Source of the DNA: a virus
Lineage: Duplodnaviria; Heunggongvirae; Uroviricota; Caudoviricetes
Length of the DNA stretch: 34,989 nucleotides
IMG/VR virus record: IMGVR_UViG_2778261298_000001
Strand: one strand, 5' to 3'
Shown here: positions 1-34,989 of the stretch, piece after piece
Numbering within the stretch: position 1 is the first letter of the stretch
How the letters are laid out: each line of letters begins with the position of its first letter
Notes under the pieces: model-generated
What the model was told of the DNA's origin: nothing
What the model saw: the letters and a program-made list of their open reading frames with translations, nothing else
The model's database searches: none
Program-made: the position numbers and the translations under genes

Positions 1-1053
1 TTACGGGGTAATGCCAACCGCTGTCGCCACTTTGTCGCCACTTGGCAGCGTTGCCAGAGGATTGAAACGGAGCGCCGTTTCCAGATGATCCGGTGCCAGA
101 TGTGCGTAACGCATAGTCATTTTTATATCGTGGTGTCCGAGAATTTTTTGTAAGGCCAGAATGTTTCCACCCGACATCATGAAGTGCGCCGCAAACGTAT
201 GGCGCAGAACGTGTGTGAGTTGACCGCGAGGGAGCACGATAGACGTTTTTTCCATCACGGATAAAAATTGAAAATAGCAGTCTGTGAAGAAATTGAACCC
301 ATCAAGCGCCATGATCTCTTCGTAAAGCTCTTTACTGATAGGGATGCTTCTGTTTTTCTTCCCCTTCGTTCTTACAAAGGTAATTCGGTATTTGGTCACC
401 TGTGAACGAGTAAGATTTACGGCTTCTCGCCAGCGTGCGCCTGTGCTTAAGCATATCTTAACTACCAGTGCCAGAATTGGGTCCTGACGTTTGCAATCAG
501 CCAGTAATTCAACAATCTGCTCATGGGTAAGCCATGCCATCTCTTTTTCTGCGATGGTGAATTTTCGCATGTTCTCCAGTGGGTTCGGATACGACCATTC
601 GCCCAGGCGGGATAGTTCGCTAAAAACACTACTTAGATAGCTTTGCTCCAGGTTAATGGTGACCGGGCTTGCTCCTTTCTTCCATTTCTCGCTGAAGTAG
701 ATCTCACCTGTCAGGCGTTTATCTCGATAGTGGGCAAACATTTTAGAGGTTAGATCAGTTGCAAGGGGATTGCCCAGAGCGTCAACCATCAGCAGCAATT
801 TGTCATAGACATGCTGCCCAGCAGTCAGTGATTTACCATGTAGTTTGAACCATAGCTCAACCACGTCTTTCAGTGTTCGACGATCCACTGATTCACCTAG
901 CCAGGGCTTTGCTTCGGTTTCTTCCATCGTGTGACGCTCAAAAGCCAGTGCTTCGCCTTTGGTGGCGAATTGTTTACGCACACGACGCCCACTACGTCCG
1001 GCGGGGTAACATTCGCAAAGCCATTTTCCTGTGGTGAGTTTTCGTACAGCCAT
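1..1053 (-). CDS. int: Tyrosine integrase (P2/186 Int family)
   Basis: C-terminal ...HVLRHTFAAHFMMSGGNILALQKILGHHDIKMTMRYAHL is the tyrosine recombinase catalytic region. The N-terminus MAVRKLTTGKWLCECYPAGRSGRR resembles P2/186 Int. Start chosen at the internal ATG (1051..1053) preceded by GGAGGG, not the track's 1131. Confidence 0.9.
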   Translation of the reverse strand: MAVRKLTTGKWLCECYPAGRSGRRVRKQFATKGEALAFERHTMEETEAKPWLGESVDRRTLKDVVELWFKLHGKSLTAGQHVYDKLLLMVDALGNPLATDLTSKMFAHYRDKRLTGEIYFSEKWKKGASPVTINLEQSYLSSVFSELSRLGEWSYPNPLENMRKFTIAEKEMAWLTHEQIVELLADCKRQDPILALVVKICLSTGARWREAVNLTRSQVTKYRITFVRTKGKKNRSIPISKELYEEIMALDGFNFFTDCYFQFLSVMEKTSIVLPRGQLTHVLRHTFAAHFMMSGGNILALQKILGHHDIKMTMRYAHLAPDHLETALRFNPLATLPSGDKVATAVGITP

Positions 1054-1241
1054 AAAAAATGCCCTCCAATAGAGAGCATTTTTACTGTATGTATAACCAG
1101 TGTCAATGTATGAAATCCTGCGACCATACATCTCACTGAAGCCATAATGAAGTAGGCTATTCTTTTTGCTATGTGATCATGTAACTTTTGCGGTTAACCT
1201 GTGGCTCATTTTTATTTTAGGCGCAGATATAAAAGCAAAAG

Positions 1242-1433
1242 TTATCGTGAGTTTTTAGTACAGATTTTTTTGGATTTACTAATAGTTCCATCATTGCAAA
1301 CGAATTTGCCATCAGAGGTACAGTGAGAAACACCTCCCTTTTTCCCTGAGCAGGGATAATTTCTAGCATAGGTAGCTAGTGGGTTTAATAACAAAGAACA
1401 TGACAAAACCACAAAAAATACCTTACCAAGCAT
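1242..1433 (-). CDS. Small cysteine-containing protein with an N-terminal signal peptide, between the repressor and int
   Basis: 63 aa; hydrophobic N-terminus [23 protein letters not shown] followed by a Cys-rich polar region. Strong GGGAGGA RBS 5 nt upstream of the ATG. AT-rich. Confidence 0.55.
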
Positions 1434-1448
1434 AATTTCCTCCCGGTA

Positions 1449-2024
1449 CTATTTAACATACTTGACTGTTAAACTTATAATTTTACCAATTATTTCAATG
1501 TCTTCTATCTTACATTCGAAGGCTCTGTTTCCACCCTCGACGAAGATTCTTCCACCGGGTAAACGAGTAATGTCACGGATCGTTATTTCGCCATCAATAC
1601 TTATTACCCATTTACCATCACGTATATCATCAAATTCCTTATCACAAATAAATTCAGAATTATTATCTGTGATTACAAAAAGATTCTTGAATGCCGACGG
1701 TAGAAATTCTCTATCGAAAATATAAAAACCGTCTTCACACAAGGCCCCATCAGATAATACATATTTAGCAACTTCCATAGTATTTGTATTACCTGAAGTT
1801 TGCTTTGAACCATGCCCGGTTGTGAGCCAATTAAGCGAGGTGCCTGTTTCAAGGGCGCACTGGATTACCCATTCTGCTGGGAATGAGTCACGCATGTAGC
1901 GTGTGGCGAGTGTACTTTTAGAGATTCCTAAATGATCGCACAACGCCTGTCGAGTCTTGAATCCATAAGCTTCTACCATGCGCTCTATGGCGCCTCGTCC
2001 GCCTTTCTCCAAATTCATGGTCAC
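1449..2024 (-). CDS. cI: CI-type immunity repressor (186 CI-like)
   Basis: 191 aa, leftward, upstream of int in the same operon as in 186. N-terminal helix-turn-helix-like segment (GFKTRQALCDHLGISKSTLATRY). GGAG RBS before the ATG. Confidence 0.75.
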   Translation of the reverse strand: MTMNLEKGGRGAIERMVEAYGFKTRQALCDHLGISKSTLATRYMRDSFPAEWVIQCALETGTSLNWLTTGHGSKQTSGNTNTMEVAKYVLSDGALCEDGFYIFDREFLPSAFKNLFVITDNNSEFICDKEFDDIRDGKWVISIDGEITIRDITRLPGGRIFVEGGNRAFECKIEDIEIIGKIISLTVKYVK

Positions 2025-2042
2025 TCCAAGTGAACTTTTATC

Positions 2043-2071
2043 TTGACGATTTCAATGTGCGATCGTATGTT
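2043..2071 (+). promoter_or_regulatory. Candidate rightward lytic promoter (pR-like) in the switch region
   Basis: TTGACG, 17-nt spacer, TATGTT, lying between the divergent repressor and apl-like genes. Confidence 0.4.
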
Positions 2072-2143
2072 TATGGTGTTCACAAAATACAAACGATCCG
2101 TATTCGTCCTGATTAATCATCATTAAACGAGGAATGTTGCATC

Positions 2144-2365
2144 ATGAGACCTAACATTTCAATCACTCTTACCACGCCTCATGTGACTATTGAACGCTAT
2201 AGCGAGCTGACAGGGCTATCCATCGATACCATCAATGACATGTTGGCTGATGGACGCCTTATCCGTCACCGTCTGCGCAAAGATAAAAAACGCGAAAAAG
2301 TGATGATCAACATAGCAGCAATGACCGTTGATGCGCTTTCAGAATGCAATCTAAACCTTAATTAG
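2144..2365 (+). CDS. apl: Apl/Cox-like small DNA-binding protein (excisionase / repressor of pL)
   Basis: 73 aa, first gene transcribed rightward from the switch region, with a GAGGA RBS. Called by position as in 186. Confidence 0.6.
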
Positions 2366-2397
2366 TTCGATTCTGAAATACATCAGAGGCATTGACC

Positions 2398-2907
2398 ATG
2401 TTTGATTACCAAGTTTCCAAACATCCACATTTTGATGAAGCCTGTCGTGCATTTGCACTGCGCCACAATCTGGTGCAACTGGCAGAACGTGCAGGCATGA
2501 ATGTGCAGATTCTGCGGAACAAGCTGAACCCAGCTCAGCCTCATTTATTAACCGCACCAGAAATCTGGCTGCTTACCGATCTGACTGAAGATTCAACGCT
2601 GGTAGATGGTTTTCTGGCACAGATTCATTGTCTGCCATGTGTACCGATTAATGAGGTGGCAAAAGAGAAACTGCCACATTACGTCATGAGTGCAACCGCA
2701 GAGATCGGGCGTGTTGCTGCAGGTGCGGTGTCTGGCGATGTAAAAACCTGTGCCGGTCGTCGTGATGCTATCAGCAGCATTAACTCTGTAACACGACTGA
2801 TGGCGCTGGCGGCTGTTTCATTGCAGGCCCGTTTACAGGCTAATCCTGCGATGGCGAGTGCAGTTGATACCGTGACTGGCCTCGGTGCTTCATTTGGTTT
2901 GCTGTGA
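2398..2907 (+). CDS. cII: CII-like lysogeny establishment protein
   Basis: N-terminus [20 protein letters not shown]... matches my recollection of 186 CII. Start moved to the ATG at 2398 (track used TTG 2392); AGAGG RBS. Confidence 0.75.
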
Positions 2908-2914
2908 GGTGCTT

Positions 2915-3115
2915 ATGCTGACGAAAGAACCATCATTTGCATCGCTGCTGGTTAAACAAAGCCCGGCAATGCATTACGGTCACGGCTGGATCATGGGTGA
3001 GGATGGTAAACGCTGGCATCCGTGCCGTTCACAAGATGAATTGCTGGCAGAACTATCTACGAAAAAACGGGGGAACAAATGGCTATTGAAGGCGCTGCGG
3101 CGACTGTTCCATTAA
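2915..3115 (+). CDS. Small early protein, Fil-like by position
   Basis: ORF downstream of cII; internal ATG at 2915 has a GAGG RBS. Function assigned from position only. Confidence 0.4.
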   Translation: MLTKEPSFASLLVKQSPAMHYGHGWIMGEDGKRWHPCRSQDELLAELSTKKRGNKWLLKALRRLFH

Positions 3116-3420
3116 GCCCCGGTGAACGCCTGAATGGACTTAATCACATAGCGGAATTAAGGGCGAAAGTTTTTGGTTTGAATATTGAGTCAGAGCTTGA
3201 GCGGTTTATTAAAGATATGCGTGATCCACGGGATATCAATAATGAACAAAATAAACGGGCACTGGCTGCCATATTCTTTATGGCAAAAATTCCAGCTGAA
3301 CGTCATAGCATCAGCATTAATGAGCTGACCACTGACGAAAAGCGGGAGTTGATTAAAGCAATGAATCATTTTCGTGCAGTGGTGAGCTTATTTCCCAGAC
3401 GGCTAACCATGCCGAATTAA
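3079..3420 (+). CDS. Hypothetical early protein
   Basis: 113-aa ORF with ATG and a GGGGGA RBS; no motif recognised. Confidence 0.45.
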   Translation: MAIEGAAATVPLSPGERLNGLNHIAELRAKVFGLNIESELERFIKDMRDPRDINNEQNKRALAAIFFMAKIPAERHSISINELTTDEKRELIKAMNHFRAVVSLFPRRLTMPN

Positions 3421-3487
3421 CCAACTAATGAAATTAATGGCGTAAACCCGCCGGGCATCCCTTTATCTAAATTCAGGAGAATTGCTT

Positions 3488-3721
3488 ATGCGTAATATTG
3501 AAACCCTCACGACCAAAACCGGACCGGATGATGCAGGTCTTAATCTTTTACTGACAGAGGCTCGTCTGGAAGAACGCCGGGCAAGGGCTGAAGCAATGGC
3601 TGCTCGCCTCGATAGCCTGGCGTGTCATATCACCTCCCGCCAGCTAAACCACGTCGAAGCGGCAGAACTGCTGCGTGTGACTGCTGAAGCAATCCAGAAC
3701 GAAGCGCAGGAGATCCACTGA
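3488..3721 (+). CDS. Hypothetical early protein (possibly DUF2732-type)
   Basis: About 77 aa with an AGGAG RBS. Resembles the small conserved ORFs in the P2 early operon; family assignment is from memory. Confidence 0.4.
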   Translation: MRNIETLTTKTGPDDAGLNLLLTEARLEERRARAEAMAARLDSLACHITSRQLNHVEAAELLRVTAEAIQNEAQEIH

Positions 3722-3948
3722 TGGCTGATGCAATGGATCTCGTACAGCAGCGCGTTGAAGAAGAACGCCAACGCCATATCCGTGCTGCCCGTGCCAAAAC
3801 GCCGGGCGTGTCCCGCGTGCTTTGCGTTGAGTGTGAAGCGCCAATTCCGCCAGCACGCCGCCGTGCCATTCCTGGAGTGCAGCTTTGCATTACCTGCCAG
3901 GAAATCGCAGAGCTGAAAGGCAAACATTACAACGGAGGTGCTGTATGA
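3721..3948 (+). CDS. TraR/DksA-family C4 zinc-finger protein
   Basis: CVEC...(17 aa)...CITC four-cysteine motif in a 75-aa protein; start overlaps the upstream stop (TGATG). Confidence 0.7.
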   Translation: MADAMDLVQQRVEEERQRHIRAARAKTPGVSRVLCVECEAPIPPARRRAIPGVQLCITCQEIAELKGKHYNGGAV

Positions 3949-4802
3949 GCACCATCCTGAAATGGGCGGGTAATAAAACCGCCATTATGTCCGAACTGAA
4001 AAAATACCTTCCTGCTGGCCCGCGACTGGTTGAACCTTTCGCGGGTTCTTGTGCTGTGATGATGGCGACGGATTACCCCAGCTATCTGGTTGCGGATATT
4101 AATCCTGATTTAATCAACCTCTATAAAAAGATTGCCGCTGATTGCGAAGCGTTTATATCTCGTGCCAAAGTTTTATTTGGGGAAGCAAACAGTGAGCTGG
4201 CTTATTACAACATAAGACAGGAGTTTAATTACTCAACTGAAATTACTGATTTCATGAAGGCGATATATTTCCTGTATCTCAATCGTCACGGTTACCGTGG
4301 TTTATGTCGCTATAACAAGAGCGGGTATTTCAACATTCCCTACGGTAATTATAAAAATCCGTATTTCCCTGAAAAAGAAATTCGCGCATTTGCAGAGAAA
4401 GCCCAGCGGGCAACGTTTATCTGCGCGAGCTTTGATGAAACGCTGGCGATGCTGCAGGTGGGGGATGTGGTGTATTGCGATCCGCCGTATGACGGTACGT
4501 TTTCCGGCTATCACACTGATGGTTTCACTGAAGATGACCAGTATCACCTGGCATCCATTCTTGAACATCGGTCATCAGAAGGACATCCGGTCATTGTTTC
4601 TAACAATGACACATCCCTGATTCGTTCGCTGTATCGCAATTTTACTCACCACTATATCAAGGCAAAACGCAGCATCGGCGTGTCAGCTGGCGAGGGTAAA
4701 TCTGCAACAGAAATCATTGCTGTTTCCGGGCCGAGCTGCTGGTTGGGATTTGATCCTTCGCGTGGCGTGGATAGTTCTGCCGTGTACGGAGTGTGTGTAT
4801 GA
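3945..4802 (+). CDS. dam: Phage-encoded DNA adenine methyltransferase (Dam family)
   Basis: N-terminal LKWAGNK...EPFAGS AdoMet-binding region and catalytic DPPY motif (VYCDPPYDG). GGAGG RBS upstream of the ATG at 3945. Confidence 0.85.
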
Positions 4803-7213
4803 GTCATGACGATATGAACAATTGCAGCGGCTTTAACGAGGCCGCCGCAGCATTTTCATGGAACGGCTCGAAAAAGGCCATTAACCCTTATCTGGACCCG
4901 GCGGAAGTTGCGCCGGAGTCTGCACTTTCAAACCTGATCACTCTGTACGCTGCCGATAATGAGCAGGAACAACTGCGCCGCGAGGCACTGAGTGAGCAGG
5001 TCTGGGAGCGTTATTTCTTTAATGAATCCCGTGATCCTGTCCAGCGCGAAATGGAGCAGGATAAGCTCATTAGCCGGGCAAAGCTGGCGCATGAGCAGCA
5101 GCGTTTTAATCCGGACATGGTCATTCTGGCGGACGTAAACGCCCAGCCTTCCCATATCAGCAAGCCGCTGATGCAACGTATTGAATACTTCAGCAGCCTG
5201 GGCAGGCCAAAGGCTTATTCCCGCTATTTGCGTGAGACGATTAAGCCATGTCTGGAGCGACTGGATTGTGTACGTGACAGTCAGCTATCTGTTTCTTTCC
5301 GTTTTATGGCAAGCCATCAAGGGCTGGAGGGGCTGCTGATCCTGCCTGAAATGAGCCAGGATCAGGTGAAACGCCTGTCCACCCTGGTAGCAGCGCATAT
5401 GAGCATGTGTCTTGAGGACGCTTGTGGTGATTTGTATGCCACCGATGACGTTAAGCCAGAAGAAATCCGCAAGACATGGGAAAAGGTGGCAGCGGAAACC
5501 CTGCGTCTGGATGTTATCCCGCCTGCGTTTGAGAAACTTCGTCGGAAAAGAAACCGCCGCAAACCAGTGCCCTATGAACTCATCCCGGGTTCGCTGGCGC
5601 GTATGTTGTGTGCCGACTGGTGGTATCGGAAATTATGGAAGATGCGTTGCGAATGGCGGGAAGAGCAGTTGCGTGCTGTCTGCCTGGTCAGCAAAAAAGC
5701 ATCCCCCTATGTCAGCTATGAAGCCGTGATGCATAAACGTGAGCAGCGCCGTAAGTCGCTGGAGTTTTTTCGTTCTCATGAACTGGTGAACGAAGACGGC
5801 GACACGCTGGATATGGAAGATGTGGTAAACGCCAGCAGCAGCAACCCGGCGCATCGCCGCAATGAGATGATGGCCTGTGTTAAAGGTCTGGAGCTTATCG
5901 CGGAAATGCGCAGTGACTGTGCCGTTTTCTACACTATCACCTGTCCGTCGCGTTTCCATTCCACGCTCAATAACGGCAGACCAAACCCGACCTGGACAAA
6001 CGCGACGGTAAGACAAAGTAGCGATTATCTGGTCGGCATGTTTGCTGCATTTCGTAAGGCTATGCATAAAGCCGAGTTGCGCTGGTATGGCGTGCGGGTA
6101 GCTGAGCCGCATCATGACGGTACTGTGCACTGGCATCTCATGTGTTTCATGCGTAAAAAAGACCGCCGCGCCATCACTGCATTACTGCGTAAGTTTGCCA
6201 TCCGTGAAGACCGCGAGGAGCTGGGCAATAACACGGGACCACGCTTTAAGTCTGAGCTGATAAACCCGCGCAAAGGTACGCCAACAAGCTATATCGCGAA
6301 ATACATCAGTAAGAACATTGACGGGCGTGGTCTGGCTGGGGAGATCAGCAAGGAAACGGGTAAATCCCTGCGTGATAACGCTGAATACGTTAATGCCTGG
6401 GCGTCTCTGCATCGTGTTCAGCAATTCCGCTTCTTTGGCATTCCGGGGCGTCAGGCTTACCGTGAACTGCGATTGCTGGCTGGTCAGGCGGCAAGGCAAC
6501 AGGGTGACAAAAAAGCAGGTGCGCCGGTACTGGATAACCCGCGCCTTGATGCCATTCTGGCTGCTGCTGATGCTGGTTGTTTTGCCACCTATATCATGAA
6601 GCAGGGCGGCGTACTGGTTCCCCGTAAATATCACCTCATCAGAACCGCTTATGAAATCAACGAAGAGCCAACCGCCTATGGCGATCACGGTATTCGTATT
6701 TATGGCATCTGGTCACCCATTGCAGAGGGCAAGATCTGCACTCATGCGGTGAAGTGGAAAATGGTTCGTAAGGCCGTTGACGTTCAGGAGGCGGCAGCCG
6801 ACCAGGGCGCTTGCGCCCCTTGGACTCGTGGCAATAACTGTCCCCTTGCTGAAAATTTGAACCAACAGGAGAAAGATAAATCAGCTGATGGGGACACCAG
6901 AACGGATATTACCCGCATGGATGACAAGGAGTTGCACGATTATCTGCACAGTATGAGCAAAAAAGAGCGCCGGGAACTGGCAGCAAGGTTACGCCTGGTT
7001 AAGCCGAAACGGCGTAAGGACTACAAACAGCGAATTACAGATCATCAACGACAGCAGCTCGTCTATGAACTGAAGTCCAGAGGATTTGATGGCAGCGAGA
7101 AAGAGGTCGATTTACTCCTTCGCGGTGGCAGTATTCCGTCAGGAGCAGGCCTGCGTATCTTCTATCGGAACCAGCGTTTGCAGGAAGATGATAAGTGGCG
7201 AAACCTGTATTAA
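4799..7213 (+). CDS. A: Replication initiation endonuclease (P2 gpA / 186 A family, rolling-circle)
   Basis: About 800 aa with the HxH-type motif [14 protein letters not shown] at 4799 overlaps the dam stop. Confidence 0.85.
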
Positions 7214-7305
7214 TTACGCGGGTTAACAATTCGTGCTCTTAATAATACCAGGCATATCAGGCTGATGAACGTAAAAAAACGTTTTACATCAGTAAGATTA
7301 TTATA

Positions 7306-7325
7306 TACTGTAAATATAAACAGTA
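7306..7325 (+). promoter_or_regulatory. LexA operator (SOS box) overlapping a promoter
   Basis: TACTGTAAATATAAACAGTA matches the TACTG-(AT-rich 10 nt)-CAGTA consensus. TATACT (-10-like) lies immediately upstream; the AGGAGG RBS and the ATG at 7366 follow. Confidence 0.7.
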
Positions 7326-7365
7326 GTTATATATACAGTATTGCTTTGGTGTCATAGGAGGAAAG

Positions 7366-7554
7366 ATGCAGGACTATTTTTTGGAGTCTTTGAAGCTCCA
7401 GCGCATTGATTTTTTTCTTAAGCTTGTAGCGGCTAGTGAGTGTAGTGATGAAGAGAAGGGGCTGGCTCTGCAGTGGGTTTCTGAACTGACAGATGAACTC
7501 ATGGCAAAAATCAGAACCCACGAATACAACCGCTCAATGGATGTCATCAGCTGA
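7366..7554 (+). CDS. SOS-controlled small protein, candidate Tum-like antirepressor module
   Basis: 62-aa ORF with an AGGAGG RBS directly downstream of the LexA box. Functional call is by position and analogy with the 186 SOS operon. Confidence 0.45.
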   Translation: MQDYFLESLKLQRIDFFLKLVAASECSDEEKGLALQWVSELTDELMAKIRTHEYNRSMDVIS

Positions 7555-7564
7555 GGTGACTTTT

Positions 7565-7798
7565 ATGCGCATTGAAATAATGATCGATAAAGAGCAGAAG
7601 ATTAGCCAGTCTACACTGGACGCCCTTGAATCCGAGCTTTACCGCAATCTGCGCCCCCTGTATCCCAAAACGGTAATTCGTATCCGCAAAGGTAGCTCTA
7701 ACGGTGTGGAACTGACCGGACTGCAACTGGACGAAGAAAGAAAACAAGTGATGAAAATTATGCAGAAGGTGTGGGAAGACGACAGCTGGCTGCATTAA
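7565..7798 (+). CDS. DinI-family protein
   Basis: MRIEIMIDKEQKISQSTLDALESELYRNL...KVWEDDSWLH has DinI-like length and N-/C-terminal features. Own GAGG RBS; different frame from the upstream ORF. Confidence 0.7.
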   Translation: MRIEIMIDKEQKISQSTLDALESELYRNLRPLYPKTVIRIRKGSSNGVELTGLQLDEERKQVMKIMQKVWEDDSWLH

Positions 7799-7933
7799 GA
7801 AACGTTGCTGGCGTCTGAACTTGTTTCTGGCGTCAGCAAGGTTGAACAACGAGCCCTTGCGAGGCGTTAGCTCTGTAGTGCATGTCTATGCCGCATGAGA
7901 TCGCATGATCGTTTGAGGATCGTTTTTGCTAAG

Positions 7934-7958
7934 GCCCGCCAGAACTGGCGGGCTTTTG
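7934..7958 (+). terminator. Intrinsic terminator after the SOS operon
   Basis: GCCCGCCAG-aa-CTGGCGGGC hairpin followed by TTTTG. Confidence 0.6.
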
Positions 7959-8002
7959 CGTAGATAATGCACCTGCATGAAAACCACTACATAAAGCGGG
8001 CA

Positions 8003-8021
8003 GGCGTGGCGGGGATACGAG
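8003..8021. other. Candidate cos (cohesive end) site
   Basis: GGCGTGGCGGGGATACGAG; the first 13 nt match the 19-nt cohesive end I recall for P2/186 (GGCG[A/T]GGCGGGGAAAGCA.). Recalled, not verified. Confidence 0.4.
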
Positions 8022-8111
8022 CGCGCGTTGCAAACCATGTCGATGCTGTTATCATTTGCAGCAAGTTTTCAAAGTGCTAAAGCATTCTTTAATTCCAAGG
8101 TAGGTATAGAT

Positions 8112-10052
8112 ATGATAGCCGGGTTGTTTATCCGTAACGTCAAAACATATCAAGGCATAAATTATATTCCTTTGACAGATGCTCCAAATTTTAGCGGTTT
8201 TTTAGGAAATAATGGGATAGGGAAAAGCTCAATACTTGAGGCATTGGATGTAATATTTAATGCTAAAGAGTGGAATTATAATACAGCTGTCAAAAAGAGC
8301 GGCATAGAAAAAACCAGCCCACATATTGTACCGGTTTTTATATTGGAGGAGGATTTTTTTGATTCTGAGACACTCCCTTTTGCAAAAACGCTAGATGCTT
8401 TAGCTAGGGAGGTTAGCTTAGAGGACGCTACAAACTCACAAACAAAAACTATTCTTGAAAATTTTATAAGTCATCGTGATAGACTTTTTGCACGAAATGA
8501 TATGCAAGGGCAGTTAATTATTCCTATTGGACGCCTTCATAATAATAATATGTCATTATCTGTTTTAGCAGGTAGAAGTCTATCTACTATAATGGAAAAA
8601 GATATATTTGGTGCCGGATTCAAGTTAAGTGAAGGTATAGAGTTAGCTAAACATTTTCAAGTTTTATTTGATTATATCACTGGTAAGTTAGAATATTTAT
8701 ATATACCAAAAGAGATTGATACTGAGGTTTTTACTAAGCTTGAGAGTATTGGAACTCAAGTATTGATGGGTGAATCGCTGCATGAAATTCTTGATAGAAT
8801 AGTTGGTGAGTCAAAAATTGGAGAAATCAACAGAGAACTAAGCGGATTTCTTGAAGATATCTCAACGAAGCTAGTTAACTATACGTATAGAACGCCTTCG
8901 GATAGGCAAAAAAGAATTCAAAAAAAAGAAGTCTATAACTTAATTATACAAGCGTTTTTTAACGTCAGAAAATTACATAAAACCCACAATGGCGAGCATT
9001 TTTTAGAAATTAGTAATTTGAGTTCGGGGGAAAAGCAGAAGGCTATTATTGATGTTGCGCATGCATTGCTGACAAAGCATAGAAGTAATAGTGATAATTT
9101 AATCATAGCCATAGATGAACCTGAGTCTTCATTGCACATGTCTGCTTGTTTTGAACAATTTCAAGCGTTATCAGAACTAAGTTTAGGATGTAGGCAACTA
9201 TTGTTTTCCTCTCATTGGTATGGTTTTCTCCCCACCTTGGAAAAGGGAACTGTTACAATAATAACTAAAAAAAATAATGAGCATCTTTTTGATCTGATCA
9301 ATTTAGCATCTTACCGGGAAGAAATAAAACAACTTGTTCGAGATAGTAGGGGAAAGTTACCATTTGATATTAGAATTAAAAGTATGAATGATTTTACTCA
9401 GTCATTATTATCTAGTGCAACAGGTGAGAAACCATATAATTGGTTGATTTGTGAGGGTTCATCGGAAAGAATTTATCTTTCAGCATATTTTAAGGATTTG
9501 ATAAAGAATCATAATCTTCGTATTGTACCTGTTGGGGGGGCGTCGGAAATTAAAAAAATATATAACTATCTCTCTGCCTGCTATAAGGATGTCGAAGGGG
9601 AGATTACCGGAAATATATATTTGTTAGCTGATACTGATAGCCAGTTGGTCAGATATGACGTCGGAACATATCAAAGATTACATTGTAAAAGATTTGTTTA
9701 TGATTCGTCTAAAAACAGGGCAATCTTAGTTAAGATAGACTCAAATCCGGTATCGCCTGCAACTGAGATAGAGGATGTTTTGAACGCAAAAATCTATTAC
9801 CAGACCTTATTGTCATTTGCTGGTGATTACGATTATTTAAGTTTCATTAATAATATTGATGCTCCAAGTGATAATCTGGAATCTTACTCAGCTCTTGATC
9901 TCAGAGTTAGTGAAAAAAATGCCATAAATAGATTTTTTGATGATGGAAATAATAAGTTTTTATTCGCAAAAAGATATGTTGAATTAATGACGGAAGAAAA
10001 TAGTGTTCCAGAGTGGATTAGTAAGATTAGAGAGGTAATGACTTCAGCTTAG
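8112..10052 (+). CDS. ABC-type ATPase fused to a TOPRIM-like nuclease domain (OLD/Gabija/PARIS-like); candidate anti-phage defence cargo
   Basis: Walker A GNNGIGKSS (about 8205..8231), ABC signature LSSGEKQ (about 9013..9039), Walker B/D-loop LIIAIDEPESSLH (9099..9125) and H-loop-like LLFSSHW. Then a TOPRIM-like LICEGSSE (about 9441..9467), PVGGASE and LLADTDS (about 9621..9641). Start set at the ATG at 8112 (MIAGLFIRNVK, typical ABC N-terminal strand). Markedly AT-rich compared with flanking phage genes. Confidence 0.75.
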   Translation: MIAGLFIRNVKTYQGINYIPLTDAPNFSGFLGNNGIGKSSILEALDVIFNAKEWNYNTAVKKSGIEKTSPHIVPVFILEEDFFDSETLPFAKTLDALAREVSLEDATNSQTKTILENFISHRDRLFARNDMQGQLIIPIGRLHNNNMSLSVLAGRSLSTIMEKDIFGAGFKLSEGIELAKHFQVLFDYITGKLEYLYIPKEIDTEVFTKLESIGTQVLMGESLHEILDRIVGESKIGEINRELSGFLEDISTKLVNYTYRTPSDRQKRIQKKEVYNLIIQAFFNVRKLHKTHNGEHFLEISNLSSGEKQKAIIDVAHALLTKHRSNSDNLIIAIDEPESSLHMSACFEQFQALSELSLGCRQLLFSSHWYGFLPTLEKGTVTIITKKNNEHLFDLINLASYREEIKQLVRDSRGKLPFDIRIKSMNDFTQSLLSSATGEKPYNWLICEGSSERIYLSAYFKDLIKNHNLRIVPVGGASEIKKIYNYLSACYKDVEGEITGNIYLLADTDSQLVRYDVGTYQRLHCKRFVYDSSKNRAILVKIDSNPVSPATEIEDVLNAKIYYQTLLSFAGDYDYLSFINNIDAPSDNLESYSALDLRVSEKNAINRFFDDGNNKFLFAKRYVELMTEENSVPEWISKIREVMTSA

Positions 10053-10061
10053 TCATTACCT
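10033..10061 (+). terminator. Hairpin overlapping the stop codon of the cargo gene
   Basis: AGGTAATGAC-ttcagctta-GTCATTACCT inverted repeat followed by an AT-rich tract. Confidence 0.45.
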
Positions 10062-10077
10062 GATTATATTTATTCAG

Positions 10078-11109
10078 TTACATGAGGTCATAAAATTCGA
10101 ATTTTATGACCTCATTATCTATCCAATTGTTAATTTCAATTATTTTCTTTTGTAGAGGAAGAAGTTCATTACGAACAAACACTTTACTCGCCTTCTCCAC
10201 ATCCCCAAACCCCCCGACATTATTAGGCATAATCCCCATCATCTGAGGCGGTACGCGGTGCGCCGCCATCATGTCATCACGGCTGACGTTCTTGATGTTC
10301 AGAAATTCATCCTTCGCTGCGACTTCTGACAATGGGATAATCTGAAGTCCGTCTTTTTTACCATTAGGCGAGTACATAAACAGATTGCGGAAGTTACCCG
10401 GACCTTTGGCGCTTTTCATAGCGTTACGGAGATTGTTCACATCTTCCTGGTTCTGCGCGGCATCGGTCATGTACATGATGAAGCCTGCATGGCTGCCATT
10501 GATGTAATACTTACGGCGGAACAGCGTGGCGGACTCGTTGAGCAGAGCGGATGGAATAGCAGAAAGATAGCCTGGCAGGCCGTAGATCTCCTGATTAATA
10601 TCCGGTTCCATCAGATGAAAGATGCTGCCTTTCGTGAACTGATACGGCTGGGTTGTCATACCGTATTGCACAAACCAGTAGGTATCTAGGTCTAACCCGC
10701 GTCGGGTGTATTTTGCCAGAGCAGGCTCAAGGGCTATAACTTCACCGAAGCGGTTCGTGCGTTTCTCCAGGTAGGCGTTACCAAATACCAGATAGTCCTG
10801 CACAAAACGTGAAAAAGCCTGCTGGCTGAGCAGCGGGTGAGGGATGTAGGTACTGGTCAGAATGTTGCATTTCACCGCAATTGGTGAGCTGTGATGCACG
10901 GCGGCGCGGAAGGTTCGTGCCAGTCCGTCAAAGCTGACGGGCGGCTCATACCAGCGATCCATCTGTACGCATTCCACATAGTCCAGCAGTTCACGGCGGT
11001 CCAGAACAGGAACGGGATCGCCAAAGCTGAATGCTTCGGCTGAAGTCTGGCTTTTATGCTTGAGCTGATTCGTCGCCGCAGCGCGGTTTTTCTTACTCTT
11101 TCCCATCAA
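10078..11109 (-). CDS. Q: Portal protein (P2 gpQ family)
   Basis: 343 aa; position and orientation as P2 Q, adjacent and co-oriented with the terminase large subunit. Confidence 0.85.
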   Translation of the reverse strand: MMGKSKKNRAAATNQLKHKSQTSAEAFSFGDPVPVLDRRELLDYVECVQMDRWYEPPVSFDGLARTFRAAVHHSSPIAVKCNILTSTYIPHPLLSQQAFSRFVQDYLVFGNAYLEKRTNRFGEVIALEPALAKYTRRGLDLDTYWFVQYGMTTQPYQFTKGSIFHLMEPDINQEIYGLPGYLSAIPSALLNESATLFRRKYYINGSHAGFIMYMTDAAQNQEDVNNLRNAMKSAKGPGNFRNLFMYSPNGKKDGLQIIPLSEVAAKDEFLNIKNVSRDDMMAAHRVPPQMMGIMPNNVGGFGDVEKASKVFVRNELLPLQKKIIEINNWIDNEVIKFEFYDLM

Positions 11110-12872
11110 AAAATCTCCACAATATTGCTGGTATTGGCGGATTCGCCCTGCAGCGGCTCGTTAAACAGTGCGTGCATCGTTGCCCAGGCCAGATCGGCGT
11201 GGCTGGCTTCTTCGCTGCGGCTGGCTTCATAGGTCGGGCGGTTGCCGCTGGCGGTGGTGGCGCGACGGATTGCCATGAATGACTGCGCAATGTCGGTGTG
11301 CCCGGCGTCAAACTCCAGACGGCGGTGGCTGATAATGTCGTAGGCCTTGAGTACCAGGGCGTTTTTAACATTGGGGTTATAGACAAACTCCCGGACAGCA
11401 GGAAAGAACGCTTTCACGTTCTCATAAACCCCGTGACCAACGCCGGTTGAGTCGATACCGATATAGGTCACGTTGTACTGTTCGGTCAGTTTTTTGATGG
11501 CGTCAGCCTGGGCACGGAAGTCCATCCCGCGCCACTGGTGACGTTCAAGAATGCGAAACTTACCGCCTGGCACGGCTGGCGGTGCCACCACCACGCATCC
11601 GGCGCTGTCGCCGTTCTGCGTACCTTTTGCCGGGTCATAACCGATCCACACTTCGCGCCAGCCAAACGGGCGCAGGGCCAGAGCATGAAAGTCGGTCCAG
11701 ACTTCCCAACTGTCCACCATGCACGCCTGCAGCTCGCTGAGCGGGAACACGGACGCGAGATCGTCCACGAACTCACACATCAGCAGGTTCTGGTATTCGT
11801 CCGGGCTGTATTCCATGCGCAACTGGTCCAGGTCGAACAGGTTACAGCCGCCGCGCACCGCATCTTCCACGGTGACTATCTGGCGGTATTGCCCGTCTGC
11901 ACACAGCAGGCCGGGAGCCAGATTGCTGTGGGACAGGTCGATGTCCACCTTATCGGCTTTGTTGCGCCCACGGTTGAACAGCGCACCGGACCAGAACGGA
12001 TAAGCACTGTGGGTCAGGCTGGATGGCGTGGAAAAATAGGTCTGTCGCCATTTCTTGTGAATAGCCATACCGGAAGCCACTTTGCGCAGCTCCTGGAATT
12101 TCGGTATCCAGAAATATTCATCCAGATACAGGTTGCCGTGATAACTCTGGGCAGTGCGGGCATTGGTGCCGAGGAAATACAGTGTGGCCCCGTTGGGAAG
12201 CACCATCGGATCGCCTTTCAGCTCCACCTCCACTTCTTTGGCAAAGTCGATGATGTACTGTTTGAAGACGTGGGCCTGTGCCTTACTGGCAGAAAGGAAA
12301 ATCTGGTTACGTCCGGTAAGCAGGGCGTCAATCAGGGCTTCACGGGCAAAATAGAAGGTCGCGCCGATCTGGCGTGACTTCAGCAGGTTGCGGATGCGGT
12401 TGGTTTTTCCGGCTTCCCACCAGTGGCGCTGGTAGTTGAACATGGAGGAATGGAAAATTTCTTCCAGCTTCTCAATCTGTTCATCGGTGAAAACATTCTT
12501 TTCAGGCTGACGGCGTGGGCCTTTGTTGCGGTTGGCGACGTTAGGGTTTAAGTCGGCTTCGTTGCCGCCATTGTTAAACTTGCCGATCCGCGCGTGGCGC
12601 TCAGACTGGCGCGCCAGCAGGTCAATCTCTTTGAAATCTTTCCCTTCTTTGTGCTCCTTCATGATGAGCTGGCAGTAGCGTGCGGCGGTGGTGAGCTGCA
12701 TCTGATCCAGCGGCCCATAGTCACCCCACTTGTCGCGTTTTTTCCAGCTGTGAACGGTTGCAACTTTCTCGCCCAGCATTTCAGCAATGCGGGCTACGCG
12801 GTATCCCTGAAAGTACAGCAGCATGGCCTGCCGACGGGGATCGAGATCTGCGGGTGTCAGTGTGGTGTTCAT
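11106..12872 (-). CDS. P: Terminase large (ATPase) subunit (P2 gpP family)
   Basis: 588 aa; P2 gpP-like size and position, divergent from the O-N-M-L operon. Confidence 0.85.
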   Translation of the reverse strand: MNTTLTPADLDPRRQAMLLYFQGYRVARIAEMLGEKVATVHSWKKRDKWGDYGPLDQMQLTTAARYCQLIMKEHKEGKDFKEIDLLARQSERHARIGKFNNGGNEADLNPNVANRNKGPRRQPEKNVFTDEQIEKLEEIFHSSMFNYQRHWWEAGKTNRIRNLLKSRQIGATFYFAREALIDALLTGRNQIFLSASKAQAHVFKQYIIDFAKEVEVELKGDPMVLPNGATLYFLGTNARTAQSYHGNLYLDEYFWIPKFQELRKVASGMAIHKKWRQTYFSTPSSLTHSAYPFWSGALFNRGRNKADKVDIDLSHSNLAPGLLCADGQYRQIVTVEDAVRGGCNLFDLDQLRMEYSPDEYQNLLMCEFVDDLASVFPLSELQACMVDSWEVWTDFHALALRPFGWREVWIGYDPAKGTQNGDSAGCVVVAPPAVPGGKFRILERHQWRGMDFRAQADAIKKLTEQYNVTYIGIDSTGVGHGVYENVKAFFPAVREFVYNPNVKNALVLKAYDIISHRRLEFDAGHTDIAQSFMAIRRATTASGNRPTYEASRSEEASHADLAWATMHALFNEPLQGESANTSNIVEIF

Positions 12873-12918
12873 GGCACAAACCTACAGCCTTGAATGAAGG
12901 CTTTCCCCGCCTGCGGTT

Positions 12919-12936
12919 TGTGTGGTTGTCGGTACA
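12919..12936. promoter_or_regulatory. Ogr/B-type late promoter activator site (TGT-N12-ACA dyad) in the P/O divergent region
   Basis: TGTgtggttgtcggtACA. Spacing to the O start is consistent with a dyad centred near -55 of a rightward late promoter. Confidence 0.5.
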
Positions 12937-13014
12937 AATACCGCGCATTGTTTCACTGCCCCTATCACCGCAACCATAAGGCTCCAGTAAGTTTTTTCTA
13001 ACGGAGCACGGCTC

Positions 13015-13848
13015 ATGACAGTGAAAGCAAAGCGTTTTCGCATCGGGGTGGAAGGTGCCACCACCGACGGACGCGAAATCCAGCGTGAATGGCTGGAACA
13101 GATGGCAGCCAGCTATAACCCGGCGGTGTATACCGCGCTGATTAACCTTGAGCACATCAAGTCTTATCTGCCGGACAGCACCTTTAACCGCTACGGCAAG
13201 GTGACGGCGCTGTTTGCTGAAGAAATCACGGAAGGTCCGCTGGCAGGCAAGATGGCGCTGTATGCCGACGTTGAGCCAACGGAGTCCCTGGTGGAGCTGG
13301 TGAAAAAAGGCCAGAAATTATTCACCTCTATGGAAGTCAGCCCGAAGTTCGCTGATACGGGCAAAGCCTACCTGGTCGGCCTGGCTGCCACTGATGACCC
13401 TGCCAGTCTGGGCACTGAAATGCTGACATTCAGCGCCAGTGCAGCCCATAACCCACTGGCAAACCGCAAGCAGAATCCTGCCAATCTCTTTACCGCTGCA
13501 GAGGAAACGGTGATCGAACTGGAAGAAATCCAGGATGACAAACCGTCCCTGTTTGCCCGTGTCACGGCGCTGTTTACCAAAAAAGATCAGTCCGATGACG
13601 CCCGGTTCTCTGATGTGCATAAGGCCGTGGAGCTGGTCGCCACTGAGCAGCAAAACCTGAGCGCACGCACCGAAAAATCCCTGTCTGAGCAGGAAGAACG
13701 CCTGTCTGAGCTGGAGACTGCCCTGCAGGCACAGCAGACCGCCTTTAACGAACTGGTGGACAAGCTGAGTCAAGAAGACAGCCGCCAGGACTACCGCCAG
13801 CGTGCAACAGGCGGTAACACCCCCGCTGACACTCTGACCAATTGCTGA
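13015..13848 (+). CDS. O: Capsid scaffolding protein (P2 gpO family)
   Basis: 277 aa; first gene of the rightward head operon. Confidence 0.85.
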   Translation: MTVKAKRFRIGVEGATTDGREIQREWLEQMAASYNPAVYTALINLEHIKSYLPDSTFNRYGKVTALFAEEITEGPLAGKMALYADVEPTESLVELVKKGQKLFTSMEVSPKFADTGKAYLVGLAATDDPASLGTEMLTFSASAAHNPLANRKQNPANLFTAAEETVIELEEIQDDKPSLFARVTALFTKKDQSDDARFSDVHKAVELVATEQQNLSARTEKSLSEQEERLSELETALQAQQTAFNELVDKLSQEDSRQDYRQRATGGNTPADTLTNC

Positions 13849-13864
13849 TGGAGCACAAAATCCG

Positions 13865-14923
13865 ATGAAGAAGAATACCCGCTTTGCTTTTAACGCTTAC
13901 CTGCAGCAGCTGGCGCGTCTGAACGGTGTGGCAGTTGAAGAACTGTCCAGCAAATTCACTGTGGAGCCGTCTGTGCAGCAGACGCTGGAAGACCAGATCC
14001 AGCAGTCCGCCGCTTTCCTGACGCTGATTAACGTCACGCCAGTGACTGAGCAGTCCGGTCAGCTGCTGGGGCTGGGTGTTGGCAGCACCATTGCCGGAAC
14101 CACTGACACCACCGCGAAAGAGCGTGAACCTGTCGATCCGACGCTGATGGTCGATGTGGAATATAAATGCGAGCAGACCAACTTTGACACGGTGCTGACC
14201 TACGCGAAGCTGGACCTGTGGGCGAAGTTTCAGGATTTCCAGGTGCGTATCCGTGACGCCATCGTGAAACGTCAGGCACTGGACCGCATCATGATCGGCT
14301 TTAACGGCGTGAAGCGTGCGAAAACCTCCAACCGTAGCGAAAACCCGCTGCTGCAGGATGTAAATAAAGGCTGGCTGCAGAAAATCCGTGAGGATGCACC
14401 GGATCACGTCATGGGCAGCACCACCACGGGCGGTGAAACCACACCGGGCGCAGTGAAAGTCGGCAAAGGTGGCGAATATGCCAACCTGGACGCCGTGGTG
14501 ATGGATGCCGTCAATGAGCTTATCGACGTGGTTTACCAGGACGATGACGATCTGGTGGTGATTTGCGGTCGTGAACTGTTGTCTGACAAGTATTTCCCGC
14601 TGGTCAACAAAGAGCAGGAGAACAGTGAAAAACTGGCTGCAGATATGATCATCAGCCAGAAACGCATGGGTGGCCTGCAGGCCGTGCGTGCGCCGTTCTT
14701 CCCGCCGAATGCGCTGCTAATCACCCGTCTGGATAACCTGTCCATCTACTGGCAGGAAGACACCCGCCGCCGTTCAGTTATCGACAACCCGAAACGTGAC
14801 CGGATTGAAAATTTTGAATCCGTTAACGAAGCCTATGTGGTTGAGGACTACCGCTGCGCCGCACTGGTGGAAAACATCCAGATTGGCGACTTCAGCGCCG
14901 CCGCAGCAGAAACCGGAGCGTAA
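13865..14923 (+). CDS. N: Major capsid protein (P2 gpN family)
   Basis: 352 aa; follows the scaffold gene. Confidence 0.85.
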   Translation: MKKNTRFAFNAYLQQLARLNGVAVEELSSKFTVEPSVQQTLEDQIQQSAAFLTLINVTPVTEQSGQLLGLGVGSTIAGTTDTTAKEREPVDPTLMVDVEYKCEQTNFDTVLTYAKLDLWAKFQDFQVRIRDAIVKRQALDRIMIGFNGVKRAKTSNRSENPLLQDVNKGWLQKIREDAPDHVMGSTTTGGETTPGAVKVGKGGEYANLDAVVMDAVNELIDVVYQDDDDLVVICGRELLSDKYFPLVNKEQENSEKLAADMIISQKRMGGLQAVRAPFFPPNALLITRLDNLSIYWQEDTRRRSVIDNPKRDRIENFESVNEAYVVEDYRCAALVENIQIGDFSAAAAETGA

Positions 14924-14926
14924 TCC

Positions 14927-15577
14927 ATGAGCCTGAGTCCCGCACGGCAGCATCGCCTGCGCGTTCAGGCTGAACAGGCCGCCCGTGAGGGCGGCAGTGT
15001 TCGCCACGCGTCGGGCTATGACCTGATGCTGCTGCAACTGGCGGAAGACCGCCGCCGTCTCAAGGGCGTTCAGTCCACGGTGAAAAAAGCAGAAATAAAG
15101 GTGGAGCTGCTGCCGAAGTACGCCGCCTGGGCAGAGGGCGTCCTGGCTGCCGGAGGCACTCAACAGGATGACGTGCTGATGTACGTGATGCTGTGGCGCA
15201 TTGATGCCGGAGATTATGCCGGGGCGCTGGAGATCGGGCGTCATGCCCTGCGTCATGGCTGGGTGATGCCGCTGGGTAACCGCAACGTGCAGACCGTGCT
15301 GGCAGAGGAAATGGCAGATGCGGCGCAGAGCGCAATGCTTGCCGCCACCGGCTTTGATGCCGATCTGTTGCTGCAGACGCTGGAGCTGACAGACGGTCTG
15401 GATATGCCGGACCAGTCACGGGCGCGTCTGCATAAAGCGATTGGCGCTGTCCTGAGTGAAAGCAACCCGGCTTCCGCCCTTAATCATCTCAACCATGCGT
15501 TACAGCTCGATCCCCGCTGTGGCGTGAAAAAAGACAAACAGCAGCTGGAGCGCAGACTGCGCAATGACAGCCGCTGA
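14927..15577 (+). CDS. M: Terminase small (endonuclease) subunit (P2 gpM family)
   Basis: 216 aa; follows N as in P2. Confidence 0.8.
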   Translation: MSLSPARQHRLRVQAEQAAREGGSVRHASGYDLMLLQLAEDRRRLKGVQSTVKKAEIKVELLPKYAAWAEGVLAAGGTQQDDVLMYVMLWRIDAGDYAGALEIGRHALRHGWVMPLGNRNVQTVLAEEMADAAQSAMLAATGFDADLLLQTLELTDGLDMPDQSRARLHKAIGAVLSESNPASALNHLNHALQLDPRCGVKKDKQQLERRLRNDSR

Positions 15578-15672
15578 CAGAACGTGCCCCCGCGCACGGG
15601 CGGCACGGGGTGGCGAAAGGCACTGCCACATCAAAGCCCCGTCCACCGCCCTCTATTTCAGGAGAAAGCAGC

Positions 15673-16137
15673 ATGAAGTTTGTTGCGCCAGAACAGGCAC
15701 CGGAACAGGCGGAAATCATCAGGAATACGCCGTTCTGGCCTGATGTGGACCTGTCGGAGTTTCGCAGCGTGATGCGCACTGACGGCACGGTGACGCAGCC
15801 GCGTTTAAAACAGGTTGCCCTGTCGGCAATTTCGGAGGTCAACGCAGAGCTGTATGAGTTTCGCAGACGCCAGCAGATGCTGGGATATGCCTCGCTGGCA
15901 GAGGTTCCGGCAGAACAGCTGGATGGGAAAAGTGAGCGTATTCAGCACTATTTCAACGCGGTTTACTGCTGGGCACGCGCCATGCTCAACGAACGTTACC
16001 AGGACTATGACGCCACGGCATCCGGTGTTAAGCGGGGCGAGGAACTGGCGGAAGCCAGCGGTGATTTATGGCGTGACGCCCGCTGGGCCATCAGCCGGGT
16101 ACAGGACGCGCCGCACTGCACAGTGGAGCTTATCTGA
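15673..16137 (+). CDS. L: Head completion/stabilisation protein (P2 gpL family)
   Basis: Start at the ATG at 15673 (MKFVAPEQ...) rather than the track's upstream extension. Confidence 0.8.
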   Translation: MKFVAPEQAPEQAEIIRNTPFWPDVDLSEFRSVMRTDGTVTQPRLKQVALSAISEVNAELYEFRRRQQMLGYASLAEVPAEQLDGKSERIQHYFNAVYCWARAMLNERYQDYDATASGVKRGEELAEASGDLWRDARWAISRVQDAPHCTVELI

Positions 16138-16340
16138 TGAAAGTGCGTGCGCATCAGTATGACACGGTGGACGCGCTTTGCTGGCGTCATTACGGGCGCA
16201 CGCAGGGTGTCACGGAGCAGGTACTGAAGGCAAATCCGGGGCTTGCCGAATACGGCCCCTTTTTACCTCACGGGCTGCAGGTGGAGCTGCCGGACATTCC
16301 GACCACCACCACCGTGCAGACCGTCCAGCTATGGGACTGA
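16137..16340 (+). CDS. X: Tail protein X (P2 gpX family)
   Basis: 67 aa, the same length as P2 X; position after L. Confidence 0.75.
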   Translation: MKVRAHQYDTVDALCWRHYGRTQGVTEQVLKANPGLAEYGPFLPHGLQVELPDIPTTTTVQTVQLWD

Positions 16341-16343
16341 ATT

Positions 16344-16559
16344 ATGACGCTTGAGCGAATCAGCGCCTTTATCACGTATTGCATCGCCGTCGTGCTGGCA
16401 TGGCTGGGCGATTTGTCCATCAAGGATGCCTCAACGCTGGGCGGCCTGATGATCGGTGTGCTGATGCTGGCTATCAACTGGTACTACAAACACAAAGCCT
16501 ACCAGCTTCTGCGCGACGGGCAGATCTCGCGGGAGGACTATGAATCCATCAATCGTTAA
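16344..16559 (+). CDS. Holin (small two-TM, pinholin-like)
   Basis: 71 aa with two hydrophobic segments and a charged C-terminus; immediately upstream of the endolysin. Confidence 0.7.
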   Translation: MTLERISAFITYCIAVVLAWLGDLSIKDASTLGGLMIGVLMLAINWYYKHKAYQLLRDGQISREDYESINR

Positions 16560-17052
16560 ACGCTGCCTTGTCGGGGCTGTGCTGGCTATTGCTGCCACGC
16601 TGCCGGGTTTTCAGCAGCTTCACACCTCCGTGGAGGGGCTGAAACTGATTGCTGATTACGAAGGCTGTCGTCTGCAGCCGTATCAGTGCAGCGCGGGTGT
16701 CTGGACCGACGGCATTGGTAATACGTCGGGCGTCATTCCCGGCAAAACCATTACGGAACGACAGGCAGCAGAAGGGCTTATCTCCAACGTGCTGCGTGTG
16801 GAGCGGTCACTGGAAAGGTGTGTGAAGCAACAGCCACCGCAGAAAGTGTATGACGCGGTGGTGTCATTTGCCTTCAACGTGGGGACAGGCAATGCCTGCA
16901 GCTCCACGCTGGTGAAATTGCTCAATCAGCGGCGCTGGGCGGATGCGTGCCGACAGTTGCCGCGCTGGGTTTATGTGAAAGGTGTTTTTAATCAGGGGCT
17001 GGATAACCGCCGTGCGCGGGAGATGGCCTGGTGCTTACAGGGAGCAAACTGA
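16540..17052 (+). CDS. Endolysin, T4-lysozyme-like (GH24) with an N-terminal signal-anchor (SAR-type)
   Basis: Hydrophobic N-terminus CLVGAVLAIAATLPG followed by EGLKLIADYEGCRLQPYQCSAGVWTDGIGNT, resembling P21 R-type SAR lysozymes. GGGAGG RBS. Confidence 0.8.
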   Translation: MNPSIVKRCLVGAVLAIAATLPGFQQLHTSVEGLKLIADYEGCRLQPYQCSAGVWTDGIGNTSGVIPGKTITERQAAEGLISNVLRVERSLERCVKQQPPQKVYDAVVSFAFNVGTGNACSSTLVKLLNQRRWADACRQLPRWVYVKGVFNQGLDNRRAREMAWCLQGAN

Positions 17053-17053
17053 A

Positions 17054-17431
17054 ATGAAAAAGAAATTAATCAGCGGGCTGTTTCTGATGTTATGGATGGC
17101 GCTGTTAATCGAAGCAATGGTGTATCCGCAGGGGATTTTTCCGGTACTGGCAGCGTCCGGTGTCTGGGTAGTCTGTCTGCTGACATGGGTGGCAATTCCG
17201 GTAGCACTGGCTGCGTTAATTAAGAACGGCCCGCTCTGGCAGGAGTTGAGGGCATCTTTGCTGAAGACTATCACCCGAAAAGAAAACGTATTTATCACTT
17301 GGGTGATGCGATTGCTGATTGTCGTCAGTCTTGCCTGGACGGGGTGGGCCATTACTCTGGTCTTTTATCTGCTAACTGTTATTGCCTTCTGGATCACCCG
17401 TAACCAGATGGCGCAACAGGTAGCCGCATGA
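17054..17431 (+). CDS. Lysis-associated membrane protein (LysA-like)
   Basis: About 125 aa with multiple TM segments; start at the ATG at 17054. Confidence 0.6.
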   Translation: MKKKLISGLFLMLWMALLIEAMVYPQGIFPVLAASGVWVVCLLTWVAIPVALAALIKNGPLWQELRASLLKTITRKENVFITWVMRLLIVVSLAWTGWAITLVFYLLTVIAFWITRNQMAQQVAA

Positions 17432-17856
17432 ACCGGTTGCTGCTGGTTGTGCTGGCGTTATTACTGGCAGCGCTGGGCTGGCAGTCGTGGAGGCTGGCTG
17501 ATGCCAGCCAGACCATCAGCACGCAGGCAGACGAACTGCAGAGCAAAAGCCAGGCGCTGGCAAAGAGCAACAGCCAGCTTATCAGCCTGTCCATTCTGAC
17601 TGAAACCAACAACCGGGAGCAGGCGCGGCTCTACGCCGAAGCAGAACAGACCAGTGCACTGCTGAGACAACGACAACGCCGGATGGAGGAACTGAAACGT
17701 GAGAACGAGGATTTACGCCGCTGGGCTGATACTCCTTTGCCTGCTGACATTATCCGGCTGCGGGAACGTCCGGCACTCGCCGGAGGTGCAGCTTACCGTC
17801 AGTGGTTGTCCGCGAGTGACGCCGTGTCGGCTGGAGCAGGCAGCGCCGCGCACTAA
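17428..17856 (+). CDS. lysB: Inner-membrane spanin (LysB/Rz-like)
   Basis: N-terminal TM segment followed by a coiled-coil-like charged region; position after the endolysin. Confidence 0.75.
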   Translation: MNRLLLVVLALLLAALGWQSWRLADASQTISTQADELQSKSQALAKSNSQLISLSILTETNNREQARLYAEAEQTSALLRQRQRRMEELKRENEDLRRWADTPLPADIIRLRERPALAGGAAYRQWLSASDAVSAGAGSAAH

Positions 17857-17989
17857 CGGTGATCTGAACGCATTGCTGGATGAAACGGAGGCCGCCTGGG
17901 CGGTCTGTGCAGACAAAGTGGACATGATTATTGCGTGTCAGGAGCGAAACATTGAACAAACCACAATCCCTGCGCCACGCCCTCAATAA
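17699..17989 (+). CDS. lysC: Outer-membrane lipoprotein spanin (LysC/Rz1-like), overlapping lysB in the +1 frame
   Basis: GTG start with GGAGGA RBS; signal peptide with lipobox LTLSGC; Pro/Cys-containing short product. Confidence 0.7.
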   Translation: MRTRIYAAGLILLCLLTLSGCGNVRHSPEVQLTVSGCPRVTPCRLEQAAPRTNGDLNALLDETEAAWAVCADKVDMIIACQERNIEQTTIPAPRPQ

Positions 17990-18383
17990 AGCGGTGCCTT
18001 ATGTCTGTAATAATCCGGACAAACTGCATCTGTTTGTCGATAACGGTTCGCTGGTTGCCACGGGGGCCAGCTCCATGTCATGGGAGTACCGCTATACCCT
18101 GAACGTGGTGATAGAGGATTTCAGCGGCGACCAGAATCTGCTGATGGCCCCGGTTTTGCTGTGGCTGCGGGATAACCAGCCCGATGCCATCAATAACCCG
18201 GCGTTACGGGAAAAGCTATTCACCTTTGAGGTGGATATTCTGCGCAACGATGTCTGTGATATCAGCCTTAACCTGCAACTGACGGAGCGTGTGCTGGTCA
18301 GCACTGACGGCAGTGTGTCGAACGTTGAAGCGGTAGCGGAACCTGATGAACCTGAAGAAATGTGGACGGTGAAACGTGGCTGA
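17952..18383 (+). CDS. R: Tail completion protein (P2 gpR family)
   Basis: LNKPQSLRHALNKAV...FVDNGS...YTLNV resembles the P2 R N-terminus as I recall it. Probable TTG start at 17952 with an AGGAG RBS; the track start at 17931 is also TTG. Confidence 0.7.
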   Translation: MNKPQSLRHALNKAVPYVCNNPDKLHLFVDNGSLVATGASSMSWEYRYTLNVVIEDFSGDQNLLMAPVLLWLRDNQPDAINNPALREKLFTFEVDILRNDVCDISLNLQLTERVLVSTDGSVSNVEAVAEPDEPEEMWTVKRG

Positions 18384-18822
18384 ATTGCAGAAGGTGGACG
18401 ACTGGCTGAGTGCCTTGCTGGTGAATCTGGAACCAGCCGCAAGAAGCCGAATGATGCGCCAGCTGGCACAGGAACTGCGCCGGACACAGCGGCAGAACAT
18501 CAGGATGCAACGCAATCCTGATGGCAGCCGCTATGAACCGAGGCGAGTAACAGCACGCAGTAAAAAAGACCGTATCAAACGTCAGATGTTTACAAAGCTG
18601 CGCACCACAAAATACCTGAGAACTGCCGCCAGCTCTGATTCTGCCAGCGTACAGTTTGAAGGTAAGGTGCAGCGCATTGCCCGTGTTCACCATTACGGCT
18701 TGCGCGATCGCGTCAGTCGCAAAGGACCTGAGGTCCGTTACGCAGAGCGTCGCCTTCTGGGTGTAAATGATGATGTTGAGGCAATGACCCGCGACATGAT
18801 TCTGCAATGGCTGGCGGGATGA
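18376..18822 (+). CDS. S: Tail completion protein (P2 gpS family)
   Basis: 148 aa; GTG start overlapping the R stop. Confidence 0.75.
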   Translation: MAELQKVDDWLSALLVNLEPAARSRMMRQLAQELRRTQRQNIRMQRNPDGSRYEPRRVTARSKKDRIKRQMFTKLRTTKYLRTAASSDSASVQFEGKVQRIARVHHYGLRDRVSRKGPEVRYAERRLLGVNDDVEAMTRDMILQWLAG

Positions 18823-18826
18823 TCTT

Positions 18827-18844
18827 TGTATCAGCACTGATACA
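18827..18844. promoter_or_regulatory. Ogr/B-type late promoter activator site (TGT-N12-ACA) upstream of V
   Basis: TGTatcagcactgatACA, a perfect extended palindrome, about 47 bp upstream of the V start. Confidence 0.55.
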
Positions 18845-18890
18845 AGTTGCAGCACTGCCGCCTTTCTTCCCCTGATGGCAACCTTTCCCT

Positions 18891-19469
18891 ATGAACGCAC
18901 AATTAACCGAAATCATGCGCCTTATCACCAACCTGATCCGCACTGGTGTAGTCACCGAAGTGGACCGGGAAAACTGGCTTTGCCGGGTGAAAACGGGCGA
19001 CCTTGAAACCAACTGGATTAACTGGCTGACGCTGCGCGCGGGTAATGCCCGCACATGGTGGAAACCATCGGAAGGTGAGCAGGTGGTGCTGCTGAGTCTG
19101 GGAGGCAATCTGGAAACCGCCTTTGCGTTGCCCGCTGTCTATTCGAATCAGTTCGCGCCACCTTCGACGTCGGCGGACGCCTGCGTGACAGAACATCCTG
19201 ACGGTGGCTGGTTTGAATACGAACCCGCAACCGGGCGCTGGTATGTCAGGGGCATCAAATCCATGGTCATTGAGGCTGCCGACAACATCACCCTGAAAAC
19301 CAGTGAGTTTGTGCTGGAGGCTGACCGCACGCGTATTAACAGCGAAGTAGTGATCAATGGTGGTGTTACCCAGGGCGGCGGTGCAATGAGTTCTAACGGA
19401 ATTGTGGTTGATGCACATCAGCATACTGGCGTCCTGAAAGGCGGCGACACAACCGGAGGCCCGGTATGA
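18891..19469 (+). CDS. V: Baseplate spike/assembly protein (P2 gpV family)
   Basis: 192 aa; first gene after the late promoter dyad. Confidence 0.8.
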   Translation: MNAQLTEIMRLITNLIRTGVVTEVDRENWLCRVKTGDLETNWINWLTLRAGNARTWWKPSEGEQVVLLSLGGNLETAFALPAVYSNQFAPPSTSADACVTEHPDGGWFEYEPATGRWYVRGIKSMVIEAADNITLKTSEFVLEADRTRINSEVVINGGVTQGGGAMSSNGIVVDAHQHTGVLKGGDTTGGPV

Positions 19470-19825
19470 CGCTTTATAGCGGGATGAACAATACCAGCGG
19501 CAAAGTCATTACTGATATTGACCATCTGCGCCAGTCGGTGCAGGACATTCTGCTGACGCCGCAGGGTAGCCGCATTGCCCGTCGGGAATATGGTTCCCTA
19601 CTGTCGGCACTGATAGATCAGCCACAAAATCCGGCATTACGCCTGCAGGTCATGTCGGCAGTGTATGTGGCGCTGAGTCGCTGGGAGCCACGGCTGACGC
19701 TGGATTCCATCACCATCAACAGCAACTTTGACGGTTCTATGGTGGTGGAGCTGACCGGGCGGCGGAATAACGGTGTGCCTGTGTCCCTTTCCGTATCAAC
19801 AGGAGCAGAGAATGGCAGTGATTGA
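19466..19825 (+). CDS. W: Baseplate wedge protein (P2 gpW / gp25-like)
   Basis: 119 aa; GGAGG RBS. Confidence 0.8.
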   Translation: MTLYSGMNNTSGKVITDIDHLRQSVQDILLTPQGSRIARREYGSLLSALIDQPQNPALRLQVMSAVYVALSRWEPRLTLDSITINSNFDGSMVVELTGRRNNGVPVSLSVSTGAENGSD

Positions 19826-20720
19826 CCTTTCGCAGTTGCCTGCACCGCAGATTGTGGATGTGCCGGACTTTGAGACGCTGCTTGCCGAACGCAAGGCAGA
19901 ATTTGTGGCGCTTCATCCGAAAGATGAGCAGGAAGCCGTGATCCGCACGCTGGAACTGGAATCTGAACCCGTCACTAAATTGTTGCAGGAGAACGCTTAC
20001 CGTGAGTTGCTTCTGCGCCAGCGCATTAACGAAGCCGCGCAGGCGGTGATGGTGGCTTACGCGATGGGCGGCGATCTTGACCAGCTCGCTGCCAACTACA
20101 ACGTGACACGCCTGACGGTGACGCCTGCTGATAATGATGCTGTGCCGCCCGTTGCAGCTGTGATGGAAAGCGATGAAGCGTTACGCCTGCGTGTGCCTGC
20201 AGCCTTTGAAGGGCTTTCTGTTGCGGGGCCAACTGCAGCTTATGAATTTCATGCCCGAAGCGCCGACGGTCGGGTGGCGGATGCCAGTGCAACCAGCCCG
20301 GCACCTGCAGAGGTGGTGCTGACTGTCCTTAGCCGCGAAGGCGATGGAGCTGCAGAAAAAGACCTGCTGGACGTGGTGGAAAAAGCTCTGAACAGTGAGA
20401 ACGTCCGCCCGGTGGCTGACCGTCTGACGGTTCGCAGCGCAGAAATCATCCCGTATCGCGTGGAAGCCACCATTTTTCTCTATCCGGGACCGGAAGCAGA
20501 GCCGGTAATGGCAGCGGCAAAAGCCAGCCTGCAGAAGTACATCGCCAGTCAGACGCGTCTTGGTCGGGATATTCGCCGTAGCGCCATCTTTGCCGCCCTG
20601 CATGTTGAGGGTGTGCAGCGTGTGGAGCTGGCTTCTCCTCTGGCGGATGTGGTCCTGAACAAAACACAGGCGGCATCATGTACGCAGTGGAGCGTAACCA
20701 ACGGAGGAACGGATGAATAG
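19812..20720 (+). CDS. J: Baseplate assembly protein (P2 gpJ family)
   Basis: Start at the ATG at 19812 (MAVIDLSQLP...). Confidence 0.8.
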   Translation: MAVIDLSQLPAPQIVDVPDFETLLAERKAEFVALHPKDEQEAVIRTLELESEPVTKLLQENAYRELLLRQRINEAAQAVMVAYAMGGDLDQLAANYNVTRLTVTPADNDAVPPVAAVMESDEALRLRVPAAFEGLSVAGPTAAYEFHARSADGRVADASATSPAPAEVVLTVLSREGDGAAEKDLLDVVEKALNSENVRPVADRLTVRSAEIIPYRVEATIFLYPGPEAEPVMAAAKASLQKYIASQTRLGRDIRRSAIFAALHVEGVQRVELASPLADVVLNKTQAASCTQWSVTNGGTDE

Positions 20721-21318
20721 TCTGCTGCCACCGGGTTCAACTTCACTGGAGCGCCGACTGGCGCAAACCTGTAGCGGGATTTCTGATCTGCAGGTGCCGC
20801 TGCGTGACTTGTGGAATCCGGCTACCTGTCCGGTCAGCTTCCTGCCTTATCTCGCCTGGGCGTTCTCTGTGGATCGCTGGGACGAGGGCTGGACAGAAAG
20901 CGTCAAACGCCAGGTAGTGAAGGATGCTTTTTATATTCATCAGCATAAAGGAACCACCAGTGCCGTGCGGCGGGTGGTGGAACCGTTCGGATTCCTGATC
21001 CGCATTATTGAGTGGTGGCAGACCGGAGAAACACCGGGCACGTTTCGCCTGGATATCGGCGTGCAGGACCAGGGCATCACTGAAGATACCTATCTGGAAC
21101 TTGAGCGGCTGATAAGCGATGCCAAACCATGTAGCCGTCACATGATCGGCATGTCCATCAATCTGCAGACCAGCGGTCCGCATTGGGTGGGGGCCGCCAG
21201 CTATCTTGGCGAAGAAATCACGATCTATCCGTATATCAACGAAACAATTATTTCTGGCGGCACCGCGCATGAAGGCGGGGCGGTCCATGTTATTGACACA
21301 ATGAGAGTGAATCCATGA
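20713..21318 (+). CDS. I: Baseplate/tail fibre assembly protein (P2 gpI family)
   Basis: 201 aa; position between J and H. Confidence 0.8.
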
Positions 21319-22715
21319 GCACAAAATTTTATACCCTGCTGACGGATATTGGCGCGGCGAAACTTGCCAGCGCCGCCGCGCTCGGTGTGCCGCTAAAAAT
21401 TACCCATATGGCGGTCGGCGATGGCGGCGGAGTATTGCCAACGCCAGACTCAAAGCAGACTGCACTGGTAAATGAGAAACGCCGGGCTGCGCTGAATATG
21501 CTCTATATCGACCCGCAGAACAGCAGCCAGATTATTGCCGAACAGGTGATCCCTGAAAACGAGGGCGGTTGGTGGATACGTGAAGTGGGCTTGTTTGATG
21601 AGTCCGGGGCATTGATTGCCGTGGGCAACTGCCCGGAAAGCTATAAGCCGCAACTGGCTGAAGGTAGCGGGCGCACTCAGACCGTGCGCATGGTGCTGAT
21701 TACCAGCAGCACGGACAATATCACCCTGAAAATCGACCCTGCCGTAGTGCTGGCAACCCGCAAGTATGTGGATGACAAGGCACTGGAGCTGAAGGTGTAC
21801 GCGGATGATCAGATGGCAAAACATCTTGCCGCACCGGACCCGCATTCACAGTATGCACCCAAAGAAAGTCCGACGTTTACCGGGACACCCAAAGCGCCAA
21901 CGCCAGCCGCAGGGAATAACACCACGCAGATTGCGACCACCGCGTTTGTTCAGGCGGCTCTGACGGCTCTTATTAATGGTGCGCCAGCCACGTTGGACAC
22001 GCTGAAAGAAATAGCCGCAGCCATTAACAATGATCCGAAATTCAGTACCACCATTAACAATGCGCTGGCACTGAAAGCGCCGCTGTCGAGTCCGGCACTC
22101 ACCGGAACGCCAACCGCACCTACTGCGGCACAGTCGGTCAACAATACACAGATTGCCACCACGGCATTTGTGAAATCGGCGATTGCGGCAATGGTGGGTT
22201 CTGCACCTGCGGCACTGGATACACTGAACGAACTGGCGGCAGCGCTGGGGAATGACCCGAACTTTGCCACGACAATGCTTAATGCGCTGGCAGGTAAACA
22301 ACCGCTGGACAATACGCTGACTAATTTGAGTGGAAAGGATGTAGCTGGTCTTCTCACATACCTTGGTTTGGGAGAAGCGGCTAAAAGGAATGTAGGGACA
22401 GGGGCAAATCAGATACCTGATATGGGTAGCTTCACGCTTTCTGTTTCAGGTACTGGATATCAAAAATTACCATCAGGTTTTATTCTTCAGTGGGGCTCAA
22501 TCGGCGCACCAGGCATTGCACAGGATGTAGTAACCCATTTCCCGATTGCATTTCCAAACAGATGTCTGCGTGTTTTGGTTTCACAAGACTACACACCAGA
22601 TAGCGGGTCTGTTGGTTATATTGCCTGTGCAGGTTTTAGTCCCGACCCGGTTAAATTTATATCCAGAGCCAGTACTCCTGGCCTCGGCGCTTCATTTTTA
22701 GCGTTAGGCTGTTAA
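21315..22715 (+). CDS. H: Tail fibre protein (P2 gpH family); C-terminal part lies inside the invertible segment
   Basis: 466 aa. The constant part runs to ...LLTYLGLGE at the crossover site; internal tandem repeat containing [11 protein letters not shown] twice. Confidence 0.85.
22351..22376. repeat. Left Gin/Hin-type crossover site of the invertible segment
   Basis: TTCTCACATACC-TT-GGTTTGGGAGAA, a 26-bp imperfect palindrome resembling hix/gix sites. Its right half is the reverse complement of the left half of the site at 24198..24223. Confidence 0.7.
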
Positions 22716-22736
22716 TTTAGCTATATGGAGTGAAAA

Positions 22737-23177
22737 ATGAATTACATATATTCCGCGACTACAAACTCTTTCTATCCGCTGGAGATGAAAGAGGATTACA
22801 CTCAAGCTGACTCATGGCCAGATGATGCTGTTGAAGTTGATGAGCAAGCGTATATTGAGTTTTCCGGATTACCGCCGAAAGGAAAAATCCGTATCGCTGG
22901 AGAAAATGGTTTTCCTGCATGGTCTGAAATTCCACCACCAACACATGAGGAACAGATTGCTGCAGCCGAACTGGAAAAGCAGCAACTGATTAATCAGGCC
23001 AACGATTATATGAACAGTAAACAATGGCCTGGTAAAGCGGCTATTGGTCGTCTGAAAGGTGAGGAACTGGCGCAATATAATTTGTGGCTGGATTATCTGG
23101 ACGCACTGGAACTGGTTGATACCTCCAGTGCTCCAGATATTGAATGGCCTACGCCTCCGGCAGTTCAGGCCAGATGA
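22737..23177 (+). CDS. Tail fibre assembly chaperone (Tfa/gpG-like), orientation A
   Basis: 146 aa with GGAG RBS; C-terminal ...D.S.APD.EWP..P motif shared with the convergent Tfa copy. Confidence 0.8.
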   Translation: MNYIYSATTNSFYPLEMKEDYTQADSWPDDAVEVDEQAYIEFSGLPPKGKIRIAGENGFPAWSEIPPPTHEEQIAAAELEKQQLINQANDYMNSKQWPGKAAIGRLKGEELAQYNLWLDYLDALELVDTSSAPDIEWPTPPAVQAR

Positions 23178-23751
23178 CATCCGGCGCGGTGCTGGTATCT
23201 GTTGCCGTCACCGCGTCAATGTAATCCAGCACGGCGTTAAGTCGGGTTGTTTCTGCCTGCGTCAACTTCCGTCCGGCCTGTAATTTCAGCTGAATCAGAC
23301 TAATGGAAGCCATTGCTGCATCAATCAGTGACTGGCGCTGTGCTTCTGCTGCGTCTACTGCGGCACTATGCTGTGCCTCAGTATCCGTCACCCATTTCTC
23401 ACCATCCCATTTATCATATGGCGTTAACGGGGCGATAGTGGTTGTATTTTCAGGGTAATCACCCGGAGCTGTGATTTCTTTCGATTCTCCTGTTTCGGTG
23501 CTATAGATGATTTCACCGCGATGGTCTGGCACATATTCCCATGAGTTAAAATCTGCAGAACGGCAGATTGCATAACCAGCTTTATGTGTAACTGGTGCAT
23601 CTAAACAAGAACATGCCGGTATACCGACGCCAACCGCAAGATATTCAGTTGATGTGGAAATATATTCCCGCGTTTCACCATCATAATTATAAACGGTTAT
23701 GTCTCCCGCTTTTATGGCAATGAGTTCGTTATTTAATACGGCTTTATTCAT
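23149..23751 (-). CDS. Tail fibre assembly chaperone (Tfa), alternate copy
   Basis: 200 aa; C-terminal ...DTSTAPDVIWPELPEA mirrors the plus-strand Tfa; inside the invertible segment. Confidence 0.75.
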   Translation of the reverse strand: MNKAVLNNELIAIKAGDITVYNYDGETREYISTSTEYLAVGVGIPACSCLDAPVTHKAGYAICRSADFNSWEYVPDHRGEIIYSTETGESKEITAPGDYPENTTTIAPLTPYDKWDGEKWVTDTEAQHSAAVDAAEAQRQSLIDAAMASISLIQLKLQAGRKLTQAETTRLNAVLDYIDAVTATDTSTAPDVIWPELPEA

Positions 23752-24210
23752 CAGGCAGCCCTCACGATATAATTAAAGGCAATGTTACGAGGTCGGTTTT
23801 CGTTTGCAGTTGGAACAACTCTGGAAGCATCGAATGTTACTCGCTTTGCATAACCACCTTTAATTGAATCAGATGAAGCATCTCCGATGACGCTGGTTGT
23901 AAAAACGCCAGAATCAGAAGGGTAGGTATTAAACCTGACATCCACTAATGCACCAATTATATTTCGAATGGCATCTCCCTGTGACGAAAGCAAGCTACGG
24001 TTAGTATCTATTCCTCTTCCGTCATCCCAGCCACGAATGAACTCACCACGTAAATCAGGCAATTTATTTGTCGGGTAAGCCTTTGCCAGTTCCGGGTATT
24101 CTTCAGCAGAAAAAGCCGCACCGTTGCATTTCAGCCAGCCTGTTGGCGGAGTGGCGGAAGGCCACGGAACAGGCACACCAACGGGTAATGCCGAACCTTC
24201 TCCCAAACCA
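23751..24210 (-). CDS. Alternate tail fibre C-terminal (receptor-binding) segment, promoterless in the current orientation
   Basis: Minus-strand ORF whose 5' end crosses the right crossover site and encodes ...GLGEGSALP..., the same junction motif as in H. It would be fused to the H N-terminus after inversion. Confidence 0.7.
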
Positions 24211-24223
24211 ACGTTTAAGAAAA
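24198..24223. repeat. Right Gin/Hin-type crossover site of the invertible segment
   Basis: TTCTCCCAAACC-AA-CGTTTAAGAAAA; inverted relative to the site at 22351..22376 (shared 15-mer TTGGTTTGGGAGAAG on opposite strands). Confidence 0.7.
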
Positions 24224-24278
24224 TGCAGCGATTACGGCTAACTGGCATCATCCCCTATTTTTATTCAGGGAGATGATC

Positions 24279-24845
24279 ATGCTTATTGGCTATGTACGCG
24301 TGTCAACAAATGACCAGAACACCGATTTGCAACGTAATGCGCTGAACTGCGCGGGATGTGAGCGGATTTTTGAGGACAAAATCAGTGGCACTAAGTCCGA
24401 CAGACCGGGGCTTAAAAAACTGCTCAGGACACTATTGGCAGGAGACACGCTGGTTGTCTGGAAGCTGGACAGGTTGGGGCGCAGTATGCGGCATCTTGTT
24501 ACGCTGATAGAAGAGTTGCGCCAGCGTGGTGTGAATTTCCGAAGCCTGACTGACAGTATTGATACCAGTACCCCAATGGGCCGTTTCTTTTTTCATGTCA
24601 TGGGTGCCCTGGCTGAAATGGAACGCGAACTGATAGTTGAACGTACCCGGGCAGGGCTGGCTGCAGCTCGTGCTAAAGGCAGAGTAGGTGGACGCCGTCC
24701 TAAGTTGACCACTGAACAGTGGGCACAGATTGGACGTTTACTCGAGGCCGGAGAATCAAGACAGCGTATTGCACTGATTTTTGATGTAGGCGTTTCTACC
24801 ATTTATCGAAAATTTCCGGCAAATAAGAGCAATAAATCTCCCTGA
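24279..24845 (+). CDS. Serine recombinase, DNA invertase (Gin/Hin/Pin/Cin family)
   Basis: MLIGYVRVSTNDQNTDLQ catalytic-serine N-terminus and C-terminal HTH (GRRPKLT...I). Start at the ATG at 24279 with a GGGAG RBS. Confidence 0.9.
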   Translation: MLIGYVRVSTNDQNTDLQRNALNCAGCERIFEDKISGTKSDRPGLKKLLRTLLAGDTLVVWKLDRLGRSMRHLVTLIEELRQRGVNFRSLTDSIDTSTPMGRFFFHVMGALAEMERELIVERTRAGLAAARAKGRVGGRRPKLTTEQWAQIGRLLEAGESRQRIALIFDVGVSTIYRKFPANKSNKSP

Positions 24846-24893
24846 ATCAGCTTTATTTTGATTATCCCTGAAAGCAGACAAATACCGTCATTT

Positions 24894-24911
24894 TGTGTGA
24901 ATAACGGTACA
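24894..24911. promoter_or_regulatory. Ogr/B-type late promoter activator site (TGT-N12-ACA) upstream of FI
   Basis: TGTgtgaataacggtACA, about 77 bp upstream of the FI start. Confidence 0.5.
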
Positions 24912-24987
24912 ACTGCGCTTAGCTGTTTGTCAGGCACAATCACTTCAACATAGGGCGAAGCCTAATCCAATCAGGAGGTTCGCCACT

Positions 24988-26160
24988 ATGGCTCAGGATT
25001 ACCACCACGGGGTGCGCGTTGTTGAAGTCAACGAAGGCACCCGATCCATTACCACGGTGAGCACCGCCATCGTGGGTATGGTCTGCACGGGCGATGATGC
25101 CGATGCAAAAATGTTTCCTCTTAATAAACCCGTGCTGATCACTGATGTGCTGACTGCCAGCGGTAAAGCGGGTGAGTCCGGCACGCTGGCCCGTTCGCTG
25201 GATGCCATCGCTGACCAGGCAAAACCCGTGACCGTTGTTGTGCGTGTGCCGCAGGGTGAAACGGAAGAAGAAACCACGACCAATATCATCGGCGCAGTGA
25301 CTGCTGAAGGTAAAAAAACAGGCATGAAAGCTCTGTTATCTGCTCAGTCACAGCTCGGCGTTAAACCGCGCATTCTGGGTGTACCAGGTCACGACACCAA
25401 GGCGGTAGCTACTGAGTTGCTGAGTGTGGCGCAAAGCCTGCGTGGGTTTGCTTACCTGTCAGCGTATGGCTGCAAGACTGTGCAGGAGGCAATCACTTAC
25501 CGTGAAAACTTCAGTCAGCGTGAAGGAATGCTGATCTGGCCCGACTTTACTGGCTGGGACACGGTGCTGAATGCCGAAGCAACGGCTTATGCCACCGCCC
25601 GTGCGCTCGGTCTGCGCGCCAAAATTGATGAGCAGACCGGATGGCACAAAAGCCTGTCCAACGTGGGCGTGAACGGTGTCACCGGAATTTCTGCTGATGT
25701 GTTCTGGGATCTGCAGGACCCGGCAACCGATGCAGGTCTGCTGAACCAGAACGACGTCACCACGCTTGTGCGCAAGGATGGTTTCCGCTTCTGGGGTTCC
25801 CGCTGTCTGAGCGATGATCCGCTTTTTGCTTTCGAAAACTACACCCGCACGGCGCAGGTGCTGACGGACACGATGGCAGAAGCACACATGTGGGCGGTGG
25901 ACAAACCGCTGAACCCGTCGCTGGCCCGCGACATTATCGAAGGTATCCGCGCCAAAATGCGCAGCCTGGTCAGTCAGGGCTATCTCATTGGTGGTGATTG
26001 CTGGCTGGACGAGTCGGTGAACGACAAAGACACGCTTAAAGCCGGAAAACTCACCATCGACTACGACTACACGCCAGTGCCGCCACTTGAAAATCTGATG
26101 CTGCGCCAGCGCATCACCGATCAGTACCTGGTGAATTTCGCCAGCCAGGTCAGCGCGTAA
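24988..26160 (+). CDS. FI: Tail sheath protein (P2 gpFI family)
   Basis: 390 aa; AGGAGG RBS. Confidence 0.85.
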
Positions 26161-26169
26161 GGGGACAAC

Positions 26170-26685
26170 ATGGCTTTACCACGCAAATTAAAACATCTGA
26201 ACCTGTTTAACGACGGGAACAACTGGCAGGGAATCGTTGAGTCGCTGACGCTGCCGAAATTCACCCGCAAATATGAGAAGTATCGCGGCGGCGGTATGCC
26301 GGGGGCGGTGGATGTGGATCTGGGACTGGATGACAGTGCACTGGATACAGAATTTTCTATTGGTGGTACCGAACTGCTGCTGTTTAAGCAGATGGGCAAA
26401 TCCACGGTGGATGGCATCCAGTTGCGCTTTACCGGCTCTATCCAGCGTGACGATACCGGGGAAGTGCAGGCCGTGGAGCTTGTGGTGCGTGGACGTCACA
26501 AAGAAGTGGATTCCGGCGAGTGGAAGACGGGCGAAAGCAACACCACCAAAGTGACCAGTACCAACAGCTACGCGAAGCTGACCATCAATGGTGAGGTGCT
26601 CTATGAAGTGGACCTTATCAACATGGTGGAAATTGTGGACGGTGTGGACCTGATGGAAGCGCACCGCAACGCCCTCGGCCTCTGA
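26170..26685 (+). CDS. FII: Tail tube protein (P2 gpFII family)
   Basis: 171 aa, following the sheath gene. Confidence 0.85.
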   Translation: MALPRKLKHLNLFNDGNNWQGIVESLTLPKFTRKYEKYRGGGMPGAVDVDLGLDDSALDTEFSIGGTELLLFKQMGKSTVDGIQLRFTGSIQRDDTGEVQAVELVVRGRHKEVDSGEWKTGESNTTKVTSTNSYAKLTINGEVLYEVDLINMVEIVDGVDLMEAHRNALGL

Positions 26686-26739
26686 TGTATCTGAACGGCG
26701 CGGGATACCGCGCCAGAACCCAATTTACAGGACAACAAA

Positions 26740-27042
26740 ATGAGCGATAAGCAGACTGAAAAGACCATTCAACTGGATACCCCTATCAAGCGCGGTAAAA
26801 CGGAAATCACCGAAATTGTGCTGCGTAAGCCGCAGTCCGGTGCGCTGCGCGGCACGCGCCTGCAGGCCATTATGGATATGGATGTGAACGCGATGATGAC
26901 CGTGATCCCCCGCATTTCCAGTCCGGTACTGACTGCACAGGAAATCGCAGAGATGGACCCGGCAGATCTCACCGCTATGTCGGTTGAGGTTGTCACTTTT
27001 TTGTTGAAGAAGTCGGTGCTTGCCGGTTTACCGACAGCCTGA
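26740..27042 (+). CDS. E: Tail assembly chaperone E
   Basis: 100 aa, between the tube and tape-measure genes; contains the TTTTTTG slippery site. Confidence 0.8.
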   Translation: MSDKQTEKTIQLDTPIKRGKTEITEIVLRKPQSGALRGTRLQAIMDMDVNAMMTVIPRISSPVLTAQEIAEMDPADLTAMSVEVVTFLLKKSVLAGLPTA

Positions 27043-27176
27043 CGGTTGACGATCTGGTGGCAGACATCGCCACCATTTTTCACTGGCCGCCATCCGTTAC
27101 TGACGTTATGCCGCTGACCGAAGTGCTGGAATGGCGGTATAAAGCGATTCAGAGAAGCGGGGCCAACGATGAGTGA
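26740..27176 (+). CDS. E': Tail assembly chaperone E+E' (predicted -1 programmed frameshift product)
   Basis: TTTTTTG at 26997..27003. The -1 frame is open from there to TGA at 27174..27176, overlapping the T start, as in P2 E/E'. Confidence 0.6.
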
Positions 27177-30100
27177 TAACAACCTGCGGCTGCAGGTCAT
27201 TCTTAATGCGGTTGACAAACTCACCCGCCCATTCCGTGTTGCACAGGCCAGTTCGAAAGAGCTGGCTGGCGCAATCAGAAACTCCCGTGACGCATTAAAG
27301 CAACTCAATCAGGCGGGTAATAGCCTGGAAAAATTTCGCAAGCTGCAGGCTGATAACAAGAAGTTAGGCGACAGGCTGAACTATGCCAGACAGAAGGCTA
27401 ATTTGCTTAGCTCTGAGCTGGAGGCGATGGAACAACCATCACAACGGCACCTTGTGGCTTTAGGTCGGCAAACGCTGGCAGTCCAACGCCTGGAAGAACA
27501 GCAAAAATATTTGCAGAAGCAAACGGCGCTTGTGCGTGCAGAACTGTACCGGGCGGGAATTTCTGCGAAAGATGATGCGGGAGCAACTGCCCGTTTAGCC
27601 CGTGAAACATCACGTTATAACCAGGAATTGTCGAAACAGGAGGCGCGGCTGAAGCGACTGGGTGAAGCTCAGCGCAGGATGAATGCGGCGCGTGCCAGTT
27701 ATGCCCGTTCGCTGGAGGTGCGCGATCGTATTGCAGGAGCCGGAGCCACTACCACGGCTGCAGGGCTGGCAATGGGGACGCCAGTGATGGCGGCAGTAAA
27801 AAGCTATACCAGCATGGAAGATGCCATGAAAGGTGTGGCAAAGCAGGTCAATGGTCTGCGTGACGATAATGGAAACCGTACTGCACGTTTTTATGAAATG
27901 CAGGATGCCATCAAGGCTGCCAGCGAACAGTTGCCGATGGAAAACGGTGCGGTGGACTTCGCTGCACTGGTTGAAGGTGGTGCGCGCATGAACGTCGCAA
28001 ACCCTGACGACAGCTGGGAAGACCAGAAACGTGACCTGCTGGCCTTCGCCAGTACGGCAGCAAAGGCGGCAACAGCCTTTGAGCTGCCAGCGGATGAACT
28101 GTCAGAAAGTCTGGGGAAAATCGCCCAGCTCTACAAAATACCTACCCGCAATATTGAACAGCTCGGCGATGCGCTGAACTATCTGGATGATAACGCCATG
28201 TCGAAAGGGGCGGACATCATTGATGTGATGCAACGTCTGGGCGGTGTGGCTGACCGTCTGGATTATCGTAAAGCGGCGGCACTGGGTTCCACCTTTCTGA
28301 CACTGGGCGCTGCGCCGGAGGTTGCAGCCAGTGCAGCAAACGCGATGGTGCGTGAATTGTCCATTGCCACCATGCAAAGCAAGAGTTTCTTTGAAGGGAT
28401 GAATCTGCTGAAACTCAATCCTGAAGTGATTGAAAAGCAGATGACGAAGGATGCGATGGGAACTATCCAGCGTGTGCTGGAGAAGGTGAACGCACTGCCG
28501 CAGGACAAGCGTCTGTCTGCCATGACCATGTTGTTTGGTAAAGAGTTTGGCGATGACGCGGCGAAACTGGCAAACAACCTGCCGGAACTACAGCGCCAGC
28601 TAAAACTGACAGCGGGCAATGATGCGCTCGGTTCCATGCAGAAAGAATCCGACATCAACAAGGACTCACTTTCTGCTCAGTGGTTGCTGGTTAAAACCGG
28701 AGCGCAGAATACCTTCAGCAGCCTGGGCGAAACGCTGCGCCAGCCGCTGATGGATATTCTGTACACGGTGAAAAGCATCACGGGGGCGTTGCGCCGCTGG
28801 GTGGAAGCTAACCCGGAACTGACAGGCACACTGATGAAAGTAGCCGCTGTGGTGGCTGCGGTTACCGTAGGCCTCGGCACCTTAGCGGTGGCGCTGGCTG
28901 CAGTGCTGGGGCCGCTGGCAGTGATCCGTCTGGGATTCTCTGTGCTGGGTATCAAAACGTTACCTTCCGTTACGGCAGCAGTAACTCGAACCAGCAGTGC
29001 GTTGTCCTGGCTGGCTGGCGCACCACTGGCACTGCTGCGACGCGGGCTTGCTTCATCGGGCAACGCCGCAGGTTTACTTACTGCGCCGTTGTCGTCTTTG
29101 CGCCGCACGGCATCACTGACGGGAAATGTCCTGAAAACTGTAGCAGGTGCGCCGGTTGCACTTTTGCGGTCTGGATTATCCGGTTTACGTGCTGTTGCTG
29201 TGATGTTTATGAATCCTCTGGCGGTACTGCGCGGTGGACTGGTCGCCGCAGGCACGGTGCTGCGAGTACTGGCATCTGGTCCACTGGCGATGCTGCGCGT
29301 TGCGCTGTATGCCGTATCTGGTCTGTTAGGTGCTCTGCTCAGTCCGATAGGTCTTGTGGTTACTGCACTGACGGGTGTGGCGCTGGTTGTCTGGAAATAC
29401 TGGCAACCCATCACCTCATTTCTCGGTGGCGTGGTGGAAGGATTCAAAGCGTCGGCAGGTCCCGTCAGTGCTGCATTCGAACCACTTAAGCCTGTGTTTC
29501 AGTGGATTGGCGACAAAGTGCAGGCGTTGTGGGGTTGGTTTACTGATCTGCTGACGCCTGTTAAGTCGACCTCTGCTGAACTGCAGAGCGCAGCGGCAAT
29601 GGGGCGACGATTCGGGGAGGCTCTGGCGGAGGGGCTGAATATGGTCATGCATCCGCTGGACTCCCTGAAATCCGGTGTTTCCTGGTTGCTGGATAAACTC
29701 GGCATTGTCAGTAAAGAAGCTGCAAAGGCGAAACTGCCGGAAAGCGTGACGCGTCAGCAACCTGCGACGGTGAATGCAGACGGTAAAGTGATGATGCCAT
29801 CGGGTGGTTTTCCATCATGGGGATATGGCTTTGCGGGGATGTATGACAGCGGCGGCTATATCCCGCGCGGGCAGTTTGGCATCGTCGGTGAAAACGGGCC
29901 GGAAATTGTTAACGGCCCGGCAAATGTGACCAGCCGGAGAAATACAGCTGCACTGGCTGCCATTGTTGCCGGAATGATGGGCGTTGCTGCCGCGCCTGCA
30001 GAGCTTCCACCGTTGCATCCTTTGGCGCTTCCCGCGAAAGGTGGTGAAGCGATGATGAGTCGCGCAGCCACTGTGCCGCCAGTTCAACGGATTGAGGCAC

Positions 30101-30246
30101 CGACGCAGATCATCATCCAGACGCAGCCAGGACAAAGTGCTCGGGATATTGCGCGGGAGGTGGCACGCCAGCTTGATGAACGTGAACGCAGGCTGAAGGC
30201 AAAAGCCAGGAGTAACTACAGCGATCAGGGGGGATACGACGCATGA
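27169..30246 (+). CDS. T: Tail tape measure protein (P2 gpT family)
   Basis: 1025 aa; coiled-coil-rich N-terminal half and Gly/Ala-rich hydrophobic central segments. Confidence 0.85.
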   Translation: MSDNNLRLQVILNAVDKLTRPFRVAQASSKELAGAIRNSRDALKQLNQAGNSLEKFRKLQADNKKLGDRLNYARQKANLLSSELEAMEQPSQRHLVALGRQTLAVQRLEEQQKYLQKQTALVRAELYRAGISAKDDAGATARLARETSRYNQELSKQEARLKRLGEAQRRMNAARASYARSLEVRDRIAGAGATTTAAGLAMGTPVMAAVKSYTSMEDAMKGVAKQVNGLRDDNGNRTARFYEMQDAIKAASEQLPMENGAVDFAALVEGGARMNVANPDDSWEDQKRDLLAFASTAAKAATAFELPADELSESLGKIAQLYKIPTRNIEQLGDALNYLDDNAMSKGADIIDVMQRLGGVADRLDYRKAAALGSTFLTLGAAPEVAASAANAMVRELSIATMQSKSFFEGMNLLKLNPEVIEKQMTKDAMGTIQRVLEKVNALPQDKRLSAMTMLFGKEFGDDAAKLANNLPELQRQLKLTAGNDALGSMQKESDINKDSLSAQWLLVKTGAQNTFSSLGETLRQPLMDILYTVKSITGALRRWVEANPELTGTLMKVAAVVAAVTVGLGTLAVALAAVLGPLAVIRLGFSVLGIKTLPSVTAAVTRTSSALSWLAGAPLALLRRGLASSGNAAGLLTAPLSSLRRTASLTGNVLKTVAGAPVALLRSGLSGLRAVAVMFMNPLAVLRGGLVAAGTVLRVLASGPLAMLRVALYAVSGLLGALLSPIGLVVTALTGVALVVWKYWQPITSFLGGVVEGFKASAGPVSAAFEPLKPVFQWIGDKVQALWGWFTDLLTPVKSTSAELQSAAAMGRRFGEALAEGLNMVMHPLDSLKSGVSWLLDKLGIVSKEAAKAKLPESVTRQQPATVNADGKVMMPSGGFPSWGYGFAGMYDSGGYIPRGQFGIVGENGPEIVNGPANVTSRRNTAALAAIVAGMMGVAAAPAELPPLHPLALPAKGGEAMMSRAATVPPVQRIEAPTQIIIQTQPGQSARDIAREVARQLDERERRLKAKARSNYSDQGGYDA

Positions 30247-30728
30247 TGATGGTGCTGGGATTGTACGTGTTTATGCTGCGCACCGTTCCGTATCAGGAAC
30301 TGCAGTATCAACGCAGCTGGCGACATGCGGCAAACAGCCGGGTAAACCGACGTCCGTCCACGCAGTTTCTGGGACCGGACAACGACATGCTGACGCTTTC
30401 CGGTGTTCTTATGCCGGAGATAACAGGTGGCAGGCTGTCGTTGCTGGCACTGGAGCAGATGGCAGAACAGGGGAAAGCATGGCCTCTGATTGAAGGCAGC
30501 GGCACGATTTACGGCATGTATGTGATTGAGGGACTGAATCAGACTAAAACGGAGTTTTTCCGCGACGGTATGCCGCGCCGGATTGAGTTCACCCTGTCGC
30601 TCAAACGGGTGGATGAATCCCTGTCCGATATGTTCGGTGATCTCAGTGCGCAGCTGAATAATCTGCAGGACACGGCAACATCTGCATTAAGCGATATCAG
30701 TAAAACGGTGGGAGGGCTGCTGTCGTGA
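30243..30728 (+). CDS. U: Tail protein U
   Basis: 161 aa; start overlaps the T stop. Confidence 0.8.
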   Translation: MMMVLGLYVFMLRTVPYQELQYQRSWRHAANSRVNRRPSTQFLGPDNDMLTLSGVLMPEITGGRLSLLALEQMAEQGKAWPLIEGSGTIYGMYVIEGLNQTKTEFFRDGMPRRIEFTLSLKRVDESLSDMFGDLSAQLNNLQDTATSALSDISKTVGGLLS

Positions 30729-31825
30729 ATTTCAGCTCTGAACTGCTTAACAAAGGCAACAAAACTCCGGCATTCAGCATCAGTATTGAAGGCAGGGATA
30801 TCACCACTGTGCTGGACAACTGCCTGATGGGGCTGACGCTGACGGATAACCGGGGCTTTGAAGCAGACCAGCTTGATCTGGAACTGGACGACGCAGACGG
30901 AAAAATCGTGCTGCCGCGTCGTGGTGCGGTTATTACGCTGGCGCTGGGCTGGAAAGGGCAGCCGCTTTTCCCGAAAGGGGCATTCACGGTGGACGAGATT
31001 GAACACACTGGCGCACCGGATCGCCTGACTATCCGGGCGCGAAGTGCTGATTTTAGGGAAACGCTGAATACCCGCCGTGAAAAATCGTGGCACAAGACCA
31101 CTGTCGGGGAAGTGGTGAAGGAAATAGCCGCGCGTCACAAGCTGAAGATGGCACTGGGTAAAGACCTGTCTGATAAACCCGTGGATCATATAGACCAGAC
31201 TAATGAGAGTGACGGCAGTTTTCTGATGCGGCTGGCGCGCCAGTACGGTGCCATCGCGTCGGTGAAAAATGGCAATCTGTTATTCATCCGGCAGGGACAG
31301 GGTAAAAGCGCCAGCGGTAAACCACTGCCGGTGATCACTATCACACGTAAGGACGGCGACAGTCACCGCTTTACCCTAGCAGATCGCGGAGCTTACACGG
31401 GCGTCATTGCCAGCTGGTTGCATACCCGCGAACCCGCGAAGAAAGAAAGCACTACGGTGAAGCGTAAGCGCAGGACTAAGAAGCAGAAGAAAGAGCCGGA
31501 AGCGAAGCAGGGCGATTACCTGGTGGGGACGGATGAAAACGTGCTGGTACTTAATCGCACTTATGCCAACCGGAGCAACGCCGAACGAGCGGCAAAAATG
31601 CAGTGGGAACGCCTGCAACGCGGCGTTGCGTCATTCTCGCTACAACTGGCGGAAGGGCGGGCAGATCTCTACACGGAAATGCCAGTGAAAGTCAGTGGCT
31701 TTAAACAGCCGATAGATGATGCGGAATGGACCATTACGACTCTGACACATACTGTCAGCCCGGATAACGGTTTTACAACCAGTATTGAACTCGAAGTGAA
31801 GATTGATGATTTCGAAATGGAATGA
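30725..31825 (+). CDS. D: Tail protein D (late control gene D)
   Basis: 366 aa; last tail gene before ogr. Confidence 0.8.
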   Translation: MNFSSELLNKGNKTPAFSISIEGRDITTVLDNCLMGLTLTDNRGFEADQLDLELDDADGKIVLPRRGAVITLALGWKGQPLFPKGAFTVDEIEHTGAPDRLTIRARSADFRETLNTRREKSWHKTTVGEVVKEIAARHKLKMALGKDLSDKPVDHIDQTNESDGSFLMRLARQYGAIASVKNGNLLFIRQGQGKSASGKPLPVITITRKDGDSHRFTLADRGAYTGVIASWLHTREPAKKESTTVKRKRRTKKQKKEPEAKQGDYLVGTDENVLVLNRTYANRSNAERAAKMQWERLQRGVASFSLQLAEGRADLYTEMPVKVSGFKQPIDDAEWTITTLTHTVSPDNGFTTSIELEVKIDDFEME

Positions 31826-31915
31826 TTCTTCGCAATGGAGAACTTTTAAGTTTGCAAAATGGAATAATAAGGTATCATTATTGTGAATTTAGCAAAAATG
31901 GGGAGAACTCGAAAA

Positions 31916-32134
31916 ATGATGATTTGCCCACTGTGTGGAAGTGCCGCCCATACTCGCAGCAGTTTTCAGGTATCTTCATTGACCAAAGAGCGTTACAACC
32001 AGTGCCAGAATATTAACTGCAGCCATACTTTTGTTACCCATGAAACTTTTGTTCGTTCGATTGCAACGCCAAAAGAGTCAAATCCGGTTCAGCCGCATCC
32101 AATGAAATCAGGACAGGTGGCGCTCTCTCTTTGA
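31916..32134 (+). CDS. ogr: Late gene transcriptional activator, Ogr/Delta/B zinc-finger family
   Basis: MMICPLCGSAAHTRSS...KERYNQCQNINCSHTF matches the C-x2-C...C-x4-C Ogr motif. Start at the ATG at 31916 with a GGGGAG RBS. Confidence 0.85.
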   Translation: MMICPLCGSAAHTRSSFQVSSLTKERYNQCQNINCSHTFVTHETFVRSIATPKESNPVQPHPMKSGQVALSL

Positions 32135-32220
32135 CGCTGCCGCCATTTTGTCGCCATCGTTAAAAAGCAGTGCTTCTAACATCATGATTTTAAAAGGCAT
32201 AAATTTCAGACAACAAAAAA

Positions 32221-32263
32221 CCCATCAACCTTGAACCGAAATGGCGGGGTTGATGGGCTCCAC
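32221..32263 (-). terminator. Probable intrinsic terminator of ybjL (host side)
   Basis: On the minus strand: CCCATCAACC...GGTTGATGGG stem followed by TTTTTTG. Confidence 0.45.
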
Positions 32264-32369
32264 AAAATGGGGACATCAAAGAAAAGCAGTGGCACTAATT
32301 AAGACTGATGCCCTGCGGAAAAGTTCTGCGGTTGTGCAAAAAAATTTCATTTTCAGGGCAACTTCAGTT

Positions 32370-34055
32370 TTATCCTAATCCTGGCCATACCATGACGATG
32401 ATTGTCCCTGCCAGCGTCAGCAGGACGTTGGCGATTGCGTAGGTGCCCGCATAGCCCAGCGCAGGGATGTTACTGCGAGCTGTATCACTGATGATCTCCA
32501 TTGCCGGCGCGCAGGTGCGTGCGCCCATCATTGCGCCGAACAACAGTGCGCGGTTCATTCGCAATACATAAGCACCGAACAAGAAACAGATAACCACGGG
32601 CACAAGACTGACAATTAATCCGGCAATCAACATCTGACCGCCAATCGCGCCCAGGCCGTTATTAATACCGCTACCGGCGCTCAGACCAACGCCTGCCATA
32701 AACACCATCAAGCCGAACTCTTTCACCATGCTTAATGCACCTTGCGGAATGTAACCGAAGGTCGGGTGATTAGCACGCATAAAGCCCAGCATAATTCCGG
32801 CGAATAACAACCCGGCAGCGTTCCCCATGCCGAAACTGAATGTGCTGAACTGGAAGGTGATCATCCCGATCATCAGCCCAATAACAAAGAAGGCGCAAAA
32901 TGCCAGCAGGTCAGTGACCTGGCTGTGAATCGAGATAAAGCCGATGCGATCGGCGATGGTTTTTACGCGACGGGCATCACCGCTGACTTGTAAAACGTCA
33001 CCTTTGTTAAGCACGACGTTGTCATCTATCGGCATCTCAATCTGGCTACGAATGACGCGGTTAAGGAAGCAACCGTGATCGGTCAACTTCAGTTGTGCGA
33101 GACGTTTACCTACAGCGTTATGGTTTTTAACGACCACTTCTTCAGTGACGATACGCATGTCGAGAAGGTCACGATCGAAAACTTCTTTACCGTTACGGAA
33201 GCTGGGATCGAGTCGGGCATGGGCGTCGGGATAGCCTACCAACGCTATTTCATCGCCCATTTGTAGCACGGCATCACCGTCTGGATTTGCCAGAATCCCG
33301 TTACGTCGAATACGTTCAATGTAGCAGCCGGTTTGTCGATAAATACCCAGTTCACGCAGATTTTTGCCGTCGGTCCAGGCCACCAGCTCCGGGCCGACGC
33401 GATAGGCGCGGATCACCGGTAAATAAACCTTACGGTTGGCATCAGTGTCCAGGCCACGTTCGCGGGCGATTTGCTGGGCGCTGGTCTGTAAGTCCTGATG
33501 CTGCAATTTCGGCAAGTAACGCGCACCAACAATCAAACTCACCAGACCGATTAAATAGGTTAAGGCATACCCGAGGCTCAGATTATCCAGTGCCAGTGAG
33601 AGCTGCCTGCTTTCCATGCCGGAATGACGCAGTGTATCGCCAGCACCGACCAGAACCGGTGTCGACGTCATAGAGCCTGCTAACATACCGGCCGTCAGGC
33701 CAATATCCCAGCCAAACAGCTTACCTAACCCTAAGGCGATCACCAGCGCACTGCCAACCATCACCAGTGCTAACATTAGGTAATTTTTCCCATCGCGAAA
33801 AAAAATGGAAAAAAAGTTCGGTCCGGCTTCAACCCCAACACAGAAAATAAACAGCATAAAGCCAAGATTAAGCGCATCGGTGTTAATGCTGAAATGTTGT
33901 TGGCCTAATAACAGCGATACGACTAAAACGCCAATGGAATTACCCAGTTGGATCGAACCAAGTCGTAACTTTCCGAGACATAGCCCAAGCGCGAGGACCA
34001 CAAATAATAACAGAATGTAATTCCCATTTAACAATTCGGCGACGTTTATATTCAC
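32370..34055 (-). CDS. ybjL: Putative transport protein YbjL (AAE-family transporter with TrkA-C domains)
   Basis: 561-aa multi-TM protein whose sequence I recognise as E. coli YbjL; the neighbours ybjM and grxA agree. Confidence 0.9.
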
Positions 34056-34324
34056 GGAGGCTAACTTCTTGTTTACTAGTAAGCTGTTGAAAGAAATGGT
34101 AATTTACGATAATGTTTTTTACCAGAATTCAGGGCGCAGATTCATTCAGCGCACCTAAACGATAGTAAAGTAACAATATATTTTACTAGTGTAATCACAT
34201 TAGGTATCAACGGCTATATGAATTGCGTTGGCCTATATTAGCATGGAATGCGAAGCGGCTTTATCTTACTGAACGCCACACTGGCGAAAAATGTGTTCGA
34301 TAGACGCAGTGTCAGGAGGAACGA

Positions 34325-34702
34325 GTGAAACATAAACAACGTTGGGCGGGGGCAATCTGCTGTTTTGTCCTCTTCATTGTGGTGTGCCTTTTTCTGGCGA
34401 CGCACATGAAAGGCGCTTTTCGGGCTGCCGGGCATCCTGAAATCGGCTTGCTGTTTTTCATTCTTCCTGGAGCAGTTGCCAGTTTCTTTTCACAGCGTAG
34501 AGAAGTCCTGAAACCTCTGTTTGGCGCAATGCTGGCGGCACCCTGTTCAATGCTTATTATGCGGCTGTTTTTTTCACCGACCCGCTCATTCTGGCAAGAG
34601 CTGGCATGGTTACTAAGCGCGGTGTTCTGGTGTGCGCTGGGGGCACTGTGTTTCTTATTTATCAGTAGTTTGTTTAAACCACAGCACAGAAAAAATCAGT
34701 AA
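34325..34702 (+). CDS. ybjM: Inner membrane protein YbjM
   Basis: 125-aa hydrophobic protein, GTG start; conserved position between ybjL and grxA. Confidence 0.8.
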   Translation: MKHKQRWAGAICCFVLFIVVCLFLATHMKGAFRAAGHPEIGLLFFILPGAVASFFSQRREVLKPLFGAMLAAPCSMLIMRLFFSPTRSFWQELAWLLSAVFWCALGALCFLFISSLFKPQHRKNQ

Positions 34703-34722
34703 AGCCCTCAACGTGAGGGCTT
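34703..34722. terminator. Bidirectional hairpin terminator between ybjM and grxA
   Basis: GCCCTCA-acg-TGAGGGC stem-loop between the convergent genes. Confidence 0.5.
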
Positions 34723-34731
34723 GTCAGACGA

Positions 34732-34989
34732 TCAGGCGTCCAGATTTTCTTTCACCCATGCAGCAAAATCGGTATAGCCGCCGATATGTTGCTGATCGAC
34801 AAAAATCTGCGGCACGGTTTCTACGGGTTTACCTGCCTTTTGTTGTAGATCTTCTTTAGTGATCCCTTCCGCACGAATATCAACATACTGATACTGAAAA
34901 TCATCGCGTTCATTGCTCAATTTCTCAGCCAGATCTTTTGCACGCACACAGTAAGGGCAACCCGGACGACCAAAAATAACGGTTTGCAT
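34732..34989 (-). CDS. grxA: Glutaredoxin 1
   Basis: 85 aa, MQTVIFGRPGCPYCVRAK with the CPYC active site; start codon at the window edge. Confidence 0.9.
   Translation of the reverse strand: MQTVIFGRPGCPYCVRAKDLAEKLSNERDDFQYQYVDIRAEGITKEDLQQKAGKPVETVPQIFVDQQHIGGYTDFAAWVKENLDA

Follow-up and report, generated by a model that had tools for sequence, protein, structure and literature searches.

The short open reading frame (ORF) between the repressor and integrase genes of a 186-like prophage is almost certainly a functional YdcA-family gene, one that encodes a Sec signal peptide followed by a core of ~35 residues and that is carried as cargo in a variable cI-int junction. The family itself is known but uncharacterised, and the junction is a known minor cargo/defence slot. 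The window analysed here, that is, the whole stretch of 34,989 nucleotides, is a 186/P2-like prophage of E. coli, shown with the integrase end first; that end adjoins the host gene rcdA in RefSeq genomes, and the ORFs up to about 32.2 kb fit the layout of a P2/186-like prophage. Our best overall explanation, in which the product is held in the periplasm of the lysogen and keeps foreign DNA from crossing the envelope, is put forward tentatively, and we give it somewhat less than even confidence once the mechanism is counted in. The features discussed below are collected in Table 1.

Table 1. Features of the lysogeny region and of other parts of the window, in window positions.
Feature	Positions	Strand	Details	Basis
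P2/186-type integrase gene (int)	1-1053	-	Int_N and Phage_integrase domains	domains; RefSeq context
Terminator-/attenuator-like hairpin	1055-1083	-	A5-stem-U6; abuts the int ATG and pairs int GGAGGG; int module	
Promoter-like site	1078-1106	-	TTGACA-17-AAAAAT; just upstream of the int hairpin	
Variable cargo slot	1114-1448	-	here the YdcA-family gene and its 3' spacer	alternative occupants in siblings
Long imperfect hairpin	1177-1250	-	lies over the ORF stop; arms 1182-1196 and 1230-1244	
YdcA-family gene	1242-1433	-	63 codons and stop; ATG start; stop at 1242-1244	ORF list
Mature peptide, residues 24-63	1245-1364	-	40 aa, 4 Cys, pI 9.7	predicted
Signal peptide, residues 1-23	1365-1433	-		predicted
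Shine-Dalgarno sequence	1439-1443	-	GGAGG; 5 nt before the ATG, 5 nt after the cI stop	read from sequence
186-type CI repressor gene (cI)	1449-2018/2024	-	RefSeq 'phage repressor protein CI'	Phage_CI_repr 2.8e-33; Phage_CI_C 2.7e-27
Sigma-70-like site	1453-1481	+	TTAACA-17-TATAAT (11/12); overlaps the last cI codons, antisense to cI	
apl/cox-like gene	2144-2365	+		
cII	2392-2907	+		
674-aa AAA_15/AAA_21 ATPase gene	8028-10052	+	OLD-like TOPRIM domain; between replication gene A and the portal gene	

The initial annotation had described a 63-aa ORF with a strong ribosome-binding site, inserted between the repressor and int genes on their strand and lying in an AT-rich patch. Most of this description stands unchanged. 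The ORF list gives the frame on the minus strand at the same coordinates, the Shine-Dalgarno sequence is of consensus type and well placed, cI, the ORF and int all read in the same direction, and the gene is indeed an insertion relative to phage 186, where the slot is empty and cI and int abut. Read on the minus strand, the sequence leading into the ORF is TAG (the cI stop, 1449-1451)-TACC-GGGAGG-AAATT-ATG, with a gap of 15 nt between the cI stop and the ORF start, and int lies downstream beyond a gap of 188 nt. The AT-rich patch is also real, but it is wider than the ORF: beside the ORF itself (35.9% GC; GC3 29.7%) it takes in the spacer (36.2%) and the C-terminal half of cI (33.3%), as against 48.3% for int and 51.5% for the whole prophage. 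Within cI the C-terminal half (1449-1733, minus strand), at ~33% GC, differs from the N-terminal half, at 47%. Since the C-terminal half of cI is as AT-rich as the ORF, the low-GC block may be a unit of cI-CTD plus ydcA and not the ORF alone. An ATG-initiated ORF of at least 63 aa occurred in 85 of 2000 shuffles of positions 1114-1448 (~4%); length alone is therefore weak evidence, and the case for a gene must rest on homology and on the pattern of substitution.

Homology places the protein firmly in the YdcA family. It scores 114.6 bits against the NCBIfam model NF007463, above the curated cutoff of 93, and 68.5 bits against NF007462, the chromosomal YdcA subgroup, below that model's cutoff of 118; PHROG 6000 is matched at E 3.1e-34. 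The identical protein is found on at least 1000 contigs, its database entry (P0001) bears PF27300, and recent RefSeq annotation names the ORF product "YdcA family protein". A Pfam scan of the ORF, made with a Pfam set that apparently did not contain PF27300, gave only a sub-threshold chance match, and an Rfam scan of 950-2200 gave only a chance miRNA match far under threshold. The alignments share the core motif PCSGKKGG[VI]SHC...F[VI]CxDG[ST]xSxSK..C, every invariant column of which is present in the window protein, and the protein has the architecture of the family, a signal peptide and then the core motif with its four cysteines. A literature search by accession and family name found no functional study.

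The substitution pattern is that of a coding sequence. Codon alignments were made with alleles from Yersinia, Buttiauxella, HP2, K-12 ydcA and several beta- and gamma-proteobacteria; dN over the mature core lies at 0.07-0.25, and dS has reached saturation in every comparison except that with the near-identical Escherichia allele (L006). Comparison with the Yersinia alsatica allele over 34 mature codons shows 24 nucleotide differences and only 4 amino acid differences. The codons of the signal peptide diverge almost freely (dN 0.7-2), with hydrophobicity kept. Judged from these alignments, the mature core is under strong purifying selection. A non-coding spacer conserved only as nucleotides had been named at the outset as the finding that would tell against a gene, and the opposite was found, with amino acids conserved and synonymous sites saturated. 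Among 5426 complete E. coli genomes, 648 (~12%) have the gene, and all 40 sampled records of these 648 genomes carry it as an annotated CDS, none of them labelled a pseudogene. E. coli B, BL21 and REL606 are among its carriers, with int-ydcA-cI beside rcdA. The defective P2-like prophage of this laboratory lineage, as seen in E. coli B strain C3029 (L087; NZ_CP014269.1 1684918-1691130), retains int, cI, apl and a YdcA-family gene of 93% nucleotide identity, and has cII and gene A in truncated, fused form.

The N-terminus of the protein contains K4, an uninterrupted 12-residue hydrophobic stretch (Kyte-Doolittle 9-mer means 1.9-2.7), P18 and T-Y-A at positions -3 to -1, and Sec-type cleavage is predicted between TYA and RN, after residue 23. 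Although the signal sequences of homologues have little else in common, nearly all of them have Ala at -1. Together these features uphold the signal peptide predicted in the initial annotation, and its description of the product as cysteine-rich was equally sound: there are five cysteines, of which the four in the mature part are conserved, being invariant in a curated 23-sequence alignment (in a wider 48-sequence set three are invariant and C28 is nearly so). The predicted mature peptide has a mass of 4.29 kDa, nine Lys/Arg residues versus two Asp and a net charge of +7, and it contains two invariant basic clusters, GKKGG and SKSKK. A check for a lipobox had also been proposed, and none was found. 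With [LVI][ASTVI][GAS]C and a Cys roughly 15-35 residues from the N-terminus as the criterion, the sole candidate, V-L-S-C12, was rejected: position 12 is too near the N-terminus and lies within the hydrophobic core, the Leu at -2 is unusual, and Cys12 lacks conservation, homologues having no Cys there or a Cys in a non-permissive context. An AlphaFold2 model based on the 48-sequence alignment (mean pLDDT 79.5; 85-92 over residues 31-60) shows the signal helix and then a small fold containing a beta-hairpin. The same domain occurs behind signal peptides in multidomain secreted proteins.

The position of the gene also suggests when it would be expressed. Beyond cII the prophage continues with fil, genes for DUF5347 and DUF2732 proteins, a TraR/DksA-like gene, dam and replication gene A. 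The pL lysogenic operon of phage 186 is annotated cI-int-orf69, and since that operon covers both cI and int, co-transcription of the ORF with cI is to be expected. A consensus scan of the minus strand found no promoter-like and no terminator-like site in the cI-ORF interval; with no terminator-like element between the two genes, expression from the CI maintenance transcript is the natural expectation. The spacer of 188 nt that separates the ORF from int is strongly folded (MFE -60.1 kcal/mol, z = -5.7 versus shuffles). The long hairpin over the ORF stop is not a canonical terminator, as no U-tract follows it, and the first terminator-like hairpin 3' of the ORF is the one that abuts int. Homology with Klebsiella P2-like phages and with ORF-less E. 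coli prophages ends at about 1111-1113. By this comparison the int hairpin and the promoter-like site just upstream of it belong to an int module common to the Klebsiella phages. The hairpin sequesters the Shine-Dalgarno site of int and may, as an attenuator, hold down int expression in lysogens. The sigma-70-like site at the cI-ORF junction, antisense to the end of cI, may be due to chance in AT-rich DNA, because the overall count of such sites does not exceed that in shuffles.

What occupies the cI-int junction differs from one sibling prophage to the next. The int allele of the window is found in 1120 E. coli genomes, 593 of which continue through the YdcA gene, and the partial matches listed break at about 1111-1113. 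Siblings with other slot cargo sit at the same rcdA attachment site. In E. coli 2021CK-00607 and Klebsiella phage KP12 the slot encodes a 558-aa protein that matches PD-Lambda-1 (E 7e-120) and bears a SNIPE-associated annotation; strain E23 has YdcA together with a KAP-family NTPase there, and CFT073 and WCHEC020032 have unrelated predicted proteins of 314-323 aa. The occupants in siblings include validated or likely defence genes (PD-Lambda-1/SNIPE and the KAP NTPase). The nuclease SNIPE is bound to the membrane and cleaves the DNA of phages as it is injected (PMC13190303), and P2-like phages are reported to have a minor defence hotspot that lies between integrase and primase (PMC13586616). 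A variable slot and a deviant base composition, two marks of moron or lysogenic-conversion cargo, are both found here (ORF GC 35.9% vs 51.5%). A moron in the classical sense also has a promoter and a terminator of its own; upstream of the ORF the minus strand shows no promoter-like site, and the hairpin at its 3' end has no U-tract. PD-Lambda-1/SNIPE resembles the YdcA-family gene in its place in the cI-int slot, on the repressor strand and in sibling prophages at the rcdA site, but the products are quite different: the one is a 558-aa membrane-bound nuclease and the other a predicted 40-aa periplasmic peptide that has no catalytic motif, and there is no sequence similarity between them. A search of the protein against PADLOC-DB 2.0 gave zero families at E <= 0.01. 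Small envelope proteins by which resident phages exclude superinfecting ones include T5 Llp, phi80/N15 Cor, T4 Sp and Imm, and TP-J34 Ltp, of which Llp, Cor and Ltp are lipoproteins. The initial annotation, which suggested lysogenic conversion or superinfection exclusion, had proteins of this type in mind, and its suggestion is reasonable as a hypothesis. Like these, the window protein is small, comes from a resident phage and is predicted to be exported; unlike Llp, Cor and Ltp it has no lipobox, and it has no PADLOC match. The prophage has a further candidate in the 674-aa ATPase, whose best PADLOC matches are AriA, AbiLi and Old and whose location is the classical P2 defence hotspot; it is probably the main defence cargo of the prophage.

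Placement behind a repressor recurs across the family. A pattern scan of one genome per species gave 228 loci, 80 of which were examined. Judged from similarity to window proteins, P2-like prophages harbour at least 17 of the 80, and the commonest neighbours overall are a CI repressor directly upstream and a P2-type integrase downstream (Escherichia, Buttiauxella and three Yersinia species). Six loci (L005, L006, L007, L009, L010 and L026) are downstream of a 186-type cI, directly so in five, and a P2-type int then follows in five (not in L007); in L016 int is upstream instead. The genera with cI/int-linked loci are Escherichia, Buttiauxella, Yersinia (three species) and Atlantibacter. The CI of the Yersinia loci is only ~34% identical to that of the window, and their YdcA mature core differs at only 4-5 of 34 positions. 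In about nine loci gpD/ogr is no more than a few kb away (Iodobacter, Comamonas, Oceanisphaera, Acinetobacter, Kingella and others), and one P2-like prophage locus lies among tail genes. Beside the YdcA-like genes we found no conserved partner gene beyond cI, cox/apl and int; a Pfam scan of the immediate neighbours at the 63 non-P2 loci gave a heterogeneous set (cytochrome b561, HTH repressors, S24 peptidase, SSB, RdgC, tail tube). Among deposited phage genomes, tblastn found relatives in 20 Moraxella catarrhalis phages, three Acinetobacter phages, one Pseudomonas phage and the Haemophilus phages HP2 and S2. In Mcat17, the one M. catarrhalis phage examined, the family member is in the late region; in HP2 an unannotated 60-aa homologue has its ATG overlapping the cI stop (TAATG) and is followed by orf1(S) and int. 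In IMG/VR a relative is present on at least 534 viral contigs.

The family is not confined to phages; its members include chromosomal E. coli ydcA, plasmid genes and, probably, a type IV secretion system (T4SS) component. E. coli K-12 YdcA (b1419) shares with the window protein a signal peptide, a basic four-Cys core of ~35 aa and the motif, and the alignment of K-12-type YdcA spans only window residues 10-59, with 57% identity. The window gene belongs to the NF007463 subgroup and is prophage-borne and cI-linked, whereas the chromosomal subgroup is NF007462 and chromosomal K-12-type ydcA adjoins cybB (cytochrome b561). Acinetobacter MOBQ plasmids of ~4 kb have the gene order traD-ydcA-orf243; pApiMCR53a (L092, 3916 bp) and pGFJ6 (L093, 4066 bp) contain in a row traD, a 58-aa YdcA-like gene and a gene for a 243-aa predicted membrane protein. 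The UniRef label of the window protein, 'conjugal transfer protein', may stem from such a plasmid context beside transfer genes. An exhaustive HMMER search of 1.84 billion proteins at E <= 1e-3 yielded 331 representatives at the 50% identity level, and tandem two-copy and three-copy forms of the domain exist. Six of the 24 scanned members of at least 140 aa bear a C-terminal nuclease domain (Endonuclease_NS in three, SNase in two and PLDc_2, which is PLD/Nuc-like, in one). These are three unrelated nuclease superfamilies, and no other domain recurs in the 24. One protein of 1152 aa with 14 partial matches (P0091) was left out as repetitive and artefact-like.

A search of PDB sequences with the family profile gave one significant match, Legionella pneumophila Dis2/Lpg0823 (7MUC chain AN), in which both lobes align (E 1.6e-4; 0.029 with the mature core alone). 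The Dis2 chain is also the first Foldseek match of the AlphaFold2 model (probability 0.99, 39% identity over 38 columns, E 0.076), and the next match has a probability of 0.12. A Dis2-like Legionella protein bears PF27300, hhalign gives E 1e-4, and each Dis2 lobe aligns with the YdcA core over GG[VI]..C...G..VCN[ND]G..S. YdcA and Dis2 are likely homologous. PDB matches to Pin-II/trypsin inhibitors and LDL-receptor modules (E 0.2-5) were treated as noise from cysteine-rich composition. Dis2 is a periplasmic, disulfide-rich, outer-membrane-proximal subunit of the Dot/Icm T4SS cap (PDB 7MUC/7MUD), where residues 40-115 are resolved. It has two lobes, five disulfides and no KK cluster, whereas the window protein has one lobe and four mature cysteines; and unlike the context of Dis2, the lysogeny region and the prophage ORFs to ~32.2 kb contain no T4SS genes that we could find. 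Dis2 is dispensable, and its contacts are with the lipoproteins DotC, DotD and DotK, not with DNA or with the central channel (PMC12716638). Published accounts treat it as Legionellales-specific, without structural neighbours or obvious homologues (PMC8486379, PMC12716638), so that a connection with YdcA seems to be unreported there.

We propose that the gene is transcribed and translated together with cI from the lysogenic promoter and that its product undergoes export, loses the signal peptide by a cut after TYA23 and forms two disulfides, steps that we consider very probable. Given export, cleavage and oxidation, the lysogen would constitutively hold a 4.3-kDa mini-protein of charge +7 in its periplasm. 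There the compact domain would bind polyanions rich in phosphate at the envelope, either DNA or a DNA conduit at the outer-membrane face, and the prophage copy would interfere with foreign DNA that crosses the envelope, be it from a superinfecting phage or possibly conjugative or transforming DNA. That the protein is such a binder, and by blocking the entry of foreign DNA an exclusion-type lysogenic conversion factor, is possible, though we hold this part of the proposal with considerable doubt. The GKKGG and SKSKK clusters and the charge are consistent with a small phosphate- or polyanion-binding module, as are the nuclease fusions, the links to a T4SS and to mobilization plasmids, and the neighbouring cargo that attacks injected DNA. 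A more general reading seems to us distinctly unlikely: the YdcA domain (PF27300) would be an extracytoplasmic DNA-binding or DNA-conduit module deployed by mobile elements, in prophages an exclusion factor of a new class that catches foreign DNA in the periplasm, and possibly a block to transformation. It would be the periplasmic counterpart of cytoplasmic DNA-binding folds, put to use in the nuclease fusions, in duplicate in Dis2, on the traD plasmids and behind cI, and a transformation block in Haemophilus, Moraxella, Acinetobacter and Neisseria would spare the prophage from recombinational deletion.

The main rival to a role in DNA entry is a role in fitness, in which the protein would bind LPS or phospholipid phosphates or outer-membrane lipoproteins and aid tolerance of acid, organic acids or envelope stress, with no direct anti-phage role. 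We judge this unlikely, and it draws on the chromosomal gene: E. coli W that lacks ydcA becomes sensitive to 3-hydroxypropionate, and induction of the gene at pH 5 under YdcI is reported, although the 3-hydroxypropionate phenotype is overridden by deletion of yieP and its mechanism is not understood (PMC7642389). This phenotype points to envelope or stress physiology over defence, and the place of Dis2 beside the outer membrane, bound to its three lipoproteins, agrees with it, as does the presence of the family in non-phage chromosomal contexts. A fitness role leaves unexplained both the repeated fusion to secreted nucleases and the placement in an anti-phage cargo slot. The fusions could equally be explained if the domain anchors its passengers to the envelope and does not bind DNA.

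The Dis2 match also raises the prospect, which we think improbable, that the protein would be an adaptor or accessory subunit of an outer-membrane machine such as a secretin, a T4SS or a lipoprotein complex, and that in a prophage it would aid lysis and release or be neutral. Dis2 heads both the sequence-profile and the Foldseek matches, a Dis2-like protein bears PF27300, and the gene stands beside traD on small mobilizable plasmids; set against this are the single lobe compared with the two lobes and five disulfides of Dis2, the absence of any T4SS gene from the lysogeny region and the prophage genes examined, and the expected expression with the repressor, which argues against a role in the lytic cycle. 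Very improbable, finally, is hitch-hiking or decaying cargo that has no meaningful expression, or a small toxin or lipoprotein retained in the membrane. The frequency of equally long ORFs in shuffles allows for decaying cargo, the hydrophobic N-terminus and basic C-terminus look superficially like those of type I toxins, and some database entries label homologues 'lipoprotein'. Against these readings stand the strong purifying selection and the annotated CDS in every record sampled, the conservation of the cleavage-site Ala and not of Cys12, the occurrence of the domain behind signal peptides in secreted proteins, and the resolved Dis2 residues in the periplasmic cap.

As the gene stands behind the prophage repressor in ~12% of complete E. 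coli genomes, its product would be made in a large share of lysogens, and the recurrence of so small a family on phages, on plasmids, in secreted nucleases and probably in a T4SS suggests that its members share an activity related to the envelope or to DNA. Should the prophage copies exclude DNA, a 40-residue peptide would constitute a minimal periplasmic defence, and exclusion would offer a first way into the function of chromosomal ydcA and of Legionella Dis2; otherwise the gene is one more conserved hypothetical in a known cargo slot.

Several members of the family show additional features. In the nuclease fusions (for example L050 1732-2655, P0145, P0208, P0210 and P0218) the YdcA-like domain is N-terminal and the protein is secreted. 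Orf1(S) of HP2 (L002 3636-4400), which comes after the YdcA-like ORF, is an exported tRNA_anti-like (OB-fold) protein, and a weak homologue of it follows the YdcA-like gene in Moraxella caviae (L036 6221-6667); the YdcA-like gene and the OB-fold gene may form an occasional two-gene cassette. Members from beta-proteobacteria and Rhizobium (P0056-P0062, L037, L043, L051, L053, L059 and similar ones) have a second Cys-rich module at the C-terminus, CxC...C[TA]GPRGGxYC...SGxKSY, which in one sequence matches the PBCV basic adaptor domain (PF08789), and Providencia members have long Lys-rich repeat tails in its place.

Follow-up and report, generated by a model that had tools for sequence, protein, structure and literature searches.

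Organisation of the locus

At its left end the window, i.e. the whole stretch of 34,989 bp that was analysed, has the gene order of a P2/186-like (Peduoviridae) prophage, as judged from the list of open reading frames and their profile matches. An integrase gene (1-1131, minus strand) is followed by a 63-aa ORF (1242-1433, minus strand), by the gene of a 186-type CI immunity repressor (1449-2024, minus strand), which is the inferred target of the candidate antirepressor described below, by an apl-like gene (2144-2365) and by cII (2392-2907). An ORF of 305 aa with a DPPY motif (3885-4802, plus strand) overlaps the start of the replication gene A (4793-7213), whose product matches Pfam PF05840 with an E-value of 3.6e-127. 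The module studied here lies directly after gene A, where it occupies a 150-nt gap 3' of this gene plus the next two small genes; it shares a P2/186-like prophage with a 186-type CI and with apl-like and cII-like genes. Further downstream a large cargo gene (8028-10052, plus strand, likely start ATG 8112) is the sole gene that fills the variable slot between the second small gene, which is DinI-like, and the portal gene (10078-11109, minus strand).

Some of the neighbouring genes deserve a short comment. The product of the cargo gene is OLD-like, combining an AAA_15/AAA_21 ATPase with an OLD-like TOPRIM domain, and its best PADLOC matches are AriA and Old. The slot corresponds to the tin/old position of P2, a known hotspot for anti-phage cargo. 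The 63-aa ORF between integrase and cI encodes a protein that has several cysteines and a hydrophobic N-terminus resembling a signal peptide, belongs to PHROG 6000 (unknown function) and has a counterpart annotated in E. coli HS as ECHS_RS23290; it may be a moron expressed in the lysogen. The counterpart of the 305-aa ORF in the prophage DuoHS of E. coli HS is annotated as a DNA adenine methylase, while in phage 186 the gene directly upstream of A is annotated as a PAPS reductase-like orf instead.

The LexA operator and the putative SOS promoter

The gap behind gene A contains the LexA operator (SOS box) TACTGTAAATATAAACAGTA at 7306-7325. A near-consensus LexA box had been noted here before, and the search of the window agrees with this: when up to three mismatches to the consensus TACTGTATATATATACAGTA were allowed, the box at 7306-7325 was the only match (two mismatches, which both fall within the AT spacer), and the pattern CTGT-N8-ACAG likewise has its single occurrence in the 34,989 bp at this place. 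Only one of 100 dinucleotide-preserving shuffles yielded any match of that kind to the LexA consensus. The box is identical in DuoHS and in the Salmonella prophage Fels-2. Judging from its sequence, LexA would bind at 7306-7325.

TACTGT (7306-7311), with which the box begins, forms a putative -10 element, which is separated by a 17-nt spacer from a putative -35 element TTTACA at 7283-7288 (plus strand). The overlap of the box with a promoter-like -10, which was part of the original description, has its parallel in promoter p95 of phage 186, where TTCACA and TACTGT are 18 nt apart and the annotated -10 also lies within the LexA site. A generic promoter scan did not call the pair TTTACA/TACTGT, because TACTGT matches only three of the six positions of TATAAT. 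The promoter call therefore rests on the analogy to 186, by which the pair is the putative SOS promoter of the module and the equivalent of p95.

A degenerate second LexA-like site, intact in its right half ATACAGTA alone, overlaps the right end of the box (7321-7340). In a MAFFT alignment the half-site ATACAGTA aligns with the right half of the boxes of 186 and PSP3, and the second site may be what is left of an ancestral operator, or else a weak auxiliary one. From the full LexA box to the start codon the distance is 60 nt in the window; 186, PSP3 and distant relatives have 38-42 nt. It is conceivable, but in our opinion rather doubtful, that the lineage of Fels-2 and DuoHS possesses a retuned SOS switch, characterized by the box distance of 60 nt, the relic half-site at the ancestral position and a DinI in its own cistron. 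If this were true, the induction threshold or the timing of induction could differ from that of 186.

Two small genes correspond to the two parts of 186 Tum

The first small gene encodes 62 aa and extends from ATG 7366 to TGA 7552-7554 (7366-7554, plus strand). It is preceded by the RBS AGGAGG (7356-7361, plus strand), which ends 4 nt before the ATG, so that the strong RBS and the 62-aa ORF are indeed found just downstream of the box, where the earlier note had placed them. The second gene (7565-7798, plus strand, ATG 7565) encodes 77 aa. Also for this gene the first description proved accurate: it starts after a gap of 10 nt, lies in the +1 frame relative to the first ORF and has its own RBS, GAGG (7553-7556, plus strand), which overlaps the stop codon of the first gene and is located 8 nt before the ATG. 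Its product belongs to the DinI family, matching positions 1-63 of the 63-position Pfam profile PF06183 (E 6.6e-23, 81.3 bits compared to a cut-off of 24.2 bits) and being assigned to PHROG 189, 'RecA filament binding protein DinI'. With the NCBIfam equivalog model of chromosomal DinI it reaches 42.7 bits, below the cut-off of 111 bits, and is therefore a member of the DinI family but not an orthologue of the host DinI.

In the record of phage 186 tum is annotated as a LexA-repressed gene whose product inhibits DNA binding of CI and has a DinI-like C-terminal part, in line with the earlier note. This note had also proposed that the two parts of Tum are encoded here by separate cistrons of about 140 aa in total. 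The two ORFs sum up to 139 aa, compared to 146 aa for 186 Tum, and the alignment of both ORFs to Tum, which was run for this analysis, relates each of them to its part of the protein, although by different means. The DinI-like ORF can be recognized by identity (41% to residues 71-145 of Tum), whereas for the 62-aa ORF BLASTP gave no alignment with Tum and a tblastn search of the phage collection reached 186-like 'tum' genes only at an E-value of about 4. The homology of this ORF to Tum became visible with profile methods only.

The family of the 62-aa protein was collected by a HMMER scan of 1.84 billion representative proteins, which gave 66 representatives, all of them short. An HMM built from 29 of the 66 representatives and the 62-aa protein itself finds residues 6-48 of 186 Tum with 35.5 bits (E 4e-7, Z = 1e6) and gives 36-44 bits on the top-ranked of 120 relatives of the N-terminal 70 residues of Tum. 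Shuffled Tum N-termini (2000 made, 1895 scored) reached 7.7 bits at best. In hhalign the family of the 62-aa protein and that of the Tum N-terminus align with a probability of 96.7% (E 3.3e-10) over residues 1-44 of both, collinear from residue 1, with an identity of about 17% between the 62-aa protein and the Tum N-terminus over this region. Both families share an almost invariant cysteine in the loop, and it is followed in both family consensus sequences by the stretch (D/E)-K/R-E-h-A-L-x-h-h-x-E-h. AlphaFold2 models the 62-aa protein as a helical hairpin (helices 2-22 and 28-61, pLDDT 85.7) with the cysteine in the turn. These comparisons support a homology of the 62-aa ORF to the N-terminal part of 186 Tum, which makes it a tumA-type gene, and the DinI-like gene can be named tumB.

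Neither Pfam nor NCBIfam has a model for the 62-aa protein, its PHROG (698) is of 'unknown function', and PADLOC found no match for the 62-aa ORF or the DinI-like ORF. All 25 RefSeq rows of E. coli that were inspected call the 62-aa gene 'hypothetical protein', as do most phage records; once it goes by the name 'levan regulatory domain protein'. With the profile-level homology to 186 Tum these genes could be named, and P2-like prophages could be sorted from their sequence alone into those which are SOS-inducible and those which are not.

The relatives listed for residues 1-70 of 186 Tum are also mostly short (63-78 aa), some of them being named 'Tum protein' and being without a DinI domain. 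The split form thus seems to be common even within the 186-type subfamily.

The split would be only apparent if programmed frameshifting joined the two ORFs into a Tum-like fusion. In favour of this, 25 codons ahead of the ATG of the DinI-like gene are open in its frame, which overlaps there with the 3' end of the 62-aa ORF. However, 25 open codons correspond to the chance expectation, and the frame is closed by TGA 7487-7489. Neither a +1 slippery sequence nor a stop context could be recognized, and the DinI-like gene has an RBS and an ATG of its own. In addition, the stretch from the tumA stop to the ATG of the DinI-like gene is invariant in DuoHS and Fels-2, PSP3 is annotated with two genes, and an internal GTG start gives a DinI-only product in 186, too. 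We consider frameshifting highly improbable, and with the frame closed at 7487-7489 and a separate RBS and ATG present the fusion was rejected as a candidate.

The record of phage 186 lists four nested tum CDSs (tum at 7083-7523 of the 186 locus), including the GTG-initiated, DinI-only product of 76 aa, which is annotated as modulating SOS induction. Phage 186 thus expresses its DinI part both fused and on its own, and separate expression is no peculiarity of the split forms.

The end of the SOS transcript is plausibly an intrinsic terminator-like hairpin at 7931-7958 (plus strand), which was found by RNA folding and has the GC-rich stem GCCCGCCA / TGGCGGGC followed by TTTT, with the T-run on the plus strand only. 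The fold of the 170 nt from 7796 to 7965 has a z-score of -3.45. A simple terminator scan did not list the hairpin at 7931-7958. Upstream of it another hairpin (7801-7843, plus strand; about 11 bp plus an inner stem) directly follows the end of the DinI-like gene. It is long, almost perfectly paired and without a T-run, and could be an element for RNA stability or processing.

The same module in PSP3, Fels-2 and DuoHS

A split tum module as such is already known, namely from the annotation of PSP3, the description of Fels-2 and the genetics of DuoHS. The practical gain of the present analysis consists in the annotation only; the biology is not new. Lemire et al. 2011 (PMC3121763), citing Bunny et al., describe Fels-2 and PSP3 as having tum split in two, and for PSP3 they ascribe the antirepressor activity to the upstream gene of the pair. 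The PSP3 record gives this gene, tumA, the note 'similar to 5' end 186 tum; UV induction of prophage', and it lists tumB as a DinI-like gene. PSP3 resembles the window in possessing a LexA box, a tumA of 60 aa and a DinI-like tumB of 77 aa directly after gene A. The sequences of the two tumA products, on the other hand, are rather distant: the HMM of the 62-aa family did not detect PSP3 TumA, which is the only split form with a reported antirepressor activity, and hhalign aligns the two in the same register with a probability of 15%, while PSP3 TumA is closer to the N-terminus of 186 Tum (78.5%).

Fels-2 is a much closer relative. Of its genes STM2728 and STM2726.1, STM2728 encodes a protein with 98.4% identity to the 62-aa protein of the window, and the LexA box, the layout and the position after gpA are the same. 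Differences concern the host genus, which is Salmonella, and a few substitutions in the spacer between box and RBS. In 186, the LexA box over the -10, the homologies to an N-terminal antirepressor and a C-terminal DinI-like part, the location after gene A and the family of the CI repressor are shared with the window. However, 186 Tum is one polypeptide of 146 aa, whereas the window has two cistrons in different frames, and 186 has an orf97 downstream which is missing in the window. The position directly after gene A is common to 186, PSP3, Fels-2, DuoHS and also to distant relatives.

A similar logic is known from phages outside this group. GfoA/GftA of the Gifsy phages and AntC of N15 are also small antirepressors which are repressed by LexA and directed against a non-cleavable repressor, and in the Gifsy phages a dinI homologue is part of the antirepressor operon, as in the window (PMC3121763).

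A near-identical prophage is DuoHS from E. coli HS. Its gene ECHS_RS04495 is a 62-aa gene after gene A whose product is identical to that of the window in 61 of 62 positions, the difference being the conservative exchange T51S. Not only the LexA box but also the promoter and the RBS are identical, the gene order is the same, and a DinI-like neighbour (ECHS_RS04500) follows; only the cargo 3' of it differs, the OLD-like ATPase of the window being replaced by two hypothetical proteins in HS. Deletion of ECHS_RS04495 ('tum') abolishes the lysis induced by mitomycin C, and so does a lexA(Ind-) mutation, while in the delta-tum strain the SOS reporter of the host is still responsive (PMC12055606, 2025). 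The primers used for the deletion, NHR24 and NHR28, are given in the supplement and correspond to 7346-7368 (one mismatch) and 7552-7574 (exact) of the window. From these positions it follows that the deletion fuses ATG 7366 to TGA 7552, and therefore removes exactly the 62-aa ORF and leaves the DinI-like gene intact.

The repressor and the route of prophage induction

The CI repressor of the window is 33% identical to 186 CI, contains the same two domains (Phage_CI_repr and Phage_CI_C) and matches the solved structure of 186 CI (PDB 2fjr) with an E-value of 2.6e-31. All of the 188 residues compared with DuoHS CI are identical, the RefSeq start of the HS orthologue being the ATG equivalent to 2018 of the window. 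In the C-terminal domain there is also a weak match to Peptidase_S24 (16.3 bits), which, together with the presence of a DinI-like protein acting on RecA in the operon, could be taken to mean that the prophage is induced like lambda by RecA-stimulated self-cleavage of CI, and that the LexA-controlled operon has no more than an accessory, DinI-type role in modulating SOS. But the S24 match stays below the cut-off of Pfam (23.3 bits), and the region is assigned to Phage_CI_C, as in 186 CI. Moreover, in DuoHS, whose CI is identical over the 188 residues compared, the deletion of tum abolishes induction despite an intact DinI-like gene and a host SOS reporter that still responds. There is hardly any probability left for induction by cleavage; the type of CI and the sub-threshold S24 match fit an induction by antirepressor, as opposed to RecA-stimulated cleavage. 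SOS induction via an antirepressor is also what the earlier note had suggested, and with a 186-type CI in the window and the loss of mitomycin C induction in both the delta-tum and the lexA(Ind-) strain of DuoHS (PMC12055606) this proposal has gained considerable ground.

Taken together, we assume with a probability of roughly 0.9 that the module represents the split tumA-tumB form of the SOS induction switch of a prophage of the 186/Fels-2 type (Peduoviridae). In the lysogen the LexA protein of the host would sit on 7306-7325, overlapping the -10 just 3' of gene A, and would silence the transcript of the two genes. After DNA damage RecA would be activated, LexA would cleave itself and the promoter would fire. 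The 62-aa helical-hairpin TumA would then be made and would inactivate the 186-type CI by protein-protein interaction, which would lead to lytic growth. The DinI-family protein, as the equivalent of the C-terminal half of Tum, most likely acts on RecA filaments and modulates the SOS signal, and would not be the inducer itself. This role of the DinI-like protein is taken over from 186, and it is likewise by analogy to 186 that we infer a direct binding of the 62-aa protein to CI.

The last point leaves room for a variant in which the 62-aa protein is needed for induction without binding CI, and acts instead on Apl/CII, on LexA or RecA, or on the stability of CI. The documented requirement for the DuoHS orthologue is genetic only, a direct binding of CI is known only for the full-length Tum of 186, and the identity of the 62-aa protein to Tum is as low as about 17% over the aligned region. 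Yet the homology to the Tum N-terminus runs collinear from residue 1, and the repressor to be targeted and 186 CI belong to one family. The antirepressor activity reported for PSP3 TumA also indicates that in a split system the N-terminal half alone is enough. We therefore regard a mode of action without CI binding as unlikely, with a small probability that is nevertheless above that of repressor cleavage or of frameshifting.

Distribution and distant relatives

The module is widespread in E. coli, where we found it in 1125 of 5426 complete genomes, that is in about a fifth. A region of 700 bases that includes it is matched at 100% identity by two E. coli chromosomes and at 90-98% by many phage records from Escherichia and Klebsiella. 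In Salmonella phages the 62-aa product is 88-98% identical.

In order to cover more distant relatives two IMG/VR searches were performed, seeded with proteins which are 33-35% identical to the 62-aa protein; in total they gave 17 loci. In sixteen of them a consensus LexA box is located 41-42 nt upstream of the start codon and represents the sole strict box in the locus. A DinI homologue within 1.2 kb was found in none of the 17 loci. In the one distant locus that was inspected the tumA-type gene directly follows gene A and has an ogr-like gene, not a DinI-like one, as its downstream neighbour. The distant loci with a LexA box and without DinI therefore point to the tumA-type gene under LexA control as the conserved core of the module and to DinI as an optional passenger; the DinI-like part may not be strictly defining for the module. 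A scan for related loci with P0288 found nothing.

Many of the distant TumA-family proteins carry a glycine-rich C-terminal tail, e.g. KKNPQxGGSDSGLLQ, which always ends with LQ or FQ; the protein of the window is without such a tail. It occurs in the loci L005-L021 (match 1201-1407 in most of them) and in P0267, P0269, P0272, P0275, P0292, P0297 and P0301. The form KNPQxGGxxSGLLQ is conserved in a subgroup of the tumA family and could be a signal for turnover or processing.

Follow-up and report, generated by a model that had tools for sequence, protein, structure and literature searches.

A predicted P2-family cos site beside an OLD-family cargo gene in an apparently complete prophage

A short sequence directly upstream of an accessory gene of about 2 kb raised two questions at this locus: whether it is the cos site at which the packaged chromosome would be cut, and whether a cargo gene lying between cos and the portal gene is out of the ordinary. 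We analyzed the locus within a window of 34,989 nt, the whole stretch of DNA available, and all positions given here are those of the window, on the plus strand unless marked otherwise. The genes that frame the locus are the following:

1-1131, minus strand: integrase
4793-7213: replication protein A
7493-7798, plus strand: DinI/Tum-like gene (Pfam DinI), the conserved gene nearest to cos on the side of A
10078-11109, minus strand: portal gene Q (Pfam Phage_portal), the right boundary of the cargo slot
11106-12872, minus strand: large terminase subunit P, homologue of P2 gpP (Pfam Terminase_5, Terminase_6N, and Terminase_6C)
13015-13848: scaffold O
13865-14923: capsid N
14927-15577, plus strand: small terminase subunit M, homologue of P2 gpM (Pfam Phage_term_smal)
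31883-32134: Ogr
32370-34055, minus strand: host permease gene (Asp-Al_Ex/TrkA_C), located after ogr

The order int, A, DinI, cos, cargo, Q, P, O, N, M, ogr is that of P2, two terminase subunits are encoded, and the structural and terminase genes are full length. The permease gene is evidently host DNA, which places the end of the prophage near 32.2-32.3 kb, short of the end of the window. The window thus appears to hold a complete P2-family prophage of the Fels-2/SEN8/Wadgaonvirus type, in which the small terminase subunit would be expected to recognize cos and the large subunit to act there as well.

Direct reading of the sequence gave GGCGTGGCGGGGATACGAG at 8003-8021 on the plus strand. The first bases of the 186 (NC_001317) and PSP3 (NC_005340) records are GGCGTGGCGGGGAAAGCAT, and those of the P2 (NC_001895) and P4 (NC_001609) records are GGCGAGGCGGGGAAAGCAC. 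In the P2, 186, and PSP3 records these bases carry a cohesive-end annotation, with the top strand cut at the 5′ end and the bottom strand at the 3′ end; the P4 record carries no such feature. The window 19-mer is identical to the cohesive ends of the 4 phages at 14-15 of 19 positions, the match to 186 covering positions 1-13, 15, and 18 (15/19). Its first 13 nt, GGCGWGGCGGGGA, have a single perfect occurrence in the whole window. The initial annotation had reported this 13-nt match to the P2/186 end at 8003..8021, and the reference records confirm the sequence that it used. The cos sites of P2, 186, PSP3, and P4 share the architecture and register of the window site and differ from it at positions 14-19, where the window has TACGAG and the P2/186-type ends have AAGCAT or AAGCAC, so that 4 of these 6 bases are unlike both P2 and 186.

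To compare the surroundings of the 19-mer, each reference genome was joined at its ends and compared with the window. The alignment to the P2 and 186 cos regions, which the initial annotation had proposed as a check, is ungapped and runs base for base at the annotated cos junctions. The matching segment is:

7974-8028, plus strand: 55-bp cos core, comprising 29 nt left of the 19-mer, the 19-mer, and the right flank

Identity to the window across this core was 44/55 for PSP3, 43/55 for 186, 42/55 for P4, 41/55 for P2, and 53/55 for Salmonella phage SEN8. When the 186 core was placed along both strands of the whole window, the second-best placement reached 29/55; compared to this runner-up, the 43/55 match is far beyond chance. 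The core is laid out as TGCATGAAAACCACTACATAAAGCGGGCA, the 19-mer, and CGCGCGT in the window, and as TGCATTAAAACCGACCCATAAAGTGGGCA, the 19-mer, and TGCGCGC in 186. The GCGGGCA before position 1 and the CGCGCG at positions 20-25 are kept in register with no gap, and the latter is an exact match to P4. A one-base-gapped alignment of positions 14-26 to 186 was also considered and dropped, since the ungapped register fits both P4 at positions 20-25 and the consensus of 120 loci described below. A 55-bp core conserved in P2-family cos regions was reported by Ziermann and Calendar (1990), according to two papers that cite this work, and we infer that it corresponds exactly to 7974-8028. Together, the homology to the 19-nt end and to the 55-bp core, found once in the window, and the location between A and Q in a genome with gpM- and gpP-type terminase genes indicate that the cos of a P2-family prophage is very probably cut at 8003-8021.

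The extent of the site was assessed from its relatives. At least 120 IMG/VR loci besides the window contain the exact 19-mer, and column-wise conservation was calculated with the flanks in register for 121 distinct flanks (the 120 IMG/VR loci listed and the window). Conservation rises at position -125 (window 7878) and stays high across the left arm and the 19-mer. Further right, positions 20-25 (CGCGCG) are at least 98% conserved among the listed loci, position 26 is C in 83% of them and T in the window, and from position 27 on conservation is at background level. The features delimited in this way are:

7878-8027, plus strand: full cos block of 150 bp (-125 to +25), made of the left arm (-125 to -1), the 19-mer, and CGCGCG
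7932-7960, plus strand: GC-rich hairpin followed by TTTT, within the left arm and kept within the block

The DNA on both sides of the block is diverse. Among the 120 loci listed, the 60-nt right flanks formed 87 unrelated groups; for 117 loci, the 60 nt left of -125 formed 54. In this lineage, the cos unit thus spans 150 bp and is flanked on either side by variable DNA, and a short conserved island of this kind has the look of a cis-acting site under selection. A discrete cis element amid differing flanks was thus found across at least 120 loci.

Within the block, the left arm is likely the terminase-binding part, a prediction made by analogy with other cos phages. GCATG occurs 4 times in this arm (7880, 7893, 7903, and 7975), and motifs of the TGCAT type are also present in the corresponding arm of P2, 186, PSP3, and P4; these GCATG/TGCAT motifs are candidate binding sites for the small terminase subunit. 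The left arm also contains ATGCA at 7967. The hairpin at 7932-7960 lies at a similar offset in 186, PSP3, P4, and SEN8 and is absent from P2, and it likely serves as the terminator of the A-DinI transcript, as a packaging element, or as both. It is kept even in loci with other cargo between the block and the DinI gene.

The same site was found in described phages. By blastn against the phage collection, the region was present in 104 Peduoviridae records from Klebsiella, Escherichia, Salmonella, Yersinia, and other hosts. In the record of Salmonella phage SEN8 (Felsduovirus; KT630647.2), the identical 19-mer, labelled "putative cos site", comes first; the first base of the record is the equivalent of window 8003, and the match runs to its last base, which lies opposite window 8002. 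The SEN8 genome paper gives cos as ggcgtggcggggatacgag, a site assigned in annotation and not via end mapping. As in the window, cos of SEN8 has the DinI gene on one side and Q on the other, and the genes that separate it from Q are variable. The same type of cos is found in Fels-2, RE-2010, Cartapus, and Escherichia phage 500465-1; in Cartapus, 53 bp are identical to window 7975-8027 and bear the annotation of a putative cos with homology to P2 cos. Variants ending in ACGAG have been published for SEN4/5 and for Stenotrophomonas phage Smp131. The cos block was also present in 1,274 of 5,426 complete E. coli genomes, which were compared with window positions 7850-10150. Over these positions, E. 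coli XJW9B263 (NZ_CP067399.1) is 99.5% identical to the window. The candidate cos of the initial annotation is thus borne out by alignment with the P2, 186, and PSP3 junctions and the P4 genome ends, and its 19-mer is the published cos of SEN8.

We consider it likely, at a probability of roughly 90%, that 7878-8027 is a cos packaging site cut at 8002|8003 and 8021|8022, with a right-hand slot that holds a cargo cassette. Two other explanations of the block were weighed. One accepts a genuine cos and supposes that the bottom-strand nick is shifted, giving an overhang of a length other than the 19 nt of P2 and 186. The right third of the 19-mer invites this idea, as TACGAG departs from ends (AAGCAT and AAGCAC) that were sequenced experimentally, and the assignments of this variant, those of SEN8, Cartapus, and Smp131 included, were all made by analogy. 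The literature that we found gives cos of this variant by annotation only, with no experimentally mapped ends; the phage records that end at the site, SEN8 and EtG, were oriented by annotation, the EtG end being of the 186 type; and among the matches listed (at least 120 loci) no IMG/VR contig ends exactly at the 19-mer, the site being always internal. Against a shifted nick, the bases that bracket both cuts, GCGGGCA on the left and the P4-like CGCGCG on the right, are in ungapped register, which makes it improbable.

The other explanation denies packaging at this locus: the block would be what is left of a cos in a defective prophage, or would be conserved mainly for recombination, as a homology anchor, or for termination. 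In its favor are a pseudogene drawn across the block in RefSeq and the terminator-like hairpin inside the block. Against it speak the full-length structural and terminase genes, as do the occurrence of the block in almost a quarter of the complete E. coli genomes and its presence in isolated phages, SEN8 having been sequenced from virion DNA. In addition, this core is all that satellite P4 has in common with its helper phages, which indicates a packaging role. We regard this explanation as highly improbable, more so than a displaced nick.

If the block is a packaging site cut as in P2 and 186, then after excision and replication the terminase (small subunit 14927-15577, large subunit 11106-12872) would bind the 7878-8027 block and introduce staggered nicks, in the top strand at 8002|8003 and in the bottom strand at 8021|8022, both positions being predicted from the sequence register. 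Cutting in this way would give 19-nt 5′ overhangs with the sequence GGCGTGGCGGGGATACGAG. In the virion, the first base of the chromosome would be 8003 and its first gene the cargo, and its right end would consist of the DinI gene and the cos left arm. Since only ~6 bp past the right-hand nick are conserved, anything can sit right of +25, and the lineage would use this position as a cargo slot. In the window, the slot would hold a self-contained cassette consisting of the promoter-like element at 8028-8055, a ribosome-binding site, the gene at 8112-10052, and the hairpin at 10033-10061.

The slot is long by the standard of the reference phages. From the end of the 19-mer to the Q stop codon there are 2,056 bp in the window, compared to equivalent cos-portal gaps of 167 bp in P2 and 176 bp in 186. 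The initial annotation was thus right that a 2-kb cargo sits between cos and the portal gene where P2 has a short spacer; it overrated the arrangement in treating it as unusual, for cargo between cosL and Q is common and published. Among the listed loci (at least 120), the cos-Q gap ranged from 153 to 3,531 bp where Q was found and exceeded 500 bp in ~90% of these, and only 9 loci among the matches listed had a P2-like gap of less than 200 bp. The DinI-cos gap ranged from 206 to 3,211 bp among the listed loci. As both gaps vary, cargo is accepted on either side of cos; the DinI-cos gap of the window, ~206 bp, is the minimum among the listed loci, so the window has no cargo left of cos. The genes found between cos and Q in other phages are diverse, and include a TIR-domain protein in 500465-1, a Hypoth_Ymh protein in vB_EcoM-813R9, a 1.7-kb gene of unknown function in Fels-2, a hypothetical protein and an HNH endonuclease in SEN8, and a DUF4145 protein in Cartapus.

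This position has a history in the literature. Rousset et al. 2022 (PMC9122126) described the gpA-gpQ region directly beside cos as a hotspot of anti-phage systems, a description repeated in a 2026 survey. Askora et al. 2017 noted, citing work of the 1990s, that a hotspot had earlier been proposed between cosL and the Q homologue, and Dodd and Egan 1996 and Nakayama 1999 are credited with this observation in PMC5694545. The variable, often defensive cargo beside cos in the gpA-gpQ hotspot of P2-like phages corresponds to what is seen in the window, with no essential difference. In P2 itself, the phage's own cargo (old and tin) is on the side of cos opposite to that of the window cargo. Both the cos sequence and the cos-cargo-Q arrangement of P2-like phages are therefore already known from published work.

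The start of the cargo gene was examined next to the edge of the cos block, and the assignments that resulted are:

8028-8055, plus strand: promoter-like element (TTGCAA, 16-nt spacer, TG, TATCAT) from a consensus scan
8112-10052, plus strand: cargo gene, encoding a 646-aa OLD-family ATPase-TOPRIM protein (Pfam, PADLOC, and homologues)

The list of open reading frames gives 8028-10052 with a TTG start, and in-frame ATG codons are present at 8037, 8043, and 8112. In a 99.5%-identical E. coli locus, RefSeq starts the gene at the ATG equivalent to 8037, 25 codons upstream of the start of the homologues, and draws a pseudogene ("hypothetical protein, internal stop") over 7895-8080, across cos. When the protein started at 8037 was used as query, 869 database homologues were found at E ≤ 1e-10. 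The best of these measure 640-647 aa and align to 95-96% of the query; a 646-aa database protein is 100% identical over its full length and has its first residue at ATG 8112. We aligned 10 homologues, with Enterobacter, E. coli, Serratia, Pseudomonas, Halopseudomonas, Comamonas, Shewanella, Marinomonas, and Halomonas among the named sources, and all 10 start with MI.G.F.R..KTY at the residue of ATG 8112. The Pfam AAA_15 alignment begins at residue 2 of the protein started at 8112, and GGTAGGT is located 7 nt upstream of this codon. These results support ATG 8112, with its plausible ribosome-binding site, as the true start, in agreement with the initial annotation. TTG 8028, ATG 8037, and ATG 8043 are ruled out by the homologue starts at 8112. 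The initial annotation had accordingly been correct to doubt a start at 8028, although the codon there, which it took for ATG, is TTG. Both the RefSeq pseudogene at 7895-8080 and the 8037 start look like annotation artefacts.

The promoter-like element begins exactly at the conservation break and has 9 of 12 consensus matches and an extended -10 TG; the evidence for a promoter is weak, since the region as a whole is not enriched compared with shuffled sequence. At the other end of the gene, the cargo stop codon (10050-10052) falls within a hairpin with an 11-bp stem (10033-10061), 17 bp ahead of which is the convergent Q stop. This hairpin is probably a two-way terminator in place of the tQ of P2.

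The domain content of the cargo protein is that of the OLD family. At the N-terminus, an ABC-type ATPase with Walker A, signature, and Walker B was found (Pfam AAA_15, 54.5 bits against a cut-off of 32.1; AAA_21 also matched), and the motifs GNNGIGKSS, LSSGEKQ, and DEPESSLH are invariant in 11 homologues. A TOPRIM domain with the conserved Glu and DxD follows at the C-terminus, with a short match to Pfam OLD-like_TOPRIM at residues 444-490 (27.4 bits, cut-off 23.2) and with CEG..E and DTD invariant among homologues. The AriA and Old models of PADLOC both matched the protein. Compared to P2 Old, identity was 24% over 262 residues comprising Walker B and the TOPRIM region (pairwise E = 2e-6). 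P2 Old is likewise an ABC-type ATPase with TOPRIM, encoded by a single gene beside cos and transcribed away from it; it differs in length (586 aa versus 646 aa) and in the side of cos that it occupies. A sequence search of solved structures with the cargo protein gave only marginal matches to an SMC head domain.

This OLD-like cargo is rare. It was found in 10 of the 5,426 complete E. coli genomes, in isolates from cattle, pig, chicken, human, and seawater. In the phage collection, tblastn gave no match at E < 1e-5, and none was found at this threshold among the 120 listed IMG/VR loci that bear the cos. Two other P2-like lineages, one of them with a P2-type cos, carry related OLD-like genes 73-90 nt past the 19-mer: a Salmonella homologue (81% identical) is located 87 nt after the identical 19-mer (contig ABBVUU010000008.1), and an E. 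coli homologue (62% identical) 73 nt after a P2-type cos. The spacers between cos and the gene start in the Salmonella contig and in the window are unrelated except for the ribosome-binding site TCCAAGGTAGGT. The Salmonella spacer contains a long near-perfect inverted repeat, GACGACACTGGCTTTTAAGA...TCTTAAAAGCCAGTGTCGTC (~3925-3985 in the coordinates of locus L136), which the window does not have. A Pseudomonas fluorescens homologue (54% identical) is encoded between hsdS and hsdR in a type I restriction-modification operon (CABVHQ010000023.1; 4001-5923 in the coordinates of locus L138), a context that suggests that the family is also accessory to restriction systems. Together, the prophage-hotspot and restriction-operon contexts suggest a putative defence role, and by analogy with P2 old the cargo is probably an anti-phage nuclease expressed from the prophage.

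How the cargo in the slot is exchanged was also considered. The break in conservation falls at the same base (+25/+26) before all 87 groups of right flanks among the matches listed, six to seven bases past the predicted bottom-strand nick. Because of this constant boundary, one may ask if cargo is swapped via cos cleavage itself instead of by ordinary homologous recombination in the flanking genes. Foreign DNA might then be joined, for instance, to a left cohesive end that terminase cutting or injection had left free, and the +25/+26 boundary would be the edge of the terminase footprint. We regard such an exchange as doubtful, and the idea is only partly new, since Rousset et al. 2022 (PMC9122126) speculate in a similar way that cohesive ends promote cargo exchange.

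Current understanding of P2-family phages is unchanged by these results, and their value is in annotation: base 1 of the virion genome is predicted at 8003, the cargo start is moved from the RefSeq position 8037 to 8112, and the RefSeq pseudogene at 7895-8080 is recognized as really being the cos site. The comparison of the listed loci (at least 120) defines the cos unit of this lineage as 150 bp, of which only ~6 bp would be needed right of the cut, and this definition could help to design packaging-competent cosmids or engineered P2-like vectors. For the prophage itself, the analysis places a defence-type cargo in the well-known hotspot adjacent to cos.

Follow-up and report, generated by a model that had tools for sequence, protein, structure and literature searches.

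An atypical Class 1 OLD-family protein encoded beside cos in a P2-like prophage, with a probable role in phage defence

What does a lone, AT-rich gene do between the cos site and the portal gene of a P2-like prophage? The question is raised by a stretch of viral DNA of 34,989 nucleotides (the window; IMG/VR record IMGVR_UViG_2778261298_000001), in which a first-pass annotation had noted an AT-rich island with a single 646-aa ORF between cos and the portal gene. Both the island and its position were borne out. The GC content is 0.32-0.38 over positions 8000-10000 versus 0.43-0.62 in the flanks, and that of the gene is 0.336 versus 0.523 in the remainder of the window. The P2 cos flank aligns to positions 7974-8015 at 81 %, and the sequence shared with other E. 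coli P2-like prophages ends at about 8030-8034. On the right, the cargo is bounded by a terminator-like hairpin, 17 nt short of the convergent portal gene (Table 1). The neighbours of the gene in the window are a DinI-like gene and the portal gene. The locus had been equated with the old/tin region of P2, which holds in so far as it is the gpA-gpQ hotspot as defined by Rousset et al. (2022), but not as to the side of cos: in P2 itself, old and tin sit between gene A and cosR, across cos from the present gene. The hotspot carries different cargo in other strains. Alleles of 81 and 62 % identity occupy the same slot, with the portal gene again adjoining.

The gene is contained in a stop-to-stop ORF (8028..10052, + strand), and its coding sequence runs from the ATG at 8112 to 10052, the stop codon included, giving 646 aa. 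This start is favoured because database protein P0001, likewise of 646 aa, is identical, because homologues of 640-647 aa all open with MI(A/V)G.F.RN.KTYQG, and because the ATG is preceded by a Shine-Dalgarno sequence. RefSeq places the start at 8037, probably too far upstream. A promoter-like site falls in the 90 nt separating cos from the start codon; it is a match to the consensus alone, the count of such sites in the region not exceeding that in shuffled sequence.

Table 1 Features of the OLD-family gene and its boundaries (positions in the window)
Feature	Position	Strand	Remarks
cos core GGCGTGGCGGGGATACGAG of P2-like prophage	8003..8021	.	Compared with P2 GGCGAGGCGGGGAAAGCAC; left boundary of the cargo
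Promoter-like site TTGCAA-16-TATCAT, extended -10 TG	8028..8055	+	Consensus scan, 9/12 matches
Shine-Dalgarno sequence AAGGTAGG	8098..8105	+	6 nt 5' of ATG 8112; read directly in the sequence
ABC (SMC/Rad50/RecF-like) ATPase head	8112..9350	+	About aa 1-413
ATPase motifs	Walker A 8205-8231, signature 9018-9038, Walker B 9102-9125, H-loop 9207-9218	+	
Predicted helical insertion in ATPase	8709..8981	+	About aa 200-290; position of the OLD 'dimerization domain'
OLD-type TOPRIM core	9438..9746	+	About aa 443-545; Pfam, invariant residues, secondary structure
TOPRIM motifs	CEGSSE 9450-9467, PVGGASE 9528-9548, DTD within 9621-9638, CKR 9684-9692	+	
C-terminal part of nuclease unit	9762..10049	+	aa 551-646; TEIED 9762-9776, then helical subdomain
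Terminator-like hairpin	10033..10061	+	11-bp stem, then T-rich tail; overlaps the stop codon
Portal gene (gpQ)	10078..11109	-	Right flank, outside the cargo

The encoded protein had been described as a full set of ABC-ATPase motifs followed by TOPRIM-like motifs. Each motif is present at its place, and the key residues do not vary in an alignment of 48 family members. Thus, GNNGIGKSS (aa 32-40), LSSGEKQ (aa 303-309), IIAIDEPE (aa 331-338), and SSHW (aa 366-369) in the ATPase half contain the invariant residues K38, S304-G306-E307, D335-E336, and H368, respectively, while in the nuclease half CEGSSE (aa 447-452), PVGGASE (aa 473-479), and LLADTD (aa 504-509) contain E448 and E452, G475-G476, and D507 and D509. 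The protein is a member of the OLD family of ABC-ATPase/TOPRIM proteins, as the annotation had proposed in calling it a divergent protein of this kind. Pfam domains AAA_15 (E 2e-14), AAA_21 (E 6e-13), and OLD-like_TOPRIM (PF20469; E 5e-6) are matched above threshold. The last of these matches is marginal and partial (score 27.4 bits, cut-off 23.2; aa 444-490, covering profile positions 6-56 of 67) and ends before the DxD motif; the C-terminal half alone scores 29 bits, and PF20469 is matched by all 48 family members (E≤1). Foldseek retrieved GajA (7e-14), the retron-Eco8 OLD protein (3e-13), and Thermus OLD (2e-12) as the best full-length matches in the PDB to the AlphaFold2 (AF2) model (pLDDT 81), and no other solved structure matches both halves. 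Searching the PDB by sequence, with the protein as well as the family profile, gave Walker-A-level matches to SMC and a retron ATPase and no OLD structure. Likewise, NCBIfam yielded sub-threshold matches to ABC transporters only, and the PHROGs match was to an unannotated family (phrog_4747; 2.4e-19). The matches to PADLOC 2.0 models were weak and incomplete (Old, 3.6e-13; AriA, 2.7e-15), so the gene may be missed by current defence finders.

Within the ATPase half, a helical insertion is predicted to interrupt the head; an insert has also been described in Thermus OLD (PMC7049728). AF2 places helices at aa 204-285, with loops of low confidence at aa 257-266 and 284-292, and the confidence of the insertion as a whole is low (pLDDT 50-74). 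The insertion carries the invariant stretches IPKEID..FTKLE..LMGE and YxYRTPxDRQ, in which P199, E201, F207, T208, L210, E211, M219, G220, E221, Y257, Y259, T261, R265, and Q266 are invariant in the 48 sequences, and it aligns with the segment HFPTPT of P2 Old.

The nuclease half follows the two-metal pattern of OLD proteins, which consists of a Glu for metal A, an acid at +4 for metal B, a DxD motif, and a downstream S/T-x-E (PMC7049728). Judged by the pattern and order of residues alone, these are E448, E452, D507-T-D509, and T551-E552-I-E554, all of which are invariant or nearly so; T551, E554, and K615 belong to the invariant residues. Several conserved residues, K526, R527, K560, and K615, are candidates for the catalytic Lys/Arg (K562 in the B. 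pseudomallei and R487 in the T. scotoductus enzyme). The approximately 130 residues after the last recognizable motif, in which the annotation had found nothing familiar, are not an unrelated extra domain: aa 425-646, including helices at aa 553-644 with the invariant residues K615 and Y622, are modelled as one compact unit with the TOPRIM domain (pLDDT 92, pTM 0.89). This whole unit resembles the TOPRIM of retron Eco2 and, among OLDs, the C-terminal part of Class 2 proteins. Taken by itself, the nuclease half matches solved structures only with E values of 1e-3 to 5e-3 and TM scores of about 0.5. The best match is the TOPRIM domain of retron Eco2 (9i2f_C; E 1.2e-3, TM 0.51), and the closest among the OLD structures is the C-terminal region of B. 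pseudomallei OLD (6nk8; TM 0.45/0.50).

A fused PARIS protein (AriA-AriB, Class 4), which would be triggered by anti-restriction proteins such as Ocr and kill by cutting tRNA anticodon stem-loops, had been put forward as an alternative. AriA is the best PADLOC match, through the ATPase half only, a fold search with the nuclease half retrieves AriB (8ux9_A; E 0.037, TM 0.32), and the presence of two Pseudomonas homologues inside Type I restriction-modification (R-M) operons would suit a guard against anti-restriction. The PARIS literature takes the Pfam families DUF4435 and OLD-like_TOPRIM as the discriminating domains, and it is the latter that is found here: a search of the C-terminal half gave no match to DUF4435 (PF14491) at E≤10, and none of the 48 family members matches it. 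Comparison of the nuclease half with AriB of E. coli B185 and O42 using hhalign gave probabilities of 0.1 and 0.5 %, no PARIS chain is present in the top 50 full-length fold matches, and the AriAB model of PADLOC covers just the Walker A stretch. The lack of DUF4435 and the hhalign values below 1 % led to rejection of the fused-PARIS identity, which we consider highly improbable.

The relation to P2 Old is distant, as anticipated: identity is 24 % over 262 aa. The profiles of the two families align over 374 columns that begin at Walker A and reach as far as the second TOPRIM motif (probability 93.7 %, E 1.9e-7 in hhalign); like the match to PF20469, this alignment stops short of DxD, at aa ~495, and the C-terminus beyond is not alignable. 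The 120 proteins matched by the P2 Old family, mostly of 580-600 aa, show zero overlap with the present family. In view of the low identity, the separate families, and the end of the profile alignment, an orthologue of P2 Old was rejected.

The protein could nevertheless act in the manner of P2 OLD. It would then be a tRNase that responds to inactivated RecBCD or to intermediates of phage replication, stops lambda-like phages, and kills recB or recC cells. P2 OLD is triggered by loss of RecBCD and by ori hairpins, and its substrate is the tRNA anticodon stem (PMC12445682; bioRxiv 2026.07.10.737580). Old of P2 is the only characterized relative detectable by sequence through the ATPase-TOPRIM junction, both genes are prophage cargo of one P2 hotspot, and the nuclease half is closest in fold to the TOPRIM domain of retron Eco2, whose targets are tRNA acceptor stems as well as other RNA. 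The divergence just described, in length and C-terminus as well as in sequence, with an alignment that does not reach DxD, argues against this reading, as do the properties of other single-gene OLDs: neither Vibrio cholerae (Vc) OLD nor YbjD depends on RecBCD, and the former nicks DNA (PMC12392090; PMC13261556). GajA and Eco8 OLD, its neighbours by full-length fold, are DNases. A P2 OLD-like mode of action seems rather unlikely, although it deserves more credit than any of the other alternatives.

The annotation had found no partner gene, neither a helicase nor a DUF4435 protein, and this was confirmed: none lies near the gene in the window, and none recurs in other genomes. All ORFs within 7 kb of the gene were clustered for 53 loci, which belong to Proteobacteria, Bacteroidota, and Cyanobacteria; each neighbour family occurs in at most four of the 53, and every family among the 95 immediate neighbours has three occurrences or fewer. 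A UvrD-like helicase and a reverse transcriptase are absent from the annotated neighbours in the window as well as from the recurrent families of these 95. As OLD classes are defined by genetic context, the protein, with no recurring partner in 53 loci, falls into Class 1 (single-gene). For that class it is atypical: characterized members are described as shorter than Class 2 proteins and, in the case of Thermus OLD, as having no helical domain at the C-terminus, whereas the present protein has 646 aa and helices at its C-terminal end. Such traits lie outside the context-based definition. The gene downstream is the convergent portal gene and no UvrD-like helicase, as a Class 2 (Gabija) system would have. 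For Class 3 (retron I-B), there is no reverse transcriptase and no RNA family at 7000-10400, where an Rfam scan gave only chance eukaryotic matches far under threshold, the coverage of retron ncRNAs in Rfam being limited. The suggestion of a new subtype was overstated, since the context definition gives Class 1 and the exact protein is listed, read in the same way, as no. 164 in Table S5B of Rousset et al. (2022), outside the systems evaluated there. Apart from this catalogue entry, our literature search found no paper naming the family.

About 295 clusters (50 % identity) were found at E≤1e-30, nearly all full-length and colinear, from E. coli to Bacteroidota and Cyanobacteria. The family has a sister group at about 32 % identity. 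The gene is carried on prophages and genomic islands, at times beside defence genes, and in 51 of 52 loci its AT content exceeds that of the flanks. A tblastn search of 50,697 GenBank phage records gave zero matches, the gene being met in prophages and IMG/VR contigs only; an integrase search with a narrow seed, one Comamonas integrase, gave no matches either. The OLD-family gene is under strong purifying selection, with a dN/dS of 0.07-0.09 between alleles (about 0.08). In Pseudomonas fluorescens and P. abyssi, it is embedded in a Type I R-M operon (hsdS-X-hsdR), in one of the two species beside Zorya. Such R-M embedding is seen in just 2-3 of the 53 loci and is no rule in the family. Roughly a tenth of the immediate neighbours match PADLOC defence models, and the association of the family with defence islands is modest.

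These data also bear on a role outside defence, in which the protein would either serve the cell or the element in its DNA metabolism, be it replication, repair, packaging, or the handling of chromosomes, or be a selfish toxin of the addiction type. The ATPase head resembles those of SMC, Rad50, RecN, and RecF most, and many of the immediate neighbours in other genomes are housekeeping genes. [quoted passage not shown] On the other hand, the gene is present in only ten of 5426 complete E. coli genomes, while the flanking P2 sequence occurs in about 1270, and it is therefore dispensable for the biology of P2-like phages. It occupies a slot in which unrelated cargo alternates, and two loci lie within R-M operons, with defence genes among the neighbours of some. 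The patchy distribution across phyla at 38-56 % identity and the foreign GC content point to horizontal transfer rather than a core function. A non-defence role is improbable.

On balance, we favour the view that the protein is a stand-alone Class 1-type OLD ATPase-nuclease that protects its host against phages, probably by abortive infection. Protection against phages has been reported for the single-gene OLDs P2 OLD (PMC12445682), Vc OLD (PMC12392090), and YbjD (PMC13261556). [quoted passage not shown] The ATPase half would sense a cue from an infecting phage, perhaps one of its proteins, perhaps a DNA structure that is aberrant or in the course of replication. Binding and hydrolysis of ATP would then free the TOPRIM site to cut nucleic acid and halt the infection, likely at the expense of the cell, so that the lysogen population and the resident prophage would be protected. 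The chances that the substrate is DNA, to be nicked or cleaved, are about even, those for cleavage of tRNA or other RNA being somewhat smaller. As P2 OLD, Vc OLD, and YbjD behave differently, trigger and substrate do not transfer from one Class 1 protein to another.

The family might also be a distinct OLD lineage in which the parts specific to it, the insertion with YxYRTPxDRQ and IPKEID..FTKLE and the helical C-terminal subdomain, read a trigger unlike those of P2 OLD or Vc OLD, for instance the inactivation of R-M systems by phage anti-restriction proteins. This idea derives from the two Pseudomonas species with the hsdS-X-hsdR arrangement, since the slot between hsdS and hsdR is that of prrC in hsdM-hsdS-prrC-hsdR (EcoprrI). 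It is a doubtful one, but if true, P2-like phages would have captured a one-gene R-M 'guard', with a sister lineage at the old locus proper in other phages of this type.

To our knowledge, P2 OLD, Vc OLD, and YbjD are the only Class 1 OLDs that have been characterized, and they differ in trigger, in substrate, and in their need for the nuclease. The present family adds a fourth, well-delimited Class 1 lineage, which is strikingly conserved over its full length and whose nuclease half is shaped more like the Class 2 and retron TOPRIMs than like that of Thermus OLD. It does not constitute a new category, as the architecture, the hotspot, and the likely role of the exact protein are already in the literature. 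The family bears on the way in which one ATPase-TOPRIM chassis has been rewired to varied triggers and targets; with a size of 2 kb, a candidate promoter of its own, and an E. coli prophage as a natural setting, the system is compact and readily testable.

Among the known systems, PrrC offers an analogy of context only. It is an anticodon nuclease unrelated to the present family, with which it shares a slot in those few R-M-embedded loci; in the window, no R-M system adjoins the gene. In retron Eco2 (Ec67), the TOPRIM domain forms one protein with a reverse transcriptase and is under the control of msDNA instead of an ABC ATPase. With PARIS AriA/AriB, the protein has in common an ABC ATPase of the AAA_15/21 kind and a TOPRIM-fold nuclease, as well as carriage by phages or satellites, often at cos-proximal hotspots; it differs from them in lacking DUF4435 and profile similarity to AriB and in the weak fold match. 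[quoted passage not shown] The nuclease half, a TOPRIM domain followed by a helical part, is like 6nk8, although the PADLOC models for GajA cover no more than the ATPase or its Walker A region and no GajB, reverse transcriptase, or ncRNA adjoins the gene.

P2 Old (P13520, 585-586 aa) is likewise a single-gene ABC ATPase with a TOPRIM domain in the gpA-gpQ hotspot of P2-type phages and has the EGxxE and DxD motifs in common with the present protein, which is 60 aa longer and encoded across cos in the other orientation relative to gene A. Vc OLD (HAS2513945.1) has been described as a clade of its own (PMC12392090), and the numbering of its key residues K48, D313, and D468/D470 differs from that of K38, D335, and D507/D509 here. 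OLD of T. scotoductus (6P74) has 525 aa and no C-terminal helical domain (PMC7049728), whereas the present family, at 646 aa, has one. With both Vc OLD and Thermus OLD, the protein shares a stand-alone gene, the succession of ATPase, helical insertion (predicted here), and TOPRIM, and the two-metal pattern.

The AT-rich interval at 8040-10061 holds, as the first-pass annotation stated, one gene for a protein of 646 aa. Its sole long ORF runs from stop to stop over 8028..10052 on the plus strand, and an ATG at 8112 yields the 646-aa product. This ATG is considered the real start because an identical 646-aa protein (P0001) is present in a public collection, homologues in many genera, 640-647 aa long, share the N-terminus MI(A/V)G.F.RN.KTYQG, and the codon is preceded by AAGGTAGG. 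The RefSeq gene start, 8037, is probably too early. The GC content of the gene is 0.336 versus 0.523 for the remaining window, with values of 0.32-0.38 across 8000-10000 and 0.43-0.62 in the surroundings. All seven ATPase and TOPRIM motifs quoted earlier were found at the reported positions, and their key residues are invariant in an alignment of 48 family members whose identity to the window protein is 51-84 %.

The proposed ABC-ATPase-TOPRIM architecture was confirmed by profile searches and structure comparison. Pfam matches were obtained with AAA_15 (2e-14, aa 2-368), AAA_21 (6e-13), and OLD-like_TOPRIM PF20469 (5e-6, 27.4 bits against a cut-off of 23.2, aa 444-490). The latter domain is present in 48 of 48 family members and was the only Pfam match when the C-terminal 247 aa were searched alone. 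An AlphaFold2 model made from the family alignment (pLDDT 81, pTM 0.73) had as top Foldseek matches in the PDB GajA (7e-14), the retron-Eco8 OLD (3e-13), and the Thermus scotoductus OLD (2e-12), every one a genuine OLD-family nuclease. A sequence search of the PDB recovered no OLD structure, which marks the protein as divergent. The strictest noncatalytic conservation lies in aa 200-290 (8709-8981), in the stretches IPKEID..FTKLE..LMGE and YxYRTPxDRQ, with R265 and Q266 invariant. These stretches are located in or beside the lowest-confidence parts of the model and may serve as a surface for interaction or sensing. Three homologues (P0290, P0348, and P0370) of 748, 862, and 934 aa carry a complete 640-aa unit N-terminally, so that their extra length represents an additional C-terminal domain.

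The first-pass annotation left the choice between a single-protein OLD/PARIS variant and a new subtype. The PARIS reading had a basis in the catalogue label of this protein, AAA_15/AAA_21/DUF4435 (Rousset et al. 2022). The PARIS literature uses PF20469 versus PF14491 as discriminating domains. With current Pfam, DUF4435 is absent from the window protein and from all 48 family members. Moreover, hhalign of the nuclease-half profile with the AriB proteins of E. coli B185 and O42, for which full sequences were taken from Table S2 of Rousset et al. (2022), gave probabilities of 0.1 % and 0.5 %; matched with the P2 Old family, this profile fell into the correct TOPRIM register (E 0.005). The missing DUF4435 and the hhalign result make PARIS very unlikely. 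A stand-alone OLD is the favoured reading; a new category is not, as the protein belongs to Class 1 by the context-based definition.

The approximately 130 C-terminal residues described as lacking recognised motifs do not form a separate extra part. Residues 425-646 were modelled as a single compact unit (pLDDT 92, pTM 0.89) consisting of the TOPRIM sheet, a β-hairpin (523-541 of the full-length protein), and a helical subdomain, and according to this model the C-terminal residues belong to the nuclease. The best solved-structure match of this unit was the retron Eco2 TOPRIM (E 1.2e-3, TM 0.51); the C-terminal region of the B. pseudomallei Class 2 OLD (6nk8) gave E 5e-3 and TM 0.45/0.50, and PARIS AriB was weaker (E 0.037, TM 0.32). 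As modelled, the shape resembles the Class 2 and retron type more than the Thermus OLD, which is without the C-terminal helical domain predicted for the window family. The OLD two-metal site comprises a Glu for metal A, an acid at +4 for metal B, DxD, and a downstream S/T-x-E (PMC7049728). This pattern is conserved in the family as E448, E452, D507/D509, and T551/E552/E554; candidates for the catalytic Lys/Arg are K526, R527, K560, and K615.

Only a distant kinship to P2 Old had been expected, and this was indeed observed: BLASTP showed 24 % identity over a 262-aa stretch that starts at the ABC signature and extends into the TOPRIM. The P2 Old family forms its own group, mostly of 580-600 aa, that does not overlap with the window family. 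An alignment of the two family profiles (probability 93.7 %, E 1.9e-7) spans 374 columns; it begins at Walker A, takes in the insertion domain, with YRTPxD opposite HFPTPT, and reaches the second TOPRIM motif, stopping before DxD. The families are homologous but not orthologous. A sister group of approximately 650-aa ABC-ATPase/OLD-like proteins, sharing 30-36 % identity with the window protein, was seen in IMG/VR loci L083-L099 of enterobacterial P2-like phages, of which gpA is up to 97 % identical to that of the window. Its gene (about 5001-6965 of each locus) is found on the side of gpA and is oriented towards it, the site and orientation of classical P2 old. Pfam matched only the ATPase of these proteins, and the PADLOC "Old" model matched partially (1.7e-17). 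This brings the number of distinct OLD lineages among P2-like phages to at least three.

The window is a P2-like prophage in which integrase, CI, replication genes, gpA, a 62-aa ORF, and a DinI-like gene precede the cargo, followed by the portal gene on the minus strand and then terminase and capsid genes. The P2 cos flank could be aligned to 7974-8015, and the cargo is located between cos and the portal gene, as had been claimed. The proposed correspondence with the old/tin region of P2 holds in part: the cargo falls inside the gpA-gpQ hotspot defined by Rousset et al. (2022), but on the opposite side of cos, as P2 itself has old and tin between gene A and cosR, with Q beginning 187 bp past cosL. 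Host DNA is present on the left (1-340) and right of the prophage, and the near-identical strain XJW9B263 has a "GapS1 family protein" gene immediately left of the integrase, at the window start. The tail-fibre segment 22737-24845, with a GC content below that of other tail-module parts, is seemingly invertible, having tail-fibre assembly genes on both strands.

Positions of features in and around the cargo locus and elsewhere in the prophage
Feature	Position	Strand	Remark
gpA	4793-7213		
DinI-like gene	7565-7798		
cos core GGCGTGGCGGGGATACGAG	8003-8021		
Promoter-like site TTGCAA-16-TATCAT with TG	8028-8055	+	consensus match only
AAGGTAGG	6 nt upstream of ATG 8112	+	read from sequence
Cargo gene	8112-10052	+	
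Hairpin and T-rich tail	10033-10061	+	overlaps stop codon; consensus match only
Portal gene	10078-11109	-	convergent with cargo
Caudo_TAP tail-fibre assembly gene	22737-23177	+	
Caudo_TAP tail-fibre assembly gene	23149-23751	-	
Collar-domain fibre tip	23751-24251	-	
Hin/Cin-type serine recombinase	24273-24845		
Asp-Al_Ex/TrkA_C permease	32370-34055	-	host DNA
ybjM	34325-34702		host DNA

The lack of a partner gene was borne out in the window, where the cargo adjoins only the DinI-like and convergent portal genes, and across the family. An Rfam scan of 7000-10400 found no family. Taking one genome per species gave 53 essentially full-length loci (29-56 % identity, nearly all 38-56 %) from Gamma- and Betaproteobacteria, Bacteroidota, Cyanobacteria, Neisseria, Actinobacillus, Acinetobacter, and Alistipes. 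When ORFs within 7 kb of each were called and clustered, no neighbour family recurred in more than 4 of the 53, and no Pfam family occurred more than three times among 95 immediate neighbours. Standing alone, the cargo is a Class 1 OLD by the context-based definition used in the field.

The family is discrete, functional, and horizontally mobile. When 1.84 billion representative proteins were searched exhaustively with an HMM, 819 reached E<=1e-3 and 295 reached E<=1e-30; the best 150 are nearly all full-length and colinear, with 625-700 aa. The dN/dS between alleles is 0.07-0.09. The gene is carried by 10 of 5426 complete E. coli genomes, the flanking P2 sequence by about 1270. Alleles 81 % (Salmonella; 264 blocks in the index) and 62 % (E. 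coli) identical occupy the same slot beside the portal gene, as do copies 58-100 % identical on IMG/VR contigs. In a near-identical P2-like prophage of E. coli Ecol_AZ147 the slot is occupied otherwise, the post-cos cargo (4914-8181) being an AAA family ATPase and an S8 family peptidase, followed by IS421. E. coli ETEC6335 (NZ_CP122588.1, 1501-4623) has 99 % identical DNA annotated as two ORFs, "hypothetical protein" and "ATP-dependent nuclease", so this copy is probably frameshifted or interrupted; an insertion of ~720 bp with a 141-aa ORF separates its DinI-like gene from cos. Elsewhere, the family gene takes the third position in hsdM-hsdS-X-hsdR of Pseudomonas fluorescens PS691 (loci L002 and L011) and P. 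abyssi (L019), overlapping hsdR by 4 nt in L002, with a ZorA-like gene (Zorya) 5 kb away in P. fluorescens. The same hsdS/hsdR slot is that of prrC in EcoprrI. The gene adjoins an integrase in Comamonas and a P2-type portal gene in one Acinetobacter. By a rough count from a summary table, about one-tenth of immediate neighbours match PADLOC defence models, including Type I REase and specificity subunits, MkoB, mad3/mad5, SduA, and several PDC candidates. Regardless of host GC, the gene is AT-rich, and in 51 of 52 loci more so than the flanking DNA (median GC 0.33 versus 0.44, the gap reaching 29 points), for instance 0.32 versus 0.61 in an Aeromonadaceae MAG. Recent transfer or selection, such as xenogeneic silencing, may account for this.

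The exact window protein is entry 164 of Table S5B in Rousset et al. (2022), so that the first-pass interpretation essentially re-derives an existing catalogue note. It is missing from their table of evaluated systems, Vassallo et al. recovered reference P2 Old only, and no paper was found that names its accession or describes a tested homologue. Added here are the settling of the OLD-versus-PARIS question, the delimitation of the family and its range, its stand-alone status, and a description of the nuclease half.

In conclusion, the first-pass observation was confirmed and its interpretation upheld in part. The window family joins in one chain an ABC ATPase and a two-metal TOPRIM of the OLD type, both intact, is conserved over its whole length, has no partner gene, and is carried on mobile elements. 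It represents a clean Class 1 OLD lineage that lends itself to testing rather than a categorically new kind, and will not surprise specialists. By analogy, the protein would form an auto-inhibited oligomer of which the ATPase half would sense an infection cue and unlock the nuclease, which might then halt infection, probably abortively. Characterised relatives disagree in detail on trigger and substrate: P2 OLD, a tRNase, responds to RecBCD loss and ori hairpins (PMC12445682; bioRxiv 2026.07.10.737580), Vc OLD is a RecBCD-independent DNA nickase (PMC12392090), and in YbjD the TOPRIM is dispensable (PMC13261556). DNA, the substrate of GajA and the Eco8 OLD, has about an even chance of being that of the window family; tRNA or RNA is a serious but less favoured candidate, tRNA being the substrate of Eco2 and AriB.

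Follow-up and report, generated by a model that had tools for sequence, protein, structure and literature searches.

The Pin/Gin type of tail-fibre inversion has been known as a mechanism since the 1980s. In the G segment of phage Mu and the C segment of P1, a constant fibre N-terminus is combined with alternative C-termini, each accompanied by its own Tfa protein (S/U versus S'/U'). The crossover sites of the Mu Gin system, 26 bp in length, lie within the fibre ORF, and the invertase gene is situated just outside the segment. Hin of Salmonella belongs to the same invertase subclass and acts on 26-bp hix sites with central AA/TT, but its inversion flips a promoter and not a protein C-terminus, and the recombinase gene lies inside the segment. 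The enhancer of Hin, a 65-bp element within the recombinase gene, carries a Fis site at both ends and is found about 100 bp from one hix site (PMC3798978).

Such switches have also been found in prophages of the type considered here. Sequencing and PCR demonstrated in 2014 that both orientations coexist in P2-like prophages of EPEC and in e14, and for the P2-like prophages two forms were described, a simple two-variant switch and a shufflon-like one with three repeats (PMC4272514). Moreover, a survey reported invertases with inverted neighbouring genes at the P2 hotspot (bioRxiv 10.1101/2024.10.15.618418). Hence, P2-like prophages are already documented as carriers of this established mechanism, and for this reason the locus described here opens no new biological question. 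We read the tail-fibre region of this P2-like E. coli prophage as a Fis/enhancer-dependent inversion switch that belongs to the Hin/Gin/Cin/Pin class and has Pin of e14 as its closest counterpart, and give this reading a probability of roughly 90%.

The prophage and its invertible module

The window, i.e. the whole analysed stretch of 34,989 nucleotides, was compared with the hallmarks of P2-like phages, for which we took an integrase, a CI-type repressor, gpA, portal/terminase, the V-W-J-I-H baseplate and fibre genes, the sheath FI and the tube FII. Gene order and hallmark proteins identify a P2-like (Peduoviridae) prophage. The element codes for integrase, CI repressor, replication protein gpA, portal, terminase, capsid, lysis and tail functions, with the Pfam domains Tail_P2_I, Phage_GPA, Phage_sheath, Phage_integrase and Phage_CI_repr. 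Its best phage matches are P2-like phages, and the annotation of the RefSeq neighbours agrees with this. From integrase to gpD the prophage looks complete. The invertible module is placed between gpI/H and the sheath gene FI, and it comprises the following features, with their Pfam matches in brackets:

21315-22715, plus strand: tail-fibre gene H, 466 aa (Phage_tail_fib N-terminus, Gp53-like_C tip)
21315..22364, plus strand: constant, P2 gpH-like N-terminal part of H, up to the crossover point (Phage_tail_fib, E=7e-65)
22351..22376, no strand: left crossover site, pix/hix-like, 26 bp, central TT at 22363-22364, inside the H codons LLTYLGLGE
22377..22715, plus strand: variable tip A, now fused to H, 112 aa past the site (Gp53-like_C, E=8e-14)
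22737..23177, plus strand: chaperone A (tfa), 146 aa, partner of tip A (Caudo_TAP, E=2e-38)
23149..23751, minus strand: chaperone B (second tfa), 200 aa, partner of tip B (Caudo_TAP, E=2e-32)
23751..24197, minus strand: variable tip B, 148 aa, silent in the present orientation (Collar domain, E=1e-15)
24198..24223, no strand: right crossover site, 26 bp, central AA at 24210-24211, outer half non-coding and upstream of the invertase
24279..24845, plus strand: serine DNA invertase, 188 aa counted from MLIGY (Resolvase, E=1e-52; HTH_7, E=1e-15)
24300..24363, no strand: predicted recombinational enhancer, 64 bp, in the 5' part of the invertase coding sequence, with a G-N13-C core at each end

Scans for tRNA genes and Rfam families gave nothing inside the invertible segment; their only match was RybB in the host flank.

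Crossover sites

The first-pass annotation had proposed two inverted 26-bp sites flanking about 1.85 kb, both located in codons of a conserved ...GLGE... junction, and each of these points was recovered independently. The longest inverted repeat within 20000-26500 has its arms at 22351-22377 and 24197-24223. One 26-mer reads TTCTCACATACCTTGGTTTGGGAGAA, and the other site, written as its reverse complement, reads TTTTCTTAAACGTTGGTTTGGGAGAA. The left and right sites are identical at 21 of 26 positions, including the central TT and all of the inner 12 nt. Thus, the arrangement corresponds to that of a DNA invertase system with two inverted, imperfectly palindromic 26-bp sites sharing identical central dinucleotides. 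A degenerate site pattern matched only these two places in the 35 kb (expected number 0.00 in 100 shuffles). A weight matrix trained on 45 distinct invertase-proximal sites from other loci likewise found the same two sites only in the window, with 30.8 and 39.1 bits at a lax threshold of 12 bits. They are separated by 1,821 nt, or by 1,846 nt from one crossover centre to the other, and share one reading frame with the codons ...LGLGE (right site FLNVGLGE). A site homologous to the right one was found 58-121 nt (mostly 66-89) 5' of the invertase start for 53 of 82 related genes.

Among the described systems, the P segment of e14 in E. coli K-12 is most similar. The right site agrees with the right site of e14 at 25/26 positions, and the left site with the left site of e14 (CTCTCGAAAACCTTGGTTTGGGAGAA) at 23/26; the e14 segment measures 1,827 nt versus 1,846 nt here. 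The order tip-tfa on the plus strand, tfa-tip on the minus strand, site and invertase is also the same, with the tfa genes overlapping by 29 nt in both. However, e14 is a defective lambdoid element with a truncated fibre gene, in which stfE is annotated as a pseudogene, whereas the P2-like tail operon that houses the segment analysed here looks complete. The Mu G segment differs in being about 3 kb long, with TC/GA instead of TT/AA as central dinucleotide and with a transposable backbone instead of a P2-like one. The invertible loci of P2-like prophages (EPEC E2348/69; Z/fun hotspot), which we compared by description, resemble ours in phage type and position.

A shufflon-like layout with more than two sites, as in one EPEC P2-like prophage or in P1/p15B, was rejected, because the window holds only two sites even at the lax weight-matrix threshold. 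The inverted repeat I10 (23087-23104 / 23213-23230) was also rejected as an additional site, since it reflects LDY(L/I)DA, a motif conserved at the C-terminus of both convergent Tfa proteins.

Fibre tips and chaperones

The H gene follows a homologue of P2 gpI at 20713-21318, and its homology to the H genes of other phages ends exactly at 22376 (matches H28-H30, query 1-1062). Beyond the site, two convergent cassettes of tip plus tfa on the two strands, as had been suggested earlier, are borne out by the ORFs and their Pfam domains. The proposed comparison of the two C-termini with known domains was carried out and resulted in Gp53-like_C for tip A and Collar for tip B, with matches to fibre structures for both. 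For tip A the matches to solved fibre tips were weak, namely 4mtm, a putative tail fibre protein, and 6cxb/6cl5 (R1-pyocin fibres). The solved relatives of tip B are 9cuy, a short tail fibre (E=1e-28), and T4 gp37 (2xgf). The ORF that contains tip B extends over 23751-24251 on the minus strand (166 aa), and the ORFs of the silent cassette are intact. Chaperone B, the 3' end of whose gene overlaps tfaA by 29 nt, is 93.5% identical to TfaE of e14 over its full length, and tip B is about 60% identical to StfE of e14. Chaperone A shares 61% identity with TfaP of e14 over the C-terminal 102 residues; tip A is only distantly related to StfP (25% identity). The tips of Mu have no detectable similarity to tip A or B, and its Tfa is weakly similar (33% over 73 aa). 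The pair of cassettes found here, a gp53-like and an StfE-like tip, is one of many combinations.

When the segment is inverted in silico, H joins tip B in frame and the 466-aa fibre is replaced by one of 502 aa. Together with a naturally flipped, 99%-identical prophage described below, this supports the swap of tip and chaperone claimed in the first-pass annotation. The locus accordingly shows the organisation of a switch of tail-fibre C-termini, with a site inside the fibre ORF, either C-terminus fused in frame and an own Tfa for each cassette. Judged from their sequences, tips A and B are likely to recognise different receptors, since they belong to different folds or families (Gp53-like_C versus Collar).

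Invertase

The invertase gene begins 68 bp past the right site, with a further in-frame ATG two codons upstream (24273); the 567-nt form is annotated in RefSeq for the related loci L001 and L002. The protein is a small serine recombinase with Ser9 and a C-terminal helix-turn-helix. It aligns without gaps to residues 1-184 of Gin (structures 3uj3/4m6f, E=1.6e-92 over 184 residues). With 311 bits to Gin versus 121 bits to gamma-delta resolvase, it is nearer to the founding invertases than to the resolvases. It is 86% identical to PinE of e14 and about 75-80% identical to Mu Gin (75% by BLAST). Hence, a serine invertase directly outside the right site, as annotated before, is found, but its assignment to Gin needs refinement: by sequence, it is closer to Pin of e14 than to Gin or Hin.

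In the alignment, the intact ORF retains all active-site and regulatory residues of Gin. Ser9, His106, Met114 and the FFFHVMGALAEMEREL helix are those of wild-type Gin, and the change M114V, which makes Gin independent of Fis (PMC3575834), is not present. Furthermore, R153/L154 align with R154/L155 of Hin if the offset is taken from the Gin alignment; PMC3798978 names these Hin residues as contacts to Fis. These residues suggest that the invertase depends on Fis.

Predicted recombinational enhancer

A 64-bp element in the 5' part of the invertase gene fits, on the sequence level, the Fis-dependent recombinational enhancer of Hin and Gin. Its predicted Fis-type cores are located at 24300-24314 and 24349-24363, which are 49 bp apart (centre to centre) in the register used; the Fis sites of Hin are spaced by 48 bp. 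From the predicted enhancer to the right site, the distance is 96.5 bp, also centre to centre. A cis-acting element of about 65 bp with terminal Fis sites is further supported by the conservation of third codon positions. In a set of 75 distinct genes, invertase codons 7-12 and 24-30 form the two most conserved windows of the whole gene, and the conservation of the stronger of the two was reached in only 0.3% of the shuffles in a permutation test. The two G-N13-C cores fall together with these windows. The centre of the second predicted core (GCGCGGGATGTGAGC) is rich in G/C, which sets it apart from high-affinity Fis sites; a similar sequence is found at the homologous position of Mu gin. The prediction was anchored on the description in PMC3798978 and on synonymous-site conservation, as the Salmonella loci analysed included no true hin. 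One of them, L061, carries another tail-fibre-linked invertase.

Both orientations among related genomes

In the near-identical prophage L001 (E. coli VTB97432v) the segment is flipped. Window positions 22360-24214 align on the opposite strand with 99.9% identity (2 mismatches in 1,855), with breakpoints inside both sites and flanks that are 99.4% and 99.0% identical. The gene order there is H (1,509 nt)-tfaE / tfa-gp53-like / recombinase, and the annotated CDS of 1,509 nt encodes the 502-aa fusion. A census of the junctions in complete E. coli genomes (at least 80% coverage) found the flipped form in 33 genomes and the form present here in 24. Hence, both orientations occur, as seen between genomes. 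The same architecture is widespread in many genera; a pair of inverted sites was present in 33 of 48 loci.

Comparisons between genomes show the end products alone and not the responsible enzyme. In principle, assembly error could also account for both orientations, as could general, RecA-dependent homologous recombination across the short inverted repeats. We regard this as extremely unlikely, because the perfect shared repeat spans only about 15-18 bp, which is below the length for efficient RecA recombination, and because the breakpoints coincide with a 26-bp hix/pix-consensus site beside a dedicated invertase. Moreover, the same configuration recurs in many genera, and both forms exist in many independently finished genomes. 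Assemblies of strains that carry elements of this kind are prone to breaks or collapse at the locus.

It is also improbable that the locus is a fossil, i.e. that its parts were inherited from an active ancestor while inversion was lost through an unexpressed invertase or a permanently silent prophage, leaving tip A only. The scan of 22300-25050 for promoters and terminators could be taken in its favour, as it gave counts at or below shuffle expectation and no above-chance promoter 5' of the invertase. Modules of this kind can indeed persist in defective elements, as in the cryptic prophage e14; however, even e14 still inverts in culture (PMC4272514). Furthermore, the prophage looks complete, the ORFs of the silent cassette are undamaged, and so is that of the invertase with its full set of Gin active-site and regulatory residues. 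In addition, the flipped segment of L001 differs at only 2 of 1,855 bases, which implies a very recent inversion in the lineage. The switch is probably active in this particular strain.

Proposed mechanism and implications

For the Pin-like inversion switch, the following course can be proposed. Dimers of the invertase (24279-24845) would bind to the two 26-bp sites and, together with Fis on the 64-bp predicted enhancer in the 5' end of the enzyme's own gene, would form an invertasome. Both sites would then be cleaved at the central TT/AA, one pair of subunits would be rotated by 180 degrees and religation would leave the 1,846 bp inverted. In the present orientation, the late operon would produce the constant part of H with tip A, that is, a gp53-like-tipped fibre of 466 aa, and the 146-aa chaperone. 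After inversion, the constant part would be joined to tip B to give the 502-aa fibre, whose collar-domain tip is related to StfE of e14, accompanied by the TfaE-like chaperone of 200 aa. A population of lysogens would thus release two kinds of virions differing in their receptor-binding tips, and, on the model of Mu G and P1 C, the inversion may switch the host range.

An inversion that is real but was selected for another role, serving the bacterium by tailocin-like targeting or by cross-activation of other invertible segments, appears very unlikely to us. A benefit for the host has been put forward as speculation by Goldberg et al. (PMC4272514), and an action in trans on other Pin-type segments is plausible, given that the sites and their e14 counterparts hardly differ. 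But the element carries a full set of phage functions and hence is no stripped tailocin cluster, and what the inversion exchanges, a fibre tip with its chaperone, is just what is exchanged in Mu and P1.

The switch is of importance chiefly for annotation. The silent minus-strand ORF of 166 aa should be regarded as an alternative C-terminus of H and not as an independent gene; the prophage encodes two fibre variants, and host-range prediction for P2-like phages must take both tips into account.

More tentatively, the invertase may act in trans on co-resident Pin-type segments, and their invertases on the segment described here; the tail-fibre states of several prophages would then be linked in a single switching network. 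Across genera, the sites might also serve as exchange points for cassettes of tip plus chaperone among P2-like, lambdoid and Mu-like phages. We consider these ideas possible but rather doubtful. The former draws on the sites, which e14 and many other prophage segments of the same species share in almost identical form, and the latter is supported by the homology to Klebsiella and E. coli phages, which breaks off precisely at the edges of the sites (window 22360 and 22376). Cassettes bounded by such sites could be used as natural swap units in phage or tailocin engineering. Near-identical copies of the locus are already annotated in public records, and the same set of H / tfa / tfa / invertase is annotated in the deposited phages Cartapus, pro483, 500465-1 and Klebsiella KP12.

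The tail-fibre inversion switch

The invertible segment within the tail-fibre gene H, with its two alternative C-termini and two Tfa assembly chaperones, described in the first-pass annotation is real and was correctly interpreted, and a switch of this kind is already known for P2-like phages. Only two refinements are to be made: the switch is of the Pin type (cryptic E. coli K-12 prophage e14) and not specifically Gin/Hin, and a predicted enhancer is assigned to 24300-24363. The open reading frames and domains agree with the proposed layout of an H C-terminus plus tfa on the plus strand, an alternate C-terminus plus tfa on the minus strand, and an invertase.

Features of the switch (coordinates, strand, description)
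21315-22715, +, H, 466 aa; Phage_tail_fib N-terminal domain, Gp53-like_C tip (tip A)
22351-22376, left crossover site, 26-mer TTCTCACATACCTTGGTTTGGGAGAA
22737-23177, +, Caudo_TAP protein (Tfa), 146 aa
23149-23751, -, Caudo_TAP protein (Tfa), 200 aa
23751-24251, -, Collar-domain ORF (tip B)
24198-24223, right crossover site, 26-mer as reverse complement TTTTCTTAAACGTTGGTTTGGGAGAA
24273/24279-24845, +, Resolvase and HTH_7 protein (invertase)
24300-24314, predicted Fis core 1, G-N13-C 15-mer GTGTCAACAAATGAC, coincides with a synonymous conservation patch
24349-24363, predicted Fis core 2, G-N13-C 15-mer GCGCGGGATGTGAGC, coincides with a synonymous conservation patch

The convergent tfa genes overlap at their 3' ends by 29 nt (23149-23177), as do tfaP/tfaE of e14, and together they carry an 18-nt inverted repeat (23087-23104 / 23213-23230) encoding a shared C-terminal LDY(L/I)DA motif.

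Crossover sites and evidence for inversion

Two inverted 26-bp hix/gix-like sites had been proposed, and the longest inverted repeat within 20000-26500 has its arms there (22351-22377 and 24197-24223). After reverse complementation of the right site, both are identical at 21/26 positions and have the central TT and the entire inner half-site GGTTTGGGAGAA in common. A degenerate site pattern matched the 35-kb window only at these two sites and gave 0 matches in 100 dinucleotide-preserving shuffles. Likewise, invertase-proximal sites from 45 other, distinct loci were used to derive a weight matrix, which retrieved only the left and right sites from the window even at a lax 12-bit threshold (30.8 and 39.1 bits). 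Their suggested location in ...GLGE... codons was confirmed, with ...LGLGE under both sites in the same reading frame. The sites of the e14 P segment match those of the window at 25/26 and 23/26 positions and have the same TT/AA core, whereas the Mu gix sites have a TC/GA core.

In silico inversion at the central dinucleotides preserved both 26-mers and placed the minus-strand tip in frame behind H codons 1-354, resulting in a 502-aa fibre. Among complete E. coli genomes, a 700-bp query across the hypothetical flipped left junction was found in 33 genomes (coverage at least 80%, top identity 99.9%) and the junction as it stands in 24. The top flipped match, E. coli VTB97432v (L001), bears the same prophage with flanks 99.4% (left) and 99.0% (right) identical, while window 22360-24214 lies on the opposite strand at 99.9% identity (2 mismatches in 1,855). 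The RefSeq annotation of this locus lists a 1,509-nt fibre gene and tfaE, a gp53-like fragment and tfa on the opposite strand, and then the recombinase. Both the in-frame fusion and this flipped prophage agree with the claim that inversion swaps tip and chaperone. The flank and segment alignments overlap solely inside the 26-bp sites; therefore, the breakpoints lie where they had been placed. This genome comparison provides natural-history evidence that inversion at these sites has occurred in the lineage, which is a separate matter from activity in the source strain.

It is very unlikely that the orientations result from RecA-mediated inversion or an assembly artefact, against which stand the perfect repeat of just 15-18 bp and the recurrence of both orientations across many finished genomes. 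A fossil switch that no longer inverts is also unlikely, though somewhat less so, because the genes are intact and the flipped relative diverges by only 2 in 1,855.

Invertase and predicted enhancer

Of the Gin-family invertase postulated beside the right site, the serine invertase stands, but it is closer to e14 PinE (86% BLAST identity) than to Gin (75%). It aligns gap-free with Mu Gin residues 1-184 (E=1.6e-92), its FFFHVMGALAEMEREL helix is the same as in wild-type Gin, and it keeps Ser9 and Met114; Gin was crystallised as mutants S9A (inactive) and M114V (Fis-independent) (PMC3575834). R153/L154 are the counterparts (offset via 1hcr alignment) of Hin R154/L155, which are critical to Fis activation according to the Johnson laboratory (PMC3798978).

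For the enhancer, 79 loci with invertase relatives from other genomes were combined with the earlier loci, and 75 distinct coding sequences were aligned. Synonymous variation is high across the gene (mean third-position majority fraction 0.54), with conserved patches at codons 7-12 (0.885) and 24-30 (about 0.79-0.80), the two top 5-codon windows; the stronger value was attained in just 0.3% of permutations. The two G-N13-C cores delimit a 64-bp element, 24300-24363, with 96.5 bp between the right-site centre and the first core. The Hin enhancer, 65 bp long and with Fis sites at both ends, is located roughly 100 bp from one hix site, and its spacer has AT-rich ATTTA and TAATG tracts (PMC3798978); the corresponding spacer here has ATTTG and TAATG. 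Hence, there is good sequence-level evidence for a putative recombinational enhancer with two putative Fis sites.

All sequence-testable membership features of the Hin/Gin/Cin/Pin systems were found, and the system appears to work like these classical ones. By analogy, Fis dependence of the switch and an effect on host range are predicted.

Tips, chaperones and mosaic boundaries

The minus-strand cassette represents the StfE/TfaE pair of e14 (60% and 93.5% identity). Tip B contains the collar domain known from fibres of the T4 gp37/gp12 type, and it matched a solved short tail fibre (E=1e-28). The C-terminal domain of tip A is gp53-like and matched an R1-pyocin fibre and related tips weakly, and the tip A chaperone is e14 TfaP-like in the C-terminal part. 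As the two tips are not related in fold, they probably recognise different receptors.

Homology to other phages ends precisely at the site edges: for several Klebsiella phages, the H genes align with query 1-1062 (window 21315-22376), and matches confined to the cassette begin at query 1046 (window 22360). The sites therefore double as mosaic boundaries.

Occurrence in other genomes

Of the related loci, 48 extend 4 kb or more upstream, and 33 of these carry exactly two sites in inverted orientation, with a spacing of 1.3-3.1 kb. Three loci (L009, L053, L057) have three sites upstream of the invertase, which makes them candidate multi-segment (shufflon-like) fibre switches; an EPEC case offers a parallel (PMC4272514). 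A Pantoea allii P2-type locus is among these three. Loci in Dryocola, Siccibacter, Pseudocitrobacter, Pantoea and Mixta share the gpI-H-segment-invertase-sheath arrangement, and sequences related to tip A and to tip B occur in either orientation.

In many Enterobacterales drafts, the assembly ends 65-130 bp upstream of the invertase, where the invertase-proximal crossover site lies, or there are contigs of ~715 bp with the invertase alone (L005, L017 and L037 are among the loci affected); coverage at L005 was 132, compared with 41 on a contig next to it in that assembly. Such breaks and short contigs are an expected artefact of orientations coexisting in the sequenced culture or of several collapsed copies.

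Goldberg et al. found mixed orientations in clonal cultures by sequencing and PCR for e14 and two EPEC P2-like prophages (PMC4272514), and a 2024 survey reported invertases with inverted neighbours at the same P2 hotspot (bioRxiv 10.1101/2024.10.15.618418). Furthermore, the same gene set is annotated in several deposited P2-like phages, and RefSeq holds near-identical copies of the locus.

Prophage setting

A nearly complete P2-like prophage makes up the window, with integrase, CI-type repressor, Dam-like methyltransferase, gpA, portal, terminase, head, lysis and baseplate genes followed by gpI-H, and with sheath, tube, tape measure and gpD downstream of the invertase. From this gene order, the invertible module occupies the position where P2 itself has H-G and then the Z/fun hotspot. 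Since the prophage appears complete, inversion serving the host instead of phage host range is not favoured and seems quite improbable.

A 674-aa ORF (8028-10052, +) fills the slot between gpA and the portal gene where P2 has its old/tin cargo, and its GC content is low at 33-35% versus ~55% for the prophage. From its AAA_15/AAA_21 ATPase and OLD-like TOPRIM domains its product is classified as an OLD-family nuclease, with moderate PADLOC matches only (AriA, AbiLi, Old), and it is probably anti-phage defence cargo. The early region also encodes a D12-class (Dam-like) N6-adenine methyltransferase (3885-4802, +; top PADLOC match 'orphan methyltransferase').

Directly past the last prophage genes, close to the start of host DNA, lies the RybB sRNA gene (32212-32290, -; Rfam 105 bits), followed by a ybjL-like gene (32370-34055, -) and ybjM (34325-34702, +), which suggests integration at or beside rybB.
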